NCBI GenBank assembly: GCA_016196125.1
Contig: JACPYG010000015.1
Location: 22,966 to 86,965 of the forward strand
Length of the DNA: 64,000 nt
Direction of reading: 5' to 3'
From: Candidatus Staskawiczbacteria bacterium
GTDB taxonomy: Bacteria; Patescibacteriota; Minisyncoccia; Minisyncoccales; Staskawiczbacteraceae
Each line of letters opens with the position of its first letter. Position 1 is the stretch's first letter. Below, in pieces: positions 1 through 64,000 of this stretch. The translations under genes were made by a program, and so were the position numbers. Under the pieces are notes generated by a model. It was not told the origin of the DNA, searched no databases, and saw nothing but the letters and a program-made list of their open reading frames with translations.

Positions 1-394
1 CGGGTTCTTGGCTTTTATTTTTTGCCGCCTGCAATATGGCATGGCCATCGCCATTTGGACTTTTTTGCATAACAAAAGAAAAAGAAATGCCCTCAAAAAT
101 CTTTTCAAAATCACGAAGCTCTTTTAAAATTTGTTCTCTTTTCATTCTCACTAAAACCTTTTCTATATTTGGCGATTTTTTAAAATAATCTAAAATCATT
201 TTTTCTTTCGGATTGACAACAAAAACTATCTCTGTAATGCCGGAATTTTTAATCTCTTCTACGATGTATTGGATAACCGGCTTATCAACCAAAGGAAGGA
301 ATTCTTTTGGCACTGCTTTTGAAAGAGGCAAAAATCTTGTGCCAAGTCCTGCAACTGGTATGATAGCTCTTTTAATTTCTAATTCTTCTTTCAT
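1..394 (-). CDS. galU: UTP--glucose-1-phosphate uridylyltransferase, N-terminal part (gene runs off the window start)
   Basis: Own translation of the minus strand from ATG at 394: MKEELEIKRAIIPVAGLGTRFLPLSKAVPKEFLPLVDKPVIQYIVEE... The AGLGTRFLP and PKEFLP motifs are typical of GalU. Absent from the ORF track because it is truncated by the window edge. Confidence 0.8.
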   Translation of the reverse strand, partial: MKEELEIKRAIIPVAGLGTRFLPLSKAVPKEFLPLVDKPVIQYIVEEIKNSGITEIVFVVNPKEKMILDYFKKSPNIEKVLVRMKREQILKELRDFEKIFEGISFSFVMQKSPNGDGHAILQAAKNKSQEP

Positions 395-409
395 GTATAA
401 AATTACTTA

Positions 410-2059
410 TTATGATTTAAATTTTACTCTCCTTAAAAAGGCGGGAATTTCCCATTCTTCTTCTTGCAGAAGTCTTTTATCTTGTTCCAAAGCTTCAGCT
501 TTTTTAATCTCTAAGGCATTTCTTCTTATGGTCTTTTTGATTTTAACATTTACAGGTTCTGCAACAATTAACTTGCCGGATGTCTCTGCCGCAACTTGGT
601 TATTATTCAAGATATGATCAAGACTGATATCAGATAATGTATTTTTAGGCAATTTTTGGGCAATTCTTGCCTGCCTGCCGGCACCTGCCTGCCGGTAGGC
701 ACGGGGTAGGCCTTTGCCCTTAGTTTTATGGCCGAAGGTTTTTTTAACTTTTTGCTCTTTTTTAGCGACAACTTTTGCATCTGCTTTAATGACTTTTTTT
801 ATTGATTCATTTGTTTTTGACGGCCCTGTTATTAGAATAGTCGTTTTAATTTTATTTTTCGCTTTTACATCTTTTGAAATCCCAAAAATTATTTTTGCTT
901 TTGGATTTAATGCGGCGATAGATTTGCTTATTTTTTCCACTTCAATCATATTCAAGCCGGACCCGCCAGAAATATTAAATAAAATCTTCTCTGCTATAAA
1001 ATTGTTGTTTTGATATAAAGGATTGATGAGAATTTTTTCGACTGTTTCTTTAACTTTATCTTTGCCAGAGGCATTAACTGTATTCAAAAAAGCAGAATTT
1101 CCAGAGCCATCTAAGATTGTGCGAAGATCGGCAAAATCAATATTTATCAATCCAGGGTTATAAATTAAATCAATCAAGCTTTCCAAAGATTCTATAAGGC
1201 TTTTATTAACGGTAGAAAATGCTTCTGTTATAGATGTATCATTGCCGATAACCTTAAAAATTCTTTCGTTTGGAATAGTAATTGAAACATTTAAAGAACT
1301 TTTAAGTTCCTTTAAGGATTTTAGGGCTATTTTTGATTTATTTTTACCTTCAAACCTAAATGGAAGCGTAAATATGCCAAGCGTGATTCCGCCGAACAAT
1401 TTTGCGGATTCGGCAAAAACCTTAGTGGCTCCAGAACCCAATCCTCCGCCCAATGAAGCGATTAAAATTACAATATCCTGATCTTTAAAGAGTTCCGTAA
1501 TTTTTTCTTTTTCGGATTCTGCGGCTGTTCTGGCTATTTCCGGATTCACTCCGGTTCCTAAACCGTGAGTAAATTCCTTGCCAAACCAAAAATATTTAAT
1601 GCCTGTTTTCTTTTTTAAAGCTCTAATATCCGTATCTGCAATGACAAATGTCGCTTTATTTACTGTTCTGCCAATTTCAGAAACAATTGACCCGCCGCCT
1701 CCGCCAATTCCAACCACCTTAATTCTGGCGCGAAACAGAGCCTCTGCCGGGAAAGCCGATATATTTTCTTTTTTAATAATTTTGAGTTTTTTTAAAACTG
1801 CTTTCTTTTCCGATTTTATTATAGTTTTTTTCTTTACGTTTTTTTTGGGTTTAACAGGTGGCTTAATTGTTTTTTTAATATGTTTTCCCTTTTTCTTTTT
1901 TGGTTTAACTAAAACTCTCTTCGGAGATTTTACCTTTTTATTTTTTTTATTTGCCCGAATAAATAATTTTGATTTTGCCGAAATTACCGCTTTGCTGTAT
2001 TTAATCGGACGAACTATTGCTTTTTTCTTCATTATTTTTTTCGGCCTCTTGGTTGTCAT
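410..2059 (-). CDS. ftsZ: Cell-division GTPase FtsZ with a Lys-rich N-terminal extension of about 100 aa
   Basis: VVGIGGGGGSIV and GGGLGSGAT tubulin/FtsZ signatures; C-terminal EIPAFLRR anchor peptide. The only Met codons before the core are residues 1 and 10. Confidence 0.95.
   Translation of the reverse strand: MTTKRPKKIMKKKAIVRPIKYSKAVISAKSKLFIRANKKNKKVKSPKRVLVKPKKKKGKHIKKTIKPPVKPKKNVKKKTIIKSEKKAVLKKLKIIKKENISAFPAEALFRARIKVVGIGGGGGSIVSEIGRTVNKATFVIADTDIRALKKKTGIKYFWFGKEFTHGLGTGVNPEIARTAAESEKEKITELFKDQDIVILIASLGGGLGSGATKVFAESAKLFGGITLGIFTLPFRFEGKNKSKIALKSLKELKSSLNVSITIPNERIFKVIGNDTSITEAFSTVNKSLIESLESLIDLIYNPGLINIDFADLRTILDGSGNSAFLNTVNASGKDKVKETVEKILINPLYQNNNFIAEKILFNISGGSGLNMIEVEKISKSIAALNPKAKIIFGISKDVKAKNKIKTTILITGPSKTNESIKKVIKADAKVVAKKEQKVKKTFGHKTKGKGLPRAYRQAGAGRQARIAQKLPKNTLSDISLDHILNNNQVAAETSGKLIVAEPVNVKIKKTIRRNALEIKKAEALEQDKRLLQEEEWEIPAFLRRVKFKS
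668..704. repeat. Two tandem degenerate copies of the CTGCCGGCAG-centred GC palindrome, in frame in the FtsZ C-terminal linker
   Basis: TGCCTGCCTGCCGGCACCTGCCTGCCGGTAGGCA, read on the minus strand as RAYRQAGAGRQA. Confidence 0.8.
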
Positions 2060-2065
2060 TGGATT

Positions 2066-2144
2066 AAGTGTACCCCGTTAGAAAATTTTTTCAAGTACTC
2101 AATAATAACAATAATCTCTTAAAATTTTCTAACGGGGTGTACTT
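2066..2144. repeat. Inverted repeat CCCCGTTAGAAAATTTT / AAAATTTTCTAACGGGG (17 bp perfect, 31-nt spacer) immediately upstream of the ftsZ start
   Basis: 2073-2089 is the exact reverse complement of 2121-2137. The same CCCCGTTAGA motif flanks tRNA-Thr and recurs near 8425, 55415 and 58931. Confidence 0.8.
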
Positions 2145-2160
2145 ATTTAAAGTAGTTTGT

Positions 2161-2195
2161 CAAAAAAAGAGCCGCGAGTTTCACCTCAACGGCCT
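2161..2195 (-). terminator. Probable intrinsic terminator after the pyrF/pyrE-like pair
   Basis: Minus strand reads GGCCGTTGAGGTGAAACTCGCGGCTC followed by TTTTTTTG. The GC stem is imperfect. Confidence 0.45.
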
Positions 2196-2248
2196 ATTTT
2201 GCTTTTAACTACCTGCAGACAGGCAATTTTAATTTAGGCAATTTGTTT

Positions 2249-3046
2249 TTACAGCCCTGTTCGAGCCAGAAATTCTTGGCCGTAGCCAAGATCGGTGCGA
2301 ACTGATTTTGGCCCTCGCTCTTTGCAAATCGGGCATTCATCTTCTGGATACATCATCATATTAATATCAAGCAGAGAAAATAATTCGGGAACTCTAAGAG
2401 TTTCGGCGGTCACTTTGCCTCCGCTTCGGTTGCAAAGCGCCCCAACTCCAACCACTTCTCCGCCTGCCTGAATAACGGCATCGCGCGTCTTAGAAACAGT
2501 TATGCCGGAATTAATAATATCATCAAGTATCAGACACTTAGCGCCTTTCACATACTTATCATAGCCGCGTTTAATAACGCGCCGGGTTCCGGTTTTAGCG
2601 GGAAACATAACCTCAATTTGCGACCCAAAGTGACCCAAAAAATCCGGCTCACCTCTAATTTTCACAAACCCATTGGCTAAAAATTCTCCGCCGCCACTAT
2701 TTAGAACAACTTCTCTTTGTTCAAAAATATCTTCTTCATCGGCGTAGATAGACAAAACTTCTGTCTGAAAATGGCGCTTGTCCAACCAAAAGGCTGTCCA
2801 CTGCGACAAAATCACGGCGCCAACAGTGGGGCCAACCACTATTTTTAGTTCAACATGACGAAAATGATTGGCTATTTCGGCGCATAAATATTTTACGAAT
2901 CTTGTATAGGGATAAATTGCATCTTTGTTGACATAGTCTGAACCATGAAACCATCCCGTTTCTTTTTTAGCATAAACAAAATGGTCGTCGGTAATAATTG
3001 CGTTCGCTTTGGAAAAAATATCCAATATTGCCTGCTGTGTTAACAT
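2249..3046 (-). CDS. Type I phosphoribosyltransferase, orotate phosphoribosyltransferase-like
   Basis: PRPP-binding loop CLILDDIINSGITVSKT. Start placed at MLTQQAILD (ATG 3046), 1 nt after the pyrF stop; the ORF-track start at 3169 overlaps pyrF. Adjacency to pyrF suggests pyrE function. Confidence 0.6.
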   Translation of the reverse strand: MLTQQAILDIFSKANAIITDDHFVYAKKETGWFHGSDYVNKDAIYPYTRFVKYLCAEIANHFRHVELKIVVGPTVGAVILSQWTAFWLDKRHFQTEVLSIYADEEDIFEQREVVLNSGGGEFLANGFVKIRGEPDFLGHFGSQIEVMFPAKTGTRRVIKRGYDKYVKGAKCLILDDIINSGITVSKTRDAVIQAGGEVVGVGALCNRSGGKVTAETLRVPELFSLLDINMMMYPEDECPICKERGPKSVRTDLGYGQEFLARTGL

Positions 3047-3047
3047 A

Positions 3048-3839
3048 TCATATCTCCTTTTGGGCTTGAGTGATTTCTTCTGCAATTCTTTTTGCGGCTT
3101 CAACTGGTCCACCAATTCCAACAGGCGGCTTGGTAATAGGCCTGCCAATAACCAGCATATCAATTCCATCTTTGATTGCTTCTGCTGGAGTCATTTGACG
3201 TTCAACATTTTGATCGTCTTTAACCCTTTCTCTTTCCTCTTTGGTAGCCGACCATTCTGGACGAATATTAGGACAAGCTATGATCAGCTTGTCAAAATAC
3301 CTGTATCGTCTTAGCATCAGGCCTTCTTTTGGCGCGCAAATCACGCCATCGGCGCCATTTTCAACCAGTATTCTTGCAAATTGGTCAACTTTTGAAACTG
3401 GATCAGCGCCAAAAATTGAAAAGCATTCGTCTTTATCAATTGATGTTAAAACAGTAACACCAAAAAGCTTTGAAACGCCTTTGTTGGCAACCGCTGTTTT
3501 AATGGCCCTCTCGCCAGCCGAAACATGAATATTAATCATTTTTACTCCCAATAGAGATAATGTTTTCACGGTATTTTCGACAGTATTGGGAATATCAGCC
3601 AGTTTTACATCCAAAAACGCTTTTTCGGGACCTATTTTTTTAGCTAAATTACGGACTCTGTTAATTAAACCAATTGATTCGTAGCTGCGCGTCAAAAGCA
3701 AATTAACCATAGTAGAATAAATTGACTCAAATCCAATCTTAAACACCCCGACATACGGAGAAAGAATATCTACTAAGTTCTCCGCTTTTTTAATATCTGA
3801 AACATCCAACGGCAAAATAATTCTTTCGTGCGGTTCCAT
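3048..3839 (-). CDS. pyrF: Orotidine 5'-phosphate decarboxylase
   Basis: IILPLDV..., FKIGFE, DVKLADIPNTV motifs; AGGAGG Shine-Dalgarno sequence upstream of ATG 3839. Confidence 0.85.
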   Translation of the reverse strand: MEPHERIILPLDVSDIKKAENLVDILSPYVGVFKIGFESIYSTMVNLLLTRSYESIGLINRVRNLAKKIGPEKAFLDVKLADIPNTVENTVKTLSLLGVKMINIHVSAGERAIKTAVANKGVSKLFGVTVLTSIDKDECFSIFGADPVSKVDQFARILVENGADGVICAPKEGLMLRRYRYFDKLIIACPNIRPEWSATKEERERVKDDQNVERQMTPAEAIKDGIDMLVIGRPITKPPVGIGGPVEAAKRIAEEITQAQKEI

Positions 3840-3944
3840 ACAAACCTCCTATTTAATTGTCAACGAACGGAATTCCTGCCAAACATGGGCAAGACCACTG
3901 GCTCTTTGTACCAAAACAAACTTCAAAAGTCAAACTTCTGCTTT

Positions 3945-4166
3945 TTATTTCAGTATTTCCACAATTTTATTTCTCGACGCATGGCCTGAAATTATTTTAA
4001 CGCAAGATGAACCAGTTTTAAAATACACTGCCAAAGCATTTTTTATGGCATTATTTGCTCGGCCTTGCAACGGCGGTTCTTTTACAAAAACAACATAATT
4101 TTGCTCATTAATTTTTTCTATCTTTTCTTCTTTTGAGTTGGGTTTTGCCTTTACAAAAATTTTCAT
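3945..4166 (-). CDS. DUF167 (YggU) family small protein
   Basis: 73 aa; G(R)ANNAIKNALAVYF ... ISGHASRNKIVEI pattern typical of UPF0235/DUF167. Confidence 0.65.
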   Translation of the reverse strand: MKIFVKAKPNSKEEKIEKINEQNYVVFVKEPPLQGRANNAIKNALAVYFKTGSSCVKIISGHASRNKIVEILK

Positions 4167-5518
4167 TCAAGTAGAGGGTTTATTGCTTTGCCTTCTCCAA
4201 CTAATGTGATTTTTTTGCCGAAAACAAACAGGGCCTGTTCGTCGGTTAGAATACGAAGTTTCTTTTTGATTCCTGAAGGTTTCTGTTTTATTATTTCGGC
4301 ATCTTCTGGCTTATAATGCACAAATATATTTGATTTTACGAGCCCCAAACCTTTTAAACTCATCAGTCCAAATTTATCCTTGTTGTTTTTCCAGCTGGCT
4401 GTTTCAATAGATTTACCAGCAACAATAGAACCTGCTGAAACCCCTATATAAATAATGCCCTTGGTAAGCAATTTTTTAATTATTTTATTAAAACCGCTTT
4501 TACGCATTTGTTTTAATAAATAAAAAACGTTTCCTCCCTGAACATAAATAATATCTACGGCCTCCAATATTTTCATTAATTGACTTTTATTCTTGCCTTC
4601 AATATCAATATCTTCCACATTAAAACCGGCTTCTTTCATAAGCTGCCTGTCTTTATCTGTATAAGAAGTATCTTCTTGGACTTTTGAGGCCGTAATAATA
4701 TGAGCAACCCTGACTTTATCTGCCGGCTTTGAAAGAACCGATAATATTTCTTCTTTGGTCCCTGCCATTCCAGATGAAGTCAAAAGCAACATTTTTGGTT
4801 TTCTGCTTTCTATTAGTTCATTAATAAAACCAATAAACACTCCGCAAGCTATAATTGACAGTAAAATAGCAATTAATCCAACAACAATTAAACCAAATGG
4901 GGTAAGGAAAAACTCCAAAACAGATGTTTTAAAAAACTCCATTTTTAACAAAGGCATTACCCAATATATATTTAATATTTCTATCAAGCTGAATTTTTCT
5001 TCCTTGCCGATAGACAAAACATACTTGCCCCTATTTTCGTAACTAAAAATAGTAATTTTATAATCTCCGGAAGAAAGATTTTTTTCAAACTCCGGACCTA
5101 AAAAATAATAATCTCTGCCAAACGGCTCATAAAATTCTTTCCATAAAAAATCTGTCTGGCCGTCAATAAAAGAGATTTCTTCATCTTCAGCCTGCCCTGA
5201 GGTTGTCGGAGTATTTTTTACTAAAAATATCTTTGCCGAATATCTTCCGTTTGAATTTGAATATGCCGGCACCAAAAGATTAATATATAAATTAAAATCT
5301 TTATCAGAGTGAATTAAATAATTTCTGGGACTTCCGCCCAGCTCGTCATAAAATACCTGTGAAACTTCCGGTTCTTTTACTTGTATGTCAGTTGATTGGT
5401 TGTAAATAATTCTCGGCAAATAAGCAGAGGCAGGCTGGGCAAAACCAAAAAACAAACAAAACGAAAAAAGAAACAAGTTCCTCGCAAAAGATAGTAAAAA
5501 TAATTTCTTAAAAACCAT
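4163..5518 (-). CDS. Membrane protein: signal peptide plus unknown extracytoplasmic domain, TM segment, and C-terminal peptidase S51 (dipeptidase E)-like domain
   Basis: N-terminal hydrophobic leader, central TM (LIVVGLIAILLSIIACGVFIGF). C-terminal IYVQGGNVFYLL...GVSAGSIVAG is the S51 nucleophile-elbow pattern. ATGA overlap with the downstream gene. Confidence 0.6.
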   Translation of the reverse strand: MVFKKLFLLSFARNLFLFSFCLFFGFAQPASAYLPRIIYNQSTDIQVKEPEVSQVFYDELGGSPRNYLIHSDKDFNLYINLLVPAYSNSNGRYSAKIFLVKNTPTTSGQAEDEEISFIDGQTDFLWKEFYEPFGRDYYFLGPEFEKNLSSGDYKITIFSYENRGKYVLSIGKEEKFSLIEILNIYWVMPLLKMEFFKTSVLEFFLTPFGLIVVGLIAILLSIIACGVFIGFINELIESRKPKMLLLTSSGMAGTKEEILSVLSKPADKVRVAHIITASKVQEDTSYTDKDRQLMKEAGFNVEDIDIEGKNKSQLMKILEAVDIIYVQGGNVFYLLKQMRKSGFNKIIKKLLTKGIIYIGVSAGSIVAGKSIETASWKNNKDKFGLMSLKGLGLVKSNIFVHYKPEDAEIIKQKPSGIKKKLRILTDEQALFVFGKKITLVGEGKAINPLLE

Positions 5519-5524
5519 GGCTGT

Positions 5525-5671
5525 CTATCCCTTTTTGCCTTTATTTTTATTTTTTACATTAATATGCTCTAATCTTGCGGCATTGCCCCAAAACCTGTCA
5601 ATGGCTCTCGATCTTAGAGGGTTGTAATTTAATTTGCTTTTTTGAGTATTTTTAGAAATATATTTCTTCAT
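5525..5671 (-). CDS. Possible 48-aa basic small protein (below the ORF-track size cutoff)
   Basis: Own translation: MKKYISKNTQKSKLNYNPLRSRAIDRFWGNAARLEHINVKNKNKGKKG*. It fills an otherwise empty 180-bp spacer; I recognise no homology. Confidence 0.25.
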   Translation of the reverse strand: MKKYISKNTQKSKLNYNPLRSRAIDRFWGNAARLEHINVKNKNKGKKG

Positions 5672-5698
5672 TTTGTTTTATTTTTGCCGTATCATATT

Positions 5699-6022
5699 TT
5701 ATTTGCAATCTTGCGGGCAATCTGTTTTGGTTTCGGCGCAAACGCAATTTATATCATTGTCTTTGCAAATAGCGCTATCTGACTGGCAAATGCCATCACC
5801 GCATTTATCTGAACAAATAGTTAAAAATCCCCGGGGTTCCGGTTGATTTTGCGTATTTTCATTCGGAGTTTCTATTTTTGCTTGGCTTTCGTTATTTTGT
5901 ATTGTTTTCTCCAAATCTTTTGAATATTTATAAATAAAAAATCCGGCGATTAAAACCACAACCAAGATAACTCCTATGATTATTAAAACTTTTTTATCTA
6001 TTTTTGGAAAGATATTCTTCAT
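5699..6022 (-). CDS. Membrane-anchored Cys-rich small protein
   Basis: N-terminal TM (VLIIIGVILVVVLIAGFFIY) and C-terminal CSDKCGDGICQSDSAICKDNDINCVCAETKTDCPQDCK (10 Cys). Confidence 0.5.
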   Translation of the reverse strand: MKNIFPKIDKKVLIIIGVILVVVLIAGFFIYKYSKDLEKTIQNNESQAKIETPNENTQNQPEPRGFLTICSDKCGDGICQSDSAICKDNDINCVCAETKTDCPQDCK

Positions 6023-6226
6023 ATTATTTTTTATTAGACCTGTTTCTTAATAATACATTACTATCTAATTTTATATCTTTTTACAATTTTTTTCAAATTA
6101 ATATCAATAAAAAAAACCTCTTCTGTTATGAAACAGATGAGGTTGATTTTTGTTGTACTTCTTTGCTTTGTTTATTTATTCTTATCCATTTATCGCCTTT
6201 CTTCACCAAAGAACAAAACCGTAATT

Positions 6227-6268
6227 TGGTGGGCCCAGAAGGAATCGGACCTTCTGCCTCTGTCTTAT
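6227..6268 (-). repeat. Orphan copy of the tRNA-Ile 3' half (anticodon position 35 to CCA), 41/42 identical to 6316-6357
   Basis: Direct comparison: TGGTGGGCCCAGAAGGAATCGGACCTTCTGCCTCTGTCTTAT versus ...CTTCTACCTC... in the full gene. Confidence 0.9.
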
Positions 6269-6315
6269 GAATCTGTTTTTACATATTTTTTATTTGAGCA
6301 AAGCTTCCATAACTT

Positions 6316-6390
6316 TGGTGGGCCCAGAAGGAATCGGACCTTCTACCTCTGTCTTATCAGGACAGCGTTCTACCAATGAACTATGGGCCC
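6316..6390 (-). tRNA. tRNA-Ile (anticodon GAU), CCA encoded
   Basis: Manual cloverleaf: GGGCCCA TA GTTC ATTGGTA GAAC G CTGTC CTGATAA GACAG AGGTA GAAGG TCCGATT CCTTC TGGGCCC A CCA. Leader and trailer form a further 12-bp perfect helix (6308-6319 / 6391-6402). Confidence 0.9.
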
Positions 6391-6405
6391 ACCAAAGTTA
6401 TGTTG

Positions 6406-6438
6406 CAGGACAGCGTTCTACCAATGAACTATGGGCCC
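6406..6438 (-). repeat. Orphan copy of the tRNA-Ile 5' half (positions 1-34), 33/33 identical to 6358-6390
   Basis: CAGGACAGCGTTCTACCAATGAACTATGGGCCC occurs twice. Identity stops exactly at the first anticodon base. Confidence 0.9.
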
Positions 6439-6470
6439 TTATACTTAAAAATTTTATCAAAAAAAATTGA

Positions 6471-6505
6471 AAAAGTCAAAAAAAAGCCACGCTTTAAGGT
6501 GTGGC
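6471..6505 (-). terminator. Intrinsic terminator (minus strand)
   Basis: GCCACACCTTAAAGCGTGGC followed by TTTTTTTTGACTTTTTC on the minus strand. Confidence 0.6.
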
Positions 6506-6555
6506 AATGAACAATTGTATTGCAGTAAAGATAGAGAAAAAAAGAGCTAAAAAAG

Positions 6556-6730
6556 CAGTTGGCAGAGGAGACCTGTCATGACGTACAGAGTCTCACAGAA
6601 TTCCGTTCTGCACTGTTCTTGAGCGACGCGCACTGGGGCACATATGCGCAGGAACGTCGTTGGCCGTTCCAGGGCTATAACCCTCCATGAAAAAGGTCAC
6701 AGCCAATCGCGAACAGTGCTCTGCCAACTG
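6556..6730 (-). ncRNA. Candidate structured RNA of unknown class (about 175 nt, GC-rich, no ORF)
   Basis: 12-bp closing helix CAGTTGGCAGAG (6556-6567) / CTCTGCCAACTG (6719-6730). Stacked 8-bp helix CACTGTTC (6611-6618) / GAACAGTG (6711-6718). Hairpins at 6568-6594, 6596-6610 and 6629-6650, plus TTGGC/GCCAA. The strand is inferred from the U-tract and the terminator downstream on the minus strand. Confidence 0.4.
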
Positions 6731-6767
6731 AACATCTATTTTGATAATATCAAAACAAAAAATCTTG

Positions 6768-7580
6768 TCAATATTTTAAGTTATGATTTTTAATTGTAAA
6801 AATAAAAATAAATATGGCAAGCATTATTAAAACTATTGCTCCTCCTGCGGATAAATTAAGATAAAAAGATAAAAAAATGCCGGTAATAACAGAAAAAATT
6901 GAAATAATTTCCGAATATAAAATAGTTTTAATGAAACTTTTTCTTAATTGCAGTGCAGAAATGACTGGAATAACTATCAAGGCCGATATTAATAAAACTC
7001 CAACAATGGGTATTGATAAAGAAACTGTTATAGCCGAAAGAAAAATTAAAATTGTGTTAATTAGTTTTGTGGGTATTCCGCTTACTTTCGCAGAACTTTC
7101 ATCAAATGTAATATATACCAATTCTTTATAAAATACTGCAAGGACAATTATAACTACAATCGCCAAAGTAAAAATAATATAAACATCGCTTACGGCAACG
7201 GTGGTAATGCTTCCAAATAGATAACTGAAAAGATTAGCATTAAATCCGCGAGCCAAACTTAACAAAACTATTGCCAGCGCCAAACTGCCAGAAAGAAAAA
7301 GAGCCAACGCCGATTCGCCATATACTCTTTTTGAAGTTCTTAATTTTTCAATTCCCAAAGAAGCAATTACCGTGGTTCCCAAAGCTGTTAAAACAGGATT
7401 TATGCCTAAAATTAATCCAATCGATATGCCTGCAAGCGACACATGGGCAAGAGTATCGGCTATCAATGAATATCTTCTCAACACTAAAAATACGCCAATT
7501 AGCGGAGCAATAATAGCAACTATAATTCCCGCTTCCAATCCCCTTACAATAAAACTATATTGAAAAATATCTAAAAACAT
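6768..7580 (-). CDS. Metal (Zn/Mn) ABC transporter permease, ABC-3 family
   Basis: 270-aa polytopic membrane protein with ZnuB/TroC-like organisation, in an operon with the ATPase and the ZnuA-like binding protein. Confidence 0.8.
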   Translation of the reverse strand: MFLDIFQYSFIVRGLEAGIIVAIIAPLIGVFLVLRRYSLIADTLAHVSLAGISIGLILGINPVLTALGTTVIASLGIEKLRTSKRVYGESALALFLSGSLALAIVLLSLARGFNANLFSYLFGSITTVAVSDVYIIFTLAIVVIIVLAVFYKELVYITFDESSAKVSGIPTKLINTILIFLSAITVSLSIPIVGVLLISALIVIPVISALQLRKSFIKTILYSEIISIFSVITGIFLSFYLNLSAGGAIVLIMLAIFIFIFTIKNHNLKY

Positions 7581-8390
7581 TTAATGGTTATGATGATGAG
7601 TGATGACTTTGATATTTTGACCGGAAATATTTAAAAATTCGCTTTGTTTTATAAATTCTTCCGATGAAGTATGGCAAACTAAAATGCGGTCAACGCAAGC
7701 AATGTGCATCGCTTCTTTTATTATTCTATCAATGTCGTGAGTCACAAGAACTAATGTTAAATTTAATTCTTTGTTTAATTTTCTCAACAAATTATAAAAT
7801 TCATTCTGGGCATTTTGGTCAACACCGGTTGTTGGCTCATCTAAAAAAATAATTTCCGGCTGTCCGGCAAGCGCTCGGGCAATAAATATGCGCTGTTGCT
7901 GGCCCGAAGACAGGTCGCCAATTAAGCGGTCTTTATAGCCCCACATATCAACATGTTTTAATGATATTTCTATTATTGCATCATCTTCTTTTGTTGCAAA
8001 ACGAAATAATCCTCTTTTGGCAAATCTTGCCATAGCCACAACTTCTCTAACGGTAGCCGGGAAATTTACATCAAAATTAGTGGCTTTTTGCGGAACATAG
8101 CCGACGCGAGACCAATCTTTGAATTTCTTAACATCCTGGCCAAATAACTTTATCGAGCCATGGGATGGATTTAAAAGTCCGAGTATGATTTTTAACAAAG
8201 TTGTTTTTCCTGCTCCATTAGGGCCGACAATTCCAAGGTAATCCCCCATGTGTATATTAAGAGTAATGTCTTTTAACACTTCTTCATCGCCATAGTTAAA
8301 AGATACATTATTAACTTCTATAATATTTTTTGAGTGGTCTACCCTGTTAGAAGTTTTGAGATTTTTTTGTATATAAGAATTATTTTCCAT
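7581..8390 (-). CDS. Metal ABC transporter ATP-binding protein (ZnuC-like) with a His-rich C-terminus
   Basis: Walker A GPNGAGKTT, signature LSSGQQQR, Walker B IIFLDEP, tail ITHHHNH. Confidence 0.85.
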   Translation of the reverse strand: MENNSYIQKNLKTSNRVDHSKNIIEVNNVSFNYGDEEVLKDITLNIHMGDYLGIVGPNGAGKTTLLKIILGLLNPSHGSIKLFGQDVKKFKDWSRVGYVPQKATNFDVNFPATVREVVAMARFAKRGLFRFATKEDDAIIEISLKHVDMWGYKDRLIGDLSSGQQQRIFIARALAGQPEIIFLDEPTTGVDQNAQNEFYNLLRKLNKELNLTLVLVTHDIDRIIKEAMHIACVDRILVCHTSSEEFIKQSEFLNISGQNIKVITHHHNH

Positions 8391-8448
8391 AATTATTTAA
8401 TAAAATAACAAATTAGCGAGAGACTTCTAACGGGGCCTACTTTCATTT

Positions 8449-9345
8449 TTATTTACATTTAAGGGCTATTTTCAAATTGTCTAAATTGTTCCTCATTTCT
8501 GTAAAATAACTCTTACCCTGTGATACTTCTTCATTGGTTAAGCCCTCTATTGGATTTAAAACCATTGTTTTTGCTCCCACTTCATTTGCTATGGTATCTG
8601 ATAATTTGGGGCTGACTAAGCTTTCAAAAAATATGTATTTTACGTTATTTTCTTTGGCAAAATTAACAATATTAGCTAACTGCTGAGACGATGGTTCGGC
8701 ATCGGGCGATAATCCTGCAATGGAAACTTGATTGAATCCGTAATCAGCAGCCAAATAGCCAAAAGCAGAGTGAGATGTAATAATATTTTTTTCTTCACAG
8801 TCAGCTAAACCCTGTTTATATTCCACATCTAAATTGTTTAATTCATTTTTAAAAATATCTGCATTTGTTTGATAATAACCTGTATTTTCTGGGTCAATTT
8901 GCGCAAATCCATTAGTAATTTTGTCTACTATTTCTTTGGCTAACTGCGGATTCAGCCAAATGTGAGGGTCCGTGGTATTATTTTCTTCTCCAACTGTTAA
9001 AATAATAGTATTTTTAGAATCTAAGTTTTGTTTTATATTACTCCCCCATGGCTCAAAACCTTCTCCAATTAATACAACCAATTTGCTGTTTTCTATTTGA
9101 GCAATATCTTTTGCAGTTGGCTCATAGTCGTGCGGTTCAGCGCCGGCAGGAGTAATATTTATAACATTTGCCTTATCTCCGCCGATTTGCCGGGCAAAAA
9201 AGTATAGCGGATAAAAACTCGCTGACACTTGAATTTTATCTGGCTGAACTTGATAATTATAGATATTATTTAAAATAATAACCAAAAAACCTATAAAAAT
9301 AAATCCAATAATAAAAAAAATAATAATTTTTGATTTTTTATCCAC
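8449..9345 (-). CDS. Metal ABC transporter substrate-binding protein (ZnuA/TroA family)
   Basis: N-terminal anchor, SFYPLYFFA, EPHDYEP, DPHIWL and HSAFGYLA motifs of cluster A-I binding proteins. Confidence 0.85.
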   Translation of the reverse strand: MDKKSKIIIFFIIGFIFIGFLVIILNNIYNYQVQPDKIQVSASFYPLYFFARQIGGDKANVINITPAGAEPHDYEPTAKDIAQIENSKLVVLIGEGFEPWGSNIKQNLDSKNTIILTVGEENNTTDPHIWLNPQLAKEIVDKITNGFAQIDPENTGYYQTNADIFKNELNNLDVEYKQGLADCEEKNIITSHSAFGYLAADYGFNQVSIAGLSPDAEPSSQQLANIVNFAKENNVKYIFFESLVSPKLSDTIANEVGAKTMVLNPIEGLTNEEVSQGKSYFTEMRNNLDNLKIALKCK

Positions 9346-9373
9346 TTTTTATATACTAAAAATTAAATTTTAA

Positions 9374-9994
9374 TTATTTTCTATTTACTGATGTCCACAA
9401 GTCATTCCACCAGTCGGAAGGATTTACATCATAAATGGCTTTGCCAAGTCTTTTGCTAATATCAGTTTTAAGTTTTTTTAATTGGGCATTTCCTCTATCT
9501 TTTCCCTTTCCATGAAGCCAAACATGGGCTTCTCTATTACCAGCCCATTCGTATTCTTTTAACAAAAGTATCTGGTCTATTAAATCAGCTTCTTTTACTA
9601 AAATCGCTTCTTTGCTTTTTCTTTCTTCGTATTCAGATATTAAATTTTTTAGGTCTTCGTACGGTAGAGTTCCCAATTGCTCTTGGATAATTTCATCGCT
9701 AAATATTTTAACGTACCTTTTGTGTATCCAATTATGGTCATTTGTTCTTACCTCTCCCATGTCGTGCAAAAGACTCATCATTACAGTTTTATAAGGGTCA
9801 ACTCTCTCTTCCTTTGCCAAAAACCAGCTTATTATTGCCACTCGGTAAGAATGAGATGCAATCGAGTCTGACATATCATCGGTCAAAAGAGTCTGCCTGT
9901 GTATGCGCATTAATTTCCGCATAGTTCCCACCTCATAAAGAAAATTAGCTATTCTTTTTTGTTTATTTTCTTTTTTGATATTATTATCTTCCAT
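9374..9994 (-). CDS. HD-domain phosphohydrolase (YfbR-like 5'-nucleotidase family)
   Basis: SHSYRVA ... LLHDMGEVRTND metal-binding pattern. Start placed at MEDNNIKK; the ORF track extends to 10084. Confidence 0.7.
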   Translation of the reverse strand: MEDNNIKKENKQKRIANFLYEVGTMRKLMRIHRQTLLTDDMSDSIASHSYRVAIISWFLAKEERVDPYKTVMMSLLHDMGEVRTNDHNWIHKRYVKIFSDEIIQEQLGTLPYEDLKNLISEYEERKSKEAILVKEADLIDQILLLKEYEWAGNREAHVWLHGKGKDRGNAQLKKLKTDISKRLGKAIYDVNPSDWWNDLWTSVNRK

Positions 9995-10131
9995 AATTTT
10001 AATTATTGTCTCCCCTAAACAAAATTTGAACTTTTTATCAAACGAACCCCAACTAAGGAAAACCAGCCCGCAAATTGCTACCACTTGCCATCCGAAAAAT
10101 TTCTTAAAAAAAATCTAATCGGAGATTTATA

Positions 10132-11340
10132 TTATTTAAAAATATTTTCTAAGAATATTAAAGTGCGCTCAAAAGCCAAATTCGCAGCTTCTTTGCTGTA
10201 GGCCATATTGGTGCCGCTTCTGTTATTTGCAAATCCGTGGCCGACGTTGGGATATATAAAAATTTCGTGGCTGCCGTTTAAATTTTTTAATTTTGCCTGA
10301 AACTCTTTTACATTGTCAATCACTATTGAAGCATCTTTTTCCCCAAAATGACCCATGATGCTGGTTTTCATATGTTCAAAATCATCATTTGGATCAAATT
10401 GCCCATAATACATTACCGATGCCTTAGTGCCTAAATTATTGAGAGCCATTTGGTATGACCATCCTCCGCCAAAGCACCATCCTACCGAAGCAATTTTTTG
10501 CGGGTCAACATCATCTCTCTTTTTTAGATAATCTAAAGCTGATTTAAGATTCAAAAAGGCCTTTTCAGTATTATCTCTCACGCTCCCAGATAATTCTCTT
10601 GCTTTTGTTTGGTCGTCAGCGCTTTCACCGTTATACAAATCAACCGCCAAAGCAACATATCCATTTGCCGCAAATTGATTTGCGATTTCTTTTATATCAT
10701 TATTTAAGCCCCACCACTCATGAATTAAAATAACTGCGGGGTGATTTTTACCTTGGCCGGGATGGGCAACATACCCCTTTACATCATTGTAATACAAAAC
10801 GCTTTTATTAATTTCTATAAGATTATTGCCAGAAACTTTAAAATACCTCGAAACTCCGACATTTGGATTTGCGGTCATTGGCTCCCCGAGATTTCTATCT
10901 GCGTAGTTGACCACAATCTCTCCATTGTTAAGTTCTGTAGTTTGCGGAGCTATTCTGTCACCCAATAAAATACCATTGGTTCCCTGGTATCCATCACCGG
11001 TTTTGATGCCCGCTACAATGTAATAAAAAGTTCCACTGCCGCCGCCCTCCTGGGTAAGCAAAAATACAATATCTGATATGCCATCATTATTAAGGTCTCC
11101 TTCTGCTTCATTTCCAAAATATTTTGTAATTATCTTAGATGCGGAACCAGGAGCTGACTCTATTTCTGAAAAACCATTAACTAGTGTAACCTGCCTTCCA
11201 TCTATGATATAAGTTGAATCTTTATATCCCTTTTGAAGTCCCTTATTGCCCTGTTTTTCAGTATAAATATAATTATTCAACCAAAAAAAACCACTCGCAA
11301 TAATTATTATTATAACGATATATAGAATTATTTTTTTCAT
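10132..11340 (-). CDS. Membrane-anchored protein with a C-terminal dienelactone hydrolase domain
   Basis: N-terminal TM; C-terminal PAVILIHEWWGLN ... GWCFGGGWS ... YPNVGHGF (alpha/beta hydrolase DLH pattern). Confidence 0.7.
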   Translation of the reverse strand: MKKIILYIVIIIIIASGFFWLNNYIYTEKQGNKGLQKGYKDSTYIIDGRQVTLVNGFSEIESAPGSASKIITKYFGNEAEGDLNNDGISDIVFLLTQEGGGSGTFYYIVAGIKTGDGYQGTNGILLGDRIAPQTTELNNGEIVVNYADRNLGEPMTANPNVGVSRYFKVSGNNLIEINKSVLYYNDVKGYVAHPGQGKNHPAVILIHEWWGLNNDIKEIANQFAANGYVALAVDLYNGESADDQTKARELSGSVRDNTEKAFLNLKSALDYLKKRDDVDPQKIASVGWCFGGGWSYQMALNNLGTKASVMYYGQFDPNDDFEHMKTSIMGHFGEKDASIVIDNVKEFQAKLKNLNGSHEIFIYPNVGHGFANNRSGTNMAYSKEAANLAFERTLIFLENIFK

Positions 11341-11363
11341 ATTATTTATAATTTTACTATCTT

Positions 11364-11702
11364 TTAAAGCGAAAAAGGAGGGTATTTATCAGTTAATCCA
11401 TACATCCAGACGCTAACTCTGTTTTGCCACCTAAGAACTCCAACTATAAAATTAAAGAAATATTTTGGATATTTTCCAGTAAAAACAACTACCCAAAACC
11501 CAAACCAAACCATTATAGAAGATGCAATTCCCAAAAACCAAAACACAATTAAGTGAGGTATAAGCAATATAATTTTAGGAAAAAACCAAAAAATTCCTAA
11601 AAAAGCCAATATACGAGAGCTTTTCTCTGGATATTTTACTTCAAACTTAACTAGATATTCTTCTTCCATATTTTGTTTTTCATTAATATAATTATTTTCC
11701 AT
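11364..11702 (-). CDS. DUF4389 family membrane protein
   Basis: Two TM segments and the FTGKYPKYFFNFIVGVLRWQNRV...LTDKYPPFSL pattern. Confidence 0.6.
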   Translation of the reverse strand: MENNYINEKQNMEEEYLVKFEVKYPEKSSRILAFLGIFWFFPKIILLIPHLIVFWFLGIASSIMVWFGFWVVVFTGKYPKYFFNFIVGVLRWQNRVSVWMYGLTDKYPPFSL

Positions 11703-11728
11703 ATTTAATTTTAATATTGAATATTTAT

Positions 11729-12316
11729 CTAATTAGTTCGGTTTATAAATAATAAAGAATTGATAATATCATTAAATGTTCTTTCTTCTAAACCTGGTGT
11801 ATAGGCAAATGAATAAAAGTAACTGGGACTATTCTGTGTTAGACGAATGTCAAGCGCCTTATGTGTAAAATTTCTCCAATCTGGCTGTCCTGAAAAATTA
11901 GGCACCCCATCTTTCTTTGTAATTTCGTATAAAATGGCTTCGTGTCCTTTTATCATCGTTTTATCTTGCTTGGTAATGTCTACCGTGCTTAAAGTTAAAA
12001 ATTTGCTTGATTTAAAAAAGCTAATATAAACTTGGGATTTTTCAATATTGTTACCACCCCGTAAAACTGGATTATATATATTTATTGCCTTAAGTTGAGA
12101 AACATACTCTGCTTCAAGTTCTTTAGGAATATATGCTGAAAATAAAAATTCTGGGTTAATTTTAGAAAAATCTATTAGTTTTACAACACTATTTGTTTCC
12201 TGAACTTGATCTAGCGACTTAATAGGAATTACTTTATCTTTTAATAAAAAATATCCTACACCACCGATAAATCCAATGACTACCACAAAAAATATAATAA
12301 TGATAAAAAATTTCAT
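11729..12316 (-). CDS. Hypothetical membrane-anchored protein
   Basis: N-terminal TM only; no motif I recognise. Confidence 0.5.
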   Translation of the reverse strand: MKFFIIIIFFVVVIGFIGGVGYFLLKDKVIPIKSLDQVQETNSVVKLIDFSKINPEFLFSAYIPKELEAEYVSQLKAINIYNPVLRGGNNIEKSQVYISFFKSSKFLTLSTVDITKQDKTMIKGHEAILYEITKKDGVPNFSGQPDWRNFTHKALDIRLTQNSPSYFYSFAYTPGLEERTFNDIINSLLFINRTN

Positions 12317-12328
12317 ACTTTAATACTA

Positions 12329-12364
12329 ACAAAAAACTACCATAAAATAAAGGTGGTTTTTGTT
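12329..12364. terminator. Bidirectional-looking hairpin terminator
   Basis: AAAAAACTACC ATAAAATAAA GGTGGTTTTTG; A-run and T-run on either side. Confidence 0.45.
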
Positions 12365-12493
12365 CTGGACATGGCGCTCTCTCCTTCGCTAAAGCTATGT
12401 ACGGGCAAAGCAACTGGTATGACCTGACTGGAACTATATGCCGGAAATATCGGCTTTTTGTGACCCTCTCTGGTCACTCGATACTTCCGACCT
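12365..12493 (-). other. GC-rich ORF-free island between tRNA-Gln and the terminator (candidate ncRNA or cluster of palindromic elements)
   Basis: Hairpins GTGACC..GGTCAC (12450s-12470s) and GCCG..CGGC (12431-12446), plus a copy of the AGCTTTAGCGAAGGAG element at 12376-12406. Confidence 0.3.
12376..12406. repeat. Intergenic copy (inverted orientation) of the AGCTTTAGCG(A/G)AGG element
   Basis: Reverse complement GCCCGTACATAGCTTTAGCGAAGGAGAGAGC versus gatC TGCCCTTCCGTAGCTTTAGCGAAGGAGGGTTG. Confidence 0.75.
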
Positions 12494-12567
12494 TGGCTGC
12501 GGGACTTGGACTCGAACCAAGATAAACAGATCCAGAATCTGTTGTCCTACCATTAGACGATCCCGCA
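12494..12567 (-). tRNA. tRNA-Gln (anticodon CUG), CCA encoded
   Basis: Manual cloverleaf: TGCGGGA TC GTCT AATGGTA GGAC A ACAGA TTCTGGA TCTGT TTAT CTTGG TTCGAGT CCAAG TCCCGCA G CCA (U1:A72 as in tRNA-Gln). Confidence 0.85.
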
Positions 12568-12589
12568 ATGTTTAATTTTTTCGCAATGA

Positions 12590-13504
12590 TTATATTCTTA
12601 AATATTTTCTTACTACAATGAAACTTGCAGCTATTCCCAATCCTATTCCAAAACCAAGCTGTATTAAAATAAAAATCCAGAAGTTAGATAAAAAATAACG
12701 AAATGCATTAAAGCCCGGCAATATCACTCCTATTTTTGAAGATAGAAAATAAGTAGATAGGATAGAAAATATAAAACAAATTATAAAGGCAATCAATCCA
12801 TAAATAGCTCCTTGCGTAATAAATGGACCGCGAATAAACCAATTTGACGCGCCGACTATTCTCATAGTGCTAATTTCATTCTTTGAACTCTCAACAGCGA
12901 GCTTTATTGTGTTAAAAACAACTAATATGGCAACAATAACTAAAATTACTCCCAAAATCAAGCCAAATGCATTGATGTTTGAGGTTATGGCAAAAACCTT
13001 TTCAATTGTATCTTTTTTCTGAGAAAAATCAACCTTGTCAATAAAGGCGCTGTAATCTTCTGTTTGTAAAATATTTGAAATCTGTTCATATTGTAAAGCC
13101 GACCCCGTTGTTGTTATATTCAACGATGGCAAAAATGGATTTTGACCCACCTCTTCCAACGCCTTTGAAAAAACACTATTGTCTTTGTGTTTTTCGGTAA
13201 ATACTTTTAAAGCATCTTCTTTTGAAACATACTCAATTTTTTTAATATCTGGAGACATTTTTAAAATTTCATCCCTGATTTTTAAGATATCTTCTTCTGA
13301 TGCATCCTCTTTGAAATAAGCCGTAATATCAATTTTGTCCTGAACCTGTGAGACCAAATATTTGGTAATTCCCTGAAAAAAGAAAAGACCCGTTGCCAAC
13401 ATAATAGTTATAACCAAAACAAAAACAGCGGCCAGGCTAATTCCTTTGTTTCGCCAAAAATCCGTAAATGCAAACTTAATAATTCTTTTAAAATTGGTTA
13501 ACAT
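12590..13504 (-). CDS. ftsX: Cell-division ABC transporter permease FtsX
   Basis: 304 aa, 4 TM with a large first extracytoplasmic loop, directly downstream of ftsE. Confidence 0.85.
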   Translation of the reverse strand: MLTNFKRIIKFAFTDFWRNKGISLAAVFVLVITIMLATGLFFFQGITKYLVSQVQDKIDITAYFKEDASEEDILKIRDEILKMSPDIKKIEYVSKEDALKVFTEKHKDNSVFSKALEEVGQNPFLPSLNITTTGSALQYEQISNILQTEDYSAFIDKVDFSQKKDTIEKVFAITSNINAFGLILGVILVIVAILVVFNTIKLAVESSKNEISTMRIVGASNWFIRGPFITQGAIYGLIAFIICFIFSILSTYFLSSKIGVILPGFNAFRYFLSNFWIFILIQLGFGIGLGIAASFIVVRKYLRI

Positions 13505-13519
13505 ACATTTTTTGCATAA

Positions 13520-14200
13520 TTAAATAATAAAACGGCCTTTTTTTTCATCTCTTACAACTTTTCCGTTTTCTATGGTAATAACCCGTTTCCCTAATTTATT
13601 TATTATTTCTCTGTCGTGAGTTGATAAAATAACTGTTTTACCGGCTTTATTTATTTTTTCTAAAAGAGAAATGACTTCATAAGTATTATAAGGGTCCAGA
13701 TTGCCGGTGGGCTCATCGGCCACAATAACGTCGGGATAATTAACCAAAGCCCTGGCAATTGCCAATCTTTGCTGTTCTCCTCCGGAAAGCTCATTGGGAA
13801 AATTATTAATTTTTTCTGAAAGCCCTATTATATCAAGAATCTTTGGTACTTCCCTGTCTATTTCTTCATTTTCTTTGCCCTCTACCGACAAGATGTAAGC
13901 AACATTTTCGTAAACAGTTTTTCCATAAAAAAGCCTGTAGTCCTGAAAAATGCTCCCTATTTTTCTTCGCATTTCTTGAAGTCTCTGGGCTGACGTTTCA
14001 TTTACATTTATATCCTGGAAATAAACCTCTCCCGATGTTGGAGTTTCGAATCCTAAAAGCAATCTGATTAAAGTTGTTTTGCCTGCTCCGGACTTGCCCA
14101 CAATAGAAACAAATTCTCCCTTTTCTACTTCAAAAGAAACATCTTGTAAAACAATCGTGTTTGGGGAATAAATTTTTGTAACATTTTTGAACCTAATCAT
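13520..14200 (-). CDS. ftsE: Cell-division ABC transporter ATPase FtsE
   Basis: GKSGAGKTT, LSGGEQQR, VIVADEPTGNLD. Confidence 0.9.
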   Translation of the reverse strand: MIRFKNVTKIYSPNTIVLQDVSFEVEKGEFVSIVGKSGAGKTTLIRLLLGFETPTSGEVYFQDINVNETSAQRLQEMRRKIGSIFQDYRLFYGKTVYENVAYILSVEGKENEEIDREVPKILDIIGLSEKINNFPNELSGGEQQRLAIARALVNYPDVIVADEPTGNLDPYNTYEVISLLEKINKAGKTVILSTHDREIINKLGKRVITIENGKVVRDEKKGRFII

Positions 14201-15300
14201 TTGATTTTATTTCCGCTTGTAAGAATTGGTCTAAATCTCCATTCAAAACCGCATCTGTATTCGAGGTCTCAACTTGAGTTCTTAAATCTTTTACTAATTT
14301 ATACGGGTGCAAAACATAAGACCTAATTTGATTTCCAAAGCCTGCTGAAATTGTATCGCCTTTTATTTCTTTCATCTCTTTTGCGCGCTGCAATTCTCCA
14401 AAGGCATAAAGCTTGGCATACAAAATCTTCATTGCGTTTTCCCTGTTTTTACCTTGTAATCTTTCTGATTGCGATGAAACGGCAATGCCTGTTTTCAAAT
14501 GAGTTATTCTTATTGCCGACTCTCTTTTATTAACATATTGGCCGCCGGGACCAGAAGCCCTAAATGTGTCTATTTTTAAATCATCTGGTTTTATTTCAAT
14601 TTTAACATCTCTTTCTTTAAGCTCCGGTAAAACCTCAACTAAAGCAAAAGAAGTGTGGCGAAGTTTTTGAGCCGAAAAAGGAGAAATTCTTACCAATCTA
14701 TGCACTCCTGTTTCTTTTTTTAAAATACCATAAGCATAACTTCCTTTTATTTCCAATGTTACTGATTTTATTCCTATTCTTCCTTCTGGCCCGCCTGCTT
14801 TTCCAAATGATTGGTGCAAAACAAATACTTCAAAACCTTTTTTAGAACAATATTTTTCATACATTCTCATAAGCATTGTCGCCCAATCTTGCGAATCCTG
14901 CCCACCTGCGCCAGAGGATATTTCTAAAATTGCATTATTTCTATCGTATTTTACGGAAAGAAAAGTTTTTGTTTCCTGTTTTTTAATATCATCTTCTAAT
15001 TGGTTATATTTTTCTTTTAACTCTAATAATATTGTTTCATCTCCTCCTGCTATTTTTTCAAGCTCCTTTATTTCATCTAACTCTTTTTTTATTTTTTCTA
15101 TATTTTCTATCTCTTCTTTTATGGCCGATATTTCCTGCTGTGTCTCCTTGGCATTTTCCGTGTCGCGCCAAAAATCGGGAGCGCTTGTTTTTTTTTCTAA
15201 AACTTTTAATCTTTTTTCTTTTTCTGCAACATCAAAGACGGTCCATCAAAAGATGGAGTTTATTTTCTAATTCTTCAATTTTACTGGTTTTTTCAGCCAT
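14193..15300 (-). CDS. prfB: Peptide chain release factor 2, expressed through a programmed +1 frameshift
   Basis: Frame 0 from ATG 15300: MAEKTSKIEELENKLHLLMDRL then TGA. The +1 frame continues DVAEKEKRLKVLEKKTSAPDFWRDTENAK... into the ORF-track fragment containing SPF and GGQ (GPGGQYVNK). Confidence 0.9.
15232..15237 (-). other. RF2 autoregulatory +1 frameshift site CTT TGA
   Basis: Minus strand reads CGT CTT TGA TGT; reading resumes at GAT GTT. Confidence 0.85.
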
Positions 15301-15426
15301 ATTATATTATTAATTCAATTTATCATAATTTTTAAAACAAAAAAAGACCCCTGGATAAAAATAAGGTTTTATAGTTTTTGAACCAGTGGTCGGATTTGAA
15401 TCGACTACCGGATTTTATCCCGTTAG

Positions 15427-15498
15427 AGCCGGAGGCGAGATTCGAACTCGCGACTTACTCTTTACGAAAGAGTTACTCTGCCTCTGAGTTACTCCGGC
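15427..15498 (-). tRNA. tRNA-Thr (anticodon CGU), no encoded CCA
   Basis: Manual cloverleaf: GCCGGAG TA ACTC AGAGGCA GAGT A ACTCT TTCGTAA AGAGT AAGTC GCGAG TTCGAAT CTCGC CTCCGGC T. Flanked by CCCGTTAGA / TCTAACGGG, which extends the acceptor helix. Confidence 0.85.
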
Positions 15499-15664
15499 TC
15501 TAACGGGGCAAGTGAAAAAGTTGCTCCCTGTCTACCGACAGGCAGGCGCCTATGAGATGCACTGGCACATAATGACTGCTTCTTTATTCCAATACTATCA
15601 CTGGAAACAGCAAAAATCAATTAGAAAATAATTACCCCACTCCTCAACTAACTATTGTTTTGCG

Positions 15665-15702
15665 TAATAAAAAAGGGAGATTGAAATTACTTCCAATCTC
15701 CC
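15665..15702 (-). terminator. Intrinsic terminator after the deoxyribosyltransferase-MazG gene
   Basis: Minus strand: GGGAGATTG GAAGTAATTT CAATCTCCC TTTTTTATT. Confidence 0.75.
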
Positions 15703-15709
15703 AGATGTT

Positions 15710-16444
15710 TCACTTCCAAGAACGCTTCTCGTTCTCTTTTTCTTTTTCGTGAAGTGCATGAAAAAGAGAAACTTGAAGTAAGTTGGCTAAATCCAAAATG
15801 TAAATCAACACATCCGCCAACTCGCCTTCAAGTGCGGGGTATTTATCCTTCTTTTCCTTATCGGTTTTTAACCCAACATACTTGCGAATTGCTTTTGCCA
15901 ATTCGCCGACTTCTTCCATCAGAAGCAGAAGAACATCACGAGGGGTTTCTTTGTCAAAACCCCGCCTTACAACCATCTCGTGAATGTAGTGTTGCAGGAC
16001 AGCTAACGAAGAGCGGTCGTTGATGTTCTCCAATGGAGACATTTTTAACAAGGCACTTTTAACTTGCTTGGGAGTTGCCAATGTCCCGCAGAAAAATTTT
16101 AGAGTGGCATCGGTCATCATTTCTTTGCAAAAAACTGGCTTGCCCAAAGCGATCGCCCATCCAAGTTCCATTTTAGACGAATCTCCTAAATACCCTTCGG
16201 GGTTGTAGAGATAAAGGGCATCTGCCTTTGTGATTGCGTTAAGATGTCCCTGTTCTAACGTCTTTGGGTCTCGTGTTTTATCTGTTTTCAGAATTGCAAA
16301 TTCTTCATCGGGGTTTATCACCTCCGATGCGGTTGGTGAAAGAACTACTACACCGAGCGACTCAAATGCAAGAACTGTCTTACTGATTTGAGGGAAGAAT
16401 CGACAAAAAGAACCAGACACTACGATTGTCAATTTTTTAGCCAT
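15710..16444 (-). CDS. Fusion protein: nucleoside 2-deoxyribosyltransferase-like N-domain plus MazG-like nucleotide pyrophosphohydrolase C-domain
   Basis: SKMELGWAIALGKPVF (NDT-like) and EEVGELAKAIRK...ELADVLIYILDLANLL (MazG EExxE/D pattern). Start at MAKKLTIVV, preceded by AAAGAGGTGAGG. The region looks GC-richer than its neighbours. Confidence 0.6.
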   Translation of the reverse strand: MAKKLTIVVSGSFCRFFPQISKTVLAFESLGVVVLSPTASEVINPDEEFAILKTDKTRDPKTLEQGHLNAITKADALYLYNPEGYLGDSSKMELGWAIALGKPVFCKEMMTDATLKFFCGTLATPKQVKSALLKMSPLENINDRSSLAVLQHYIHEMVVRRGFDKETPRDVLLLLMEEVGELAKAIRKYVGLKTDKEKKDKYPALEGELADVLIYILDLANLLQVSLFHALHEKEKENEKRSWK

Positions 16445-16589
16445 AACCTCACCTCTTTCTTGGTTGGTTTTTAAGGTGCGTAGAGAATCCAATACCCTAC
16501 CACCAAACAAGATTAAAGTCAATAATAAAAGATTCAATTATTTAATTAACCTTACTTTATATTTTTTACGACAAAAATGCAAGACAAGG

Positions 16590-17183
16590 TCAGATTTTCA
16601 ACTCTCTGATTTCTGCGGTTTCTAAATGAGGAATTTGTCTATGCTGACTTACAGGTTTTTTCGAAAAATGAGTATGTAATATCTGTAAAACATCTCCATG
16701 GGAAACAAGAAGAATTTTTTTATTTTTATATTTTTTCTCCAATTTATTGATTAAAACAAGAGTTCTTTTAAGAACTTTATTAGGGCTTTCAACTCCTTCG
16801 TGTTTATGATTGGCATTTCTTTCGTCGTATTCCCAAACCTTTATTAAGTTGTTCAAAGGAGTCTTATCAAGTTTGCCAAAATATCTTTCTCGCAAATTCT
16901 TATGAAATATGATTTTTTTAACACCAAGTAGTTTTTTAGCAATCTCTGCTGTTTCTTTTGCTCTTAGAAAATCGGAAGAATAAATAATGATACTAGAATC
17001 TAATAATTTACTTTTTTTGTTTTTTAATACAGAATCTTTAACTTGCCTGTTTCCTTTCTGCGATAAACCAAAACTAATAGTTCCATCTTTGGGATGACTT
17101 AATAAAATACCTTTAACATTGGCTTTGCTTTCCCCGTGCCTAATAATAAAATATCTGTTTTTAAGATTTTTTAAACTTTTCAT
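16590..17183 (-). CDS. Histidine phosphatase (phosphoglycerate mutase-like) family protein
   Basis: N-terminal YFIIRHGES catalytic RHG motif and late SHGD. Confidence 0.75.
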   Translation of the reverse strand: MKSLKNLKNRYFIIRHGESKANVKGILLSHPKDGTISFGLSQKGNRQVKDSVLKNKKSKLLDSSIIIYSSDFLRAKETAEIAKKLLGVKKIIFHKNLRERYFGKLDKTPLNNLIKVWEYDERNANHKHEGVESPNKVLKRTLVLINKLEKKYKNKKILLVSHGDVLQILHTHFSKKPVSQHRQIPHLETAEIRELKI

Positions 17184-17195
17184 AAATTAATTCTA

Positions 17196-17220
17196 TCAAA
17201 AAGCCGCCAAAAAGGCGACT
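17196..17220 (-). terminator. Intrinsic terminator after tRNA-Gly
   Basis: Minus strand: GTCGCC TTTTT GGCGGC TTTTTG. Confidence 0.65.
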
Positions 17221-17239
17221 ATCGGTTATAACTGCACTA

Positions 17240-17310
17240 AGCGGACAATGAGAATCGAACTCACGCCCTAACCTTGGGAAGGTTATGTACTGCCATTATA
17301 CTATGCCCGC
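17240..17310 (-). tRNA. tRNA-Gly (anticodon CCC)
   Basis: Manual cloverleaf: GCGGGCA TA GTAT AATGGCA GTAC A TAACC TTCCCAA GGTTA GGGC GTGAG TTCGATT CTCAT TGTCCGC T. Confidence 0.85.
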
Positions 17311-17314
17311 ATTT

Positions 17315-17740
17315 TTAAAATTTATCCATAATCCATTGCCAACCATTTCCAATCCATCCTAACCATATTTTAAAATTAAAAAAATTCGTATTACTGTTAT
17401 TTATCTCTTCTTTTTGTTTTACTTCCGGTGTCACAAAAGTAACTACTTTTTCGTTTTCTATTTGAAGATCTAATTCTTCTCTGGCGATTTTTTCTATATA
17501 ATCTTTATCATCAGCTTTGGCTATGCCCTGTTCCAATGTGTCGTTTTTCTTTTGAATACTCTGAATTTTTTCTTTTAAACTTTCTATTTGTAAGTTAAGT
17601 TTTTTTCTTTCTTTATAAACCTTAATATCCGCAAAAATCAAAAACCCAATTATTATTATAAAAAAAATTTTGACGAACGGAGATGAAAAAAAACTATCTG
17701 ACGTATTGCTCTTTTGTTTTTTTTTAAAATTTGCTATCAT
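17315..17740 (-). CDS. Septum formation initiator (FtsB/DivIC-like) protein
   Basis: Single TM followed by a coiled coil and the EKIAREELDL motif. Confidence 0.6.
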   Translation of the reverse strand: MIANFKKKQKSNTSDSFFSSPFVKIFFIIIIGFLIFADIKVYKERKKLNLQIESLKEKIQSIQKKNDTLEQGIAKADDKDYIEKIAREELDLQIENEKVVTFVTPEVKQKEEINNSNTNFFNFKIWLGWIGNGWQWIMDKF

Positions 17741-17945
17741 TCGTTTATGGCAAAAATATGCAAAGCATATTTTCTGCGTTCGTTCGCTAATAAAAACATA
17801 ATGCGTTATATTTTTATACGCTCACTCACTTGAGAATAAAATCAAAAACAATTTTTAAAGTAATTTGGATTATATTAATAAGCCTTGTTGCTTTAAGTAC
17901 GATTATTTGGTCGGCTTCTCCTCTTTTCTTAAGATAGGCCAAAAA

Positions 17946-18488
17946 TTAAGACGCTCCTATATTTTTAGTGGTGGCTTCATAAATTGCCAGTATTTTTTTT
18001 ACCTTATCTAAATCTATTTTATAATCCGGGTTATAAACTATGGAATTTCTGATTTCATGCGCCGCTAAAACTTCTTCTATATTTGGCAGTATGATTTTTC
18101 CCGCGTTGTTTACCAATTCTTCAAAATTTTTGCCGGCAAACCCCCTGTCTTCCAGCATCTCGTTTAAAAAATCATCGGCTTCTATTAAAGCAAGCTTATA
18201 TTCTGACTCTGCTCCGCTTTCTGTTCTTTTTTGTATTTTTTTCCAACGATTGGCAATTTCCCTGAGTCCATAAGCCTGATATGAAATAAATTCTGTAACA
18301 TCTTCAAGGAATTTATATTTTAAATAAGTTGAATTCAACATAAAATAAACAACGGCTGATAAAAAAAACATCGTAAAAAAAACAAAAACCAGCTTTACCG
18401 GAAAAAGAGCATCCTGCAGAACAGGCGAGGAAACAAAATAAATAAAGTCTTTTATCCTTAATAGATTATAAACAGATTCCCAAGTCAT
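17946..18488 (-). CDS. Hypothetical membrane protein
   Basis: One or two N-terminal TM segments; no recognised motif. Confidence 0.5.
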   Translation of the reverse strand: MTWESVYNLLRIKDFIYFVSSPVLQDALFPVKLVFVFFTMFFLSAVVYFMLNSTYLKYKFLEDVTEFISYQAYGLREIANRWKKIQKRTESGAESEYKLALIEADDFLNEMLEDRGFAGKNFEELVNNAGKIILPNIEEVLAAHEIRNSIVYNPDYKIDLDKVKKILAIYEATTKNIGAS

Positions 18489-18497
18489 ATTTGCGCA

Positions 18498-19916
18498 TTA
18501 TAACATTTTTTCAATAAAAGATGCCATACTCAAAATATTATTTTCTTGGAAATGATTGCCGATTATCTGAAGGCCTACAGGTAAATTGCCAATTTTACCG
18601 ACAGGCAAAGAAATAGCCGGAATACCTGCCAACTTTACAGGACAAGTATAAATATCCATCAAATACATTGAAAGAGGGTCATTTGTTTTTTCACCTATTT
18701 TAAAAGCCGGAATAGGAGAAACAGGACTAAAAATCAAATCTACTTTTTTAAAGGCGTTTATAAAATCCTCTCTTATTAAATTCCTGATTTCCTGGGCTTT
18801 TTTGTAATACTCATCGTAATAACCGCTTGATAAAGCATAGGTTCCCACTAAAATTCTCCTCTTGGGTTCTGGCCCAAATCCTTCTCCCCTGCTTTTTAAA
18901 TAAACTTCAAATAAATCTTTTGATGATTTATTGCTAAGTCCATATTTTATACCGTCAAATCTGGCTAAGTTTGCCGAAACTTCAGAAGGAACAATTATGT
19001 AATAACAAGCGATGGCATATTCCGTATTGGGCAAACTGATTTCTATAATTTTTACGCCTCTTTCTTTTGCTTTTTTTATTATATTTTCTATAATTTTTTT
19101 AACTTCTGGATCTATTCCATCTGTAAAATATTCTTTGGGAATTCCTATTTTTAGCCCCTCTATTTTTAAATTTGATTTTTCAAAATTATAATCTTTGCTT
19201 GTTGCATCTAGCGGATCTTTCCCTGAAATTGCTTTAAAAATAATTTCTGCATCCTCAACCGTTTTTGCTATAGGGCCTATTTGATCTAAAGAAGAAGCCA
19301 TGGCAACCAATCCAGAACGGGAAACTGCTCCATAAGTCGGATTAAGCCCTACAACACCGCAAAAAGACGCGGGCAATCTAATAGACCCCCCTGTATCAGA
19401 TCCAAGCGAATAACAGGCCTCTTTTGAGGCGACTGATGCCGCAGACCCGCCAGAGCTGCCTCCGGCGACACGGTTTAAATCGTTTGGATTTTTTGTTACT
19501 TTAAAAGCAGAATTTTCAGTAGAAACTCCCATAGCAAATTCATCCAAATTTGTTTTTCCTAAAATTACGGCTCCCTTTGATTTTAATTTTTTAATTACCG
19601 TTGCATCATAGGGAGCGACATAATTTTCTAAAATTTTAGACCCTGCCGTACATTTTTCGCCCTCAACCAAAATAGCATCCTTAACAGAGCAGGGAATACC
19701 TGCCAGAAATTCGAAATCTTTTCCTGATGAAATAATTTCATCTGCTTTTTTTGCCTGCGACAACGCCAGGTCTTCTGTCAGATTCAGGTAAGCTCCTATT
19801 TTTTTATCATTTTTTTTAATCTCCGATAAATAGGCCCGGGTAAGTTCTGTACTGGAAAAATCTTTTTTCTTCAATCCGTCATGGGCCTCTTTAATTGTCA
19901 GTTCTAAAAGATTCAT
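18498..19916 (-). CDS. gatA: Glu/Asp-tRNA amidotransferase subunit A
   Basis: Amidase signature GGSSGGSAASVA and GSDTGGSIRLPA. Confidence 0.95.
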   Translation of the reverse strand: MNLLELTIKEAHDGLKKKDFSSTELTRAYLSEIKKNDKKIGAYLNLTEDLALSQAKKADEIISSGKDFEFLAGIPCSVKDAILVEGEKCTAGSKILENYVAPYDATVIKKLKSKGAVILGKTNLDEFAMGVSTENSAFKVTKNPNDLNRVAGGSSGGSAASVASKEACYSLGSDTGGSIRLPASFCGVVGLNPTYGAVSRSGLVAMASSLDQIGPIAKTVEDAEIIFKAISGKDPLDATSKDYNFEKSNLKIEGLKIGIPKEYFTDGIDPEVKKIIENIIKKAKERGVKIIEISLPNTEYAIACYYIIVPSEVSANLARFDGIKYGLSNKSSKDLFEVYLKSRGEGFGPEPKRRILVGTYALSSGYYDEYYKKAQEIRNLIREDFINAFKKVDLIFSPVSPIPAFKIGEKTNDPLSMYLMDIYTCPVKLAGIPAISLPVGKIGNLPVGLQIIGNHFQENNILSMASFIEKML

Positions 19917-19918
19917 TT

Positions 19919-20209
19919 TTAAAGTATGGCTTTTACTTTAATATAATCATCTTTTCTGTCTGGAAAAGCATTCATTATCTTTTCTGCCAAACTATGGTTT
20001 TTAGCCGCAATTTCATCTTTTCTTGCTTGCCCTTCCGTAGCTTTAGCGAAGGAGGGTTGTCTTTTTAATTTTGAAGTATTGGCCTTTTTAAGTAAATCAA
20101 AATAATCCAAAATTGCAGAAAGCTCTTTTTGCATTTTTTCGAGTTCTCCCTCCTTTAATTCCAATCTGGCCAGCTTTGCAATATGTTTTACTTCTTCTTT
20201 TGAAATCAT
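19919..20209 (-). CDS. gatC: Glu/Asp-tRNA amidotransferase subunit C
   Basis: MISKEEVKHIAKLARLEL... Start moved to ATG 20209; the ORF-track start at 20218 is TTG and overlaps the mreB stop. Confidence 0.85.
   Translation of the reverse strand: MISKEEVKHIAKLARLELKEGELEKMQKELSAILDYFDLLKKANTSKLKRQPSFAKATEGQARKDEIAAKNHSLAEKIMNAFPDRKDDYIKVKAIL
20036..20067. repeat. AGCTTTAGCGAAGGAG element in frame in gatC (peptide PSFAKATEGQ)
   Basis: TGCCCTTCCGTAGCTTTAGCGAAGGAGGGTTG. Related copies at 45864-45896 (rpsC) and 12376-12406 (intergenic). Confidence 0.75.
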
Positions 20210-20211
20210 AA

Positions 20212-21273
20212 TTACCAAGGCGGTTCTCCGCCTTCATCTTTCGACATAACATCAAATAATGTTCCTATATTTTCTAAAGCAATTCCAGCTCCTCTTACAA
20301 CAGCTGTTAACGGGTCGTCAATAATTTTACAGGGCATTTTTGTTTCCCTTGAAATTAAAACATCCAACCCTTTCAATAAAGAACCTCCACCGGATAAATA
20401 AATGCCGCCAGACATAACATCGGCCAATAATTCCGGGGGCGTTTCCTCGATTGTTGTTTTAATAGCCGCGATAATTTGTTTTACTGATTTATCTAAGGCG
20501 CGTTGGACATCGTCGTTAAAAATAACAACTTCTTCAGGGAGTCCGGTAACTAAATTTCTGCCTCGCATTGGCATTTCTTTTTTTTCTTTTAGATTTAGCG
20601 CCGAACCTATATTTATCTTAATTAATTCTGCCGTTCTTTCTCCAATTAATAATTTATATTCTTTCTGGGCAAACTGAACAATATCATCATTAAGCTTATC
20701 GCCGGCCACTCTTATGCTTTTATAAACAACAATTCCGCCAAGTGAAATTACCGCCACTTCTGTTGTGCCGCCGCCAATATCAACTATAAAGTTGCCGCCC
20801 GCTTCCTGAATTGGAAGTTTTGCTCCAATGGCAGAAGCCAAAGGCTCTTCAATTAAAAAAACTGTCTGGGCTCCGGCTGATTTGGCGGCGTCACGGACCG
20901 CCTTTCTTTCAACTTCTGTAACTCCGCAAGGAATGCCAATAATAACTCTTGGCAAATATCCCAAACCAAATATTTTTTTACTGGAAGCAGCCGATTTCTC
21001 AATAAAATATTTTAACATCTGTTCTGTCACTTCAAAGTCAGAAATAACACCGTTTACCAAAGGCCTTGTGGCTGTAATATAGGAAGGGGTTCGGCCTACC
21101 ATTTTTTTGGCTTCTTCTCCAATAGATAAAATTTGGCCTGTTTTATTGTTAATTGCCACCACGGATGGCTCATTAATAATTATTCCCCTATCTTTGACAT
21201 AAACCAAAGAATTGGCCGTACCCAGGTCAATAGCCATATCTATTGATAAAAAAGAAAATAGTTTTTTAAGCAT
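20212..21273 (-). CDS. mreB: Rod-shape protein MreB (paralogue 1)
   Basis: IDLGTANS, DIGGGTTEVAVISLGG and GGGSLLKGLD actin-fold motifs. Confidence 0.95.
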   Translation of the reverse strand: MLKKLFSFLSIDMAIDLGTANSLVYVKDRGIIINEPSVVAINNKTGQILSIGEEAKKMVGRTPSYITATRPLVNGVISDFEVTEQMLKYFIEKSAASSKKIFGLGYLPRVIIGIPCGVTEVERKAVRDAAKSAGAQTVFLIEEPLASAIGAKLPIQEAGGNFIVDIGGGTTEVAVISLGGIVVYKSIRVAGDKLNDDIVQFAQKEYKLLIGERTAELIKINIGSALNLKEKKEMPMRGRNLVTGLPEEVVIFNDDVQRALDKSVKQIIAAIKTTIEETPPELLADVMSGGIYLSGGGSLLKGLDVLISRETKMPCKIIDDPLTAVVRGAGIALENIGTLFDVMSKDEGGEPPW

Positions 21274-21288
21274 GCTATACCGGAATTT

Positions 21289-22548
21289 TTAAATTAAAAA
21301 TTTATACAATTGTTTTATTTTCACCAGATTTGCCGAACCTTTGGTTCTTTTTTTCAGTTCAGCCGAATTGGTCTTTAAAGTTTTTTCACTGATTACTATA
21401 CGAAATGGAATACCTATTAAATCTGCTTCCGCAAATTTTTCTCCAGCTGATTTTTCTTGCCTATCGTCATATAATACTTCAATTTTTTCTTTTTTCAAAT
21501 CATTATATATTTTTTCTGCGGCTTTTTTAATTTTACCCGAGCCGATCGAATGGCTTTCAATGAAAATTAAATGGGCTAAAAACGGAGCAACTGGCTTAGG
21601 CCAAATAATACCCTTTTCATCATGATTTGCTTCAACTATGGCTCCCATTAACCTGCCAAGTCCGATTCCGTAGCATCCCATTAATACCGGCTTGTCTTGG
21701 CCATCGCGGTCGGTAAATTTTAAATCAAAAGGCAAAGAAAATTTTGTGCCGAGCTTAAATATATTGCCAACTTCAATGGCTTTTTTTTCTTCAAATTCTA
21801 CGCTTTGGCATTTTGGACATTTATTGTTTTCTGGTTTTATTTCTTTATTAATGGCTATGCCGCATTTTTTACATATATAAATCACATCTTCACCTGAGTC
21901 GGTAATTGCCTGGAACTCATCTGAATATTTTGAAAAACTTCCTCCAGATGCCAGTGTTTGATAAGTTACTTTTCCAATTCCACATTTTTTAAAAATATCT
22001 GAATAAACTTTCGTCAGTTTTTCATAATATTTATTCAAATCTTCTTGCGTCGTATGGAAAGAATACAAATCTTTCATTAAAAATTCTCTTGTTCTTAAAA
22101 TTCCCGATTTTGCCCTTAATTCGTCGCGGAACTTAGTTTGAATCTGAAAAAGAGAAATAGGCAAATCTTTATATGAGAAAATATTCTTTTTTGCCAACGG
22201 ACTGACAACTTCTTCGTGCGTGGGACCCATAGCGTATTCTTTGTCTCCGCTCCCTTTTAATTTAAAAAGTATATCCAAACTGTCCCAGCGTCCGGTTTTT
22301 TGCCAGTTTTCTTTTGGCTGTAAAACCGGCATTAAAATTTCTTGCCCATTTGCTGGAGCAGACTCCATATTTTGCCTTATAATATTTTCAATGTTTTTCA
22401 AAACTTTAAACCCCATCGGTAAAAATGTATAAACGCCTGCCATTAACTGGTCTATAAAACCAGCCCTTGTCAAAAGGTCGTGCGAAACAGATTCAGTATC
22501 GGCAGATTTTGTCTTTGATGTTTTATAAAAAAGTTTAGATTGCAGCAT
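21289..22548 (-). CDS. proS: Prolyl-tRNA synthetase, short form with a Cys4 ribbon where the INS editing domain normally sits
   Basis: Class II motifs (FRDELRAKSGILRTREF, GCYGIGLGRL). 419 aa; CKKCG...CPKCQ lies between motifs 2 and 3. Confidence 0.85.
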   Translation of the reverse strand: MLQSKLFYKTSKTKSADTESVSHDLLTRAGFIDQLMAGVYTFLPMGFKVLKNIENIIRQNMESAPANGQEILMPVLQPKENWQKTGRWDSLDILFKLKGSGDKEYAMGPTHEEVVSPLAKKNIFSYKDLPISLFQIQTKFRDELRAKSGILRTREFLMKDLYSFHTTQEDLNKYYEKLTKVYSDIFKKCGIGKVTYQTLASGGSFSKYSDEFQAITDSGEDVIYICKKCGIAINKEIKPENNKCPKCQSVEFEEKKAIEVGNIFKLGTKFSLPFDLKFTDRDGQDKPVLMGCYGIGLGRLMGAIVEANHDEKGIIWPKPVAPFLAHLIFIESHSIGSGKIKKAAEKIYNDLKKEKIEVLYDDRQEKSAGEKFAEADLIGIPFRIVISEKTLKTNSAELKKRTKGSANLVKIKQLYKFLI

Positions 22549-22562
22549 ATTTAATTATTAAA

Positions 22563-23693
22563 TTATCTTTGTAAACTAGATTTTAAAAATTCTGTAAGTC
22601 TTGGTATGTCAAATTTTATTGTTACAAAAAGAGACATTAAAATTAATAAAAAGAAAAATACAGCTGTAATGTTTTGTTCGACTCTTGTTGAAACCGGCTT
22701 TCCCCTTAATTTTTCTATGGTTAAAAATATCAGTTTTCCTCCGTCTAATGCCGGAATGGGAAATATATTGAATATGGCAACAAAAACAGAAATAGATGCT
22801 ATAAAATACAAAAAGAATCCCGGGCCAAAATCTACTGCCCTCGCTAAAAACACCGTGATACCAATAGGACCCAGCATTTCGGCTCCCTGTGGAACGCCAT
22901 TGCCTGAAAATAAATCTTTAAAAACAGCAAAAAGCCCCTGTACTGCTTTTATTGTAATTTCGCCGGTATAAAGAGTTCCCTTAATTGGCGCTTGGTACCA
23001 AGGATATTTATTAATAAGAGCGCCCATTCTTTCAAGACCTACTCCCAATGCTCCCTGGCCTTCCGGCGACAAAGCTCTGGGAGTCAATAAAGTTTCAACT
23101 GTTTTATCTTGTCTTTGAACCACCAAAGTTATCTGTTTACCGATATTTTCTTTTGTAAAATCCTGAACATCTTTTATTTTATTAATTTTTATTTCTCCAT
23201 CTTTTGTCTTAAAGCTTAGCATAACATCTCCCAACTCTAATCCTCCGGCTTTTGCCGGAGAATCTTCTGCAATCAAAATAACCTGAACTCTTGTATTTGT
23301 TAAGCCAACAACGTCTTCGTCGCCAATGGGAATATCGGCTCCTATGGCGAAAACAATGGAAAAAAGAACTATAGAAGCAATCCAAAAAGCAACCACCCCG
23401 CCTATAATAATAAGAACCCTTTTCCAAATGACTAAGTTTGAAAAACTCCTATAATCATCTACATCGCCTTCTTCTCCATATATTTTTACAAAAGCCCCTA
23501 ATGGCAAAAGATTCACGGAATAAAGAGTTTCACCGAATTTTTTGCCAAAAATCCTCGGAGGATAACCTATGCCGAATTCTTCAACTCTTACTCCAAATTT
23601 TTTAGCTATAATAAAATGGCCGAATTCATGTATAACCATCAAGCTAATCAAGCTAAGAAAAGCGATTATTAGTGTTAAAATAATAGATATCAT
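22563..23693 (-). CDS. rseP: Site-2 protease RseP (M50 with PDZ domain)
   Basis: HEFGHF zinc motif, PDZ-like middle region, NIFPIPALDGG. Confidence 0.9.
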   Translation of the reverse strand: MISIILTLIIAFLSLISLMVIHEFGHFIIAKKFGVRVEEFGIGYPPRIFGKKFGETLYSVNLLPLGAFVKIYGEEGDVDDYRSFSNLVIWKRVLIIIGGVVAFWIASIVLFSIVFAIGADIPIGDEDVVGLTNTRVQVILIAEDSPAKAGGLELGDVMLSFKTKDGEIKINKIKDVQDFTKENIGKQITLVVQRQDKTVETLLTPRALSPEGQGALGVGLERMGALINKYPWYQAPIKGTLYTGEITIKAVQGLFAVFKDLFSGNGVPQGAEMLGPIGITVFLARAVDFGPGFFLYFIASISVFVAIFNIFPIPALDGGKLIFLTIEKLRGKPVSTRVEQNITAVFFFLLILMSLFVTIKFDIPRLTEFLKSSLQR

Positions 23694-24253
23694 ATTGTTG
23701 TTAATTCATTTTTTTTATTTTCGATTAAATTTTTTATTTTTTCTGTATAATCATCAATTACTTTTTGAAGCTCGTCTTTGCCTCTAAATTTATCGTCTTC
23801 TGATATTTTTTTGTCTTTATGTGATTGTTGTATTTCATTCCAAGCCTCTTCTCTCCAATGCCTTATTGTTTTTCTTGTCTGCTCTGCCTTTTCGTTAAGC
23901 GACTTTGCAAGCGCCTGCCTATATTCTTCTGTTAAAAGAGGCAAATTTAAACGTATAATATCTTTATCAACAACAGCCGACATGCCCAGCCCAGAAAGTG
24001 AAATTGCTTTTTCTATTGGCCCGATATATGAAACATCCCATGGCTGTATCACTATTTGATTTGACTGGGGGCTTAAAATGGCTCCCAGCTGTTTTAAAGC
24101 AAATTTTGACCCAAAAGCTTCTACTTTTATATCTTCAATTAAAGCTGGAGTGGCTCTTCCGGTGTGCAATTTGGCTATTTCTGATTCCAAAAATTTAAAA
24201 GACTTATCAAGCTCCGGTTTAATTTTATCAATAGATTCTTTGTATGTAGCCAT
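23690..24253 (-). CDS. frr: Ribosome recycling factor
   Basis: 187 aa; LHTGRATPALIE..., RLNLPLLTEE; ATGA overlap with rseP. Confidence 0.9.
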   Translation of the reverse strand: MATYKESIDKIKPELDKSFKFLESEIAKLHTGRATPALIEDIKVEAFGSKFALKQLGAILSPQSNQIVIQPWDVSYIGPIEKAISLSGLGMSAVVDKDIIRLNLPLLTEEYRQALAKSLNEKAEQTRKTIRHWREEAWNEIQQSHKDKKISEDDKFRGKDELQKVIDDYTEKIKNLIENKKNELTTI

Positions 24254-24256
24254 AAT

Positions 24257-25252
24257 TTACATCTCCATTAATAATATTTCTAAAGCCAGCTTTGGATTGG
24301 CATTAGTCAAAGAAATTTGCGCATTAATAATTTCCAATAATTTTAAAACTTCTTTAATTTTTGATATGGAATAATTCTTAAAATTATCTGCAGCTTCCGG
24401 AAAAAAATCTTTGGGAGTTAAATTATCCGCTCCTGTTTTTAAAAATAATAAATGCCTCAAATATCTTTGCAAAATTTCTAAAACTCTCTTTGTATTATTG
24501 CCATCCAAATTAATTTTTTTTGTGTATTGAAACTTCAGGGCAAGATTAGAATTAATAACTTTTACCAGTTCTTGCAGTGTTGTTTGCTCTTCTTTCAATT
24601 TATCCGGATTTAAAAATAATTCTATTGCTTGGCCTGGTTTACAGGAACAAAAAGATGCAAGATCATGCGCTATTTTTTCTTGCCTGCCGGCAGGCAGACT
24701 TTCTCCCATTTTTACCAAATTATATTCAATTTCTTTCGGGTCTACAAGATAAAATTTTATTCTTTGACACCTTGAAATTATCGTAGACAATAATGTTTCT
24801 GGATGCGGAGATATTAAAATTAAAATAGTTTTTCCTTTTGGCTCCTCAAGTGTTTTTAAAAGGCAACTCTGCGCCTCAAAATTCATTTTTTCAGCTCCAT
24901 TGACAATGACTGCCTTAAAAGAACCGTAATAAGATTTATAGCTTAAAAAAAGCAAAGCCTCTCTTATTTGTGAAATATCAATTTCCTGTTTATCATTTTT
25001 CAGGTTTACCATTAAAACATCAACATAGCTTTCATTTTCTATGTCTTTGCAATTTCTGCAAATTCCGCATGATTCTTGACCGGGGCTTTTGCCTGCCTCG
25101 GCAGACAAACAATTGATTAACTTTACAAATTCTTTTGCCAAAGTTCTCTTACCTATTTTCTCCTCTCCAGAAAACAAATAAGCATGAGCCAACTGGCCTG
25201 ATTCAAGCTTATTCTTTAAAAAATCCCATTGTTTTTTGTGACCGATTAACAT
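24257..25252 (-). CDS. holB: DNA polymerase III delta' subunit
   Basis: HAYLFSGEEKIGKRTLA, Cys cluster C..C..C and LLKTLEEP motifs. Confidence 0.85.
   Translation of the reverse strand: MLIGHKKQWDFLKNKLESGQLAHAYLFSGEEKIGKRTLAKEFVKLINCLSAEAGKSPGQESCGICRNCKDIENESYVDVLMVNLKNDKQEIDISQIREALLFLSYKSYYGSFKAVIVNGAEKMNFEAQSCLLKTLEEPKGKTILILISPHPETLLSTIISRCQRIKFYLVDPKEIEYNLVKMGESLPAGRQEKIAHDLASFCSCKPGQAIELFLNPDKLKEEQTTLQELVKVINSNLALKFQYTKKINLDGNNTKRVLEILQRYLRHLLFLKTGADNLTPKDFFPEAADNFKNYSISKIKEVLKLLEIINAQISLTNANPKLALEILLMEM
24681..24696. repeat. GC palindrome TGCCTGCCGGCAGGCA in frame in holB (SLPAGRQEK)
   Basis: Perfect 16-bp palindrome inside AT-rich coding sequence. Confidence 0.9.
25090..25107. repeat. 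Degenerate copy TGCCTGCCTCGGCAGACA in holB (LSAEAGKS)
   Basis: Same half-sites with a 2-nt centre insertion and one arm change. Confidence 0.5.
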
Positions 25253-25262
25253 AAATTTAAAA

Positions 25263-26291
25263 TTACTTTTTGCTCATTACTACTTTTTTATATTCGTCTA
25301 AATGTTCTAATACAATACCTGTGCCTTTTATAACGCAAAATAATGGCTCTTCGGCAACAAAACAGGGAACCCCTGTGCTTTGAGCTACTAATTCATTGAT
25401 CTTGGGCAACATAGATCCGCCACCGGCCATAATAATACCCTTATTCATAATATCGGCCGAAAGTTCAGGAGGAGTTTCCGACAATACTTGTTTGGCCGCC
25501 TGAATAATTTCAGCCAACACGTCTGAAACTGCTTCGCAAACTTCATTGTTGGATATTTTAATGTTTCGCGGCAATCCCAAAATCAAATCTCTTCCCTGGA
25601 CTTCCAAATATCTTAACTCTTTTTGCACCAAAGCCGTGCCAACTTTTATTTTTATTTCTTCTGCGGACTGTGTCCCAATCGCTAAGTTGTATTTCTTTTT
25701 AATATATTCTGCAATGGCTATATCTATTTTATCACCGGCTACTCTTACAGAATGAGCTGTCACAATTCCGCCAAGTGAAATTACTGCCACTTCAGACGTA
25801 CCGCCGCCAATATCAATAATCATATGCCCCGAACATGAATTAATGGGAATACCAGCTCCAATAGCAGCCAAAATAGGTTCTTTGGCCACAAAAGCCTGTT
25901 TGGCTCCGGCTGAAAGGGCTGCTTCAATTACCGCCCTCTTCTCTGTGCTGGTGATTCCTGCTGGCACAGATATAACCAATTCTGGCTTAAATAACCTAAA
26001 ATTACCTGCTGTTTTTGTGATGAAATAACGCATCATTGCCTGTGTTACTTTATAATCGGCTATTACGCCATCTTTCAATGGCCTGTATACCTTAATGTCA
26101 GATGGAGTTCGGCCTATCATTTCTTTAGCGCTTTCGCCTACTGCTAAAATCTTGTTATCAGTCAAAGAAACAGCAACCACTGAAGGTTCCTGTAAAACAA
26201 TGCCTTTTCCCTGCACATAAACCAAAGAATTGCAGGTTCCAAGATCAATAGCAATTTTAGCATTAAACATAATCGCTTTGCTTAAATTCAA
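25263..26291 (-). CDS. mreB: Rod-shape protein MreB (paralogue 2)
   Basis: IDLGTCNS and DIGGGTSEVAVISLGG. The ORF-track start is TTG at 26291; an alternative ATG at 26270 gives MFNAKIAIDLGT. Confidence 0.9.
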   Translation of the reverse strand: MNLSKAIMFNAKIAIDLGTCNSLVYVQGKGIVLQEPSVVAVSLTDNKILAVGESAKEMIGRTPSDIKVYRPLKDGVIADYKVTQAMMRYFITKTAGNFRLFKPELVISVPAGITSTEKRAVIEAALSAGAKQAFVAKEPILAAIGAGIPINSCSGHMIIDIGGGTSEVAVISLGGIVTAHSVRVAGDKIDIAIAEYIKKKYNLAIGTQSAEEIKIKVGTALVQKELRYLEVQGRDLILGLPRNIKISNNEVCEAVSDVLAEIIQAAKQVLSETPPELSADIMNKGIIMAGGGSMLPKINELVAQSTGVPCFVAEEPLFCVIKGTGIVLEHLDEYKKVVMSKK

Positions 26292-26403
26292 AATTTAAAA
26301 ATCAAAAATTAAAATTTAGGTATCAAAAATTTATTTTTATAAATTTTTGATTAATTTTAAACTTTAAATTGTCATTTTGCATTTTGAAATTTGCATTTTA
26401 AAT

Positions 26404-27666
26404 TTAAGCGCTTATGCGCTTAATGTCTGCCCCTAATTTTTGCAAACGCTCTTCTATTTTTTCATATCCTCTGTCAATTTGAGAAATGTTCTCAATTGTT
26501 GTTTTTCCTTTTGCCATTAATCCTGCAATAATCAAACAAGCCCCAGCCCTAATATCCCAAGATTCTATTGTCAGACCAGAAAGCTTGGAAGGGCCAAAAA
26601 CAAAAGCCCTGTGAGGATCAACAATCTCAATATCACCGCCCATTTTTCTCAATTCTTGAACATAATTAAACCTATTTTCATATAAAGGATCATGAACTAA
26701 GCTTTTTCCTGTTGCATTTAATAAAAGAGGTATCATTACCGGCAAGAAATCAGTGGGAAATCCCGGATAAGGAAGGGCCTGCACTTTGGCGGATTTTAAG
26801 TTAGGAGAATAAGAAACTATAACACTATTGTCTCTTTTTTCAAAATTAACTCCAATTTCTGCAAGTTTTTCCAAAAATAAATCCAAATGCTGTAATATTA
26901 CATTTTTTACAGTAATTTTTCCGGGGACAACAGCTCCAATGCAAATGAAGGTTGCGGCTTCAATTGGATCTGAAATAACAGTATGAGTATTTCCTTTCAA
27001 ATGAGTTACTCCCTCAATTTCAATTGTATGAGTTCCCACCCCCTTTATTTTAGCTCCCATATTTTCCAGCATTTTACCTAAATCTTGGACATGCGGCTCA
27101 CAAGCTGCTCCTTTAATTACTGTTTTTCCCTCTGCTAAAACAGCAGCCAACATTATAGTTTCAGTGGCAGTAACTGAAAACTCTTCTAAAATAATTTCAG
27201 TTCCTTTTAAGCTATCGCAATTTATTTCATAAAAATCATCCTGCCTTTCAATTTTAGCTCCTAATTTTTCAAGGGCTCTTAAGTGCACAGAGATCGGCCT
27301 TGAACCTATTCTATCACCTCCGGGAGCCGCCATTTTAAAATGCTTTATTCTTGGTAAAAGCGAGCCAAAAAGCAATACAGAAATTCTGGTTTTTGATATT
27401 TTCTCAAAATCCATTTTTTCAGAATCCAAAGAGTCAGCAATAATCTTGACCTTTCTGTCTCCTGCCATTTTAACCTTAACTCCTATGCTTTTTAAAACTT
27501 CGATCATATTAAAAACATCTTCTATCAGAGGAAGATTATCTATAATGCACTCTTCTGCAGTCAAAAGGCATGCCGCCAAAACAGGTCCTGCGGCATTTTT
27601 TGACCCTCTAATCTCAATTTCTCCGGAAAGATTTTTTTGACCCTGGATTATAAATTTTTCTGCCAA
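26404..27666 (-). CDS. murA: UDP-N-acetylglucosamine 1-carboxyvinyltransferase
   Basis: 420 aa; RGSKNAAGPVLAA... and the EPSP-synthase-fold pattern typical of MurA. Confidence 0.9.
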   Translation of the reverse strand: MAEKFIIQGQKNLSGEIEIRGSKNAAGPVLAACLLTAEECIIDNLPLIEDVFNMIEVLKSIGVKVKMAGDRKVKIIADSLDSEKMDFEKISKTRISVLLFGSLLPRIKHFKMAAPGGDRIGSRPISVHLRALEKLGAKIERQDDFYEINCDSLKGTEIILEEFSVTATETIMLAAVLAEGKTVIKGAACEPHVQDLGKMLENMGAKIKGVGTHTIEIEGVTHLKGNTHTVISDPIEAATFICIGAVVPGKITVKNVILQHLDLFLEKLAEIGVNFEKRDNSVIVSYSPNLKSAKVQALPYPGFPTDFLPVMIPLLLNATGKSLVHDPLYENRFNYVQELRKMGGDIEIVDPHRAFVFGPSKLSGLTIESWDIRAGACLIIAGLMAKGKTTIENISQIDRGYEKIEERLQKLGADIKRISA

Positions 27667-27754
27667 TCTTTTTTTATTTATAGTTAATTATTCCTCAATA
27701 CTAATCTAAAAAAAATTTCTTGTAAAGTAGGCGAATTTGTGTAAAATTAATATA

Positions 27755-28822
27755 ATGACAAGAAAAATCCGCTTCTTAATATTAGTTATATGTGTAGCGC
27801 TGTTTTTTATTGCGGCTCCATATATTATTACCTATTCCTTGGGTTATAGGATTGATTTTGAACAAAAAAAATTGGTAATTACAGGAGGAATTTATGTAAA
27901 GGCGCTTCCGCAAGGCGCAGATATTATTGTGGATTCCAAAATCAGCAACAGAACCAGCCTTTTGTCGCCCACTGTTTTTGTGCAAAATCTTTTGCCAAAA
28001 CAACATAGCATTTTAATAAAAAAAGACGGCTATCATGATTATAAAAAAACCCTGGAAGTAAAAGAGAAAGAAGTTATAAGATTAGAAAGAGTTGTTTTAT
28101 TTAAAGAAAAGATTCCATTTGAAGATTTAACAGATAAAACTAATTCTCCATTTTTAAAAAAAGACCAAGAACAAATTTTTATTATTAAAAATGGAGACCT
28201 CTACAAAAACAGCCCGGAAAAATCTTTGGCAATTCTAAAAAAAATCATCTCTTTTGAGGTTTCCGGAAACAATATAATATGGCTAGGTTTGGACGGATTC
28301 TTATATAGCTCAAATCAAGACGGTAATAATACGGATAAATTGAGCCAAACCCCATTAAAAGTAGACAATAACAGCTCTTATAAGATTGTAATTGCCGCGC
28401 AAAATATCTTTCTTCTTGAAAACAATAATTTTTTATTGCTTAACCAAAAAACAAAAAAATTTGAAACATTTTACAGCTTGGTTAAAAATTTTAAAATATC
28501 TCCCGACGGTCAAAAAATACTTTACTATAACGAAAGCGAAATTATGTATTCTTATTTAAACTCAGACAATCCTGAAAAAATATTTTTAAACAGATTTTCA
28601 GAAAAAATCGAAGAATGTTTCTGGCTGGGCGACAACTATTTAATTTTTAATATAGGGGAAAAAATAATTATTTCTGAAATAGATAACAGAGATAATATAA
28701 ATATGATTACCCTGCAACAAACTTTGTCTCCGGGTGATAAAATATTCTTTAATCAACAAGACAAAAAGCTTTATATTTTGACAGGGAATAATATTTTAGT
28801 TTCAGAAAGATTAATTCCGTAA
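27755..28822 (+). CDS. PEGA-domain membrane-anchored protein
   Basis: N-terminal TM, then GGIYVKALPQGADIIVDSK...ILIKKDGYHDYKKTLEV (PEGA). ATG at 27755; the ORF track starts at TTG 27737. Confidence 0.6.
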   Translation: MTRKIRFLILVICVALFFIAAPYIITYSLGYRIDFEQKKLVITGGIYVKALPQGADIIVDSKISNRTSLLSPTVFVQNLLPKQHSILIKKDGYHDYKKTLEVKEKEVIRLERVVLFKEKIPFEDLTDKTNSPFLKKDQEQIFIIKNGDLYKNSPEKSLAILKKIISFEVSGNNIIWLGLDGFLYSSNQDGNNTDKLSQTPLKVDNNSSYKIVIAAQNIFLLENNNFLLLNQKTKKFETFYSLVKNFKISPDGQKILYYNESEIMYSYLNSDNPEKIFLNRFSEKIEECFWLGDNYLIFNIGEKIIISEIDNRDNINMITLQQTLSPGDKIFFNQQDKKLYILTGNNILVSERLIP

Positions 28823-28830
28823 AATAAAAA

Positions 28831-28855
28831 ATTGCCCCAAAAGGGCAATTTTTTA
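28831..28855. terminator. Bidirectional intrinsic terminator
   Basis: AAAAAATTGCCC CAAAA GGGCAATTTTTT. Confidence 0.8.
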
Positions 28856-28872
28856 TCTTTTAGACCATTGAG
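28853..28872 (-). repeat. Orphan duplicate of the last 5 codons plus stop of rpsI (QWSKR*), 17/20 identical to 28987-29006
   Basis: Minus strand reads CT CAA TGG TCT AAA AGA TAA versus the functional CT CAA TGG TCA AAA CGA TAG. Confidence 0.8.
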
Positions 28873-28986
28873 TCGTTCGCTTCCACTCGCTCTTTCAAAA
28901 CCGGGGCACCCTTTGGGTCATTTGAATAATTTCCTACACGGGGAAATACCCAATTTCCCCGACCCCCTTTTTGACAATGGTCAAAA

Positions 28987-29547
28987 CTATCGTTTTGACC
29001 ATTGAGGAGATTTTCTTGCCCTCTTTAATCCAAACTTCTTTCTTTCTCTCATTCTTGGGTCGCGGGTTAAATATCCCGCTTTTCTTAACCTTTTTCTAAA
29101 ATTATTGTTAAAATCAACTAATACTCTGGCTGTCCCGTGCCTTACTGCTTCCGCCTGGGCATGATGGCCTCCGCCTTTGACTATTATGGAAACTCTGAAT
29201 TTATCAAGACATTTCATTTTTTTCATAGATGAAGTGGCTATTTGCCTGTCTTCTTCTAAGATAAAATATTCTTGATATGGTTTGCCGTTAATCAAAAAAG
29301 CCTTGTTTCCTCTTGTAAAAAGCCTCACGCGGGCCACAGCTGTTTTTCTACGGCCAATTGCTTCAAAATAACGATCTGGCTTTGAAGCTAAATCATTTTC
29401 TATTTTAAAATCTTCAAAAGAAAAATCATCTTCCTCTTCTGTGTTTAAAACATCCTTCGGCAAGCTCAGGACAGGGGTTATTTTTATTGGGTTTATTACC
29501 TTTCGCTCTGGTTCAGGTTTTTTTGTTTTAATTTTCGTCATAATCAT
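28987..29547 (-). CDS. rpsI: 30S ribosomal protein S9 with an N-terminal extension of about 55 aa
   Basis: GRRKTAVARVRLF ... GGGHHAQAEAVRHGTARVL ... RDPRMRERKKFGLKRARKSPQWSKR. Confidence 0.95.
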   Translation of the reverse strand: MIMTKIKTKKPEPERKVINPIKITPVLSLPKDVLNTEEEDDFSFEDFKIENDLASKPDRYFEAIGRRKTAVARVRLFTRGNKAFLINGKPYQEYFILEEDRQIATSSMKKMKCLDKFRVSIIVKGGGHHAQAEAVRHGTARVLVDFNNNFRKRLRKAGYLTRDPRMRERKKFGLKRARKSPQWSKR

Positions 29548-29913
29548 TTAATTTATTTTTTCAAATTTCAATCTTTTAATTTGCATATCCCTTAGTTTAT
29601 TTTTTGTCAACATTCCATAAACAGCTCTCCTTAAAACTTCTGATGGATCTTTTTCGTGTATATCTTCTAACGATGCTTTTTTTAATCCGCCTAAATATCC
29701 TGTATGGCGATAATAAATTTTATTTTTAAATTTTTTACCGGTAAATTTTAATTTTTCAATATTTTTTATCGTAACAAAATCGCCGATATCTTTATAAGGC
29801 GCAAAAGTTGGCTTGTGTTTGCCTCTCAACAAAACAGCTATTTGAGTGGATATTCTGCCTAAAACCTGGCCTGAAACATCAACTATATGATTTTCTCTTT
29901 TTATGGTTTCCAT
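29548..29913 (-). CDS. rplM: 50S ribosomal protein L13
   Basis: VDVSGQVLGRISTQIAVLLRGKHKPTFAP. Confidence 0.95.
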   Translation of the reverse strand: METIKRENHIVDVSGQVLGRISTQIAVLLRGKHKPTFAPYKDIGDFVTIKNIEKLKFTGKKFKNKIYYRHTGYLGGLKKASLEDIHEKDPSEVLRRAVYGMLTKNKLRDMQIKRLKFEKIN

Positions 29914-29919
29914 GCTTTA

Positions 29920-30270
29920 TTATTTCACTAACTCTATTATTACCATTTTTGCCGAATCTGACCTTCTTGGTCCCAATTTTATAATTCTTGTATATCCTCC
30001 CGGTCTGTTGCCGTATTTTGGAGCAATTTCATCTACTAATTTTTTAACAATTTGCGGAGCTAAAGTTTTTGCCAGCATTCTGCGGCTAAATACGGTATTT
30101 TGCCTTGCCCTGGTAATGGATTTTTCTGCAACAACCCTTAATTCTTTTGCTTTAGCTTCTGTAGTTTTAATTTTTTCGCGCAAAAAAAGACCGCTCATTA
30201 ATGACTTTAAAAGAGCTTTTCTCTGACTTTTATTCCTTGATAACATTCTGCCTTTATTTCTTTTTCTCAT
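29920..30270 (-). CDS. rplQ: 50S ribosomal protein L17
   Basis: GRMLSRNKSQRKALLKSLMSGLFLREKIKTTEAKAKE. Confidence 0.95.
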   Translation of the reverse strand: MRKRNKGRMLSRNKSQRKALLKSLMSGLFLREKIKTTEAKAKELRVVAEKSITRARQNTVFSRRMLAKTLAPQIVKKLVDEIAPKYGNRPGGYTRIIKLGPRRSDSAKMVIIELVK

Positions 30271-31063
30271 TTGTTTTTTGTCCTCGCTTGCGAGGAACTT
30301 GTTCTTTTTTTATCTTCTTGGCTTTTGATTTAGCATTTGCTTTTGCGGGCTTTGATTCATTTTTTGTCTCTGGATTTAACGAATCTTTTGCTTGCGAAAT
30401 TATATTAAAGTGTCCCATTAATATATCACAAGCCTCAAAAAATGCAGCTTCCGGGGTAATTGTGCCATCTGTTTCTATTTCCAAATTTAGCTTATCAAAG
30501 TCTGTTCTTTCTCCTACTCTCATATTTTCAACTTCTAAATTTACATTTTTAACAGGCGTATAAATAGCGTCAAGATAGATCGTTCCTATTTCTGTTTTTT
30601 TTATTTTTCTGCGGTCTTTTGGCTCATATCCGATGCCTTTTTCAATCTGAATTTCTATATCAAGTTCTGTTTTTTTATCTGTTATGGTTGCAATATGAGT
30701 TTCTGGATTAGCAAGCTCTACTTGCGGAGACAGCTTGAAATCCGACCCTTTAACATCCTTATCCCCTTTAATTTTTAATTGAATTTTCTGCGAATCGCCC
30801 TCATAAATTTTAAATCTTAAATTTTTTAAATTCAAAATAACCATTATGGTATCTTCTAAGATTCCCGGAATTGCAGAAAACTCATGCGGGGCTCCTTTAA
30901 TTTTTACTTCTGTTACTGCAACTCCAGGCAAAGATGATAATAAAACCCTTCTTAAAGAATTACCGATAGTGGTGCCATAACCGGGATACAACCCTTCTAT
31001 TTCAAAACGAACCTGATTTTTATTTTTTTTAATTATTTTTATAGGCGATGGAAGAGGAATCAT
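30254..31063 (-). CDS. rpoA: RNA polymerase alpha subunit, N-terminal domain only, ending in a Lys-rich tail (no recognisable alpha-CTD)
   Basis: GYGTTIGNSLRRVLLSSLPGVAVTEVKIKGAPHEF. 269 aa; the last 45 aa or so are KPAKANAKSKAKKIKKEQ... Confidence 0.9.
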   Translation of the reverse strand: MIPLPSPIKIIKKNKNQVRFEIEGLYPGYGTTIGNSLRRVLLSSLPGVAVTEVKIKGAPHEFSAIPGILEDTIMVILNLKNLRFKIYEGDSQKIQLKIKGDKDVKGSDFKLSPQVELANPETHIATITDKKTELDIEIQIEKGIGYEPKDRRKIKKTEIGTIYLDAIYTPVKNVNLEVENMRVGERTDFDKLNLEIETDGTITPEAAFFEACDILMGHFNIISQAKDSLNPETKNESKPAKANAKSKAKKIKKEQVPRKRGQKTNEKKK

Positions 31064-31151
31064 AATTTTAGAATCTAGAATTTAGAAAGTAGAATCTAGA
31101 ACACGGAACGTACGCTTCTATTTTCTATTTTCTAACTTCTATTTTCTCGCT
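31064..31151. repeat. Heptad-periodic inverted repeat filling the rpsD-rpoA spacer
   Basis: (TAGAATC)x5-like arm 31068-31101, loop CACGGAACGTACG, (TTTCTAT)x5-like arm 31115-31147; about 26/32 complementary. Confidence 0.75.
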
Positions 31152-31712
31152 TTATCTTGAATAAAATTCGAAAATTAAAGAAATTTCTGCCGGAGGATTT
31201 ACTTCTTGCAAAGAAGGCTCTCCGATAGCTTTTCCTTCAAATTTATCTTTATTTAAACTTAACCACGAATGGGTTTCTTTTTTCTTTAATGAAACTGATA
31301 AATCTTTAAAGACCGGCTTTGATTTCTTAGATTCTTTTATTGCAACAATATCGCCTTTTTTTAATTCAAAAGATGGAATATTTACAGGTTTACCGTTTAC
31401 CAAAAAAATACCATGAGAAACAAGCTGTCTTGCATGCGCGCGAGTTAAAGCAAATCCCAAACGAAATACTGCATTGTCTAATCTTTTTTCTATTCTTCTG
31501 ATAAGCTCATTAGCCACATCTTCAACCTTGCCCATTCTCAACAAAGTTTCTTTAACGTATTTTTTAAACTGGCGTTCTGAAAGACCATAAAACCTTTTGA
31601 GTATTTGTTTCTCTTGCAGTGATTTTTTATATTCTGAAGCAGTTCCACCCCTTCTTTTTTTTTGGGGCCCTATTTGGGGTCCTGGCGGATTGGCTTTCTT
31701 TTCTATTGGCAT
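31152..31712 (-). CDS. rpsD: 30S ribosomal protein S4
   Basis: LSERQFKKYV ... TRAHARQLVSHGIFLVNGKPVNIPSF. Confidence 0.95.
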   Translation of the reverse strand: MPIEKKANPPGPQIGPQKKRRGGTASEYKKSLQEKQILKRFYGLSERQFKKYVKETLLRMGKVEDVANELIRRIEKRLDNAVFRLGFALTRAHARQLVSHGIFLVNGKPVNIPSFELKKGDIVAIKESKKSKPVFKDLSVSLKKKETHSWLSLNKDKFEGKAIGEPSLQEVNPPAEISLIFEFYSR

Positions 31713-31737
31713 ATAATTAAATAATAATGTTAAATTA

Positions 31738-32193
31738 TTAAACTCTCCTTATTTTTTTAGGCCTGCAACCATTATGAGGAATTGGCGTTATATCTTTAAT
31801 CGAAATAACATTCAACCCTTGAGAAACCAAAGTTCTTACCGCTGATTCTCTGCCGGCTCCTATCCCTTTTATAAAAATACTAATTTTTTCTATTCCTATC
31901 TTTTTACAAATATTAGATATCGCTTCTGATACCCTTGAGGCGGCAAAAGAAGTGGCCTTTTTTGTTCCTTTAAAACCAACCGATCCGGCTGACTTCCAAG
32001 CCAAAACCTGACCTGAAACATTGGTAAGAGTTATTAAGGTATTATTATAAGAAGAAGATATATAAATATTTCCATGAAGGACTTTATCCGCTGATGACCG
32101 CACTTTTAATTCTTTTTTAAGAGTGCCATCAACTTTTTCTTTTTCTTTTATCAATTCTTCTTGATTGACTTGGATAATATGTTTTTTTCCCAT
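31738..32193 (-). CDS. rpsK: 30S ribosomal protein S11
   Basis: GNIYISSSYNNTLITLTNVSGQVLAWKSAGSVGFKGTKKATSFAA. Confidence 0.95.
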   Translation of the reverse strand: MGKKHIIQVNQEELIKEKEKVDGTLKKELKVRSSADKVLHGNIYISSSYNNTLITLTNVSGQVLAWKSAGSVGFKGTKKATSFAASRVSEAISNICKKIGIEKISIFIKGIGAGRESAVRTLVSQGLNVISIKDITPIPHNGCRPKKIRRV

Positions 32194-32214
32194 TGTTTAT
32201 TATCTTTAATTTAA

Positions 32215-32604
32215 TTAAGTTGGCGTTGCCGCTGGCTTTCTTCCAGACCCTATTGTTTTTCTTACGTTACCCCTTACTGTCCTATTGTTAGTTTTTGTTC
32301 TTTGGCCCCTGGTCGGCAATCCCTTGGCATGGCGGGAACCCCTAAAAGACCCTATATCTTTTAATCTTTTGATATTTATCATAATCTGTCTTCTTAAATC
32401 TCCTTCAATCTTATGATTCTTTTCAATAATGTCTTTTAAAATATTAACTTCTTCTGAAGTCAAATCTTGAGACTTTTTATTTATATCAATCTTTGCTATT
32501 CCTAAAATTTCTGCACTTAAAGGCCTGCCTATTCCGTAAATATAAGTTAAAGCTATTTCTATTCTTTTATTTTCAGGAATATTTACTCCTGCGATTCTTG
32601 GCAT
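32215..32604 (-). CDS. rpsM: 30S ribosomal protein S13
   Basis: [26 protein letters not shown]. The ORF-track extension [12 protein letters not shown] is read-through of the upstream repeat. Confidence 0.95.
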
Positions 32605-32695
32605 AACTTCATGAAACATACAACATGGAACATGGAACAAAACTACGACGAAACGTTTTTTTGTTATGTGTTCTATGTTATGTGTTATGTGATTT
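32605..32695. repeat. Heptad-periodic hairpin element (CATGRAA arm / GTTATGT arm), copy 1, filling the rpmJ-rpsM spacer
   Basis: The arm at 32610-32643 is 30/34 identical and the arm at 32661-32695 is 33/35 identical to the copy at 49647-49727. Confidence 0.85.
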
Positions 32696-32810
32696 ACCCT
32701 TGTCTTTGTTTATGTTTTGGATTCTTTTTACAAATAACATAAACGCGACCCTTTCTTTTGACGATTTCACAATCTTTACAAATTTTTTTAACCGATGGTT
32801 TTACTTTCAT
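32694..32810 (-). CDS. rpmJ: 50S ribosomal protein L36
   Basis: Own translation: [38 protein letters not shown] (below the ORF-track cutoff). Confidence 0.95.
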
Positions 32811-32838
32811 GATTATGAGATAAACAAATAGAACACGA

Positions 32839-32904
32839 ACCCCGCCCCAAAAGCTATTAAACATTACATTAGCATAGAGGGCGGGGTAAGTTCGCTTCGC
32901 TCGC
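32839..32904. repeat. GC hairpin element ACCCCGCCC...GGGCGGGG(T/C)AAG(T/C)TCGC, copy 1, abutting the infA stop
   Basis: About 80 percent identical over roughly 68 nt to 50302-50370, which abuts the tuf stop. Confidence 0.85.
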
Positions 32905-33150
32905 TTATTTTAAACGATAAACTATTCTGCCTTTACTGTCATCATAAGGACTCATTTCTAAAGTCACTTTATCGCCAGGTAAAATAGTAATTCTATTAAG
33001 CCTCATCTTTCCAGACAAAAAACCTGTTATTTCTTTTCCGTCGTCTAATAATACCCTAAAGAAGGCATTTGGTAAAGCCTCCACTATTCTCCCCTCTATT
33101 CTGATAACTTTTTTTGGATCTTTATTCTCTTCGTTTTTGACCATTAGCAT
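32905..33150 (-). CDS. infA: Translation initiation factor IF-1
   Basis: [45 protein letters not shown]. Confidence 0.95.
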
Positions 33151-33251
33151 TTATCCCGTGACTCTGTGATATTAACAAATTAACTTATTTTAGTCAACTC
33201 TTCACCCAAAATTTAGACATTTTGAGCGAAGAGTCAATACCATTATACTCA

Positions 33252-34559
33252 TTACTCAAATTTTAAATCAATTTTAATTTTGTTTTGGTCTCTTGGAGCT
33301 TTTGTTGTCCAAAAAGGCCACAAATTTACCTTGACACGCGATATGCTGTCTCCCATCCTATTATTTATAGTTTCTTTTATTTCGTCAGACGATTTTTCTC
33401 TGAATAAAGCAATCAAATCATTTTTGTCGACTGATTGATATGTCTTAACAGAAAAATCCAAATTAATCACTATTTTTTTATCTTTAATGTCTATTGTCTC
33501 TGGATTATAATTAACAGTTAAGCTATCTTCTAATAGGGTTTTCTGGTAAGACACATTAGAGTTAATATATTCTTTAATGAAATTTTCCATGTCGGATTTT
33601 TTAAAAAACAAGGCAGTTGCTCGAGCTTTAGCCTGATAACCAAACTTATCTACAACAGCTCCCGCCTTCACGGCAGAAGCAGATTCTGTAATCTCCGAAA
33701 AAATAGATTTATCCAATAAAATATATTCTGAACTAATTTTTCCCTTTAAAGATTCTTGTATATTATTTAAAAGATTTTTTTGCAAAATATTTTTTGCAAT
33801 TTTAATATCGTCTTCTGTAACTTTTTTTATCGTACTCGAAAATCCTCCAGTCATCGCATTTGATGATTCGGCATAAATACTATAATAATACGGAGTACCG
33901 ACCAGCTTTGGCACAGAAAACTTAGCTGGTTTTATATTATATTCTTCTCCCGGATCCGTGGCTTGAACTTTTACTTCTATTGATCCCGGGATAGTTTTAT
34001 TATTTTGTTTTTTTGCGGCAGGAACAACAACTCTTTGCAATGTTATAAAATATTTTCCTGAATCAGACAAAAAATGAGTTCCTATTTTTAAAGTAATATC
34101 GCTTGCCGGGCTGTAGCTATTGTAAATTACAATTAAACCCTCTGCTTTACCGTCGTTAGAAGCGTTGCCGGTTGCAGAAAATTCCTGCCAAAGATCTTTT
34201 TCTTCATTTAAATATTGAGCGGGGATAGTTTTACTGCCATAATCAATCGTATCTGCAGAATTATCTGCCATCACTTGTTCTTTGAAATTTAATATTTCTG
34301 TTTTAGGCCAAATTTCCACATTGACTTTTTGCAATTTAAAATACAAAACACCGGCTAAAATCAAAAATAAAATACAAGACACCGATAAAACCTCTCTTAG
34401 AGGAAATCGCCTTCGTTTGTGAGAACCCAAACCCTTGCTATGTTTTTTATTTACCCTGCCATTAGAGTGTTTTTCTTCTCCTTTTGCCAAAGACTTTACT
34501 CCATGTTCCACTTTATGGGCAATCTTGGGCGGTAAAATATCAAATATTTTTTTTGCCAT
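33252..34559 (-). CDS. Hypothetical membrane-anchored protein
   Basis: Start placed at MAKKIFDILPP (ATG 34559), because the ORF-track N-terminus overlaps the inverted repeat at 34575-34594. One TM; no recognised domain. Confidence 0.5.
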   Translation of the reverse strand: MAKKIFDILPPKIAHKVEHGVKSLAKGEEKHSNGRVNKKHSKGLGSHKRRRFPLREVLSVSCILFLILAGVLYFKLQKVNVEIWPKTEILNFKEQVMADNSADTIDYGSKTIPAQYLNEEKDLWQEFSATGNASNDGKAEGLIVIYNSYSPASDITLKIGTHFLSDSGKYFITLQRVVVPAAKKQNNKTIPGSIEVKVQATDPGEEYNIKPAKFSVPKLVGTPYYYSIYAESSNAMTGGFSSTIKKVTEDDIKIAKNILQKNLLNNIQESLKGKISSEYILLDKSIFSEITESASAVKAGAVVDKFGYQAKARATALFFKKSDMENFIKEYINSNVSYQKTLLEDSLTVNYNPETIDIKDKKIVINLDFSVKTYQSVDKNDLIALFREKSSDEIKETINNRMGDSISRVKVNLWPFWTTKAPRDQNKIKIDLKFE

Positions 34560-34574
34560 TTTATTTTTGAGCGA

Positions 34575-34707
34575 GGACATTGCTTTTAAAAGTAGTTTTC
34601 GCAGGCAGTTTAGCATGGTTCTTGCGAAGCGAGATAAACTGCCGAGAATGCAGATAGCGAAATTACGCTGGTAATTTCGACTATCGGTACTTTTGAAAGC
34701 AATGTCT
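34575..34707. repeat. Three-helix inverted-repeat element in the alaS / hypothetical-gene spacer
   Basis: Outer 20-bp helix 34575-34594 / 34688-34707 (18 Watson-Crick pairs plus 2 G-T on the plus strand). Inner hairpins GGCAGTTTA/TAAACTGCC (34604-34643) and CGAAATTAC GCTG GTAATTTCG (34658-34679). Confidence 0.8.
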
Positions 34708-34712
34708 GAACA

Positions 34713-36386
34713 CTATTTTAATATTGCTTTAATTCTTCTGATGCCTGAACCTAAAGATTCTTCTTTTATAATTTTAAATGGTCCCCGCCCAGATTCTGGG
34801 CGAGGCTCGCCCACTTTTGAGTGGGCGGCTAACTCATCAGTGCTGTTAACATGGGAGCCTCCGCAGAATTCTTTGCTAAAAACATTCCCCTTTTTATCTT
34901 GTATAAAATATACCGATACCGTATTACCGTATTTTACACCAAATTCCATTTCTGCGCCAATTTTTTGGGCTTCTTCTTTTGGCATTTCTCTTTTTACCAC
35001 CAAAAACCCTTCTTTGATTTTTTCATTTACAATATCTTCAACTTTCTTTTTTTCTTCATCGGTAAGTTTCCTGTCAAAAGAAAAATCAATCCTCAAACGC
35101 TCTGAAGTTATATTGCTACCCCTTTGTTTTATTGTTTTTCCAAAAACTTCCTGCAAAGCGGCTAAAAGCAAATGATGAGCAGTATGCAATTTTATAGTTT
35201 CTGGCTTATCATCGGCCAATCCTCCCTTAAACATACCGGCCGAAGCAGTTTTGGACAATTCTTGATGTTTCTTTAATTCTTTATTAAATTCTTTTTCGTT
35301 AATATTTGGAAAAAATTCCTTAATAATATCATAGGGCAGGCCATAACTTTGGTATAACAGAAAAGTTGATTTTATGTCTGCATTTTTCACTTTCCCAGAT
35401 TCTGCAATACCTCTTTCTAATGTCTCCAGAAACTTCTTTTTTTCGCTATCAAACTCTGTATCTATAATACTCCATCGTAATTTATAATCATCTCCAATTT
35501 TTCTTATTAATTTTTCAAAAAAACTTACTTTACTAATAAATTCATAAGCCACTATTCGTCTAATTAATCTTCTTAATATATAACCTTGTTCCTTGTTTGA
35601 TGGCTTTACCCCATCAGAAATTAAAAATGAAATAGCTCTTGCATGGTCGGCAATGATTCTTTTCTTTCTCTCATCAAATTCTTCGGGAATTAATTTAATG
35701 ATCGGCTCAAACAAATCAGTTTCAAAAACAGTCTCTTTTTTTTGAACTACCATTGCCAATCTTTCCAAACCCATTCCGGTATCAACTCCAGGAGTTTCCA
35801 GTTTAGTTAATTTTTTATTTTTATCGCAAAAAAATTCATTAAAAACTATGTTCCATATTTCAATGCCGGAAACATAAATTTCGGTTGTAGGCCCGCAAGG
35901 CCCTTCTTCGCCTGTCGGTCCCCAAAAGTTATCAATTCCTTCTCTTTTTATTTTAATTTTAAGGTCTATCTCTTTCCAAATTTTTTCTGATTTCTCATCA
36001 GGAGGAACATTTTTGTCTCCCTTAAAAACAGTTACATAATCAATTTTCAATCCCAGTTCTTTTACAATAAATTCATGCGCCAATTTTATGGCTTCTTCCT
36101 TGAAATATCCGCCGAAAGAAAAGTTTCCCAACATTTCAAAAAAGGTCAAATGCCTCTCGTCTCCCACTTCATCAATATCCGATGTTCTTATGCATTTTTG
36201 GCAAGAAACGACATTTTTACCATAGGGAGATTCCTCGCCCAAATAATATGGCTTAAACTGCTGCATTCCGGCAGTAGTGAATAAAACAGATGAATCCGAT
36301 GGCAATAAAGACGAAGAAGGCACTATTTTGTGCCCATTTTTTTTAAAAAATTGTAAAAATTTTTGTCGTAATTCGTCTGATTGCAT
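34713..36386 (-). CDS. alaS: Alanyl-tRNA synthetase, minimal 557-aa form (catalytic plus editing core, no C-Ala domain)
   Basis: N-terminal FLQFFKKNGHKIVPSSSLLP, editing HTAHHLL and CGGSHV motifs. The protein ends shortly after GIRRIKA. Confidence 0.9.
   Translation of the reverse strand: MQSDELRQKFLQFFKKNGHKIVPSSSLLPSDSSVLFTTAGMQQFKPYYLGEESPYGKNVVSCQKCIRTSDIDEVGDERHLTFFEMLGNFSFGGYFKEEAIKLAHEFIVKELGLKIDYVTVFKGDKNVPPDEKSEKIWKEIDLKIKIKREGIDNFWGPTGEEGPCGPTTEIYVSGIEIWNIVFNEFFCDKNKKLTKLETPGVDTGMGLERLAMVVQKKETVFETDLFEPIIKLIPEEFDERKKRIIADHARAISFLISDGVKPSNKEQGYILRRLIRRIVAYEFISKVSFFEKLIRKIGDDYKLRWSIIDTEFDSEKKKFLETLERGIAESGKVKNADIKSTFLLYQSYGLPYDIIKEFFPNINEKEFNKELKKHQELSKTASAGMFKGGLADDKPETIKLHTAHHLLLAALQEVFGKTIKQRGSNITSERLRIDFSFDRKLTDEEKKKVEDIVNEKIKEGFLVVKREMPKEEAQKIGAEMEFGVKYGNTVSVYFIQDKKGNVFSKEFCGGSHVNSTDELAAHSKVGEPRPESGRGPFKIIKEESLGSGIRRIKAILK
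34781..34830. repeat. GC double-hairpin element in frame in alaS (AAHSKVGEPRPESGRG)
   Basis: GTCCCCGCCCAGATTCTGGGCGAGGCTCGCCCACTTTTGAGTGGGCGGCT; shares about 32 nt with 41671-41723 in rplR. Confidence 0.85.
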
Positions 36387-36402
36387 TACTACATTTTATT
36401 AT

Positions 36403-36927
36403 TTATGTATACCTGTCGGCTACAACCGATGCGGCAAATGACTGCGGTTTTATTCTTGGCTCAAAACCGTTGCTTCTTATCAAGCCAGTTACTTCTTTTA
36501 CCATTTCTTTTGTTTTGCCCTGCTCGCCCACATCGGCATGAATATATTGGAATTGGTAATTAAAAGTCGGGGTGGCTTTGCCGAATTCTTTTTCTAGTGT
36601 TTCTCTTAAAGACAAAGCCAACTCGCAAGACAAATAAACTTCTTGTAAAATTCTGTTTTTCCAATTAACGAATCTTTTTAAAAAAGAGTCGGGATAATGC
36701 ATTTTCTTTAAAAAGAACCTGCCCCCGGCTCCTGTTCTTAACACAACAATGGCTATTGGAAAAAATGGCTTAGTGGAAGAAGGCGAATCGCATCCCACAA
36801 CAATATCATAAAAAAATTCCGGCTGTTCGTTAATATAGTTATAGATTTCTCTTATAACATCATTAAACTCCAGGTTTCCCATGCTGGGGCTGTAAAAATG
36901 ACCGCTGTTTATGATTTCCTCATTCAT
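36403..36927 (-). CDS. DUF458 (YkuK-like, RNase H-fold) family protein
   Basis: VVGCDS ... IHADVGEQGKT ... IKPQSFAASVVADRYT pattern. Start at MNEEII (ATG 36927), just after the tpiA stop. Confidence 0.65.
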   Translation of the reverse strand: MNEEIINSGHFYSPSMGNLEFNDVIREIYNYINEQPEFFYDIVVGCDSPSSTKPFFPIAIVVLRTGAGGRFFLKKMHYPDSFLKRFVNWKNRILQEVYLSCELALSLRETLEKEFGKATPTFNYQFQYIHADVGEQGKTKEMVKEVTGLIRSNGFEPRIKPQSFAASVVADRYT

Positions 36928-36928
36928 T

Positions 36929-37687
36929 TTATGCAACAGATTTAACAATTTTTAGAAATTTTTCTGCGTAAAGCGAAGCCCCGCCGACTAAAAGCCCGTT
37001 AGCCCCGGTATTTTTAATATAGAGAGCCGAGTTGTCTGAATCTACGCTGCCGCCATAAAGAACTTTCATATTATCGGCTATTTTTCTATTATACAATTTT
37101 AAAACAACTCTTCGTATAAATAAAATAGAACTCATCGTTTCGTCTTGTGAACAATTATTTCCGGACCCAATTGCCCAAATTGGCTCATAAGCAATAACAA
37201 TATTTTTTACTTCTTTTACGATAATGCCTTTTAAATCTTCTGTAATTTGCCTTTCTAAAACTTCAACTTTTTTGCCTGTCTTTTTTTCCTCATTAGTTTC
37301 ACCTATGCACAAAATCGGTTTTAATTTTTCGTGCAAGCATTCTTTTATTTTTTTATTGATAACGGTGTCTGTTTCGTTTAAATATTTTCTGGACTCTGAA
37401 TGGCCTATTATAACATATTTTACTTTTGAATCACGAAGCTGTGAAGCTGAAACCTCTCCGGTAAACGCGCCTTTTCCCCTTACCTGCCTGCCGGCAGGCA
37501 GGTAAAAAACATTCTGGGCGCCCAAAGTCAATCCTTCCAATAAGTTCAAATAAACAAAAGGCGGGCATATAACAACTTCAACCTTCTTTTCATTTTTTAA
37601 CCCTTTTTTTATTGCTTCAAAAAGAGCTTTGGCTTCTTTTTGATTGGCAGGATTCATTTTCCAGTTGGCAACAATAAGATTTTTCAT
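36929..37687 (-). CDS. tpiA: Triosephosphate isomerase
   Basis: ANWKMN, GAFTGEVS, IIGHSESR, AYEPIWAIGSG, GGASL. Confidence 0.95.
   Translation of the reverse strand: MKNLIVANWKMNPANQKEAKALFEAIKKGLKNEKKVEVVICPPFVYLNLLEGLTLGAQNVFYLPAGRQVRGKGAFTGEVSASQLRDSKVKYVIIGHSESRKYLNETDTVINKKIKECLHEKLKPILCIGETNEEKKTGKKVEVLERQITEDLKGIIVKEVKNIVIAYEPIWAIGSGNNCSQDETMSSILFIRRVVLKLYNRKIADNMKVLYGGSVDSDNSALYIKNTGANGLLVGGASLYAEKFLKIVKSVA
37482..37503. repeat. Perfect 22-bp palindrome ACCTGCCTGCCGGCAGGCAGGT in frame in tpiA (YLPAGRQV)
   Basis: Read directly from the sequence; the two halves are exact reverse complements. Confidence 0.95.
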
Positions 37688-37691
37688 AATT

Positions 37692-38438
37692 TTACAACTC
37701 GGTTAATATTTTAACTCCCTCTTTTGTAACCGCCATTGTGTGCTCAAAATGGGCCGAGAGAGAACCGTCTTTTGTCGCGTATCCATAACCGTCTTGCGCT
37801 TTCTTTAAATGCCAGTCTCCAATTGTTACCATAGGTTCCAAACAAATAACCATGCCTTCTTTTAGAACTTCTCCTTTATGCCTTGTGCCAAAGTTTGGAA
37901 TTCTGGGGTCTTCGTGAAGCTCTTTTCCAATGCCATGCCCGCAAAGATCGCGAACAACCCCAAATCCCTGGTCTTCAATATATCTTTGAATGGTATTTCC
38001 AATATCGCCAATTGTATTGCCCGGCCTTACTTTTTTAATGCCTCTTTTTAAAGCTTTTTTTGTAACCATTATCAACCTTTTAGCTTCAAAAGAAATATTG
38101 CCAACAGGAACTGTAATTGCCATATCGGTGTTGTAGTTTTTATATAAAACACCCAAATCCAATCCGATTATGTCCCCTTCTTTTAATATTCTTTCAGAAG
38201 GAAATCCATGAACTATTTCTTCGTTTACGGAAGCGCACAAAGAATAGGGAAATTTTTCGTATCCTTTAAAAGCAGGGGCGGCTCCGTGTTTTAAAATAAG
38301 GGCCTCTGCGGCCCTGTCTAACTCTATAGTGGTAACACCCGGTTTTACCATTTTTTCTATTTGGCTCAAAACATTAGCAAGGATTCTGCCGCCTTCCCTC
38401 ATTATTTTAATTTCTTCTTCTGATTTTATCTTAGTCAT
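37692..38438 (-). CDS. map: Methionine aminopeptidase type I
   Basis: 248 aa, HGIGKELHE, pita-bread metal ligands. Confidence 0.95.
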   Translation of the reverse strand: MTKIKSEEEIKIMREGGRILANVLSQIEKMVKPGVTTIELDRAAEALILKHGAAPAFKGYEKFPYSLCASVNEEIVHGFPSERILKEGDIIGLDLGVLYKNYNTDMAITVPVGNISFEAKRLIMVTKKALKRGIKKVRPGNTIGDIGNTIQRYIEDQGFGVVRDLCGHGIGKELHEDPRIPNFGTRHKGEVLKEGMVICLEPMVTIGDWHLKKAQDGYGYATKDGSLSAHFEHTMAVTKEGVKILTEL

Positions 38439-39127
38439 TTAAGTTTCTCTAATATCTCTTTGAACACATCCGAAACTGATTGCTCTCCGTTTGCCTTCCT
38501 CACCAAAATACCTTCTTTTTCAATATGGCGAGTTACAGGATAAGTTTGTTCTTTATAAATTATCAAACGATTTTTTATTGTTTCCGGATCGTCTAATTTT
38601 TTTCTCTTTATAAGCATGGAGCCGTCTAATGGACATAATTTTAAACTTTCTGTTTCTTTGGTAAATAAAATTGAATGTCGGATTAGTTCGCAAATTCTTC
38701 TGTGGGAGTTTCTAAAAATTGTCGTCTCTGCGCTAATTTCCAATAAAACAAATTTTATATTTTCTTTGCCATAAAGCTTTGTTAAAAGAGGTATTTCTTT
38801 CTCTGCTTCATAAATAGTTCTTGGCGAGCCGGAAAATATAATGCTTTTTTCATCTTTTGCCAAATCTTTTATTTTTTCTGTCATTAGAAAAACAACAAAG
38901 GGAGGACTGTTTAAGTCTCCCGATTCCCATTTTTTTATTTCATCGGCCACTTTATAATCTGTGCCTTCAATATTAAAAACTTTTTCCGGCTTTTCGTTTC
39001 TAAAACAGAATTCTATAATTTTACTTGATTCAAAATGATAATAGCCCAATTTATCGGCTAAAAGTTCTGCTTGAGTTCCCTTTCCGGCTCCCGGAGGGCC
39101 GAATAAAATAATAATTTTTTTTTCCAT
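38435..39127 (-). CDS. adk: Adenylate kinase
   Basis: P-loop GPPGAGKGTQA; position between secY and map. Confidence 0.85.
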   Translation of the reverse strand: MEKKIIILFGPPGAGKGTQAELLADKLGYYHFESSKIIEFCFRNEKPEKVFNIEGTDYKVADEIKKWESGDLNSPPFVVFLMTEKIKDLAKDEKSIIFSGSPRTIYEAEKEIPLLTKLYGKENIKFVLLEISAETTIFRNSHRRICELIRHSILFTKETESLKLCPLDGSMLIKRKKLDDPETIKNRLIIYKEQTYPVTRHIEKEGILVRKANGEQSVSDVFKEILEKLK

Positions 39128-39131
39128 ACAA

Positions 39132-40409
39132 TTAATTCGTCTCGTACTCTCTCATTTGGAGTTGAGAATTAATCTGCCGCAATGTGTCTAAAACCACACT
39201 GACAACAATTAAAAGCGACGTGCCGCCTATTAGAAAAGCGAATCCGGTAACTCCAGTGACGCCAGATACAATAGAGGGCAAAATGGCAATCAAGCCCAAA
39301 GAGATGGCGCCAGTGAATAAAACTCTATTTAAAATATGACTTAAAAAATCAGTTGTGGATTTACCCGGCCTTACTCCGGGAATAAACCCTCCCATTTTTT
39401 GCAGGTTTTCTGAAATTGTTTTCGGATCAAATGTAATTGCCGTATAAAAATAAGTAAAGATAATAACTAATAAAAAATATAATATTCCATGCACCCAAAT
39501 GTTGTTGAAAAATGCATTTGCGGCGTTTGCGATATTTCCAATAATTCCCGGGCTTCCTCCTAAAAATCCTGCTATCATGCCAGGAAATAAAAGTATGGAA
39601 AGCGCAAAAATAATAGGAATAACTCCGGCCGGATTAACGTTTAAAGGCAGATAAGTTGAAACTCCTCCGTACATCTTCATGCCCCTCACTCTTTTTGCAT
39701 ATGAAACTGGAATATTCCTGCGCGCTTCTGTAATCAAAACAACCCCGGCAATTATTGCTATAGACAGAATAAAGAACAAAAAATAAGAAGGGATTTTAGA
39801 CGGATCCCAAGCAACAAATGTTTGAAATATATTTGACGGAAGGCTGGCAACAATACCGGCAAAAATCAAAAGAGAAATTCCGTTTCCCATTCCCTGCTCT
39901 GAAATAATTTCGCCCAGCCACATTAAAAACATCGCTCCTGCCGCAATTGTTAAAATTGAGCTAAAAAGCATCAAAGGTTCTAAAGGAGCAATAATTCCCT
40001 GCCTTTGAAACAAAGTTAACATTCCATAACCTTCAAAAACAGCCAAAGGAATTGTTGCCAATCTTGCATACTGGTTAAATTTTTGGCGTCCGGCCTCGCC
40101 TTCTTCTTTATATAATTTTTCCAATGCTGGAAAAATCATTGTTAAAAGCTGGAATATAATTGTGGCTGTAATATAAGGTCCGAGTCCGAGCAATACAATA
40201 GAAAAATTACTCAACGCGCCTCCGGAAAAAAGATTCAAAAGGCCGAAAACCTGATTTTGAGCAAAGAATTTTCTTAATTCATCAAGCCCAATTCCAGGAA
40301 TAGGTATATTGGCCGCTATTCTAAAAATAATAAACAAAAAAATAACAAACAAAAACTTATTCCTAAGTTCCTTATTTTTAAAAAGAAATAATATTTTATC
40401 GTACCACAT
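39132..40409 (-). CDS. secY: Preprotein translocase subunit SecY
   Basis: 425 aa, 10 TM, position after rplO. Confidence 0.95.
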   Translation of the reverse strand: MWYDKILFLFKNKELRNKFLFVIFLFIIFRIAANIPIPGIGLDELRKFFAQNQVFGLLNLFSGGALSNFSIVLLGLGPYITATIIFQLLTMIFPALEKLYKEEGEAGRQKFNQYARLATIPLAVFEGYGMLTLFQRQGIIAPLEPLMLFSSILTIAAGAMFLMWLGEIISEQGMGNGISLLIFAGIVASLPSNIFQTFVAWDPSKIPSYFLFFILSIAIIAGVVLITEARRNIPVSYAKRVRGMKMYGGVSTYLPLNVNPAGVIPIIFALSILLFPGMIAGFLGGSPGIIGNIANAANAFFNNIWVHGILYFLLVIIFTYFYTAITFDPKTISENLQKMGGFIPGVRPGKSTTDFLSHILNRVLFTGAISLGLIAILPSIVSGVTGVTGFAFLIGGTSLLIVVSVVLDTLRQINSQLQMREYETN

Positions 40410-40417
40410 AATAGTTT

Positions 40418-40849
40418 TTACTTGATCGTACCTCCGGCTTTTTCAATTGCCTCTTTTGCCGTTTTTGACACTTTGCAGTTTTCAATAATCAACTGCTTTG
40501 ATAACTTTCCCCTGCCCAATATTTTAACTTTCGGCATCTTATTATCTATCATACGAATAATTCCTTTTTTAATCAAATTGCCGGGATTTATAATTTCTCC
40601 ATTTTTTGAAGTTTTTTCTAAAGTATCTATATTCACAATAGCAGAATTATCTTCTAAAACAAAACTCCTATACCCTTTTAATTTCGGGTATCTTTTGATC
40701 AATTCTCTGATAATCGGCACCATTTTTCTGCCAGACCTTGCGCTTTGTCCCTTGTTGCCTCTTCCGGAGTATGTGCCCTTTTTGCCGCCTCTGCCAACTC
40801 TTTTTTTTCTTTTTAATTTATGTTTTGGTTTTAATTCGTGTAATTGCAT
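40418..40849 (-). CDS. rplO: 50S ribosomal protein L15
   Basis: MQLHELKPKHKLKRKKRVGRGGKKGTYSGRGNKGQ. Confidence 0.95.
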   Translation of the reverse strand: MQLHELKPKHKLKRKKRVGRGGKKGTYSGRGNKGQSARSGRKMVPIIRELIKRYPKLKGYRSFVLEDNSAIVNIDTLEKTSKNGEIINPGNLIKKGIIRMIDNKMPKVKILGRGKLSKQLIIENCKVSKTAKEAIEKAGGTIK

Positions 40850-40863
40850 GATGATATTACGAA

Positions 40864-41472
40864 CTAAGTTCGTTTTAGTTTTTTTAAGGCCTCCATTGTT
40901 GCTCTGGCATTATTTAGCTTATTTTTGGAACTTGAAAGGATCTTTGAAGAAATATTTTTAATGCCGGCCAACTCGCAAATAAACCTTACCGCTCCTCCGG
41001 CAACCAAACCTCTCCCCTTCTTTTGCGGTTTTAACAAAATTCTTGCCGGTCCAAATTTTGCTTCTACTTCATGGGAAATAGTGCCATCTACGATAACAAC
41101 ACTTACGAGTGACTTTTTTGCCTTGTTGGTGGCTTTTTCTATAGCTTGAGAAACATCTTTTCCTTTATCTACTCCTATGCCTATCTTGCCTTTTTTATTG
41201 CCGGCAATAACAACTGCCCTAAATCTTAAACGCTTGCCTCCGCCTGTAACCCTGACAACTCTAGCCAAATCTAAAAGTTTTGATTCAAATTCATCGCTTG
41301 CTTTGTTTTTATTTCCAAAACCACGCCCGGAACCGCGACCTGCGCCATAACCACGGCCGGAATCTCTGCCTTTTTGCATGCTATCGCCAAACGGTTTAAA
41401 GCTGAATTCTTTATTCATAACTTTTGGCGCTGGCGAGGAATTAACATCTTTTTTTTCTATTTTTTCTTCCAT
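40864..41472 (-). CDS. rpsE: 30S ribosomal protein S5 with an RG-rich N-terminal extension
   Basis: VVRVTGGGKRLRFRAVVIAGNKKGKIGIG. rplO follows directly with no L30 gene between them. Confidence 0.95.
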   Translation of the reverse strand: MEEKIEKKDVNSSPAPKVMNKEFSFKPFGDSMQKGRDSGRGYGAGRGSGRGFGNKNKASDEFESKLLDLARVVRVTGGGKRLRFRAVVIAGNKKGKIGIGVDKGKDVSQAIEKATNKAKKSLVSVVIVDGTISHEVEAKFGPARILLKPQKKGRGLVAGGAVRFICELAGIKNISSKILSSSKNKLNNARATMEALKKLKRT

Positions 41473-41499
41473 TTTTATAATTTAAAATAATTTAATTTT

Positions 41500-41910
41500 T
41501 TAAAATTTTAATCCTCCTTCTCTGGCTCCATCGGCCAATGCTTTTACTCTGCCATGAAAAACAATTCCCCCTCTGTCAAAAACAATTTTTTCTATATTTT
41601 GAGCTTCCGCCTTTTTAGCAATTAACCTACCCACCATAAATGCAGATAATACTTTGCTGGTCATTTTTTCATCCCGCCCAAATTCATTTGGGCGAGGCTC
41701 GCCCGCCTTTTTAGGCGAGGCGGCTTTTCCAATTTTTATTTCTTTATCAAAAGCAGAAACCAAAACTTTGGCAGTATCATCATTAATTAACTGAGCATAA
41801 ATATGAGATAAAGACCTAAAAACGCAGAGACGTGGCCTGTCTTTTGTGCCATGGCATTTTATTCTTATTTTTTTATGGCGCCTTATGCGTTTTAACTTTT
41901 TTGGTAACAT
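41500..41910 (-). CDS. rplR: 50S ribosomal protein L18 (136 aa, carries an internal GC-element insertion)
   Basis: [18 protein letters not shown] ... [27 protein letters not shown]. Confidence 0.95.
41671..41723. repeat. GC double-hairpin element in frame in rplR ([18 protein letters not shown])
   Basis: ATCCCGCCCAAATTCATTTGGGCGAGGCTCGCCCGCCTTTTTAGGCGAGGCGGCT. Confidence 0.85.
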
Positions 41911-41914
41911 GATA

Positions 41915-42469
41915 TTATTTTTTAGCCGAAACTACTTTTTTACCTTCTTTTCTTCTGATTTTTTCTCCTTGATATTTAATACCTTTGCCTTTATATGGCT
42001 CTGCCTTTTTTGCCTTTCTAATTACAGCCGAAACTTGGCCAACGGCCTGCTTATTTATGCCAGAAACAGTAATCACATTTTTTTCTACAGAAAAATTAAT
42101 TCCCTCCGGCTTTTTAATTTTAATCGGATTTATAAAACCAACATTTAGGACTAAATTTTCTCCGTCAACCATAGCTTTATAACCAACTCCCTCTATTTCT
42201 AACTTTTTCTCAAATCCTTTGCTGACCCCACAAACCATATTAAAAATAAGAGCCCTGTATAATCCCCAAAGACTTTTTGCTTTTTTTGATGGATTATCTT
42301 CTCTTTTGAGAGAAACTAAAATCTCGTTATCTTTTAATTCAACTTTAATATCTCTTTGCAGTTCTATTTGCAATTCTCCTTTGGATCCTAAAACTTTGAG
42401 ATTTTCATCCCCAATTTCTATTTTTACACCCTCTGGAATCTGAATTGGTTTTTTGCCTATTCTTGACAT
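41915..42469 (-). CDS. rplF: 50S ribosomal protein L6
   Basis: [19 protein letters not shown]. The ORF-track N-terminal 16 aa are read-through of the hairpin element arm. Confidence 0.95.
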
Positions 42470-42494
42470 AAAATTGTATTTATTTTTGGTTATA

Positions 42495-42610
42495 GCGGAA
42501 ATAAGGATATTTTTCAATTCGGGCTCGGGTCGCGAGAGCTTCCCGCTGTGCGGGAGCTCCCGACATAGGCCGTGGGTTTGGCGGGCGTTGAAAAATATCC
42601 TTATTTCCGC
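42495..42610. repeat. MITE-like hairpin element, 116-bp form with a nested 43-nt palindrome (rpsH-rplF spacer)
   Basis: 23-bp perfect arms GCGGAAATAAGGATATTTTTCAA / TTGAAAAATATCCTTATTTCCGC. Core TTCGGGCT[43 nt]GCCGTGGGTTTGGCGGGCG. Confidence 0.9.
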
Positions 42611-42619
42611 TTAATACTA

Positions 42620-43009
42620 CTACCATACTTCGCAAATTATTTCCCCTCCTAATTTTAATTTATTGGCTTTTTTACTTGTCATTAATCCTTTTGAAGTTGA
42701 AATAACCGATATTCCATGACCTCCTTTGACCCGTTTTATTTCTGAAACTTTCGCATAAATTCTTTGGCCAGGTTTGGAAACTCTTCTTAAATCTGATATT
42801 TTAGAAACTCCATTATCATATTTTAGAATAATTTTCATCGTCTTTACTTTACCTTTAACTACTGTTTTTACTTCTCCTATAAAATTTTCCTGCATCAAAA
42901 TTTTAGCAACTTCGTATTTTACTTTTGAAAAAGGAATGGATACTTCTGGCTTGACAACAGCTTTCGCATTCCTTATTTGATTTAACATGTCTGTTATTGG
43001 ATCTGTCAT
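42620..43009 (-). CDS. rpsH: 30S ribosomal protein S8
   Basis: MTDPITDMLNQIRNA. The ORF-track N-terminal 20 aa are repeat read-through. Confidence 0.95.
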   Translation of the reverse strand: MTDPITDMLNQIRNAKAVVKPEVSIPFSKVKYEVAKILMQENFIGEVKTVVKGKVKTMKIILKYDNGVSKISDLRRVSKPGQRIYAKVSEIKRVKGGHGISVISTSKGLMTSKKANKLKLGGEIICEVW

Positions 43010-43100
43010 TTGTGTGAGTATTAAGTATTGAGTATTTTGTATTAGGTATTTGACGTTTCGCATACTCAATACTTCATACTTTATGCTTAATGCTTCATAA
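43010..43100. repeat. Heptad-periodic inverted repeat filling the rpsN-rpsH spacer
   Basis: (NAGTATT)x5 arm 43014-43050, loop TGACGTTTCG, (NATACTT)x5 arm 43061-43098, with a 12-bp perfect pairing AGTATTGAGTAT/ATACTCAATACT. Confidence 0.8.
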
Positions 43101-43286
43101 TTACCAGGATGATTTTTTAACTCCTGGGATTTCTCCTTTATTGGCTAATTCTCTAAAACATATTCTGCAAAGGCCAAAAGCTCTCATGAACCCTCTTCTC
43201 CTGCCGCATTTAAAACAACGTCTAATAATTCTTGAAGAATATTTCGGTTTCTTTTTTGCTTTTGCTATTTGTGATGTCTTTGCCAT
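43101..43286 (-). CDS. rpsN: 30S ribosomal protein S14, short zinc-binding (type Z) form
   Basis: 61 aa, [23 protein letters not shown]. Confidence 0.95.
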
Positions 43287-43287
43287 G

Positions 43288-43851
43288 TTATTTATCTTCT
43301 TTAATAGGAAATCCTAATAATTTATATAATTCTAATCCTTCTTCTTTGTTTTTTGCATTTGTAACAATTGTTATTTCTAATCCAAAAATAGTTTTTTCTT
43401 TTTCGGCAAAAATTTCAGGAAAAGAAATGTGTTCGCGAAAACCGATATTTAAATTGCCTCTCTTGTCTATTGCTTTTTGTGAGACACCCTTAAAATCGCG
43501 AGACCTCGGAAAAGACAAATAAACCAATCTCTCTAGAAAATCCCACATTTTGCTTTTTCTCAATGTTACCATTGAAGCAATCTCCAATCCTTCCCTTAAC
43601 TTAAAACCGGCAATTGATTTTTTGGATTTTACTAATTTTGGCTTTTGTCCAGAAATAGAAGCTAAATCTTGCATAATAAGATTCTGTATTTTTTCCCTTT
43701 CTCCTGATGTTTTGGTTACGGCTGTCTTTCCGAAACAAGTATTTATAACCACTTTTAAAATCTTCGGAACGGCCATTGTATTTTTGTAACCAAAAATCTT
43801 TTGCATTTGCGGCACTACTTCTTTATTATATTTTTCTTTTAAACTAAACAT
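43288..43851 (-). CDS. rplE: 50S ribosomal protein L5
   Basis: Position plus ...[16 protein letters not shown]... Confidence 0.95.
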
Positions 43852-43870
43852 ATTTTATAATCTCTTTTTT

Positions 43871-43944
43871 GCGGAAATAAGGATATTTTTCAATTCGGGC
43901 TGGCCGTGGGTTTGGCGGGCGTTGAAAAATATCCTTATTTCCGC
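43871..43944. repeat. MITE-like hairpin element, minimal 74-bp form (rplX-rplE spacer)
   Basis: Same 23-bp arms as 42495-42610; core TTCGGGCTGGCCGTGGGTTTGGCGGGCG without any nested palindrome. Confidence 0.9.
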
Positions 43945-43954
43945 ATAGATAACT

Positions 43955-44260
43955 TTAAATTTTCGATTTGCATTTCTTACAAATTCTATTCTTTTCTCCT
44001 TTTTCCATATTATATGCTATTCTTGTTGCTTTTCCGCATTTTGGACAAATAATTTTTATATTGGAAATATTTAAAGGAGAAGGAGAAGAAACAACTTGGC
44101 CTTTTTCACCTTGTTTTTTTGCTTTAACATGTTTTTTCTTTAAATTAATTCCTTCAACCAAAACAGTGCCTTCTCTTAAAAGAGATTTTATTATTTTTCC
44201 TGTTCTGCCTTTGTCTTTTCCGGATATTATTAAAACTTTATCGCCTTTTTTAAATTTCAT
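43955..44260 (-). CDS. rplX: 50S ribosomal protein L24 with a C-terminal Cys4 ribbon
   Basis: MKFKKGDKVLIISGKDKGRTGKI (KOW); CPKCG...CKKCK at the C-terminus. Confidence 0.95.
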   Translation of the reverse strand: MKFKKGDKVLIISGKDKGRTGKIIKSLLREGTVLVEGINLKKKHVKAKKQGEKGQVVSSPSPLNISNIKIICPKCGKATRIAYNMEKGEKNRICKKCKSKI

Positions 44261-44263
44261 TTT

Positions 44264-44632
44264 TTACAATAATTCTGTTACCATCATGGCTATTTTATCG
44301 AAACCCTTATCTTTTAATTCTTTGGCTGTTGGTCCAAAAACTCTTCCGCCTCGAGGTAATTTGCCCTCGCCCAATATCACAACTGCGTTATCATCAAATC
44401 TTATATATGAACCATCGGTTCTTCTGTACGCTTTTTTTTGTCTAATAATTACTGCTTTAACTTTCTCATGCTTTTTAACTAACTTTCTCGGTTCTGCCTT
44501 TTTAACAGCAGCCACAATTATATCGCCCAGCTCGGCATATTTTTTACGCGTTCCGCCAAGCAAGCCAATACATTGGATAATTTTTGCTCCGCTATTGTCT
44601 GCGACTTTTAACATTGATCTTGGTTGAATCAT
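44264..44632 (-). CDS. rplN: 50S ribosomal protein L14
   Basis: MIQPRSMLKVADNSGAK. Confidence 0.95.
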   Translation of the reverse strand: MIQPRSMLKVADNSGAKIIQCIGLLGGTRKKYAELGDIIVAAVKKAEPRKLVKKHEKVKAVIIRQKKAYRRTDGSYIRFDDNAVVILGEGKLPRGGRVFGPTAKELKDKGFDKIAMMVTELL

Positions 44633-44641
44633 AGTATTGCC

Positions 44642-44875
44642 TTAAATCTTTCTAATTACTTTCCACTTTTTATCTTTGGAAATGGGCATGGTTTCTTCAA
44701 TAATAACACTGTCTCCTATATGGTATTCTTTATTTTCATCGTGGGCTTTGTATTTCTTATGGACTTTATACCTTCTTTTGTATTTTGGATGTTCTTTAAC
44801 CCTTTCAACATTTACCACTACGGTTTTTTCCATCTTATCTGAAATCACAATACCTTTTAATTTTTTCTTTGGCAT
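44642..44875 (-). CDS. rpsQ: 30S ribosomal protein S17
   Basis: GIVISDKMEKTVVVNVERVKEHPKYKRRYKVHKKYKAHD. Confidence 0.95.
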   Translation of the reverse strand: MPKKKLKGIVISDKMEKTVVVNVERVKEHPKYKRRYKVHKKYKAHDENKEYHIGDSVIIEETMPISKDKKWKVIRKI

Positions 44876-44910
44876 ATTATTCTATTTCTTTTAGTATATC
44901 GCTACGTTAA

Positions 44911-45093
44911 TTACTCGTTAATTATAGTTAAAATTCTCGCTATTTCTTTTTTCGATTGGCTGATTTCTTTTACATTTTTCAATTTATTTGAAGAAAACTT
45001 AAACCTAAGTTCGCTTAATTTCTTTTTGATATCTTGGACTGATTTTTCTAATTCTTTTCTGTTTTTTTTACGAAGCTCTTTTGCAGTGTTCAT
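44911..45093 (-). CDS. rpmC: 50S ribosomal protein L29
   Basis: 60 aa; ELRKKNRKELEKSVQDIKKKLSELRF. Confidence 0.9.
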   Translation of the reverse strand: MNTAKELRKKNRKELEKSVQDIKKKLSELRFKFSSNKLKNVKEISQSKKEIARILTIINE

Positions 45094-45094
45094 A

Positions 45095-45511
45095 TTAATC
45101 TCCTTTTTTAATAAATTTAGTTTTAATAGGCAATTTAATCCCTGCTCCTTTAAAAGCGGCTCTGGCTTCTGTTTCTTTTATGCCGTCTAATTCAAATATA
45201 ATGCGTCCTGGTCTAATAGGATAAACATAATGGTCAACACCGCCCTTGCCTCCGCCCATTCCAATTTCGGCTCCCTTGAAAGTTACTGGTTTGTCTGGAA
45301 AAATTCTTATCCAAAGCTTGCCTCCTTTTTTAAGATAGCGAATTATATATCTTCTTGAAGCTTCAAGCTGTCTGGCTGTAATCCATTTTGTACCCAAAGA
45401 TTTTAATCCAAAACTGCCAAAAACAATATCGGTGGCCCTGGTTTCAATTCCTTTTGACTTTCCTTTATGTTGCTTGCGGTGTTTAACTTTTTTTGGCATT
45501 AATATGCTCAT
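45095..45511 (-). CDS. rplP: 50S ribosomal protein L16
   Basis: LMPKKVKHRKQHKG ... ARQLEASRR ... GMGGGKGG. Confidence 0.95.
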   Translation of the reverse strand: MSILMPKKVKHRKQHKGKSKGIETRATDIVFGSFGLKSLGTKWITARQLEASRRYIIRYLKKGGKLWIRIFPDKPVTFKGAEIGMGGGKGGVDHYVYPIRPGRIIFELDGIKETEARAAFKGAGIKLPIKTKFIKKGD

Positions 45512-45523
45512 ATATAGAATAAC

Positions 45524-46207
45524 TTAATCAAATTTCTCTCCTTTATATATCCAAACTTTTACCTCAATAGCTCCATATGTACAATGAGCTTCTGTTTGAC
45601 TGTAATCAATATCTGCCCTAATGGTGTTTTTTGGCAATCTACCCTCTCTTAACCATTCTTTTCTGGCAATTTCAACTCCATTTAATCTTCCAGACAACTC
45701 TACTCTAACGCCTTTTGCTTCTTTGTTGCCCATAACTCTTTCTATGGATCTTTTCAAAACCTGACGAAATGGCACGCGCCTTTCAATTTGTTGAGCGGCC
45801 CATTGGGCCACAAGAGGAGCTGAAATCCATGGATTTTTTATTTCTTTAATTTCTATTTTTACCTCCCTGCCCGCCGAAGCTTTAGCGGAGGCGGGTCTTT
45901 TTGTACCACTAGTTTTTATCTCAAATATTTTTTTCTCTACCATCTGCCTTAAAACCTCTGCTCCGCTTCCTCCCCTGCCAATAATTATTCCCGGCCTGGC
46001 CGTTTCAATAATAATGCCCAGTTTACTGGCCGAATGCTCTATTTCAATATTAGCCACCGAAGCTTCCACTAACTTTTTTCTCAAAAAATCTTTAATTAGA
46101 AAATCTTCTTGAAGGAATTGAGACATTTTTTTGCCATAAAAACCCCTGATATTCCAATCTTCGGTTCCTCTTATCCTAAATGATTTTGGATGGACTTTAT
46201 GTGTCAT
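45524..46207 (-). CDS. rpsC: 30S ribosomal protein S3 (carries an internal GC-element insertion)
   Basis: MTHKVHPKSFRIRGTEDW ... KH domain ... RADIDYSQTEAHCTYGAIEVKVWIY. Confidence 0.95.
   Translation of the reverse strand: MTHKVHPKSFRIRGTEDWNIRGFYGKKMSQFLQEDFLIKDFLRKKLVEASVANIEIEHSASKLGIIIETARPGIIIGRGGSGAEVLRQMVEKKIFEIKTSGTKRPASAKASAGREVKIEIKEIKNPWISAPLVAQWAAQQIERRVPFRQVLKRSIERVMGNKEAKGVRVELSGRLNGVEIARKEWLREGRLPKNTIRADIDYSQTEAHCTYGAIEVKVWIYKGEKFD
45864..45896. repeat. AGCTTTAGCGGAGG element in frame in rpsC (RPASAKASAGRE)
   Basis: CCCTGCCCGCCGAAGCTTTAGCGGAGGCGGGTC; GC-rich patch in AT-rich coding sequence. Confidence 0.75.
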
Positions 46208-46232
46208 GATTATTCTAAAAATTTTTCTTGGC

Positions 46233-46688
46233 TTATTTTTTCGTTTTTATTTTTTTCTTAACTGATTTTTTCTGTTTTTTATATGTTGTTTCGGTTTTTG
46301 TTTCAGTTAATTTTTTTCCTCCAGACGGAGGATTGGCTGGACCCTCTTTTACAGGGCGAATCTCGCTTAAAACAATCGTTATGTGGGCGCTTCTTTTCAT
46401 TATGGGATAAGCTCTGCCGCGAGACATTGCGTGCCATCTTTTAAGAGTTGGGCCTTCGTCCACTGTGGTTTTTGATACATAAAGATTTTCTTCACCTATT
46501 TGAAAATCATGCTTTGCCGAAGCTGTGGCTGAATTCAAAAGTTTTAAAATCGGAGTAGCTGATTTTCTTGTGGCAAAAGAAAGCAAGACCTTGGCATCAA
46601 CTGCTGTTTTGCCTCTAATCAAATCAACAACCTCTCTGGCTTTTCTTGCTGTTACTCTTAAATGATTTAGCTTTACTGTTATTTCCAT
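46233..46688 (-). CDS. rplV: 50S ribosomal protein L22 with a Lys-rich C-terminal tail
   Basis: LRVTARKAREVVDLIRGK... Confidence 0.95.
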   Translation of the reverse strand: MEITVKLNHLRVTARKAREVVDLIRGKTAVDAKVLLSFATRKSATPILKLLNSATASAKHDFQIGEENLYVSKTTVDEGPTLKRWHAMSRGRAYPIMKRSAHITIVLSEIRPVKEGPANPPSGGKKLTETKTETTYKKQKKSVKKKIKTKK

Positions 46689-46694
46689 AAATTT

Positions 46695-47030
46695 TTATTT
46701 CTTTATTGCTGTCTTTGCCGCTTCCGTTTTTACCGCTTCACCATCTCCTTTTTTCTGTTCTATTTCTCTTTGCATTTTTCCTCCGTGTCTTACGAATTTT
46801 GTTGTGGGGGAAAATTCTCCAAGCTTGTGACCCACCATATCTTCTGAAATATTAACCGGCACAAACTCTTTTCCGTTATGCACTCCAAAAATATAGCCTA
46901 CCATTTCCGGAGAAATTGTGGAATATCTTGCCCATGTTTTAATAATTAATTTTTCGTCCTTTCTGAGTTTTAATATCTTATCTATTAATTTTGGGTCAAC
47001 ATAAGGACCTTTTTTAAGACTTCTTGGCAT
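46695..47030 (-). CDS. rpsS: 30S ribosomal protein S19
   Basis: [15 protein letters not shown] ... [13 protein letters not shown]. Confidence 0.95.
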
Positions 47031-47034
47031 ATTT

Positions 47035-47060
47035 TTTACTTTTTCCTCCTTTGAATTATA
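47035..47060. repeat. 26-bp perfect direct repeat, copy 1 (upstream of rpsS; duplicates the rplB 3' end)
   Basis: TTTACTTTTTCCTCCTTTGAATTATA is identical at 47121-47146. Confidence 0.95.
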
Positions 47061-47120
47061 TTATTAATTTTGTTATTCATATAATTCTGCACTCGGTCAA
47101 AGTAAATAATTAACAAATTA

Positions 47121-47146
47121 TTTACTTTTTCCTCCTTTGAATTATA
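47121..47146. repeat. 26-bp perfect direct repeat, copy 2 (last 8 codons plus stop of rplB)
   Basis: Encodes FIIQRRKK* on the minus strand. Confidence 0.95.
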
Positions 47147-47970
47147 AACTTATTTGTCCACTTTTTTGTATTTCTTGTTTTTACCCCCAAGGCTGGTTTT
47201 CCCCATGGAGTTTTTGGATGTTTTAAACCAATTGGCTGTCTGCCCTCTCCTCCTCCATGCGGATGGTCAACTGGATTCATAGCCGAACCCCTAACATGAG
47301 GCCTTCTCCCTTTTAATCTTGATTTACCTGCCTTACCAACCCTATAATATCTGTTTTCTGGATTTGAAACCATTCCTATGGAAGCAAAGCACTCGCTTAT
47401 AAATTTTCTTACTTCGGTTGACGGCATTTTCAGGTTAACGTAATTTCCCTCCTGAGCTAAAACCTGAGCCGAAGATCCTGCAGATCTTACTAACTTTCCT
47501 CCTTTGCCAGGCTCTAATTCAATATTATAAACCATTGTTCCAACCGTTATATTTTTTAACTTTACTCTATTTCCTGGTTTTAAAGGAGCTTTCTCGGAAA
47601 ATATAATCTCATCTCCAACTTTCAGGTCTTGTGGCGCAATAATATATTGCCTATATTTGCTATGCCTGCCGGCAGGCATGCCTAAATATTCTATCAGAGC
47701 GATAAAGGCCGTTCTGTTTGGATCATATTCCAAAGCAACAACTCGGGCTGGCGAATCTATTCTTGTTTGTGAAAATTCAATCATTCTATAAAGTTTTTTT
47801 ACTCCGCCTCCTTTGTGTCTTACCGTAATCCTGCCAGAAGACTTCGATCTGCCAACATGTCTTTTTATATTTGCCAAAAGACTCTTTTCTGATTTATCTT
47901 TTGAAAGCAATGAAAAATCGATTCCTGTCATTCCTCTTCTGCCTGACGTTGTTGGTTTATAATGTTTCAT
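47122..47970 (-). CDS. rplB: 50S ribosomal protein L2
   Basis: EYDPNRTAFIAL ... GSAMNPVDHPHGGGEGR. Confidence 0.95.
   Translation of the reverse strand: MKHYKPTTSGRRGMTGIDFSLLSKDKSEKSLLANIKRHVGRSKSSGRITVRHKGGGVKKLYRMIEFSQTRIDSPARVVALEYDPNRTAFIALIEYLGMPAGRHSKYRQYIIAPQDLKVGDEIIFSEKAPLKPGNRVKLKNITVGTMVYNIELEPGKGGKLVRSAGSSAQVLAQEGNYVNLKMPSTEVRKFISECFASIGMVSNPENRYYRVGKAGKSRLKGRRPHVRGSAMNPVDHPHGGGEGRQPIGLKHPKTPWGKPALGVKTRNTKKWTNKFIIQRRKK
47662..47679. repeat. Perfect 18-bp palindrome ATGCCTGCCGGCAGGCAT in frame in rplB (GMPAGRHS)
   Basis: Read directly from the sequence. Confidence 0.95.
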
Positions 47971-47972
47971 AA

Positions 47973-48389
47973 TTACAAAATTTCAATTTTCTGGCCGTTT
48001 TGTATTTTTACAATCGCTTTTGAATATCCCGCCTTGAACCCCTGAACCCTTCCTAATCTTCTTTTCTTTTTTGGTATTTTTATCATATTTACCGAAATAA
48101 CATTTACTCCATAAACGCCTTCTACCGCTTTTTTAATATCTATTTTGTTTGTGTTTGGATAAACTTTAAAAACATACTGATTGCCTTCTGATGACATTGT
48201 TGATTTTTCAGAAATATGAGGCTCTTTAACGGCGTCATAAGAAAAAAACGCAGTTTTTTTACTTTTAGGCAACACGACCGAAGCCTTGACAGGTTTATCT
48301 GCTTTCTTTAACTGCTTTTCTGCCTCTTTTACGACTGCCTTGGGTTTGGTAAAAGATGGTTTCTTTTTTAAAAAATCAAATAAAGCCAT
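47973..48389 (-). CDS. rplW: 50S ribosomal protein L23 with an N-terminal extension of about 45 aa
   Basis: C-terminal part YVFKVYPNTNKIDIKKAVEGVYGVNVISVNMI. Confidence 0.9.
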   Translation of the reverse strand: MALFDFLKKKPSFTKPKAVVKEAEKQLKKADKPVKASVVLPKSKKTAFFSYDAVKEPHISEKSTMSSEGNQYVFKVYPNTNKIDIKKAVEGVYGVNVISVNMIKIPKKKRRLGRVQGFKAGYSKAIVKIQNGQKIEIL

Positions 48390-48416
48390 AAATTTATTTA
48401 ACGTAGCGACATATTT

Positions 48417-49046
48417 TTATTTCAAAAATGTTTTTTCTAAAGTTTTAATTGTGTCTTTTGACATTAACAAATACTTAAATGCCATTAAATCTATAACGTT
48501 CAAATTTCTCGCTTCGACTATGCCTGTTTTTTTTATATTTCTGGAAGATAAAAATAAATTTTTGTCATACTCCGGCAAAGCAATCAAACAACTATTTTCT
48601 TTGCATGGCAGTTTGTTTAAAGTTTTTGCTATCTCTTTTGTTTTTGGCTTATCTGCCTGGATTTTATCTAAAACAACCAACAAGTCGCCTTTGGCTTTTT
48701 CTGAAAGAACCATAAACAGCGCCTTTCTCCTCATTTTTTTAGGAACGTCTTTTTCGAACACCCTTTCTTTTCTTGGACCAAAAGTGATGCCTCCGCCTCT
48801 CCAAATAGGCGACCTAATTGAGCCATGTCTTGCCCTGCCTGTTCCTTTTTGCCTCCATGGCTTTTTGCCTCCGCCTCTTACTTCGCTTCTATCTTTTGTA
48901 TGGGCTGTAATTTGCCTCTTATTTGCCATTTGTGAAACAACAACCTGGTGCAATAAATCAGAGTTCAATTTAACATCAAAAATCCCCTTTGGCAAGGAAA
49001 CTGAATCAACTTCTTTTCCTTCTTTATTGTAAACTGTTGCTTTCAT
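48417..49046 (-). CDS. rplD: 50S ribosomal protein L4
   Basis: RGGGKKPWRQKGTGRARHGSIRSPIWRGGG. Confidence 0.95.
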   Translation of the reverse strand: MKATVYNKEGKEVDSVSLPKGIFDVKLNSDLLHQVVVSQMANKRQITAHTKDRSEVRGGGKKPWRQKGTGRARHGSIRSPIWRGGGITFGPRKERVFEKDVPKKMRRKALFMVLSEKAKGDLLVVLDKIQADKPKTKEIAKTLNKLPCKENSCLIALPEYDKNLFLSSRNIKKTGIVEARNLNVIDLMAFKYLLMSKDTIKTLEKTFLK

Positions 49047-49058
49047 AATAATAAAATT

Positions 49059-49649
49059 TTATCCTCTAATCTCAAGCAAAGTTCCCCTATGTCCCGGTAT
49101 TGCTCCTTTTACTGCCAACAAGTTATTTTCTTTATCAATTTTGGCTATTTTTAAATTTTTTACAGACACTCTTTCATAGCCCATTCGACCTGGCATTCTT
49201 CTTCCTTTAATAACTCTCTGCGGAAAACGGCTTCCCGTAGATCCTATTGTTCTTTGTTCGTGTTTTACTCCATGAGTGGCATTTCTTCCGGAAAAACCGT
49301 GCCTTTTTACTCCACCCTGAAATCCTTTTCCTTTTGAAATTCCCGAAACTTTTATCTTGTCGCCCTCATTAAATATTGAAACATTTATTTCATCACCGGT
49401 ATTATATTTTGAAATATCTATGTCTCCTTTAAATTCTTTAACAAACTTATATTCTTTCCCTTTCATAGATTTTTTAATTTTATTTTTTTTCTCTAACCTT
49501 TTCATGCCAACCTGAATAGATTCATATCCATCTCTTTTTTTCTGTAAAACATAACAAGGGCCTCCCAAAATTAAAGTAACCGGTATTACCTTGCCATCAT
49601 TATCAAATATTTGCGTCATTCCTATTTTTTGTCCTAAAATAAACTTCAT
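49059..49649 (-). CDS. rplC: 50S ribosomal protein L3
   Basis: MKFILGQKIGMTQIFD. The start codon lies inside the first heptad of the repeat; the ORF-track MFYVSCF is repeat read-through. Confidence 0.95.
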   Translation of the reverse strand: MKFILGQKIGMTQIFDNDGKVIPVTLILGGPCYVLQKKRDGYESIQVGMKRLEKKNKIKKSMKGKEYKFVKEFKGDIDISKYNTGDEINVSIFNEGDKIKVSGISKGKGFQGGVKRHGFSGRNATHGVKHEQRTIGSTGSRFPQRVIKGRRMPGRMGYERVSVKNLKIAKIDKENNLLAVKGAIPGHRGTLLEIRG

Positions 49650-49727
49650 GAAACATGAAACATAAAACATGGAACAAAACGAAGATATATTATTGTTATG
49701 TGTTCTATGTTGTGTGTTATGTGATTA
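49647..49727. repeat. Heptad-periodic hairpin element (CATGRAA / GTTATGT), copy 2, in the rpsJ-rplC spacer
   Basis: CATGAAACATGAAACATAAAACATGGAACAAAAC ... TTGTTATGTGTTCTATGTTGTGTGTTATGTGATTA. Confidence 0.85.
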
Positions 49728-49738
49728 ATAATGAAAAA

Positions 49739-49789
49739 CTGGGCGATTGCCCAGCTTCGGCAATGTTGTTACCCCCGCAATGGCGGGGG
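49739..49789. repeat. Two short GC hairpins in the rpsJ-rplC spacer
   Basis: CTGGGC GATT GCCCAG (49739-49754) and CCCCCGC AATG GCGGGGG (49772-49789). Confidence 0.8.
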
Positions 49790-49828
49790 AAGTTAACAAT
49801 TGAACGATTTTTAATATATTTGCTTGTA

Positions 49829-50146
49829 TTATATTTTAATCGCAATATCAACTCCAGAAGGTAAATTCAAATCCCTTAGAGCTTCTATAATCTCTTGGTT
49901 CGGAGTTAATATATCAATCATTCTTTTATGTACCCTCATCTCAAACTGTTCTCTGGCGTTTTTATGAACAAAAGTCGATCTGTTTACGGTAAATTTTAAA
50001 ACTTCTGCAGGCAAAGGAACAGGACCTATCACTTCAACTCCATAACGATTTGCTATATCAATTATCTGCCTGGCCGAATTATCTATAATCTTATGATCAT
50101 AAGACCTAAGCTTTATCCTAAGTTTAGGTTTTACATCTTCAGACAT
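49829..50146 (-). CDS. rpsJ: 30S ribosomal protein S10
   Basis: KLRIKLRSYDHKIIDNSARQI. Start placed at MSEDVKPK (ATG 50146, preceded by GAAGGAAAG). The ORF stays open to 50266, which would add 40 aa including MPAGRQ. Confidence 0.9.
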   Translation of the reverse strand: MSEDVKPKLRIKLRSYDHKIIDNSARQIIDIANRYGVEVIGPVPLPAEVLKFTVNRSTFVHKNAREQFEMRVHKRMIDILTPNQEIIEALRDLNLPSGVDIAIKI

Positions 50147-50208
50147 ATTCTTTCCTTCTTCTAGAAGAATATTTGCTTTAATACCCGTTTCTTTAGATGG
50201 CTTTTTTA

Positions 50209-50230
50209 CTGCCTGCCTGCCGGCAGGCAT
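50209..50230. repeat. GC palindrome CTGCCTGCCTGCCGGCAGGCAT in the tuf-rpsJ leader (or the rpsJ N-extension)
   Basis: The core TGCCTGCCGGCAGGCA at 50214-50229 is a perfect palindrome. Confidence 0.9.
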
Positions 50231-50301
50231 TGCTTTCTTTCGAATTGCTGGTTTCTTGACTGGCATCTTATGATTTTATGAACGAAGTGAATAATATCAT
50301 G

Positions 50302-50370
50302 ACCCCGCCCTCCAAGCTTTTGATTTTATTCATTTAGCATAGAGGGCGGGGCAAGCTCGCCATCGCTCAC
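50302..50370. repeat. GC hairpin element ACCCCGCCC...GGGCGGGG, copy 2, abutting the tuf stop
   Basis: See 32839-32904. Confidence 0.85.
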
Positions 50371-51564
50371 TTACTTTATAATTTTTGTTACTACTCCGGC
50401 TCCTACTGTTTTACCGCCTTCACGGATTGCAAATCTTTTGCCTTCTTCTAAAGCGGCTGGAGCTATCAACTTTACTTTCAAATTAGCCGTATCACCTGGC
50501 ATTACCATTTCGGTTCCCTCTTTCAATGAAACATCTCCGGTAATATCTGAAGTTCCTATAAATAGCTGGGGTTTGTATCCAGTGAAAAATGGCGTGTGAC
50601 GACCTCCTTCTTCTTTTGTTAAAACATAAACTTCTCCCTCAAACTCTGTATGAGGAGTAAGAGAACCTGGCTTTGCCAATACCTGGCCTCTTTCAACATC
50701 ATCTTTTTTCAATCCTCTTAGCAAAATACCGACGTTCTCGCCTGCGCGTCCTTCGTCTAAGCTCTTTTGGAACATTTCAACAGAAACTACCACTGTTTTT
50801 TGTGTTGGCCTGATACCCACTATTTCAACTTCATCATTTGGATGGATAATTCCTCTTTCAATTCTGCCGGTAACAACTGTTCCCCTTCCTTCAATTGAAA
50901 AGACATCTTCAATAGACATGGCAAATGGCTTATCCAATTCCCTTACTGGTTCTGGAATATAATTATCCACCGCATCAAGTAATTCTGTTATGCATTTTGT
51001 GCTTTGGTCATCAATGGAAGTGGCTTCTAACGCCTTTAATGCAGAACCTCTGATTATAGGGATTTCGTCACCTGGGTATCTGTATTTTTTTAATAATTCC
51101 CTGACTTCTGATTCAACTAAATCCAAGATTTCCGGATCATCAACCATATCAACTTTATTCATAAATACAACCAACGATGGCAATCCTACCTGGCGGGCCA
51201 AAAGAATATGCTCTTTAGTTTGAGGCATTGGTCCATCTGGGGCTGAAACTAACAAAATTCCACCGTCCATTTGAGCGGCTCCCGTAATCATATTTTTAAT
51301 ATAATCAGCGTGGCCTGGACAATCAATTAAAGCATAATGCCTTTTTGCTGTTTCAAATTCCAAGTGTGTAATTGAAATAGTCACGCCTCTTTGTTTCTCT
51401 TCCGGAGCCGAATCAATCTGGTCTACTCCTTTTTCAGAAGACCTAAAACCTCGCAATTGTGAAACTTTCATAATTGCGGCAGACAAAGTGGTTTTGCCGT
51501 GGTCAACATGACCGATAGTGCCGATGTTTACATGAGGTTTGGACCTCTCAAATTTTTCTGCCAT
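50371..51564 (-). CDS. tuf: Elongation factor Tu
   Basis: [22 protein letters not shown]. Confidence 0.98.
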
Positions 51565-51648
51565 TTTTTTATATTGAATTAATTAATATTATTTTATATG
51601 TTTGTCATTGTATTACAATTATTTAAACAAGTCAAGGTTTTTTGAAAA

Positions 51649-53724
51649 CTATTGTCTCTTTCCATCAACAATTTCCTGCGCTATGTTTTCTGGCACTTTT
51701 TCATAACTGTTGAATTCCATCGTAAACGATGCCCTTCCTTCTGTAAGCGACCTTAATGATGTGGCGTAGCCAAACATTTCGGATAAAGGAACTATGGCAT
51801 CAATTACTTTCATGCCAACTCTTTCTTTTGTTTCTTCAATTTTACCTCTTCTTGAAGAGATATCTGAAATAGCTTGGCCGAAAAAGTCAGGCGGCGTTAT
51901 AACTTCGGTTTTCATAACCGGTTCCAGTATAATAACTTTTGCTTTTTTGGCGGCTTCTTGCAAAGCCATAGACCCTGCAATTTTGAAAGCAAACTCCGAA
52001 GAATCAACATCGTGGAAACTTCCGTCAAATAAGGTAACTTCTATATCAACCAAAGGATATCCCGCTAAAATACCTTTATCCATTGCCTCAACAACGCCTT
52101 TTTCTACCGGCTTTATAAACTCTTTTGGAATAGTTCCTCCTTTAATTTCATCAACAAACTCAAAACCAGCCCCTCTTTCTTTTGGCTTGACTCTTAACAA
52201 TACGTGGCCGTATTGGCCTTTGCCTCCCGATTGGCGGATATATTTTGATTCTGCCTCTGCTTCTCCTAAAATAGTTTCTTTGTATGCAACCTGAGGCCTG
52301 CCATAATTAGCATCAACCTTAAATTCTCTCTTCAACCTGTCTGCTATAATATCCAAATGTAATTCTCCCATGCCAGAAATAATTGTCTCTCCGGTTTCCA
52401 AATCTTCTTTTATTCTAAATGTCGGGTCTTCTTCGGTAAGCTTTCTGATAGACATAATAAGCTTTTCCTGGTCAGCTTTAGTTTTTGGCTCAACTCTAAT
52501 TCCAATAACTGGCTCTGGAAATACGATTTTTTCAAGCATTATTGGACTAGCTTTATCGCAAAGCGTATGGCCGGTGCTTGTGGCTTTTAGCCCGACAGTG
52601 GCTCCAATTTCTCCTGCATACAGCACATCCACATCCTGCCTTTCATCGGCATGCATTCTTAAAATACGGCTGATTCTCTCTTGTTCTCCAGTATTTGCAT
52701 TTAAAACATAAGACCCCTTAGTTAAACTCCCGGAGTATACTCTAAAATAGGTTAAAGTTCCAACATATGGGTCTGTGGCAATTTTAAAAACTAAAGCAGA
52801 AAAAGGTTCAAAATCTTGGGGTTTCCTTTCAATAGCGGCTCCTGTTTTAAGATCAGTTCCTACTGTCGCTAAAACTTCTGATGGCGAAGGCAAATAATCA
52901 ATAATTGCGTCTAAAACCGACTGGATCCCTTTGTTTTTTAAAGCGCTGCCGCAAAAAACAGGAACTAATTTATAAGCCAGAGAAGCTTTTCTTAAGGTAT
53001 TTTTTAATTCATCTTCTGATATTTCTTTTTTTTCTAAAAATTTCTCCACAAGTTCATTGTCTTCCGAGGCAATTCTTTCTACCATTTTTGCTCTCCATAT
53101 TTCGGATTTTTCTTTCATATCGTCTGGAATATCTTTCTCAACAACATCTTTGCCCTTTTCTCCTTCAAAATAAAGCGCTTTCATTTTTATTAAATCAATT
53201 ATGGCAGAAAGCTTTTCTTCTTCTCCTATTGGAATCTGCAAAGCCACCGCGTTTGGAGTTAATTTGTCCAAAATTGATTGGAAACTCTTTTCAAAAGAGG
53301 CCCCCATTCTATCTAATTTATTGATCAAACAAATTCTGGGAACCATGTATTTGTCTGCCTGCCGCCAAACCGTTTCTGATTGGGGTTCCACTCCGGCGAC
53401 TCCGTCAAAAACAACAACTGCTCCGTCTAAAACCCTTAAAGACCTTTGAACTTCGGCAGTAAAATCAATATGGCCGGGGGTGTCAATTAAGTTCATTTGG
53501 ACGCCTTTCCAATACATAGTTGTGGCGGCGGCTGTAATTGTGATTCCTCTTTCTCTTTCTTGCACCATCCAATCCATCACGGTATCGCCTTCGTGTACCT
53601 CTCCAATTTTATGAGAAATTCCCGTATAAAACAAAAGCCGCTCGGAAACCGTTGTTTTCCCGGCGTCAATATGGGCTATAATTCCGATGTTTCTTAATTT
53701 TTCTATTGGATATTGTCGTGCCAT
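51649..53724 (-). CDS. fusA: Elongation factor G
   Basis: [17 protein letters not shown], 691 aa. Confidence 0.98.
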
Positions 53725-53726
53725 AT

Positions 53727-54191
53727 CTATCTCGCAAAATGCGCAAATGCTTTGTTTGCTTCGGCCATTCTATGGGTATCGTTTTTCTTTTTTAGGGCTA
53801 GACCTTCATTATTTGACGCATCAATTAACTCTTGGCTAAGCCGTTCAGCCATTGGCTTTCCTTTTTTTGACCTGGCGCCCAAAAGTATCCATCTTATGGC
53901 CAAAGCCAACCTTCTTTCTCCTCTTACTTCTATTGGCACCTGATAAGTAGCCCCTCCAATTCTTTTTGCCTTTACCTCTAAAAGAGGAGAGGCATTTTCA
54001 ATTGCCAAACGAAACACCTCCAATGGCTCTTTTTTTGTTTTTTCCCTGATTATATCAAAAGCGCCATAAACAATTTTTTGGGCAATTGTCTTTTTGCCTT
54101 TTTCCATTACCTTATTTATAAACTGTGAAATTACAACATCGTTATAAACTCGGTCTGGGGCTATTTTGTGTTTTTTATATACTCTGCGCAT
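53727..54191 (-). CDS. rpsG: 30S ribosomal protein S7
   Basis: Position plus ...[17 protein letters not shown]... Confidence 0.95.
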
Positions 54192-54237
54192 TCTAATTAT
54201 CTTTTAATATTATAGAGAGGAAATAATGATAAAAATT

Positions 54238-54657
54238 TTATTTATTTTCTTTTGGAGCTTTTGTTCCGTATCTGCTTCTGCCTTGCTTTCTATTTTCAAC
54301 TCCGGCTGTATCTAAAATACCCCTGACAATATGGTATCTTACTCCTGGTAAATCTTTTACTCTTCCGCCTCTAATCATAACTACAGAGTGTTCTTGCAAA
54401 TTATGACCTTCTCCTGCAATATATGCCGTAACTTCCATTCCATTAGAAAGTTTAACTCTGGCTACTTTTCTTTGAGCTGAATTTGGTTTTCTGGGAGTTC
54501 TCGTAAAAACTTTAATACAAACGCCTCTCTTAAACGGAGAAGAATAATGCGATGGCCTGTTTTTTAAAACGTTAAAACCAAAACCAAGCGCAACTGTTTT
54601 TTTGGCTTTTTTAACTTTTTTTCTTCCTTTTTTAATAAGTTGGTGAATTGTTGGCAT
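54238..54657 (-). CDS. rpsL: 30S ribosomal protein S12
   Basis: [13 protein letters not shown] ... [19 protein letters not shown] ... [13 protein letters not shown]. Confidence 0.95.
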
Positions 54658-54673
54658 GACTTTTTACCGCTCT

Positions 54674-54700
54674 GTTAAAAAATAAAGCGCTAAGCGCTAT
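54674..54700 (-). terminator. Intrinsic terminator after the M50 protease gene
   Basis: Minus strand: AGCGC TTA GCGCT TTATTTTTTAAC. Confidence 0.55.
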
Positions 54701-54746
54701 TAGTAATGGTCAGCTTATCAAATATTTTAAAAATAGTCAACTATTT

Positions 54747-55391
54747 TTACAAACCAGTTATTATTCTAAATAAAAAATCTGAAATTGACGAAAACCACTG
54801 CAAACCGCCGAAAACAATTAAGAACATTAATATAGCAAAACCATATTGCTTTAAAAATATTTTAACATTAGAAAATCTTTCAGGCAAAAGACTAAAAAGA
54901 ACCCAAGATCCATCAAGAGGAGGAATTGGAATAAGATTAAATATCGCCAACCATATGTTAATAGAAATAATATAACTGAATGCTATTAGAATTCCTTGAT
55001 TATTTATAAATATTTCTTCAGGTATGAACCTTAATATTAATCCGAAAAAAACAGCCAATAATATGTTGGATGCAGGACCCGCTAAAGAAACTTTAATATC
55101 GCCGTATTTTTTATCTTTGAAATTGTATGGATTAATAGGAACTGGTTTTGCCCAACCAACAATAATCCAATTTCCTGTTTTAATGGCAAGAATTAAAAGG
55201 AGAATCGGCAAAAGGATAGAACCAACAAGGTCTAAATGCTTTAATGGATTTAAAGTAAGGCGTCCGGAATACTTTGCAGTGGGGTCGCCAAGCGAATAAG
55301 CCACACTTCCGTGAGCCAGTTCATGTATTACAACAGAAAAAAGCAATACTACCAAAACTAAAACAAAAGTAATAATTGTAACGATTTCCAT
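54747..55391 (-). CDS. Site-2 protease family (M50B) membrane metalloprotease
   Basis: HELAHG zinc motif in TM1, NLIPIPPLDGS late motif, 214 aa. Confidence 0.8.
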   Translation of the reverse strand: MEIVTIITFVLVLVVLLFSVVIHELAHGSVAYSLGDPTAKYSGRLTLNPLKHLDLVGSILLPILLLILAIKTGNWIIVGWAKPVPINPYNFKDKKYGDIKVSLAGPASNILLAVFFGLILRFIPEEIFINNQGILIAFSYIISINIWLAIFNLIPIPPLDGSWVLFSLLPERFSNVKIFLKQYGFAILMFLIVFGGLQWFSSISDFLFRIITGL

Positions 55392-55517
55392 TATTTAATA
55401 CTAACACGTATTGACCCCGTTAGAAATAGCCAATCTTAAAAATACTTAAATAACGTTATTATGGACGTGATTTTTAACGGAGTTGAAAAAAATAAAAGAA
55501 AGTGTTAGAATGCACCA

Positions 55518-55615
55518 AAGTGGAAATAATAATATTTTTCAACGTCCGCCCTGCCTGCCGGCAGGCAGGCAAACCCACGGCCAGCCCGAATTGAAAAATA
55601 TTATTATTTCCACTT
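55518..55615. repeat. MITE-like hairpin element with the nested 20-bp palindrome (upstream of rpmB)
   Basis: 25-bp perfect arms AAGTGGAAATAATAATATTTTTCAA / TTGAAAAATATTATTATTTCCACTT. Core CGTCCGCC CCTGCCTGCCGGCAGGCAGG CAAACCCACGGCCAGCCCGAA. Confidence 0.9.
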
Positions 55616-55625
55616 GTATAATTTT

Positions 55626-55811
55626 ATGGAAAAAATTTGTTCAATTTGTAAAAAAAAATCAGGAATGTCATGGTCTCTCATAAAACTGAGGGGTAAATAT
55701 AATCCTACTCAAAAAATAAGAAAGCGCCCAAATTTACAATGGGTTCGTTTATTTTCGGGCAAAAGAGTTCTCGCCTGCGCCAAGTGCATAAAAGCAATGG
55801 CGAAAGTATAA
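55626..55811 (+). CDS. rpmB: 50S ribosomal protein L28 (Cys-containing form)
   Basis: MEKICSICKKKSGMSWSLIKLRGKYNPTQKIRKRPNLQWVRLFSGKRVLACAKCIK. ATG at 55626; the ORF track starts at an upstream TTG. Confidence 0.85.
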   Translation: MEKICSICKKKSGMSWSLIKLRGKYNPTQKIRKRPNLQWVRLFSGKRVLACAKCIKAMAKV

Positions 55812-55814
55812 ATT

Positions 55815-56195
55815 TCAAACAATGTTTTCATAGTGATTTAAACGCTTAACACTATAATCGGAATTCAAAACAATACATATGGCATCTATCCTTAAAGCGC
55901 CATTCCATTTTTTAAAAGCCGTGTAAGCCAAAGCGTTTCCTGTGAGTTTTCTCATTTTCTTTTTATTAATTGTTTCTTCCGGTGTTCCAAAATTATCTCC
56001 TACTTTTGTTCTTACTTCAACAAAAACCAAATCTATTTTTCCTGCCCTGAGCCTGCCGAAGGGTTTTTTGGCAATTAAATCTATTTCAGCATATTTTGTT
56101 TTATAATTTTGTTCTATTATTTTATAACCTTGTTTTATCAAAAATCTCTTGGCAATCTCTTCCCCTATTTTTCCGACTTCGTTATGCTGACTCAT
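55815..56195 (-). CDS. yraN: YraN family (UPF0102) endonuclease-like protein
   Basis: GEEIAKRFLIKQGYKIIEQNYKTKYAEIDLIA...LVFVEVRTK. Confidence 0.8.
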   Translation of the reverse strand: MSQHNEVGKIGEEIAKRFLIKQGYKIIEQNYKTKYAEIDLIAKKPFGRLRAGKIDLVFVEVRTKVGDNFGTPEETINKKKMRKLTGNALAYTAFKKWNGALRIDAICIVLNSDYSVKRLNHYENIV

Positions 56196-56206
56196 AGCTA
56201 TGATAA

Positions 56207-56306
56207 GGTCAGAAAATAAAAATATTTTTCAACGCCCGCCCTGCCTGCCGGCAGGCAGGCAAACCCACGACCAGCCCGAATTGAAAAATATTTTTATTTT
56301 CTGACC
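56207..56306. repeat. MITE-like hairpin element with the nested 20-bp palindrome (yraN-comM spacer)
   Basis: 26-bp perfect arms GGTCAGAAAATAAAAATATTTTTCAA / TTGAAAAATATTTTTATTTTCTGACC. Core identical to 55543-55590 except for 2 nt. Confidence 0.9.
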
Positions 56307-56311
56307 TAAAT

Positions 56312-57847
56312 TTACACAGTATCATAAATTTTAGGCTTATACTGCAATGCCTCTGCCATATGGGAAATAGTTATTTCTTCTGCCCCATCCAAATCGGCGA
56401 TTGTTCTGGCAACTTTTATTGTTTTCATATAAGACCTGGCTGAAAGCTGGAATTTTAAACTTGCTGTTCGCAAAATCCCTTCTATATCTTTTGTCAGTTT
56501 GCAGTATTTCTTAATGTGGCTATTTTTCATTTGGGCGTTTGACTGAATTGAATCTTTTATAAAACGCTCCTCCTGTTTTTCTTTGGCTAAAACAACTCTT
56601 TGTTTGATTATTTTTGATGACTCTAATAGTTCGGAATTTTTCTGATTATCTGAAAACTCTGCCGTATCAACCGGCAAAATGGCGATATGCAAATCAATTC
56701 TGTCTAAGATAGGGCCAGAAATTCTTTTTTGATATTTTTTAATCTGGTTTTGCGTGCAAACACAATTTTTCTTGGGATGATTTAAATAACCGCAAGGACA
56801 AGGGTTTGCCGAAGCCACCAACATAAAATCGGCCGGATATATTACTCTTTGTTTACTTCTTGAAATAGTTAAATATCCATCTTCCAAAGGCTGCCTCATT
56901 GCTTCCATAACATTGTGGGGAAATTCATTAAACTCATCCAGAAAAAGAACACCTCTGTGGGCTAAACTTATTTCGCCAGGATGCGGTTTTGCTCCGCCTC
57001 CGACAAGACCAACTAACGAGGCCGAATGATGAGGCGCCCTGAATTGCCTCTCCGTTATCAGCGAACCGCCTGGCGGGATGCTTCCTGCCACTGAATATAT
57101 TTTAGTTACTTCCAACGACTCTGTTTCATTTAATGGAGGCAATATGCCTGGCAGAGCCCGGGCCAACATAGTTTTTCCCGAACCGGGAGAACCCACCATA
57201 ATAATATTGTGGCCTCCGGCTGCCGCAATTTCCATTGCTCTCTTTGCCTGTTCCTGTCCTAAAACTTCTCTCATGTCAAATTCGGCTGACGAGGGCAGGC
57301 CGCTTAAAATTTTCTGATAAACAACCGGTTCAATATTTCTTTTTTTTAAAAAATATCCTGCTATCTGGATCAAATTTTCAACAGGAAAAACTTTTACCCC
57401 TTTTACTACTCCGGCTTCATTGGCTGAATCCTTGGGAACAAAAAGGTTTGAAAATCCAAATTCTTTGGCAAAAAGAGCCATTAAAAGAGCTCCTTTTGTA
57501 TGCCGAAGAGAACCGTCAAACGATAACTCCCCTAAAAATAATGATTTTTCTGGTATGGGAAACTGCAATACACTGCTCAAAATTCCAACAGCAATGGGTA
57601 AATCATAAAGAGAACCTTCTTTTTGAATATCGGCCGGAGCTAAATTGACTGTGATTTTTTTTGCCGGAAAATCAACTCCCGAACTTGAAATTGCCGCCCT
57701 GACCCTTTCTTTGCTTTCGTCAACCGCCTTGTCTGGCAATCCAACAATTTCAAAACCGGGCAATCCTCTGTTTGCCAAATTTACTTCCACATCCACCTTT
57801 ATTGTTTCAAGGCCCAAATTTACAACAGAAGGCACTTTAATTAACAT
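56312..57847 (-). CDS. comM: Mg-chelatase-like AAA+ protein ComM/YifB
   Basis: GSPGSGKTMLA, VLFLDEFNEF, 511 aa. Confidence 0.9.
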   Translation of the reverse strand: MLIKVPSVVNLGLETIKVDVEVNLANRGLPGFEIVGLPDKAVDESKERVRAAISSSGVDFPAKKITVNLAPADIQKEGSLYDLPIAVGILSSVLQFPIPEKSLFLGELSFDGSLRHTKGALLMALFAKEFGFSNLFVPKDSANEAGVVKGVKVFPVENLIQIAGYFLKKRNIEPVVYQKILSGLPSSAEFDMREVLGQEQAKRAMEIAAAGGHNIIMVGSPGSGKTMLARALPGILPPLNETESLEVTKIYSVAGSIPPGGSLITERQFRAPHHSASLVGLVGGGAKPHPGEISLAHRGVLFLDEFNEFPHNVMEAMRQPLEDGYLTISRSKQRVIYPADFMLVASANPCPCGYLNHPKKNCVCTQNQIKKYQKRISGPILDRIDLHIAILPVDTAEFSDNQKNSELLESSKIIKQRVVLAKEKQEERFIKDSIQSNAQMKNSHIKKYCKLTKDIEGILRTASLKFQLSARSYMKTIKVARTIADLDGAEEITISHMAEALQYKPKIYDTV

Positions 57848-58709
57848 AATATTTGCCTGATTCTTGGTTAATAAATCCTTTTAACTGCATTAAAGAAAGA
57901 GTCGTGCCGACTTTGGCGGCAGATATGCCAAGCGTTCTGGATAATAAATCTGCCTCCATCGGTTCTCTTTTTAATTGCTCAATTATTGTTTTTTCCTCTT
58001 TGCTAAGAATCGAACTTTGCTTTGCTTGACTTTCGGAATTAGATAAATTAGCTGGAGAAACATTATAGTACTTTAAAATATCACTTGCTTCTGTTACAAC
58101 AAAAGCCCCCTCTTTTATTAGTTTTATCGTTCCTTTTGAAACATCGCTGGTAATTTGGCCTGGCACGGCAAATATTTTTCTGCCATATTTTTTGGCATAT
58201 TTTGCCGTTATCAGTGTGCCGCTATTTAAACCGGCTTCTACAACTAAAATTGCTTTTGATAAGCCGGCTACTATTCTATTTCTTCTTGCATATGTCCAGT
58301 TAACTGGTGAAAATTTTCCTTCAAGCTCTGAAATAATCAAGCCTTTATTTTCTAAAATTTCGTAATAAAGTTTTTCCTGATATTCCGGGTGTATCATATC
58401 TATCCCGCATGGCATTACGGCAATAGTTTTACCGCCAATCCTTACTGTTGCGCTATGGGCGGCTTCATCTCCGCCATACATAAATCCAGAAACAATAGTT
58501 ATGCCAGAGGCCGCTATTTCGGTTACAAGTTGTTCTGTTATTTTTTTTCCGTAACCAGTCAAATGCCTTGAACCCACCACTGCCAGGCAATTTTCAAAAA
58601 TTTCTTCTTTCCATTCTCCTTTGTAATATAATTTTTTTGGCGCCTCCCTGCCAATTTCTTTTAATGATTTTGGATATTTTTTATCTTCTATTTTAACGGC
58701 CTTCTCCAT
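57837..58709 (-). CDS. dprA: DNA processing protein DprA
   Basis: AVVGSRHLTGYGK ... GIDMIHPEY ... winged-helix tail. Confidence 0.9.
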   Translation of the reverse strand: MEKAVKIEDKKYPKSLKEIGREAPKKLYYKGEWKEEIFENCLAVVGSRHLTGYGKKITEQLVTEIAASGITIVSGFMYGGDEAAHSATVRIGGKTIAVMPCGIDMIHPEYQEKLYYEILENKGLIISELEGKFSPVNWTYARRNRIVAGLSKAILVVEAGLNSGTLITAKYAKKYGRKIFAVPGQITSDVSKGTIKLIKEGAFVVTEASDILKYYNVSPANLSNSESQAKQSSILSKEEKTIIEQLKREPMEADLLSRTLGISAAKVGTTLSLMQLKGFINQESGKYYVN

Positions 58710-58732
58710 ATTTTTTTCATTCTAACATTTTA

Positions 58733-58759
58733 ACTAAAAAAAGCGACACATTCATCGCT
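58733..58759 (-). terminator. Intrinsic terminator upstream of dprA
   Basis: Minus strand: AGCGA TGAATGTG TCGCT TTTTTTTAG. Confidence 0.65.
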
Positions 58760-58768
58760 TCTTTAGCG

Positions 58769-58895
58769 CTCTGACCTTTCCTTAGATTTCTAGTAGAATC
58801 AAAGTGGGTGTTCTCATGTTAAAACCACGGTCTTAACTAATATTGAACTCCCGTAAAAAAGTTCGTATAGAATCTAATATTGGAAATATCAGAGC
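58769..58895 (-). other. Rod-like imperfect long hairpin (candidate ncRNA or inverted-repeat element)
   Basis: Nested helices GCTCTGA..TTTCC / GGAAA..TCAGAGC, TTAGATTCTA / TAGAAATCTAA, GGGAGTTC / GAACACCC and GTTAA / TTAAC, followed by the terminator at 58733-58759. Confidence 0.35.
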
Positions 58896-58925
58896 TGATT
58901 TCATTTTAACTCTTTTAAAACAGCG

Positions 58926-59001
58926 GTCAACCCCGTTAGAGATGAGATTCTTAAACATCTGTTAATTAGTTTTTGCATAGGACTTCTAACGTGGTCAATG
59001 G
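58926..59001. repeat. Imperfect inverted repeat carrying CCCCGTTAGA / TCTAACGTGG
   Basis: GTCAACCCCGTTAGAG ... TTCTAACGTGGTCAATGG. Confidence 0.6.
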
Positions 59002-59005
59002 ACTT

Positions 59006-60103
59006 TTAAATACCGAGGGCTTTGACTAATTGTTTTATTAAAGAAACCACAACTGGCGGCGGCATTAGGCTGTTTGAAACAACGCCTTGGTCATCTAAAA
59101 CTTCCCAAGGTTTTTCATTGGCTTTGACTTTACTTCCGCCAGCTGGCGGATTTTCATTAAATGTATAACTGTACTCTGGAGTAATTTCATAATCATCAAC
59201 AAAATCTTTAACTATTTGCACTGGAATGCAATTTCTTAAAAAAACTTTTGGTATGCCCTGCAGGGACTCCGCTTGTTTTATTAAAAGCTCGTCTTTATTT
59301 AGCCTTTCTCTAATTGGTTCAATGCCTAATTCATCACCCTCTTTTGTTGTCATTCTAAAACCCTTGCAATTTGGATTATCGCAAATTAGATAAAATTTAT
59401 CATCCTTTGCGTCATATTCAACATTTTTTGTCGGCAAAAGCTTTAAGCTCCTTGATGTTTGGCAAGAAGGGCAAATTACCCTGTACTTTACTCTCTGGTC
59501 AATAACTGATGTCGGAACATCTATTAAAACAAAAATATCCGGGTCTTCTCTGTATCCAATTAAATCCCTAAAAAACAACGAATAAGAAATTTGATCCAAA
59601 TCCCTCGGAAAGCCATCAATAAAAATCGCTTTCCTGCCAAGCTTTGCTATTTCTCTTTTAGCTAATACTAGAATCAACTCGGAAGGCAAAAGAGTCTTTG
59701 TAGACCTTGCCTTTAAAGATTTAATTATGTCTTCTAATGGCAAATATCCCCTGTAATTATTCTCTAAAAAAACAACGAGTTCCTTTGTTTTATCTTCGTC
59801 GCCGATAATTTCATCAAATGACCTTACCATATCTCCAATGGAAAAATGGGCGATTTTATCACCACCAACCGCTTCGGCCAGCATTTTTGCATAAGTTCCT
59901 TTGCCAGAACCTTTTTTACCAAGCAAATAAGCCACGAATGTATTATTTTTGCTCTCTTCTCGGGAATTAACTCCCAAATATTCTCTTAATTTTTTAAGTT
60001 CAGGGCCTGCTTTATATTCAAAATAAGCCTGCCTTTGATTGAAATCAGTCAGGTCAAATTTTTTATAAACATCGCTTTTTGTTTTAAATATAGGAAAATC
60101 CAT
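59006..60103 (-). CDS. Adenylate/nucleoside-monophosphate kinase-like protein with long N- and C-terminal extensions
   Basis: P-loop GKKGSGKGTYAK and a Cys4 LID (CPSCQ...CDNPNCKG). Confidence 0.6.
   Translation of the reverse strand: MDFPIFKTKSDVYKKFDLTDFNQRQAYFEYKAGPELKKLREYLGVNSREESKNNTFVAYLLGKKGSGKGTYAKMLAEAVGGDKIAHFSIGDMVRSFDEIIGDEDKTKELVVFLENNYRGYLPLEDIIKSLKARSTKTLLPSELILVLAKREIAKLGRKAIFIDGFPRDLDQISYSLFFRDLIGYREDPDIFVLIDVPTSVIDQRVKYRVICPSCQTSRSLKLLPTKNVEYDAKDDKFYLICDNPNCKGFRMTTKEGDELGIEPIRERLNKDELLIKQAESLQGIPKVFLRNCIPVQIVKDFVDDYEITPEYSYTFNENPPAGGSKVKANEKPWEVLDDQGVVSNSLMPPPVVVSLIKQLVKALGI
59135..59150. repeat. Perfect 16-bp palindrome TCCGCCAGCTGGCGGA in frame (NPPAGGSK)
   Basis: Read directly from the sequence. 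Confidence 0.9.
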
Positions 60104-60104
60104 A

Positions 60105-60272
60105 CTATTGTTTATTTACTATTTTCAAATTATTTCCGTCAGACACTATTTTTATGCCGCCGGATTCGCCTGTTCTCAATGTATGTATACCAAAATTTTC
60201 TAATCTTTGCAAAGTTTCAAAAGCGGGATGTCCAAATGTGTTCAATAAAAATAATACGGCTTTATTTTTCAT
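60105..60272 (-). CDS. Possible 55-aa small protein (below the ORF-track cutoff)
   Basis: Own translation: MKNKAVLFLLNTFGHPAFETLQRLENFGIHTLRTGESGGIKIVSDGNNLKIVNKQ*. Its stop is 1 nt before the kinase-like gene start. Confidence 0.35.
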   Translation of the reverse strand: MKNKAVLFLLNTFGHPAFETLQRLENFGIHTLRTGESGGIKIVSDGNNLKIVNKQ

Positions 60273-60290
60273 TAATCTATTATAATATAA

Positions 60291-60321
60291 AAAACGCCCC
60301 GGCCAACGGCGGAGGCGTTTT
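60291..60321. terminator. Bidirectional GC hairpin terminator
   Basis: AAAACGCC CCGGCCAACGGCGGA GGCGTTTT. Confidence 0.7.
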
Positions 60322-60329
60322 CAGAAATT

Positions 60330-60494
60330 CTATTTCTTCGACATACCCATTATCCTAAACATCTTTGTTCCGCACTTTACACAAGTGCCGGTCATAGCTG
60401 ACCTCTTATGACCACCCTTTCCTTTCATTGCAACCTCTTTTGGATCTTTCATTTCTCTTTTTGCCTTACATTTTACACAATAAGCTTCTGTCAT
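60330..60494 (-). CDS. DUF5679-type small zinc-ribbon protein
   Basis: Own translation: MTEAYCVKCKAKREMKDPKEVAMKGKGGHKRSAMTGTCVKCGTKMFRIMGMSKK*. Confidence 0.7.
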   Translation of the reverse strand: MTEAYCVKCKAKREMKDPKEVAMKGKGGHKRSAMTGTCVKCGTKMFRIMGMSKK

Positions 60495-60537
60495 TTTATT
60501 ATAATTTTATTTATATATTGTTAATAATCTGCGGATT

Positions 60538-60662
60538 TACCCAGTCAAATAATTTTAACTTTTAAGAAAGTTAAAATTAAAATCTGAAAGATTTTATTTG
60601 ACTAGGGTGAATTTTAATATCGACCTTGTTCCTGCAAAATTATACAATCTCGCAGGAACAAT
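60538..60662. repeat. Cluster of AT-rich nested hairpins in the divergent spacer
   Basis: CCCAGTCAAATAA / TTATTTGACTAGGG encloses TTTTAACTT/AAGTTAAAA and AAAATCT/AGATTTT. It is followed by the 10-bp stem TTGTTCCTGC / GCAGGAACAA (60626-60661). Confidence 0.7.
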
Positions 60663-60801
60663 TTAATACTTTAATCTATTGTACCCTTTAAGATAGTCGG
60701 GGTCAACTCTTTTGTCAATGGTTGACTTGTATTTTATATTATTTTAAAATTAAGCAATCAGTTCTTTTCACTTTTAAATTGATTAAACTGGAGGTCAAAC
60801 C

Positions 60802-61302
60802 ATGCATGCCACTTATGATTACAGGGAAAAAGAGACTTCTGTAAATATAAGGCCTATGACAAGAAATGATTTACCAGAAGTCCTTTCTGTTGAACTGGGA
60901 AGTTTTGAGTTCCCTTGGAAAAAAGGTTACTTTGTTCATTGCTTAAAACAACAAAATTATGTCAACCTGGTGGTTAAATATGAAGAAGAAATAATAGGGT
61001 TTATGATTAAATCAGGAATACGTTTGCTTAATCTTGCTGTCCGCCCCGATTGGAGGCGACGCGAAATAGGCACAAAAATGATAGAAGAGCTGATTGGCAG
61101 ATTGTCTCTGCAAAAAATACGGAAAAGAATTATTACAGTTAAAGTTAGAGAAGGAAATTTGCCGGTTCAGTTATTTTTTCGCAAATGCGGATTTAGGGCA
61201 ATAAATGTTTTTCATGGATGTTATGACAAAACACAAGAAGATGCCTATTTATTTTATTATGAATATAAGGTATCAGATTTTTTGACCAGAATAACTAAAT
61301 AA
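60802..61302 (+). CDS. GNAT acetyltransferase (RimI-like)
   Basis: IRPMTRNDLPEVLSVELGSFEFPW ... LLNLAVRPDWRRREIGTKM; GGAGG lies 7 nt upstream of the ATG. Confidence 0.75.
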   Translation: MHATYDYREKETSVNIRPMTRNDLPEVLSVELGSFEFPWKKGYFVHCLKQQNYVNLVVKYEEEIIGFMIKSGIRLLNLAVRPDWRRREIGTKMIEELIGRLSLQKIRKRIITVKVREGNLPVQLFFRKCGFRAINVFHGCYDKTQEDAYLFYYEYKVSDFLTRITK

Positions 61303-61334
61303 ATACAAAACCTCAAAAATAATCTTTAATAGAC

Positions 61335-63575
61335 CTAAGGCAACAAACCTATGGTCTTTTTTTTAAGTAAAAGAGAATTTAATACAACCGAAATTGAACT
61401 GGTTGCCATTGCCATTGAGGCAAAAATCGGATTTAAAAGTATTCCGAAGAATGGGTATAGCACCCCCATTGCAACCGGAATTAAAATGATATTGTATCCA
61501 AAAGCCCAAAAAAGATTCTGTTTAATGGTTTTCATGGTTTTTTTAGACAGCACAATTGCAGTTGCTACCGATTTTAAATCTTTGTTGATTAAAGTTATAT
61601 CGGCAGACTCAATCGCCACATCCGTTCCGCTTCCCATGGCAATGCCAACATCGGCAGCTGCAAGAGCCGGAGCATCGTTAATGCCGTCTCCCACCATTGC
61701 AACCACTTTTCCTTCTGCCTGTATTTTTCTGACTTCGGCTTCCTTTTGATCCGGTAATACTTCTGCTAAAATTCTTTTAATGCCCAAGCTATTTCCTATA
61801 GCGCTTGCGGTTCTTTGGTTATCGCCGGTAATCATTACTATTTCTATGCCAAGGCTTTGCAATGCTAAAAGCCCCTCTTTTGCGCTTTCCTTAATAATGT
61901 CGGCAACCGCAATTAGCCCGGCGAGTTTTCCTTGGGCGGCAAGCATCATTACCGTTTTTCCATTAATTTCCATTTCGCTGATTTTATCGCTGGCAGAAAC
62001 AATGGCAATATTTTCTTTATCCATTAGCCGCTTATTGCCAAAAATAATCCTTTTGCCGTCAACAGTACCCTCAACTCCATGGCCGGGAATGGCTCGGAAT
62101 TTTTCAACTTTGAATAAAGCAAGATTTTTTGCTTCTGCCGATTTGACAATCGCTTCAGCTAAAGAATGCTCTGAACCTTTTTCAATTGACCCTGCCAATA
62201 TCAATAATTCATCTTTATTTGCTGAATTAACCGGAATAATGTCTGTCACTTCTGGCTGGCCCTTGGTAAGAGTGCCTGTTTTATCGAAAATAATAGTATT
62301 AATCTTGTGGGCGGTTTCTAAACTTTCCGCATCTTTAATTAAAATACCGTGTTCTGCCCCCTTGCCAGTTCCTACCATGATTGCCGTTGGAGTTGCCAGG
62401 CCCATAGCGCATGGGCAGGCGATAATTAACACCGCAATCATATTAAGCAATGCAAATGTTATTGCGGGAGGGTTGCCAAAGATATACCAAACCACAAATG
62501 TTGCGATGGCAAGCATCAACACTGCAGGCACAAAATAAGAAGAAACTAAATCTGCCAAGCGCTGAATGGGAGCCTTGCTTCCCTGGGCCTCCTGCACTAA
62601 TTTAATAATTTGGGCCAACATTGTTTCTTGCCCTATTTTTGTGGCTTTAAATGTAAATGTTCCGGTTTTATTCATAGTTGCGCCAATCACATTGGCTCCT
62701 TTGGATTTATCAACCGGAATGCTTTCTCCCGTAACCATAGATTCATCAATTGAAGATTCACCCTCAATAATAATTCCATCAACCGGGATTTTTTCCCCGG
62801 GCCTTACGCGGATAACATCTCCTATTTGCACCTGATCAATGGCAATATCATGTTCCTTTCCATCTTTTATTATTCTGGCAGTTTTGGCCTGCATCCCAAC
62901 AAGTTTTTTAATCGCTTCCGAAGTTCCTGCTTTTGCTTTTGCCTCAAAATATCTTCCCAAAAGTATGAGGCCAATAATAATAGTGGACACATCAAAGTAA
63001 GGGGCGGCTTCAATGCCAATGTTTTTAATCATATTTGGAAATAACGCAACGAAAGCGGAATAGCCATAAGCCACGGTAGTGCCTATGACTACAAGCGTGT
63101 CCATATTTGCCGTCCTGTGCCTTAATGCCAATATAGTTGCCCGATAAAATCCCCATCCTGCCCAAAATTGCACTGGTGTGGCTAAAAGCAATTGAATAAA
63201 GAAATTTTGGAGAATCTCCGGAGAAGTATCCATTAGTACGGGAAAACTGCCCCATAAAATAAGTCCTCCTAAAAATAAACTCACCATGACTCTTGCTTTT
63301 AAATCATGCAATTCTTTTTGTTTTTCTGCTTTTTCATCAGCTTCGTGCCTCTCTTCGCCGCTAATTAGAGCTTTATATCCCACATTTGATACCGCTCCCT
63401 CAAGATGCTGATCGGTAACTTTTTCTGAATCATACAATACCGTAGCTTTTTCGGTAGCCAAATTAACAGTCGCCTTTTTTACGCCATCTATTTTATTAAG
63501 AGAGTTTTCCAGCAATGTTACGCACGAGGCGCAATGCATTCCCTTAATTGGAAATGTTTTTTTAGTTTCTGTCAT
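61335..63575 (-). CDS. copA: Copper-translocating P1B-type ATPase
   Basis: HMA domain [11 protein letters not shown] motif [26 protein letters not shown]. Confidence 0.95.
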
Positions 63576-63583
63576 AATATTTC

Positions 63584-63937
63584 TTATTTAACTATTATTT
63601 TTCCATGAAACATATTCATGGCGCATGAGTAGCCAAACTCGCCGCTTTGCTGCGGAGTCAATTCAATAGTTACTTTTTGGTTAAGCGGCAGGTATTTGCG
63701 GATTTTAAAATCGCCCAGCACCACTTCTTCCAAACAACTATTTGAATCTTGACGTATGAAATTAATTTTAGTGGTTTTTCCTTTTGGGATAGATATTACC
63801 TCTGGAGAATAACCGCCTTTTACAATAATGTCTATTTGACCTGAAACCGCAACTTCTTTTTCTTTTTTTATAAAGAAAAACCAATAAGTAAAAGCAATTG
63901 CGGCAAAACCTATTACGGTAATAATTATTTTGTCCAT
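63584..63937 (-). CDS. Membrane-anchored cupredoxin-like protein
   Basis: N-terminal TM plus C-terminal [14 protein letters not shown] (Cys/His/Met ligand pattern), upstream of copA. Confidence 0.6.
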
Positions 63938-64000
63938 ATATTTGAATTTCTATTTAATTTTGACGCCATCATAAAAATTATAATGAGCAAAAAGACGGTA

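Follow-up and report, generated by a model that had tools for sequence, protein, structure and literature searches.

Why does a complete tRNA gene lie between copies of its own two halves? Disrupted tRNA genes offer a classic view on the co-evolution of genes and mobile DNA. The anticodon loops of tRNA genes are classic targets of integrases, and repeats of the tRNA 3' half flank the islands that result. The tRNA-Ile(GAU) locus studied here is located in a 64-kb stretch of a Patescibacteria (Staskawiczbacteria-like) chromosome, which was analysed as a whole and is called the window. It adds to this view a tRNA gene that is repeatedly nested in itself at one exact nucleotide.

Materials and methods

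Metagenomes were scanned with a 21-mer from the D-arm of the tRNA, which yielded 18 loci, and more loci were collected through homologues of the protein encoded downstream. These metagenome loci from relatives are referred to by codes (L084-L117 etc.). In a wider survey, 139 tRNAs and their flanks in Patescibacteria DNA were examined, with 80 permease loci as background. Positions are those of the window, and all features of the locus given below are located on its minus strand.

Architecture of the locus

The outer 5' half (GGGCCCATAGTTCATTGGTAGAACGCTGTCCTG, 6406..6438) comprises tRNA-Ile positions 1 to G34 and is identical to the corresponding part of the inner gene (33/33). It is separated from that inner gene by a spacer of 15 nt (CAACATAACTTTGGT, 6405-6391, read from the sequence), composed of the three junction bases CAA (6403..6405; CA, CAA, CGA or TA in other cassettes) and a leader arm of 12 nt (CATAACTTTGGT, 6391..6402) that is the exact reverse complement of A73-CCA-AAGTTATG. 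The inner gene (6316..6390) is a complete tRNA-Ile(GAU) of 75 nt with an encoded CCA. It was called by ARAGORN and is matched over its full length by Rfam family RF00005 (68.5 bits, E = 3.7e-14, against a gathering threshold of 29 bits), as befits a bacterial tRNA gene. An oddity of this inner tRNA is the C at position 55.

The spacer of 47 nt between the inner gene and the outer 3' half (AAGTTATGGAAGCTTTGCTCAAATAAAAAATATGTAAAAACAGATTC, 6315-6269, likewise read off) opens with the trailer arm (AAGTTATG, 6308..6315), which pairs with the leader together with A73-CCA (6316-6319). It continues with a conserved cassette tail (GAAGCTTTGCTC..AAAATATG..CAGATTC, 6269..6307) that is unique in the window. 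The outer 3' half (ATAAGACAGAGGCAGAAGG...CCACCA, 6227..6268) runs from A35 to CCA and agrees with the inner gene at 41/42 positions, and the outer trailer behind it (AATTACGG.., 6215..6226) still resembles the trailer of the cassette. The whole cassette of 137 bp (6269..6405) is thus situated between G34 and A35 of the outer gene. It is present once in the window and is missing at the orthologous locus L089.

The repeat finder returned two direct repeats, namely 6406-6438 with 6358-6390 (33/33 identical) and 6225-6268 with 6314-6357 (43/44 identical; 41/42 within the tRNA part), and one inverted repeat, 6308-6326 with 6384-6402 (19/19 complementary), which corresponds to a 19-bp leader/trailer helix around the inner gene. 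The single difference between the inner and outer copies is located at position 46 (T inside, C outside), and the orphan halves, when joined, yield a 75-nt tRNA that is one base off the inner gene. The bases flanking the junction differ on both sides, hence the breakpoint 34|35 is unambiguous, with neither overlap nor gap. The layout and coordinates of the original prediction were reproduced to the base by ARAGORN, Rfam and the repeat finder, including its identical 5' half, its 3' half with 41/42 matches, the abutting of the two halves and the 19-bp helix with the CCA. The similarity that it had noted in the trailer past the 3' half is real but short (ACCAAAGTTATGG vs ACCAAA-TTACGG).

Local alignments of the inner tRNA with its flanks scored 67 upstream (5' half) and 80 downstream (3' half), against means of 17-19 and maxima of 28-35 in 300 shuffles (28 for the 5' half and 35 for the 3' half). 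For the other three tRNAs in the window, the similarity with the flanks was not above that of the shuffles. The tRNA-Thr(CGU), considered as a second nested gene, has complementary outer acceptor strands but a similarity within the shuffle range.

Empty and nested loci in relatives

Most of the collected loci share the context of the window, i.e., an upstream structured RNA, a terminator, a TTGAC..TAAAAT promoter and a downstream gene for a small CxDxCGDGxCQ protein. They therefore represent the orthologous tRNA-Ile locus of related species. The tRNA is uninterrupted in L089, L091, L094, L085, L099, L101-103 and L116. Besides the window, the nested loci are L084, L092, L098 and L108-110, with one nesting level, L090, L095, L097 and L100, with two or three levels, and finally L117, L111 and L096. 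The loci of the first two of these groups carry homologous cassettes at the same junction. In total, at least 12 independent metagenome assemblies have the same locus architecture with 0 to 3 nesting levels. When the relatives were compared for differing breakpoints, the opposite was found: the junction is positioned after G34, at 34|35, in every nested copy.

Two loci are particularly informative. In L089, which is syntenic with the window, the uninterrupted tRNA is identical to the joined outer halves of the window (75/75, including C46). In L100, the acceptor strands are GGGTCTG/CAGACCC at the outermost, GGGTGTG/CACACCC at the middle and GGGCCCA/TGGGCCC at the inner level; they pair level by level, so the nesting is real. 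Both loci support the earlier idea that a 137-bp insert interrupted an ancestral tRNA-Ile at 34/35. As judged by sequence comparison, these loci show that the split gene without its cassette is the ancestral state, and that the cassette is a member of a family found at the same junction of the same locus in many relatives, stacked one to three deep. In L095 and L097, different tRNA-Ile variants are located inside one another, in either order. Across the 139 tRNAs surveyed, half copies on both sides were present only at tRNA-Ile(GAU), in 12/22 genes of that kind.

Look-ups of exact proteins with the genes of the window returned only 2-kb Logan contigs that end short of the repeat, hence they provide no independent assembly of this exact locus. 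An assembly artefact is nevertheless very unlikely, since the same architecture is present with different sequences in assemblies from several unrelated projects.

Conserved build of the cassette

The left end of the cassettes consists of two or three bases (CAA, CA, CGA or TA) followed by the leader. The reverse complement of the tail was searched for a template of these junction bases, and none was consistent across the cassettes. Without exception, the leader is an exact reverse complement of A73-CCA together with the next 7-10 trailer bases, and the end of the helix is always located just ahead of a conserved GGA/GAR. Un-nested genes have no leader helix. Among eight cassettes, the helix sequences are all different and extend 11-14 bp beyond the acceptor stem. 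In these eight helices, paired cells make up 98.2%, changes on both sides were counted for 14 pairs and changes on one side for 0, G:U pairs are absent, and 0/500 shuffles match this result. The lack of G:U pairs or mismatches in eight very different helices favours templating at the DNA level, by which perfect helices are better explained than by slow compensatory evolution of the RNA. As the route of this templating, we infer either a snap-back across the acceptor-stem inverted repeat or a later homogenisation of the palindrome.

The close relatives L111 and L117, whose promoter and ORF are nearly identical, differ at 1/26 positions of leader and trailer. The adjoining outer 5' half is scrambled and unrecognisable between the two. 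Such near-identity next to a scrambled half points to a constraint on the helix.

The tail has the consensus GARNYTTGCTC..AAAATATATAG..AGRYTC. The tail of the window is 68-90% identical to most other cassette tails, 61% to that of L108 and 38% to its own outer trailer; the intergenic flanks of the window and of its near relative L101 are 62-79% identical. Since the tail is so unlike the outer trailer of its own locus, the cassette was not made there recently. By eye, the tail can be aligned with native trailers that extend into the beginning of the downstream ORF (start codon and first codons). Such an origin is clearest in L108, where CAAAATATTTTC closely matches the native trailer/ORF start ATGCAAAATATTTTTTC. 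RNAalifold, applied to eight cassettes, found no conserved secondary structure in the 3' tail and did not support a CUG/CAG pairing between the tail and the outer 5' half that had been seen by eye. The cassettes of the family end in ATTC, GCTC, GTTC, ACTC or TTTC, and their left flank is CCTG, or CTTG in L084. Roughly one in two outer 3' halves has C35 in place of A35 as its first base, consistent with the right junction having arisen at an (A/C)TAA microhomology with the start of the ORF.

Working copy, decay and recombination

The innermost copy is intact in every case. The outer halves of L084 have lost the CCA and have a D-stem defect, those of L092 have acceptor mismatches (an ORF starts 3 nt past the acceptor stem), the outer 5' halves of L090 and L097 are mutated or truncated, and that of L111 is scrambled. 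Because the outer halves decay in relatives while the innermost copy stays intact, the latter is presumed to be the working gene and the outer halves a shell. The outer halves of the window are undecayed, so a function may be possible for them there. Their perfection may be due either to recent acquisition or to homogenisation by gene conversion.

Reshuffling of the copies by recombination is visible at several loci. The outer 3' halves of L100 are mosaic: next to the junction they resemble the inner copy and at the acceptor end the resident one, and the CTATC of their partner 5' halves can no longer pair with GACAG. The outer 3' half of L108 has been converted to the inner sequence. In addition, the numbers of halves are unequal, with more 3' than 5' units in L090 and L100 (two identical tandem units in L100) and more 5' than 3' units in L095, L097, L117, L111 and L096.

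Genome context, transcription and predicted folding

The neighbours of the locus encode ZnuABC, a membrane protein of 107 aa, peptidase S51, PyrF and FtsZ, and the remainder of the window is occupied by housekeeping genes (ribosomal proteins, EF-Tu/G, SecY, MreB and aminoacyl-tRNA synthetases). An identical copy of the 107-aa protein is annotated in a Candidatus Staskawiczbacteria genome. Relatives of the ABC-3 permease were found at 80 loci, all from Patescibacteria metagenome-assembled genomes, and a tRNA-Ile is located beside the transporter in 0 of those 80.

A promoter-like site (TTGACT, 17 nt, TAAAAT, with TG; 6451..6479) is located upstream of the outer 5' half, and the TTGAC..TAAAAT element also precedes the tRNA-Ile locus in L089, L101, L108, L111 and L117. 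A scan for sigma-70-type promoters found none inside the cassette; a promoter in the tail that would transcribe the outer 3' half separately was rejected on the same scan. Downstream, a hairpin followed by a T-run (AACCTCATCTGTT..AACAGAAGAGGTTTTTTTT, 6109..6144), read from the sequence and not called by the scan tool, is a likely terminator, and a terminator-like element of this kind is conserved in L101-L104. With one promoter-like site upstream, none inside the insert and a hairpin with T-run downstream, the whole nest is probably one transcription unit.

The native precursor of 250 nt is predicted to fold as a tRNA within a tRNA, with probabilities of 0.90 for the inner and 0.86 for the outer acceptor stem in the ensemble. 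With 100 shuffled leaders, the predicted probability of the inner acceptor stem decreased to a mean of 0.60, a third of them falling below 0.5. When the leader was replaced in silico, the outer 5' half captured the inner 3' acceptor strand. These models moderately support a role of the helix as a folding clamp for the inner tRNA.

Origin of the nest

We give an even chance to an origin as a nested copy at the DNA level, produced by strand-switch copying and then stacked and shuffled by homologous recombination, with the helix acting as an RNA folding clamp. The resident tRNA-Ile(GAU) would have been split between G34 and A35 by the 137-bp cassette, composed of three bases, the 12-nt leader, a tRNA-Ile and the 47-nt trailer. 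This cassette would be derived at the DNA level from a tRNA-Ile gene with a trailer running into the first codons of the downstream ORF. To explain why the leader is the exact complement of the trailer, we propose that the leader arose by snap-back or strand-switch copying over the inverted repeat of the acceptor stem. Spread, stacking and trimming may have taken place by homologous recombination and gene conversion, with the halves of 33 nt and 42 nt serving as homology arms. One promoter would transcribe the whole unit, and the 19-bp helix would hold the inner tRNA in its own cloverleaf against competition from the halves, after which it would be processed out.

Template switches at quasi-palindromes and fold-back duplications resemble this copying step, as the sequence beside one arm of an inverted repeat gives way to an exact complement of what flanks the other arm, here in the form of the leader. 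Such switches are usually small, one-off events, whereas the one considered here is coupled to a recurrent 137-bp insertion that is conserved across species. The window encodes DprA and a ComM-like protein, both of the recombination pathway of natural transformation. Transformation tends to remove insertions and not to spread them. If no enzyme is involved, homologous recombination alone would drive the stacking of insertions in tiny, naturally transformable genomes. The 34|35 breakpoint, identical in every copy, and the conserved tail are more suggestive of a site-specific process, or of a constrained element, than of passive duplication.

Such a process would be at work if the cassette were a non-autonomous, site-specific element mobilised in trans, either a rolling-circle mini-element of the HUH type (IS91/Helitron-like) or a target-primed retro-copy made from the pre-tRNA, which we consider possible but rather unlikely. 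An enzyme would nick the anticodon-loop DNA at G34/A35, a single-stranded copy from the tRNA to the ..RYTC end would be inserted, and, with every insertion, snap-back synthesis on the palindrome of the acceptor stem would restore the leader. This agrees with a cut site that is identical in all copies and leaves no target-site duplication, with tRNA-Ile variants that invade each other in either order (L095, L097), with the identical tandem A35..RYTC units of L100 and with a tail that is conserved across genomes. Eight perfect helices without G:U are also what is expected if the leader is resynthesised at each move. The sequence TG|ATA presumably resembles the nick sites of phiX174/pC194-type Rep proteins.

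Elements of the IS91 family insert at a 5'-CTTG/GTTC/GTCC target without duplicating it, end in a tetranucleotide and have subterminal palindromes (10.1101/2025.01.24.634351), and the left flanks (CCTG/CTTG) and ends (GTTC/GCTC/ATTC) of the cassettes recall this rule. A possible likeness to IS91 and Helitron elements would extend to the absent target duplication, the insertion 3' of a CTTG/GTTC-like sequence, the similar terminal tetranucleotide and the subterminal palindrome. However, the palindrome here is an extended tRNA acceptor stem, and IS91 targets typically have a T at position 2, which CCTG does not. Moreover, the cassette has a single target locus, tRNA-Ile, and is present once in the window, whereas CTTG-type targets would be everywhere. 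No HUH protein, reverse transcriptase, transposase, recombinase or integrase was found among the scanned ORFs of the 64-kb window or beside L092, L097 and L100. Viral contigs scanned with the tRNA, the leader+tRNA junction and the T-arm/acceptor end did not reveal a carrier; they yielded only a tRNA-Ile(UAU) within a phage tRNA array. The mosaic outer halves are a sign of ordinary recombination, and group II introns are reported to be absent from Patescibacteria (PMC13011429).

With the same reserve, the cassette may be regarded as a novel type of selfish element, a protein-less, self-homing tRNA minigene that inserts at 34/35 of its own kind of gene, rebuilds its leader by snap-back and borrows an enzyme in trans (an HUH nickase, a reverse transcriptase or a repair polymerase). 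Insertion would be cost-free, since the cassette replaces the function that it destroys, and the same target would be recreated inside the cassette, which would permit re-invasion in the manner of Russian dolls. If an enzyme is involved, it would be a sequence- or structure-specific DNA nickase for the anticodon loop, and the cassette would be the smallest known function-restoring homing element.

Two separate partial duplications that both ended in a fragile or slippage-prone anticodon loop are improbable. The 5' copy would have received a strand-switched leader, and the 3' tandem copy would have been formed via microhomology between the (A/C)TAA of the loop and the start of the downstream ORF. 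One-sided loci agree with this, namely the 5'-only forms L117, L111 and L096, with a trailer in L117 that continues into the native trailer and ORF, and the extra 3' units of L090 and L100. The right junction of L108 (TTTTC|CTAAG) also resembles the native ORF sequence TTTTTC-TAAAA. However, these one-sided forms are equally explained by repeat recombination that deletes one side, and both breakpoints coincide to the base in every lineage. As the tail of the window is unlike its own trailer, two duplications would still need import or great age.

Even less credence is given to the 137 nt being an intron-like RNA, with outer halves that are spliced or held together as a split tRNA, so that each transcript would provide two tRNA-Ile. 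The outer halves of the window are intact and predicted to pair around the inner cloverleaf (probability 0.86), hairpin mini-insertions in the D- and T-loops of outer halves spare the stems, and Patescibacteria are unusually rich in tRNA introns, including non-canonical ones at 35/36 (PMC13011429). Group I introns at 35/36 of Patescibacteria tRNA-Asn/Asp are the nearest case in the literature (PMC13011429), and the list of three intron types in Patescibacteria tRNAs of Castelle et al. 2018 is relevant in the form quoted in 10.1101/2025.07.03.662931. Group I introns such as that of cyanobacterial tRNA-Leu (34/35) are also similar in that they interrupt the anticodon loop, at the same position, and the phylum studied here is intron-rich. 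The cassette differs from them in having no ribozyme core, in its wrong splice-site nucleotides, in carrying a tRNA and in outer exons that decay in relatives.

At E ≤ 1, Rfam matched in region 5000-8000 the tRNA and chance families (Plastid-ycf2 on the opposite strand, RUF1 and SpF11) and no intron family. For a group I intron, 137 nt, of which 75 nt are the tRNA, is short against the expected ~200 nt or more, the 5' exon ends in G34 and not in U, and the insert ends in C (..GATTC) and not in G. A group II intron was rejected as well, with no Rfam match and no ORF in the 137 bp. The bulge-helix-bulge motif is absent from the predicted precursor fold and from the inspected junctions, and neither a splicing endonuclease (EndA) nor a ligase was seen among about 50 of the 76 window ORFs of 70 aa or more. 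A split or permuted tRNA gene is contradicted by the complete gene between the halves and by the decay of outer halves in L084, L090, L092, L097 and L111. Further arguments against splicing are the C35 of about half of the outer 3' halves, which would produce a non-Ile anticodon, and the often unequal counts of 5' and 3' halves.

Leftover attachment sites of a lost integrase island, or an artefact of assembly, which a short Logan contig from a related run that ends ~28 nt before the repeat (L001) might suggest, are hardly credible: no integrase was found in the window or beside L092, L097 and L100, both halves are duplicated and abut without overlap, the left (CCTG|CAAC) and right (ATTC|ATAAG) junctions have no common core, the 15 and 47 nt of DNA between the copies form a conserved family, and the structure recurs with different sequences in more than 10 independent assemblies. 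The view of the original prediction that the locus is neither a group I intron nor an integrase footprint is thus borne out by the lack of an Rfam intron match, the wrong ends and the absence of a recombinase.

Relation to known tRNA gene disruptions

The nest has partial counterparts among known systems. As in the tRNA sites of islands and prophages (attL/attR), a complete tRNA is kept beside a displaced partial copy, with a break in the anticodon loop. Unlike in those sites, both halves are displaced without a common core, integrase or island, and function is restored by an entire tRNA that brings its own leader and trailer, in a stackable unit of only 137 bp. The split, permuted and multi-intron tRNAs of archaea and algae likewise have separated halves and pieces held together by leader/trailer complementarity. 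Their pieces are joined into the sole functional tRNA by the bulge-helix-bulge endonuclease and a ligase, whereas here a complete gene is present between the halves, and the halves look dispensable. The processing stems of rRNA operons (RNase III) also enclose a structured RNA of the precursor in a long 5'/3' helix; the helix described here differs by including the CCA end and reaching the RNase P site. To our knowledge, a leader/trailer helix of the rRNA-stem type is not known for single bacterial tRNA genes.

In a full-text literature search on nested or interrupted tRNA genes, no account of self-nesting was encountered, and we rate the self-nested tRNA as a new form of disrupted or partially duplicated tRNA gene. 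The nested loci preserve a living tRNA allele surrounded by a natural series of dated "fossil" ones, with a leader made from the trailer. They also call for caution in annotation, as standard tools see the inner gene only. ARAGORN, proposed in the original prediction as a check of the locus, recovered the inner tRNA-Ile(GAU), which it calls alone in standard mode, but its intron mode missed the outer gene and instead combined the outer 5' half with the inner 3' part into a spurious tRNA-Cys(GCA).

Sequence features of the nested tRNA-Ile genes

Most observed variants of the tRNA-Ile(GAU) of this clade, including the complete inner gene of the window (6316-6390, minus strand), carry C55 in place of the near-universal U55 (T-loop TCCGATT), and their D-loop is only 7 nt long. 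The T-arm is shared with a phage tRNA-Ile(UAU) in locus L118. In the outer tRNA halves, short GC-rich hairpins such as CCTGCCTACCGGCAGG are inserted within loops, and the stems are unbroken. Among the loci with multi-level nesting, such insertions were located in the D- and T-loops of the outer halves of L100, in the T-loop of the outermost 3' half of L090 and in the D-loop of the outermost 5' half of L095. A GC-rich hairpin insertion, CCTGTCGGTAGACAGG, was also found in the window at ~15530-15545, likewise within a loop of a putative outer half.

An identical triple substitution (GCTGTCCTG to GCTGGAGTG) occurs in the outer 5' halves of two different loci, namely L090 and L117, the latter having only the 5' duplication. 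It abolishes pairing with the 3' strand of the anticodon stem, and its presence in both loci may reflect either common descent or selection against misfolding.

Nested tRNA-Ile loci also pose an annotation hazard, as the intron mode of ARAGORN reports a tRNA-Cys(GCA) with a 27-nt intron at 6246-6438 (minus strand), which was rejected as a false prediction that joins the outer 5' half to the 3' part of the inner gene.

Partial tRNA copies and a possible second nest

Partial tRNA copies were identified in other Patescibacteria as well (L037, 10445-10730; L029, 12330-12610; L012, ~2500-2610). In two genomes, the 3' half of tRNA-Arg(CCG), starting from approximately position 38, is repeated 160-175 nt downstream of the gene, and the sequence separating the gene from this copy is conserved across both genomes. 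For tRNA-Ser(GGA), a copy of the first 25 nt is located upstream of the gene.

Within the window, tRNA-Thr(CGU) (15426-15498, minus strand; surroundings 15380-15580) also displays a leader/trailer helix, here of 9 bp (CCCGTTAGA / TCTAACGGG). Its flanks contain complementary acceptor strands, with GCCAGTG.. upstream and ..CACTGGT downstream, past a T-arm-like hairpin. These flanks may be decayed outer halves, and the locus may represent an old second nest, although the similarity between tRNA-Thr(CGU) and its flanks is no higher than in shuffled sequences.

Genomic surroundings

The region separating the Zn transporter operon from the tRNA-Ile promoter contains an unannotated structured RNA of ~175 nt (6545-6745, minus strand). 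This RNA is closed by a 12-bp stem (6556-6567 / 6719-6730) and has a promoter-like site of its own (6771-6744) and a T-run; its minimum free energy is -88.3 kcal/mol (z = -6.87). No match was obtained in Rfam at E ≤ 1; the 3' part is retained in the uninterrupted loci L089 and L101-L103.

A 27-codon remnant of a WG_beta_rep gene is present at 6126-6209 (minus strand). In L101-L104 this gene is intact (90 aa), with the tRNA on one side and a small membrane protein on the other; most of it has been lost from the window.

Elsewhere in the window, adjacent genes for a ComM-like Mg-chelatase-family ATPase and DprA (56312-58709, minus strand) represent natural-transformation recombination genes.

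Follow-up and report, generated by a model that had tools for sequence, protein, structure and literature searches.

The hairpins that precede rpsM and rplC in a ribosomal protein gene cluster of Candidatus Staskawiczbacteria belong to a family of foldback repeats that is dispersed and common in Parcubacteria-type Patescibacteria. Each copy of the element consists of two tandem arrays of heptanucleotides in inverted orientation. It does not act as a regulator dedicated to rpsM or rplC; instead, it takes the place of a short spacer upstream of numerous unrelated genes, most of which have housekeeping roles, and its copies are recent, with rapid turnover, and not ancestral. That the family membership, the dispersal, and the rules of orientation and position set out below hold, we regard as close to certain.

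Two copies in the ribosomal protein cluster

We call the window the whole stretch of DNA that was analyzed, 64,000 nt in length. It has a G+C content of 35%, contains no L30 gene, and is 99.99% identical to a contig of the Candidatus Staskawiczbacteria MAG GCA_016178195.1. The ribosomal protein cluster from fusA to rplQ lies on the minus strand, and the mRNA sense of the element is the reverse complement of the letters first quoted. A preliminary description made from the sequence reported one hairpin directly upstream of rpsM and another upstream of rplC; both are present, with minor corrections of their boundaries, and they are the sole two in the window (Table 1). The 64 kb contain exactly two occurrences of the 33-nt 5' arm ATCACATAACACAYAACATAGAACACATAACAA, compared to zero expected from 100 shuffles with three mismatches allowed, and a scan of the window with the covariance model R1 gave no other score above 19 bits, opposite-strand matches at the two copy sites excepted.

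Table 1. Heptad foldback elements, adjoining codons and unrelated heptad hairpins, in window coordinates
Feature	Position	Strand	Remarks
Copy 1 of the heptad foldback element	32605..32693	-	89 nt, the entire rpmJ-rpsM spacer; covariance model R1, 102.1 bits
Copy 1, 5' arm (mRNA AU-CACAUAA-CACAUAA-CAUAGAA-CACAUAA-CAA)	32661..32693	-	
Copy 1, apical region AAAAACGUUUCGUCGUA	32644..32660	-	variable part of the family
Copy 1, 3' arm (GUUUUG-UUCCAUG-UUCCAUG-UUGUAUG-UUUCAUG-AAGUU)	32605..32643	-	
rpsM (S13) start codon	32602..32604	-	protein of 129 aa, N-terminus MPRIAGV as in homologues
rpmJ (L36) stop codon UAA	32694..32696	-	adjoins the 5' arm of copy 1
Copy 2 of the element	49642..49727	-	gene-proximal, promoter-distal half of the 179-nt rpsJ-rplC spacer; R1, 99.1 bits
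rplC (L3) start codon	49647..49649	-	last AUG of the copy 2 3' arm, within the last heptad
Heptad hairpin of unrelated sequence (AGAAAAU.../...AUUCUAG)	31064..31151	-	occupies the rpsD-rpoA spacer; none in L128, L130, L131
Heptad hairpin of unrelated sequence (GAAGCAU.../...AAUACUC)	43010..43100	-	occupies the rpsN-rpsH spacer
Heptad hairpin of unrelated sequence	26271..26403	-	occupies the murA-mreB spacer

The arms had been described as built of similar heptads around dissimilar loops, and this is borne out by a pronounced excess of lag-7 periodicity, with 79 scanning windows reaching at least 20 of 28 self-matches compared to 0–20 at each of the other lags from 3 to 12, and by the comparison of the two copies, the arms of which are 92% identical and the loops of which differ. 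Read as mRNA, the 5' arm of copy 1 contains only one G and repeats UAA or UAG at 7-nt spacing, so that stops fall in all three frames; its 3' arm repeats AUG at the same spacing, and the final AUG of the element lies 8 nt 5' of the rpsM AUG. Upstream ATGs are present, as had been noted. In copy 2 the final 8 nt (AUGAAGUU) are at the same time the first 8 nt of rplC, and the proposal that the rplC start ATG is itself part of the element stands, its last heptad including positions 49649-49647. From this AUG, rplC has 196 aa according to both the NCBI annotation and the gene calls. Because copy 1 also carries AUGAAGUU, we considered that it might have been copied from the rplC locus, but rejected the idea since copies from other genomes (L133, L228 and L168) likewise have CAUGAAGUU as their 3' end.

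The absence of a Shine-Dalgarno (SD) sequence before rpsM and rplC, also pointed out earlier, is real, but it does not set these two genes apart, because most genes in the window have A-rich leaders lacking an SD at normal spacing (A and G make up 49% and 12%, respectively, of leaders that do not carry the element). The anti-SD motif itself is often missing in Parcubacteria (PMC9297842).

A dispersed family in Patescibacteria

A metagenome scan with an exact 20-mer of the 5' arm as the query matched 100 stretches, which reduced to 86 unique instances, duplicates being recognized solely by the element together with 40 nt of flank; the metagenome contigs may include related strains. A covariance model placed the element at 77 unique places, some of them without the 20-mer. 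No contig carries more than three copies, and in contigs with several copies all are on the same strand, one contig excepted. Most instances are complete hairpins with the consensus (A)WCACATAACACATAACATAGAACACATAAC, an A-run, ACG..CGT, TTTTG, three to five repeats of TTYYATG and a CATGA end. In terms of mRNA, this layout reads as about four units of CA[C/U]A[U/G]AA, an apical part consisting of the A-run, ACG..CGU and a U-run, three to five units of GUU[Y][Y]AUG, and CAUGA.

Sequence conservation follows this layout. Among 39 copies, mean pairwise identity is 88% in the arms, 52% in the loop and 30% in the next 7 nt of flank, and the 3' arm alone, which was not fixed by the search pattern, has 87% in the same 39 copies. 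The number of units in the 3' arm differs between copies, from three to five. Other repeats are inserted into element copies in L173 and L212, and pure tandem arrays of the same heptads are found in L211, L171 and L137. Viral contigs contained no match to the element, Rfam returned no family at the gathering score or up to E = 10, and the literature that we covered, which was incomplete, held no description of such elements in Patescibacteria/CPR.

Linkage of the element to gene starts

The family is regular in its relation to the gene that follows. With gene calls based on open frames and Pfam, 46 downstream genes share the strand of the element and 3 lie opposite (p = 7e-11; out of the 77 places). 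A frame test of the upstream flank gave 27 genes on the same strand and 9 on the opposite strand among the 36 flanks that could be classified, L150 at least being misclassified. The element occupies stop-to-start spacers of co-directional genes, and in 7 of 19 cases the stop of the upstream ORF is a UAA within the 5' arm. Some copies stand at the beginning of an operon, preceded by a terminator, a promoter-like site or a tRNA; as these copies have no upstream co-directional gene, juxtaposition of stop and start is not the whole story.

The preliminary description had linked the element to ribosomal protein genes. Its tie to gene starts holds across the metagenomes, where copies are many; a restriction to ribosomal protein genes does not, and neither does a special connection with rpsM, rplC or ribosomal protein regulation, considering that the downstream genes represent at least 27 different, unrelated families. 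Those identified by Pfam include L4, L9, L14, L24, L29, S13, RpoB, NusG, GreA, SecY, Adk, GroES, DnaJ, HtrA, SSB, RNR-beta, HisRS, LysRS, TrmD, FtsE, PilC, pilins, glutaredoxin and SWIB; inspection by eye added L2 and L18. Ribosomal proteins account for 7 of 27 Pfam-identified downstream genes.

The position of the start codon relative to the heptads also follows a rule. Where the downstream ORF was clear, in 34 cases, the start codon coincides with the last AUG of the element 19 times and lies 7 nt past it 8 times. Another 3 are at a nominal offset of 14; in these, decay has turned the terminal AUG into AUA or AUU, and 7 nt separate that heptad from the start. An offset of zero or one heptad therefore describes 30 of the 34, and copy 1 of the window, at offset 8, follows neither. 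The Pfam match begins at residues 1–4 for L14, L9, SSB, GroES, DnaJ, S13 and L29, which shows that the starts assigned to these small single-domain proteins are correct. Base +4 is A in 16 of the 19 genes at offset 0, compared to 3 of 11 at offset 7 (Fisher p = 0.0045), and genes that do not begin with AUGA keep an extra AUGA of the element one heptad 5'.

In the pilin gene cluster of L201, the element codes for the first residues (MFH..) of prepilin leader peptides. A candidate RAYT-like gene between the clustered L201 copies was rejected, the genes there being prepilins. Gene callers are misled by those AUGs of the element that are in frame, and give L3, S13 and pilin genes false N-terminal extensions. 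We note in addition that the 3' arm places out-of-frame AUGs closely before the true start, an arrangement that is apparently costly.

Gain and loss among close relatives

Sites orthologous to those of the window are empty in close relatives. At the rplC site, no element is present in L003, L006 or L007, the L3 proteins of which are 85–87% identical; the motif in the rpsJ-rplC spacer is conserved in these relatives and is followed by just 15–25 nt before ATGAAATTT. At the rpsM site, no element is present in L128, L129 or L130 (S13 92–94% identical), the rpmJ-rpsM spacer of which measures 15–17 nt, and the rpsD-rpoA and murA-mreB junctions of these relatives are short as well. In L131 (S13 91%), the rpmJ-rpsM spacer is taken by a different heptad hairpin (UUAGCGU / CUAAACC), a second copy of which lies between alaS and the next gene. 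The more distant L206, with S13 at 77% protein identity and 50% identity at third codon positions, carries the element in the rpmJ-rpsM spacer, with arms 95% identical to those of copy 1.

Where a site is filled, the native spacer of 15–22 nt has been replaced, not split, and no target-site duplication is common to the flanks of the two window copies. The preliminary description was to be considered refuted if copies lay at random positions, as a plain repeat would, or were missing from all relatives. The outcome is divided: the distribution is not random with respect to gene starts, but the closest relatives lack the element at both sites. It is because close relatives are without the elements at the same sites that we conclude they are recent and subject to fast turnover.

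Heptad hairpins of other sequence

The same architecture recurs in sequences unrelated to the element. A lag-7 scan of the window disclosed three extra hairpins of approximately 90–130 nt that fill stop-to-start spacers in the same manner (Table 1); in relatives, murA either overlaps mreB or is separated from it by 4 nt. Spacers of the ribosomal protein cluster also hold further repeat families, namely a GC hairpin, the GCGGAAATAAGG inverted-repeat element and CCTGCCTGCCGGCAGGCAGG palindromes, and in relatives those spacers contain other repeat families. The parallel architecture earlier perceived at the two sites (a translation factor gene, a GC hairpin, a small ribosomal protein gene, then the element) is accordingly a coincidence, arising because the spacers of this genome are occupied by a number of independent repeat families.

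Beyond the window, 0.91 Mb of Patescibacteria contigs contained 79 regions with two heptad-periodic arms at most 70 nt apart, of which 42 belong to other sequence families. A scan of a genome collection with the degenerate pattern (CAYABAA)x4 matched more than 120 stretches, which, among the matches listed, were for the most part simple tandem arrays of heptamers distributed over many phyla. The matches listed also included at least six Patescibacteria hairpins of the same architecture, with this layout found in Moraniibacteria, Falkowbacteria and Parcubacteria. Behind these hairpins, an RNase H gene and a TagA-like gene have their start codon within the last heptad, and HypA and ParA start 6–9 nt past the last AUG of the array; the hairpin of L047 faces an RsmI-like gene in opposite orientation.

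How the element may have spread and persisted

Our consideration of what the element does is necessarily more speculative than the description of where it is. Let us assume that new copies arise in a copy-and-paste manner, either through recombination or template switching at microhomologies formed by the stop and AUG(A), or through a transposase; heptad slippage would then alter the number of units. A copy so placed might be tolerated, perhaps even favored, as its RNA would form a hairpin poor in G and destabilized by A-C mismatches. At the base of the stem, the preceding stop codon would come to lie beside the start codon and the AUG would be presented. The 5' arm would provide UAA/UAG in all three frames, and the 3' arm a lattice of AUGs that terminates in AUGA. 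Where SD pairing is not in use, the element would in this manner sustain SD-independent initiation or termination-reinitiation. The 7-nt unit would place UAA and AUG in all frames, and may also be a unit favored by replication slippage. The combined statement, that a copy-and-paste foldback cassette replaces the stop-to-start spacer and keeps SD-independent initiation or reinitiation working, is in our judgment evenly poised between being right and being wrong. The translational mechanism taken by itself, which we read from sequence features, is tentative, and we lean somewhat against it.

A rival scenario would have the element as a purely selfish or neutral repeat, the RNA having no role: replication slippage would favor 7-nt units, template switching from arm to arm would create quasi-palindromes, and a process like that of MITEs or REPINs would scatter them; the placement rules would then merely reflect that other insertions are lethal in a tightly packed genome. 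Much of what we observed sits well with it. According to Mrazek 2007, as cited in PMC4679880, heptanucleotide simple sequence repeats are the commonest class of long SSR in prokaryotes, and slippage has been proposed for them. The variable number of units, the existence of pure tandem arrays of the same heptads, the fast turnover among close relatives, the insertion of other repeats into copies, and the many unrelated sequence families sharing one architecture all point in the same direction. However, slippage by itself could not yield a single conserved consensus of 90 nt at dozens of loci that are unrelated, in organisms so far apart that the third codon positions of S13 are saturated. The start in heptad phase, the retention of the terminal AUGA and the near-confinement of G to AUG in the 3' arm look like constraint on an mRNA, and the enrichment before ribosomal protein and other highly expressed genes also speaks against this scenario. 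We therefore consider this scenario possible but rather unlikely, and the same applies to its account of the placement rules.

In a more far-reaching reading, the element might be a portable SD-independent translation start or restart cassette, a mobile hairpin equipped with stops in all three frames and with an in-phase array of AUGs ending in AUGA. Selection would have carried it to the starts of strongly expressed genes in Patescibacteria, the ribosomes of which often lack the anti-SD motif. Its stem would either place stop and start together or dock on the platform of the 30S subunit, replacing the SD helix. We think it unlikely that the whole of this proposal is correct.

Folding and the choice of strand

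The preliminary description held that the arms are complementary with G-T pairs that work only on the plus (antisense) strand. Folding of both strands gave a hairpin on either, with the plus strand stronger in both copies: −33.2 kcal/mol (z −5.8) on the plus strand and −25.5 kcal/mol (z −3.1) on the minus strand for copy 1, and −22.0 and −15.5 kcal/mol, respectively, for copy 2. The z-scores of the window copies range from −2.8 to −5.8, both strands folding better than shuffled sequence. On the plus strand, four hairpins of the ribosomal protein cluster have 23 G-T pairs and 5 A-C juxtapositions. The family helix contains 528 Watson-Crick cells, 94 sense A-C cells, which are antisense G-U pairs, and not a single sense G-U; 84.6% of its cells are paired, the 5' arm having been fixed by the search pattern and being for that reason uninformative for covariation. 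The difference can be large, as in L028 (antisense −41.2, sense −22.8) and L064 (antisense −36.6, sense −17.2), and of the 29 copies of the family that were classified when 0.91 Mb of Patescibacteria contigs were surveyed, 25 have the stronger fold on the antisense strand.

These observations would be expected if the opposite strand were the working molecule, either as an antisense RNA hairpin or as a single-stranded DNA hairpin involved in mobility, comparable to REP/RAYT, the ends of IS200/IS605 or integron attC; the hairpin of the sense strand would then be a by-product. The asymmetry is thus real, but an antisense function is not needed to account for it given the depletion of G from the sense strand, since each sense G-to-A change in a palindrome yields a sense A-C and an antisense G-U at once. 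In the sense 3' arm, G is nearly limited to the AUG triplets, other Gs making up 5 of 855 positions; the sense strand of the element is G-poor, as are leaders in this window generally, and C exceeds G on the coding strand at four-fold sites. Among other heptad families neither strand is consistently preferred (20 versus 13). The element has no promoter-like or terminator-like site on either strand, and no Y1 transposase was seen beside the clustered copies inspected, those of the L201 pilin gene cluster. G-T pairs make only a small contribution to the stability of DNA, which also counts against this reading. Taken together, a working role of the opposite strand appears improbable to us. We also considered the element as an intrinsic terminator and rejected this, as it contains no terminator-like site, which would be a GC-rich stem followed by a U run, on either strand.

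Remaining alternatives

Another possibility to be weighed is that the element is a mobile promoter or leader that bears a transcription start and gives rise to short-leader or leaderless mRNAs. An upstream sequence reused in fixed orientation before non-homologous genes is the very definition of putative mobile promoters (PMC3488235), and the copies at operon starts, following terminators or a tRNA, would suit such a role. In contrast to mobile promoters, the element contains no promoter consensus: a promoter scan found no sigma-70-like −35/−10 pair, and on manual inspection the best −10-like hexamers proved wrongly spaced. Most copies are internal to ribosomal protein and other operons, between stop and start and directly after the stop codon, and in L172 a good promoter-like site lies 5' of the element, which would be transcribed as leader. 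We judge this alternative to be very improbable.

Lastly, an operon-specific feedback leader for a ribosomal protein, of the type of the S4-binding alpha-operon leader or the L4-dependent S10 leader, which might be suggested by the position before rpsM, as in the E. coli alpha-operon leader, and by a weak Alpha_RBS match of 14.8 bits, is effectively refuted by the distribution data, the element being absent in relatives of 85–94% identity and preceding genes for SecY, GroES, SSB, pilins and tRNA synthetases, with the match far under the gathering score of 38 for Alpha_RBS (RF00140) and no leader match at copy 2.

Relation to known repeats

The closest known relatives of the element are the STRR heptamer hairpins of cyanobacteria and the TAACTGA repeats. 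STRR hairpins are inverted 7-bp arrays of filamentous cyanobacteria, lying between co-transcribed genes, for example between hupS and hupL, with suggested roles in transcript stability or translational coupling (PMC2670836). They share with our element the 7-bp tandem units, the inverted foldable arrays, the location between genes and the variability among close relatives. The differences lie in the host, Candidatus Staskawiczbacteria, and in the heptads, CACAUAA / GUUCCAU, which are not the cyanobacterial STRR consensus. In addition, the Patescibacteria element has a single consensus of ~90 nt over many loci and hosts and follows a rule of gene orientation, with the start in the phase of the array and the stop-to-start spacer replaced; such rules are not reported for STRR in the part of the source that we consulted.

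TAACTGA heptamer repeats occur in marine Beggiatoaceae, cyanobacteria and Bacteroidetes (MacGregor 2015, PMC4679880), and the likeness is in the placement of a heptamer array in forward orientation a few nt before the start, with no SD. They too are found at ribosomal protein genes within operons (L3, S4, S1), contain stops in the unit, and are suspected of horizontal spread (PMC4679880). They differ in being direct repeats of a single heptamer, with 1 inverted in 170 sets (PMC4679880). Our element, in contrast, has a complementary second array forming a hairpin with a conserved apical part, and its 3' array carries AUG, not stops.

Correia, RUP and ERIC elements are dispersed palindromic repeats, and REPs usually lie 3' of genes in either orientation. 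The element resembles REP, REPIN and MITE sequences (REPINs, PMC8049555) in being a hairpin of ~100 nt, multi-copy and intergenic, with presence or absence among genomes, conserved arms and a free middle part. Two marks by which a REPIN or MITE would be recognized, many dispersed copies with conserved inverted arms and presence or absence at orthologous sites, are both found here. On the other side, the contig fragments at hand revealed neither a target-site duplication nor a matching RAYT or transposase, and tandem 7-nt arms, placement at the start codon, and the supply of both a stop and a start set the element apart.

Hairpins between cistrons couple translation in ribosomal protein operons and RNA phages, where they are locus-specific and conserved. 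The element is like them in spanning the end of one cistron and the start of the next, so that a ribosome arriving from upstream would open it; it is unlike them in being a portable repeat, some copies of which have no upstream cistron. TIGR/CRISPR-type arrays, considered as they are CPR-rich and poorly conserved, were rejected: the element has 7-nt units without spacers, compared to ~36 nt, and lies between essential genes with no Tas-like neighbor.

Implications

With respect to start-codon choice in bacteria that do without Shine-Dalgarno pairing, the element family offers a concrete, abundant and rule-bound object. It touches on the question of how long essential operons are translated in proportion in uncultured, genome-reduced Patescibacteria, and its gain and loss between close relatives provides natural pairs of sites with and without the element. 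The family also links the STRR hairpins and TAACTGA repeats to a third phylum, which suggests that start-proximal heptamer arrays may form a general class.

Heptad arrays and gene starts

The heptads CATAGAA, CACATAA and CACATAG of the 5' arm of the heptad hairpin family occur also in long, pure tandem arrays that lack a complementary arm, in metagenome stretches that match the 5'-arm search, which suggests that the arms of the family grow and shrink in microsatellite fashion. In another metagenome stretch, L173, the 3' arm of a heptad element is interrupted by a palindrome related to CCTGCCTGCCGGCAGGCAGG, the GC-rich palindrome considered below. At the prepilin genes of a further stretch, L201, the first residues of the cleaved leader peptides, MFHE or MFHG, are encoded by the last heptads of the element, and with in-frame AUGs lying upstream, gene callers overextend these prepilin reading frames, as they do those of L3 and S13 in several genomes.

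The relative L131 carries a different heptad hairpin family, UUAGCGU / CUAAACC, both copies of which end in ..CCCTAAATAT(N)ATGCCAA. In one copy ATGCCAA is the genuine rpsM start, and in the other it is followed by the ATG of a different gene, so that the rpsM start may here have been copied together with the element.

Positions of repeats and related features in the window, in relatives and in metagenome stretches
Feature	Location	Strand	Context
Upstream half of rpsJ-rplC spacer	window 49734-49798	minus	conserved in relatives L003, L006, L007
GC-rich hairpin	window 32811-32904, 50267-50370	minus	infA-rpmJ and tuf-rpsJ spacers
GC-rich hairpin	L130 (relative) 9765-9870		infA-rpmJ spacer
Inverted-repeat element, ~90 nt	window 43852-43954, 42518-42619, 55515-55609, 56214-56299		
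Inverted-repeat element, ~90 nt	L003 5106-5195; L007 9367-9455		
GC-rich palindrome	window 666-707, 15527-15550, 24679-24702, 37483-37506, 50208-50231, 55550-55573, 56240-56263		
UUAGCGU / CUAAACC hairpins, two copies	L131 8079-8172, 9930-10000		
Long pure arrays of 5'-arm heptads	L211 10000-10206; L171 100-250; L137; L146; L218		
Three heptad-family copies within 1.5 kb	L201 1356-2894		one ahead of each of three consecutive prepilin genes
tRNA gene	window 6319-6390		partial duplications adjoining, within 6225-6438
Direct repeat, 86-nt spacing	window 47028-47155		includes GGAGG motif AAAGGAGGAAAAAGTAAA

Other repeats in the window and in relatives

A second repeat family is a GC-rich hairpin, CTTACCCCGCCCTCTATGCTAA ... 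GGGGCGGGGT; the infA-rpmJ spacer of the relative L128 holds a different, small hairpin, and in L131 this spacer is unrelated. The GC-rich palindrome has up to 10 copies in a window of 35% G+C, one of them within the long N-terminal extension of the rpsJ open frame. Beside the tRNA gene, 6225-6268 duplicates 6314-6357 (44 nt, 98% identity) and 6358-6390 duplicates 6406-6438 (33 nt, 100% identity). The GGAGG of the 86-nt-spaced direct repeat, one of few clear motifs of this kind, sits 16 nt ahead of the start of rpsS in one copy and within the end of rplB in the other.

The third family is the inverted-repeat element, GCGGAAATAAGGATATTTTTCAAC ... GTTGAAAAATATCCTTATTTCCGC, whose sites in the window include the rplX-rplE spacer and the rpsH-rplF spacer, the latter copy with a GC-rich insertion nested inside. 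In two relatives it occupies the rplC-rplD spacer instead, and judging from these different positions the element behaves like a mobile element.

The conserved upstream half of the rpsJ-rplC spacer consists, in order, of TTGTTAAC, a variable hairpin, GTAACAACATTGCC, GGGCAATCGCCCAG and TTTTT. Lying between rpsJ and rplC, this terminator-like hairpin may serve as an attenuator or as a ribosomal protein (L4-type) control site.

Follow-up and report, generated by a model that had tools for sequence, protein, structure and literature searches.

Double-hairpin elements in the mitochondria of Allomyces and of chytrids were reportedly described by Paquin, Laforest and Lang in 2000, and small dispersed repeats of cyanobacteria are said to have been treated by Elhai et al. 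in 2008. MITEs, among them Correia, ERIC and these cyanobacterial repeats, are non-autonomous elements bounded by terminal inverted repeats, and their insertion can produce in-frame fusions. In Rickettsia, ten families of palindromic repeats, RPE-1 to RPE-10, measure ~100–150 bp (Ogata et al. 2000, as summarised in PMC10969869). The GC clusters of yeast mitochondria, among them GC42 and the M-class, are GC-rich hairpins with an AG target duplication (PMC4478555), and what defines the superfamilies of REP sequences is a GTAG or CGTC tetranucleotide at the palindrome's 5' foot (PMC3733652). The CPR/Patescibacteria have tiny streamlined genomes with many unexplained insertions in their ribosomal and other core proteins; a search of the literature on CPR, Patescibacteria and Parcubacteria for in-frame palindromic or hairpin repeats returned nothing relevant.

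Here we analyse a stretch of 64 kb (the window, ~34% GC) from a metagenome-assembled genome (MAG) of Candidatus Staskawiczbacteria (Patescibacteria). The original prediction for this DNA was that a GC-rich double hairpin is inserted in frame into two unrelated essential genes, alaS and rplR. This interpretation is supported by our data, and we consider it probable that the two inserts are copies of a short (36–51 nt), non-autonomous, structure-defined selfish DNA element that is dispersed in the CPR/Patescibacteria.

Results

Both predicted elements exist, with slightly shifted bounds: 34785–34829 instead of 34781–34830 in alaS, and 41674–41724 instead of 41671–41723 in rplR. On the coding strand, which is the minus strand for both genes, the copies follow the common plan GCCGCC-hairpin-GGCGAGCCTCGCCCA-hairpin-TGGGCGG. 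Copy 1 (45 nt, sense GCCGCCCACTCAAAAGTGGGCGAGCCTCGCCCAGAATCTGGGCGG, giving the peptide AAHSKVGEPRPESGR) lies in alaS (34713–36386, minus strand), which encodes a short-form alanyl-tRNA synthetase of 557 aa without the C-Ala domain (Pfam tRNA-synt_2c, 6e-99, and tRNA_SAD); the product matches a Ca. Staskawiczbacteria MAG protein from NCBI (P0121) with 100% identity. The 5' hairpin of this copy (34808–34827, minus; sense CGCCCACT-CAAA-AGTGGGCG) has an 8-bp stem and the 3' hairpin (34786–34802, minus; sense CGCCCAG-AAT-CTGGGCG) a 7-bp stem, and the invariant centre (34797–34813, minus; TGGGCGAG-G-CTCGCCCA) is itself palindromic and holds the AGCCT linker in the sense direction. Copy 2 (51 nt, sense GCCGCCTCGCCTAAAAAGGCGGGCGAGCCTCGCCCAAATGAATTTGGGCGG, with a translation of 17 aa) lies in rplR (41500–41910, minus), the gene for ribosomal protein L18 of 136 aa (Pfam Ribosomal_L18p, 1.9e-33). 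Its 5' hairpin occupies 41696–41724 (minus; the sense GCCGCCTCGCC-TAAAAA-GGCGGGCGAGGC region), its 3' hairpin 41675–41694 (minus; sense CGCCCAAAT-GA-ATTTGGGCG) and its invariant centre 41689–41704 (minus; TGGGCGAGGCTCGCCC). In AlaRS the element reads ELAAHSKVGEPRPESGRGPF; the translations bear out that the frame is the one used in L18.

The resemblance of the two copies is far above chance, as had been claimed. The core GGGCGAGGCTCGCCC occurs at only these two places in the 64 kb (with up to 3 mismatches; 0.30 expected), a count reached by none of 100 shuffles, and the local alignment of alaS with rplR recovers the element segment only, with a score of 23 against a null of 12.7 ± 1.3 (maximum 17.5). 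Each copy folds into two tandem hairpins, the second of which differs in stem sequence between the copies but is paired in both, again in line with the prediction; the DNA folding energy of ~ −20 kcal/mol (z −5.4 to −6.5) was matched by 0 of 200 shuffles. Besides these two, the window contains no degenerate or single-hairpin copies.

Scans of public data revealed that both copies belong to a large family. In the sense direction its anatomy is G-CCGCCC-x-loop-x'-GGGCG-AGCCT-CGCCC-y-loop-y'-GGGCGG, i.e. two tandem hairpins with CGCCC/GGGCG feet, an AGCCT linker between them and the inverted termini CCGCCC/GGGCGG, over a length of 36–51 nt. The scans yielded 100 genome loci and at least 120 metagenome loci, almost all of them from Patescibacteria of many classes, together with Elusimicrobia and Melainabacteria MAGs, and the census comprises at least ~180 non-redundant copies, nearly all of them from many classes of the CPR. 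The loci, coding as well as intergenic, are unrelated to one another. Feet and linker are constant across the family (AGCCT is present in 110 of 122 metagenome copies among the matches listed, with a search pattern that left the linker positions free), and the inner stems are hypervariable yet paired: 82 copies contain 76 distinct left and 70 distinct right stems, with 2.09 nested pairs on the left and 1.43 on the right compared to 0.34 and 0.31 in shuffles. Rfam at a permissive threshold gave chance-level matches at the alaS site and no family that fits; at the gathering threshold it gave, for 34 loci, only neighbouring tRNAs and one 16S gene.

A syntenic relative (L004; 79–85% protein identity) lacks both inserts and has clean junctions at both sites. 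Its empty alaS site reads GAA TTA | GGA AAA, and its L18 (85% identity) is likewise without the insert. These empty sites and the dispersed family uphold the predicted insertion at the DNA level; gene conversion between the two genes, which had been offered beside it, is not needed because both copies are members of a much larger family. Orthologue alignments, proposed as a check, agree: nothing is found at the insert position in 113 of 120 AlaRS homologues in the alignment. Relatives lack the peptide, no version of it in AT-rich codons is conserved, and the peptide as an ancestral feature of AlaRS or L18 is ruled out.

The AlaRS insert does lie between the editing motif and the FKI strand. 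The prediction gave 2–3 residues there for other AlaRS proteins, which is only approximate; relatives have eight (xNTSELGK) from CGGPHV to FKI, and the L and the G of this segment are the two residues that directly flank the 15-aa insert. L18 is lengthened as well, and here the predicted 17–20 aa relative to E. coli is likewise only approximate: the protein exceeds its closest orthologue without the insert by 14 aa, with 17 aa standing in place of 3. Loop length in L18 varies widely among orthologues, and one of them (L001) carries the element in a decayed form. In the AF2 model the L18 insert (residues 61–81) forms the loop between the strand 48–54 and the helix 85–103, has a pLDDT below 50 in an otherwise confident model and is predicted to be disordered.

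The AlaRS junction (TTA|GCCGCC ... GGGCGG|GGACC) is identical in three non-sister lineages with the element, each of which has an empty nearest relative (82%, 81% and 78.5% identity), and all three filled lineages share an adjacent AAA-to-CCA/CCC (K-to-P) change. This same-junction occupancy with a shared flank change is not predicted by simple random transposition and counts against a selfish element. It would be expected from homing-like spread, in which mainly homologous recombination or gene conversion converts empty into filled alleles of the same conserved gene (e.g. after DNA uptake) with no random transposition: the K-to-P change is what a short co-conversion tract would give, a Hainich groundwater sample contains an L18 and an AlaRS that carry inserts at the two sites filled in the window, and yeast mitochondrial GC42 is documented to be exchanged through recombination at conserved flanking sequences (PMC4478555). 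However, the three AlaRS copies diverge strongly in their variable stems and loops, co-conversion is invisible beyond ~6 nt, and the family is found in numerous unrelated genes, in intergenic repeats and in fragments of tRNA, for which de novo insertion would also be required. We regard homing-like spread as an unlikely explanation.

Among copies deep in ORFs (of at least 150 aa), the length is a multiple of 3 in 31 of 33 (p = 4e-13), while clearly intergenic copies have no such bias. As the bias is confined to intragenic copies, the sequences point to inserts that are translated and have passed through a selective filter. The host genes confirmed by Pfam are AlaRS, PolX, PGM, CinA, TGT, Alr, ACS, PGK, SerRS, GDH, GyrA and RecG, with copies in both orientations. 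The commonest orientation and phase, used by 22 of the 33 (p = 2e-10), gives the peptide AA-x-GEPRP-x-GR-E/D as in AlaRS and L18 here; other orientations and frames give, instead of GEPRP, unrelated peptides such as GRASP, GASLAQ, GEARP, GRGSP and WARLA.

Such a strong bias to a single orientation and phase would also suit a motif that is not selfish at all and benefits the host, for instance as a site in DNA or RNA where a protein binds or processing takes place, by pausing translation, or by encoding a surface peptide of use to the cell. The conservation of feet and linker across very distant lineages and phyla could alternatively reflect a host function, and the hairpins are kept even within coding sequence. 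Moreover, copies are few per genome, and a typical selfish repeat would be denser than the two copies in the 64-kb window and the ~3 extra ones in ~800 kb of sequence flanking other loci, which counts against a selfish element. On the other hand, the preference for insertion 5' of GA(R) described below can account for the phase bias, GA(R) being a Glu or Asp codon; close relatives do without the element in the same essential genes; the unrelated peptides from both orientations and several frames, in unrelated host genes and positions, fit poorly with a useful sequence; and copies decay and gain nested insertions (L001, L111). A host-beneficial motif is therefore improbable.

Two further explanations have next to no chance of being correct. 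Chance similarity or convergence of two GC-rich loop-coding segments, or a gene conversion restricted to alaS and rplR, would be in keeping with the position of both inserts in variable loops and the wide variation of the L18 loop, but is refuted by the shuffle test, which the shared core far exceeds, and by the dispersed copies, the same sequence being found at ~180 other loci in other organisms. An assembly or sequencing artefact (a chimeric join or an adaptor-like palindrome) might be suspected in a MAG, but is refuted by independent assemblies from NCBI, ENA, JGI and Logan, by repeated alleles (the P0237 allele on 14 contigs, the same AlaRS allele on a second contig, L112) and by the frame kept in copies deep in ORFs.

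Insertion occurs directly 5' of a G, usually of GA(R), which on the other strand is 3' of YTC. In the flanks of 82 copies, G is found at −1 in 75, G at +1 in 81 and A at +2 in 67; in the antisense view, T stands at −3 in 115 of 180 copies and GGTTC is enriched (29/180). The preference for a YTC flank amounts to a specificity of just 2–3 nt. Three comparisons of empty and filled sites allow a target duplication of at most 1 nt (G), the third of these pairs lying within another repeat in L201 (CTCGGCA|GAACC versus CTCGGCA[element]GAACC). The landing places comprise intergenic DNA, partial tRNA copies (T-loop and D-loop) and protein genes. When the element was excised in silico from 203 copies, ARAGORN found no interrupted tRNA restored, so the T-loop and D-loop contexts represent partial tRNA copies; at L089 alone, a tRNA-Trp abuts the element.

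Among 2.9 million viral contigs, none matched the pattern of the element, and hence there is no evidence for a phage vector. In the surroundings of copies (L044 and L149 were looked at) no mobilising enzyme was identified, and no RAYT/TnpA gene was noticed in these two within stretches of up to 8–14 kb. At L044, two inverted copies lie 2.7 kb apart around ordinary ORFs. An ISNCY-like IS with an HTH and a DDE-like ORF lies beside the copy at L149; it was rejected as an autonomous partner, as its own terminal repeats are unrelated to the element.

Discussion

If, as we think probable, the alaS and rplR inserts are copies of a dispersed selfish element, its mobility may depend on a putative enzyme acting in trans, to which the conserved feet of the hairpins and the linker would serve as recognition signals in folded DNA, and spread between lineages may take place by horizontal transfer or recombination. 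Selection for mobility, hairpin-templated (quasi-palindrome) correction, or both could maintain the pairing of the stems. In genes, the survivors would be frame-keeping copies in tolerant surface loops, each adding a short Gly/Pro/charged peptide that is probably disordered.

A bolder reading, which we put forward only tentatively, is that a single 45-nt ORF-less element with a sequence-specific core is being actively and horizontally propagated across the whole CPR by a conserved, structure-recognising putative enzyme, that it targets YTC in exposed DNA including tRNA T- and D-loops, and that it has inserted repeatedly at the same codons of essential genes (EL|G in AlaRS, and the L18 loop). 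If true, the element would supply the minimal CPR proteomes quite generally with new surface loops, and it might even be of the homing type while lacking a gene for an endonuclease.

The analysis shows that at least some of the core-protein insertions of the CPR derive from dispersed GC-rich hairpin elements. Their survival in essential genes only when in frame constitutes a concrete DNA-level mechanism for the gain of loops in core proteins, and caution is advised in CPR phylogenomics and protein annotation because the inserts are non-homologous. The family would also serve as a new marker, usable across phyla, for genetic exchange between ultra-small bacteria of groundwater. After Rickettsia and mitochondria, the CPR would become the third group with reduced genomes, and a very large one, in which ‘selfish DNA in protein-coding genes' is known. 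Its invariant feet and linker offer a handle for finding the mobilising enzyme.

By analogy, the element is best read as a counterpart of the Rickettsia RPEs and of the mitochondrial GC clusters and double-hairpin elements. Like the RPEs, it is a palindromic family in small AT-rich genomes, is inserted in frame in unrelated housekeeping genes (with the multiples of 3 and the Pfam-confirmed hosts reported above), is translated into an extra peptide compatible with the protein fold and has no known transposase of its own. It is set apart from them by length and host: RPEs measure ~100–150 bp, are confined to Rickettsia and are not particularly GC-rich, whereas the element is a GC-rich double hairpin of 36–51 nt in Patescibacteria, with a core conserved superphylum-wide and copies also in partial tRNA copies. 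With the mitochondrial elements it shares GC-rich hairpins of ~30–80 nt in a very AT-rich genome (here ~34% GC in the window), conserved stems or feet with variable loops, presence and absence between close relatives (here between the window and L004, and among the orthologues of AlaRS and of L18), units that merge and nest, and a very small target duplication (AG in yeast and no more than G here). In both, copies sit in intergenic DNA, in RNA genes and now and then in coding sequence, and neither has a known mobilising enzyme. The likeness is one of description: the mitochondrial elements are organellar and lineage-restricted, whereas the hosts here are free-living or episymbiotic bacteria, represented by bacterial MAGs, and one family spans many phyla.

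The likeness to MITEs lies in the non-autonomous nature, the terminal inverted repeats, CCGCCC(A)/(T)GGGCGG of 6–7 nt, and the possibility of in-frame fusions. However, the element is far shorter, its three empty/filled comparisons do not reveal a clear target-site duplication of 2–10 bp, and no parent IS with matching ends was seen beside the copies looked at, the only IS next to one (L149) having unrelated repeats.

Compared to REP/BIME sequences mobilised by RAYT (Y1 HUH) and to IS200/IS605-type elements, several features differ. REPs are extragenic and reach tens to hundreds of copies per genome, whereas the element is often intragenic and present at the low density given above, and its feet, G-CCGCCC and GGGCGG-GA, are without GTAG/CGTC. 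The replication-strand orientation bias of IS200/IS605-type elements is also not seen: relative to the sign of the local GC skew, intergenic copies are oriented 24:17 (p = 0.35; a weak test on short contigs), which lends no support to a replication-coupled single-strand mechanism. The preferred YTC flank, with its specificity of just 2–3 nt, may correspond to the insertion of these systems next to a short specific sequence. Shared with them are small GC-rich hairpins that would be recognised by structure, asymmetric conserved foot nucleotides, an almost absent target duplication and, at L149 and L201, mosaic arrays with other palindromic units.

Two copies of a double-hairpin element in alaS and rplR

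The window has a G/C content of ~34%, and most of its genes are encoded on the minus strand, among them, as assigned by Pfam, alaS (34713-36386, minus), encoding a short-form alanyl-tRNA synthetase (AlaRS) of 557 aa, and rplR (41500-41910, minus), encoding ribosomal protein L18 with 136 aa. The AlaRS matches, at 100% identity, a protein of the NCBI entry 'MAG: Candidatus Staskawiczbacteria bacterium' (one contig of this organism is GCA_016178195.1 JACOTX010000012.1), and the homologues of L18 likewise belong to Staskawiczbacteria/Patescibacteria. The AlaRS ends directly after the editing domain and lacks the C-Ala domain; this short form is typical across the recovered AlaRS homologues (513 to 605 aa).

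The original prediction of a GC-rich double hairpin common to both genes describes a real feature. On the coding strand, copy 1 in alaS (34785-34829, minus) reads GCCGCCCACTCAAAAGTGGGCGAGCCTCGCCCAGAATCTGGGCGG and copy 2 in rplR (41674-41724, minus) reads GCCGCCTCGCCTAAAAAGGCGGGCGAGCCTCGCCCAAATGAATTTGGGCGG. Within the window the 15-mer core occurs at these two sites only; allowing up to three mismatches, 0.30 matches are expected, and the observed count was reached by 0 of 100 shuffles. Local alignment of alaS with rplR recovers the element segment alone (score 23 vs 12.7 ± 1.3 for codon-shuffled L18). Each copy forms two tandem hairpins (DNA ΔG ~ −20 kcal/mol, z −5.4 to −6.5) with a fold stability unmatched by any shuffle, and a relaxed search found no further copies in the window.

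Both sequences are insertions gained at the DNA level, in agreement with the in-frame insertion first proposed for the two genes. L004, a contig from a close relative that is syntenic with the window over the rplR-alaS stretch, carries neither: its AlaRS (79% identity) reads ...TSEL-GKFKIV... vs ...TDEL[AAHSKVGEPRPESGR]GPFKII... in the window (DNA: GAA TTA | GGA AAA vs GAG TTA [45 nt] GGA CCA), and its L18 (85% identity) reads KISK-EKK-DEKMT vs KIGK[17 residues]DEKMT. Likewise, 113 of 120 AlaRS homologues have nothing between EL and G.F. The inserts are located in surface loops. In the AlphaFold2 model of the window L18 (mean pLDDT 80, confident overall except for residues 61-81, the insert) it connects strand 48-54 to helix 85-103 as an unstructured loop, while the AlaRS insert lies six residues past the CGGxH zinc motif in the editing (tRNA_SAD) domain, and homology to solved AlaRS/AlaX structures ends just ahead of it.

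A dispersed family in Patescibacteria

The wider search for the element returned a large family. Scanning one genome per bacterial and archaeal species with the pattern GGCGAGCCTCGCCCA-N3-10-TGGGCGG yielded 100 loci which, a few GC-rich chance matches aside, stem from Patescibacteria of many classes (Staskawicz-, Nealson-, Jorgensen-, Giovannoni-, Harrison-, Yanofsky-, Azam-, Portnoy-, Uhr-, Doudna- and Sungii-bacteria as well as Saccharibacteria); outside this group, one Elusimicrobia MAG and one Melainabacteria MAG contain two or three loci each. Metagenome contigs, scanned with the 5-nt linker left free, contributed at least 120 loci. Among the matches listed, the linker is AGCCT in 110 of 122, and the remainder are GC-rich chance matches or single-mismatch variants. 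Viral contigs scanned with the element pattern gave no match.

The consensus is G-CCGCCC-x-loop-x'-GGGCG-AGCCT-CGCCC-y-loop-y'-GGGCGG-G-A-R. The inner stems are nearly all distinct (76 left and 70 right variants in 82 copies), yet complementary: nested stem pairs number 2.09 on the left (shuffles: 0.34) and 1.43 on the right (shuffles: 0.31), near the maximum possible. The family is defined by structure plus sequence. Selection for mobility, hairpin-templated mutation or both may keep the stems paired.

Target site and tRNA contexts

In three pairs of empty and filled sites (alaS, rplR and a nested case in locus L201) exactly GCCGCC...GGGCGG is added before a G, with a target duplication of one nucleotide (G) at most. 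The element has a target preference: when the opposite strand is read, it is preferentially found 3' of (G/T)(C/G)TTC, with T at −3 in 115 of 180 copies and GGTTC in 29 of 180. About 10% of copies interrupt tRNA-arm sequences, 13 in a T-loop-like context (GGTTC|element|RAWTCC; e.g. loci L220, L042, L225, L155, L095, L124, L029) and 6 in a D-loop-like one (TAGCTC|element|AGTGG; e.g. L014, L017, L151, L165, L190). The interrupted sequences are incomplete copies of tRNAs, which often follow closely on an intact tRNA gene. Several other intergenic copies lie <50 nt from tRNA genes. Excising the element in silico restores no detectable tRNA. With respect to local GC skew, the orientation of intergenic copies is unbiased.

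Frame and phase of intragenic copies

Pfam confirms that copies reside within genuine genes, among them those for PolX, phosphoglucomutase, CinA, TGT, alanine racemase, GH38, acetyl-CoA synthetase, class II aaRSs including SerRS, PGK, GDH, GyrA and RecG, and for another AlaRS, which hosts the element at a different site in antisense orientation. Deep intragenic copies (ORF ≥150 aa, with the upstream stop ≥40 and the downstream stop ≥25 codons away) number 33. Their length is a multiple of 3 in 31 of 33 cases (p = 4e-13), while clearly intergenic copies fill the three length classes evenly. Intragenic copies pass a frame filter, as expected for a translated insert; a segment cut out of the RNA would need no such filter. 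The orientation and phase of the window copies (GCC GCC ... GGG CGG GAR, read AA...GR-E/D) recur in 22 of 33 (p = 2e-10), and 10 of 33 are antisense, in three phases. The termini of sense copies are always in the same phase, whatever the phase of the core. The phase bias may reflect selection on the peptide; it may equally reflect a preference for insertion 5' of GA(R), as Glu and Asp are encoded by GAA, GAG and GAT.

Recurrent sites, decay and nesting

The EL|G junction of AlaRS is filled in three lineages, the window (P0121), P0127 (locus L111) and P0237 (locus L110). The nearest relative of each (82%, 81% and 78.5% identity) has an empty junction, and the clade uniting the three in a neighbour-joining tree has 62 leaves. 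All three have identical junctions followed by GGA CCA/CCC, i.e. Gly-Pro (L110:3001-4743, L111:300-2042, window 34776-34784), whereas empty genes have Gly-Lys/Asn/Arg etc., with Pro in 0 of about 110. This may reflect convergent compensation, co-conversion of a short tract or a requirement of the target.

A relative from Hainich groundwater carries a decayed or remodelled element at both window sites. Its L18 reads TASRGDEPIPSKFGR, and in its AlaRS (L111:300-2042) an extra GC-rich hairpin, TCGCCTCGCTCGACGCGAGTCGGAGCGGG, is nested in the core, which lengthens the insert to 24 aa and recalls the 'merger and shuffling' described for yeast mitochondrial GC clusters. Other Staskawiczbacteria-like genomes contain other, unrelated GC-rich palindromes in the L18 loop (L18 genes at L107:6001-6429; L108:783-1196, CACCCAGTTAAA-(CCGCCAAAGGCGG)x2-TTTAACGGGG plus a second palindrome; L109:1006-1407, GTTCGCGGAGGAC/GTCCTCCGCGGGAC), which makes this loop a hot spot for several element families. 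Mosaic arrays of small palindromic units (AAGAACCTCGC...GCTCGGCA, GAACCTTGATCC...) with BIME-like organisation occur in loci L149 (3757-6312), L201 and L114; identical double-hairpin copies are nested in such CPR arrays, three of them within 7.4 kb in L149.

Relation to known elements and possible mobility

Functionally, the closest analogues are the Rickettsia palindromic elements (RPE), palindromic repeats that are carried in frame and translated within housekeeping genes (PMC10969869); length and host set the CPR element apart from the RPE families. The GC clusters and double-hairpin elements of fungal mitochondria are the other close analogues. GC clusters are GC-rich hairpins of ~40 nt found in AT-rich genomes; their stems are conserved and their loops variable, target duplications are tiny, units merge, and copies are exchanged by recombination at conserved flanks (PMC4478555). 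Double-hairpin elements are known from Allomyces. The CPR element is no REP either, lacking the GTAG/CGTC tag and not being extragenic, nor a classical MITE, with no target-site duplication of ≥2 bp and no parent IS found. The searchable literature, whose coverage is incomplete, yielded no description of such elements in CPR. The original interpretation is supported, and the element is best placed, as a new family, with the short palindromic selfish repeats able to live in frame inside genes. Unusual are its very small size, a core conserved across the superphylum, insertion in tRNA-arm sequences and the recurrent occupation of identical codons.

That the element is instead kept for a host function would suit a core that stays invariant while copy density is low; we consider this improbable, as close relatives lack the element, it occurs in both orientations, the encoded peptides are unrelated and copies decay. 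As a selfish repeat without coding capacity, it would depend on a trans-acting enzyme recognising its conserved feet and linker, and may spread horizontally among co-occurring ultra-small bacteria. No transposase was linked to it; the sole IS seen adjoining a copy has unrelated ends.

Other repeats in the window

A second in-frame GC-rich palindrome family, CCTGCCTGCCGGCAGGCAGG, is translated as (L)PAGRQ(V) and found at 37483-37506 (tpiA), 50210-50229 (rpsJ N-terminus), 24684-24693, 47666-47675 and 675-698, and between genes at 55550-55573 and 56240-56263. In tpiA the palindrome inserts 7 aa that two orthologues lack, and LPAGRQV is also inserted, at other positions, in the AlaRS of other Staskawiczbacteria (P0158, P0191). 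MITE-like intergenic repeats with terminal inverted repeats GCGGAAATAAGGATATTTTTCAA...TTGAAAAATATCCTTATTTCCGC and a GC-rich centre lie between ribosomal protein genes (42490-42613, 43866-43947, 55515-55609, 56214-56299), two copies having a PAGRQ palindrome nested within them. The intact tRNA-Ile(GAT) (6316-6390, minus) is flanked by partial self-copies (region 6225-6438), a 5'-half upstream (6406-6438, minus) and a 3'-half 47 nt downstream (6225-6268, minus); both break inside the anticodon (G|AT), as if left over from integration events at this tRNA. Finally, an 84-nt AT-rich repeat (70% identity), composed of inverted AACATGG/AACATA heptamer-like units, occurs at gene ends (32605-32688, 49642-49725); comparable tandem repeats of heptamers border double-hairpin copies in loci from Melainabacteria and Elusimicrobia (L076, L033, L050).
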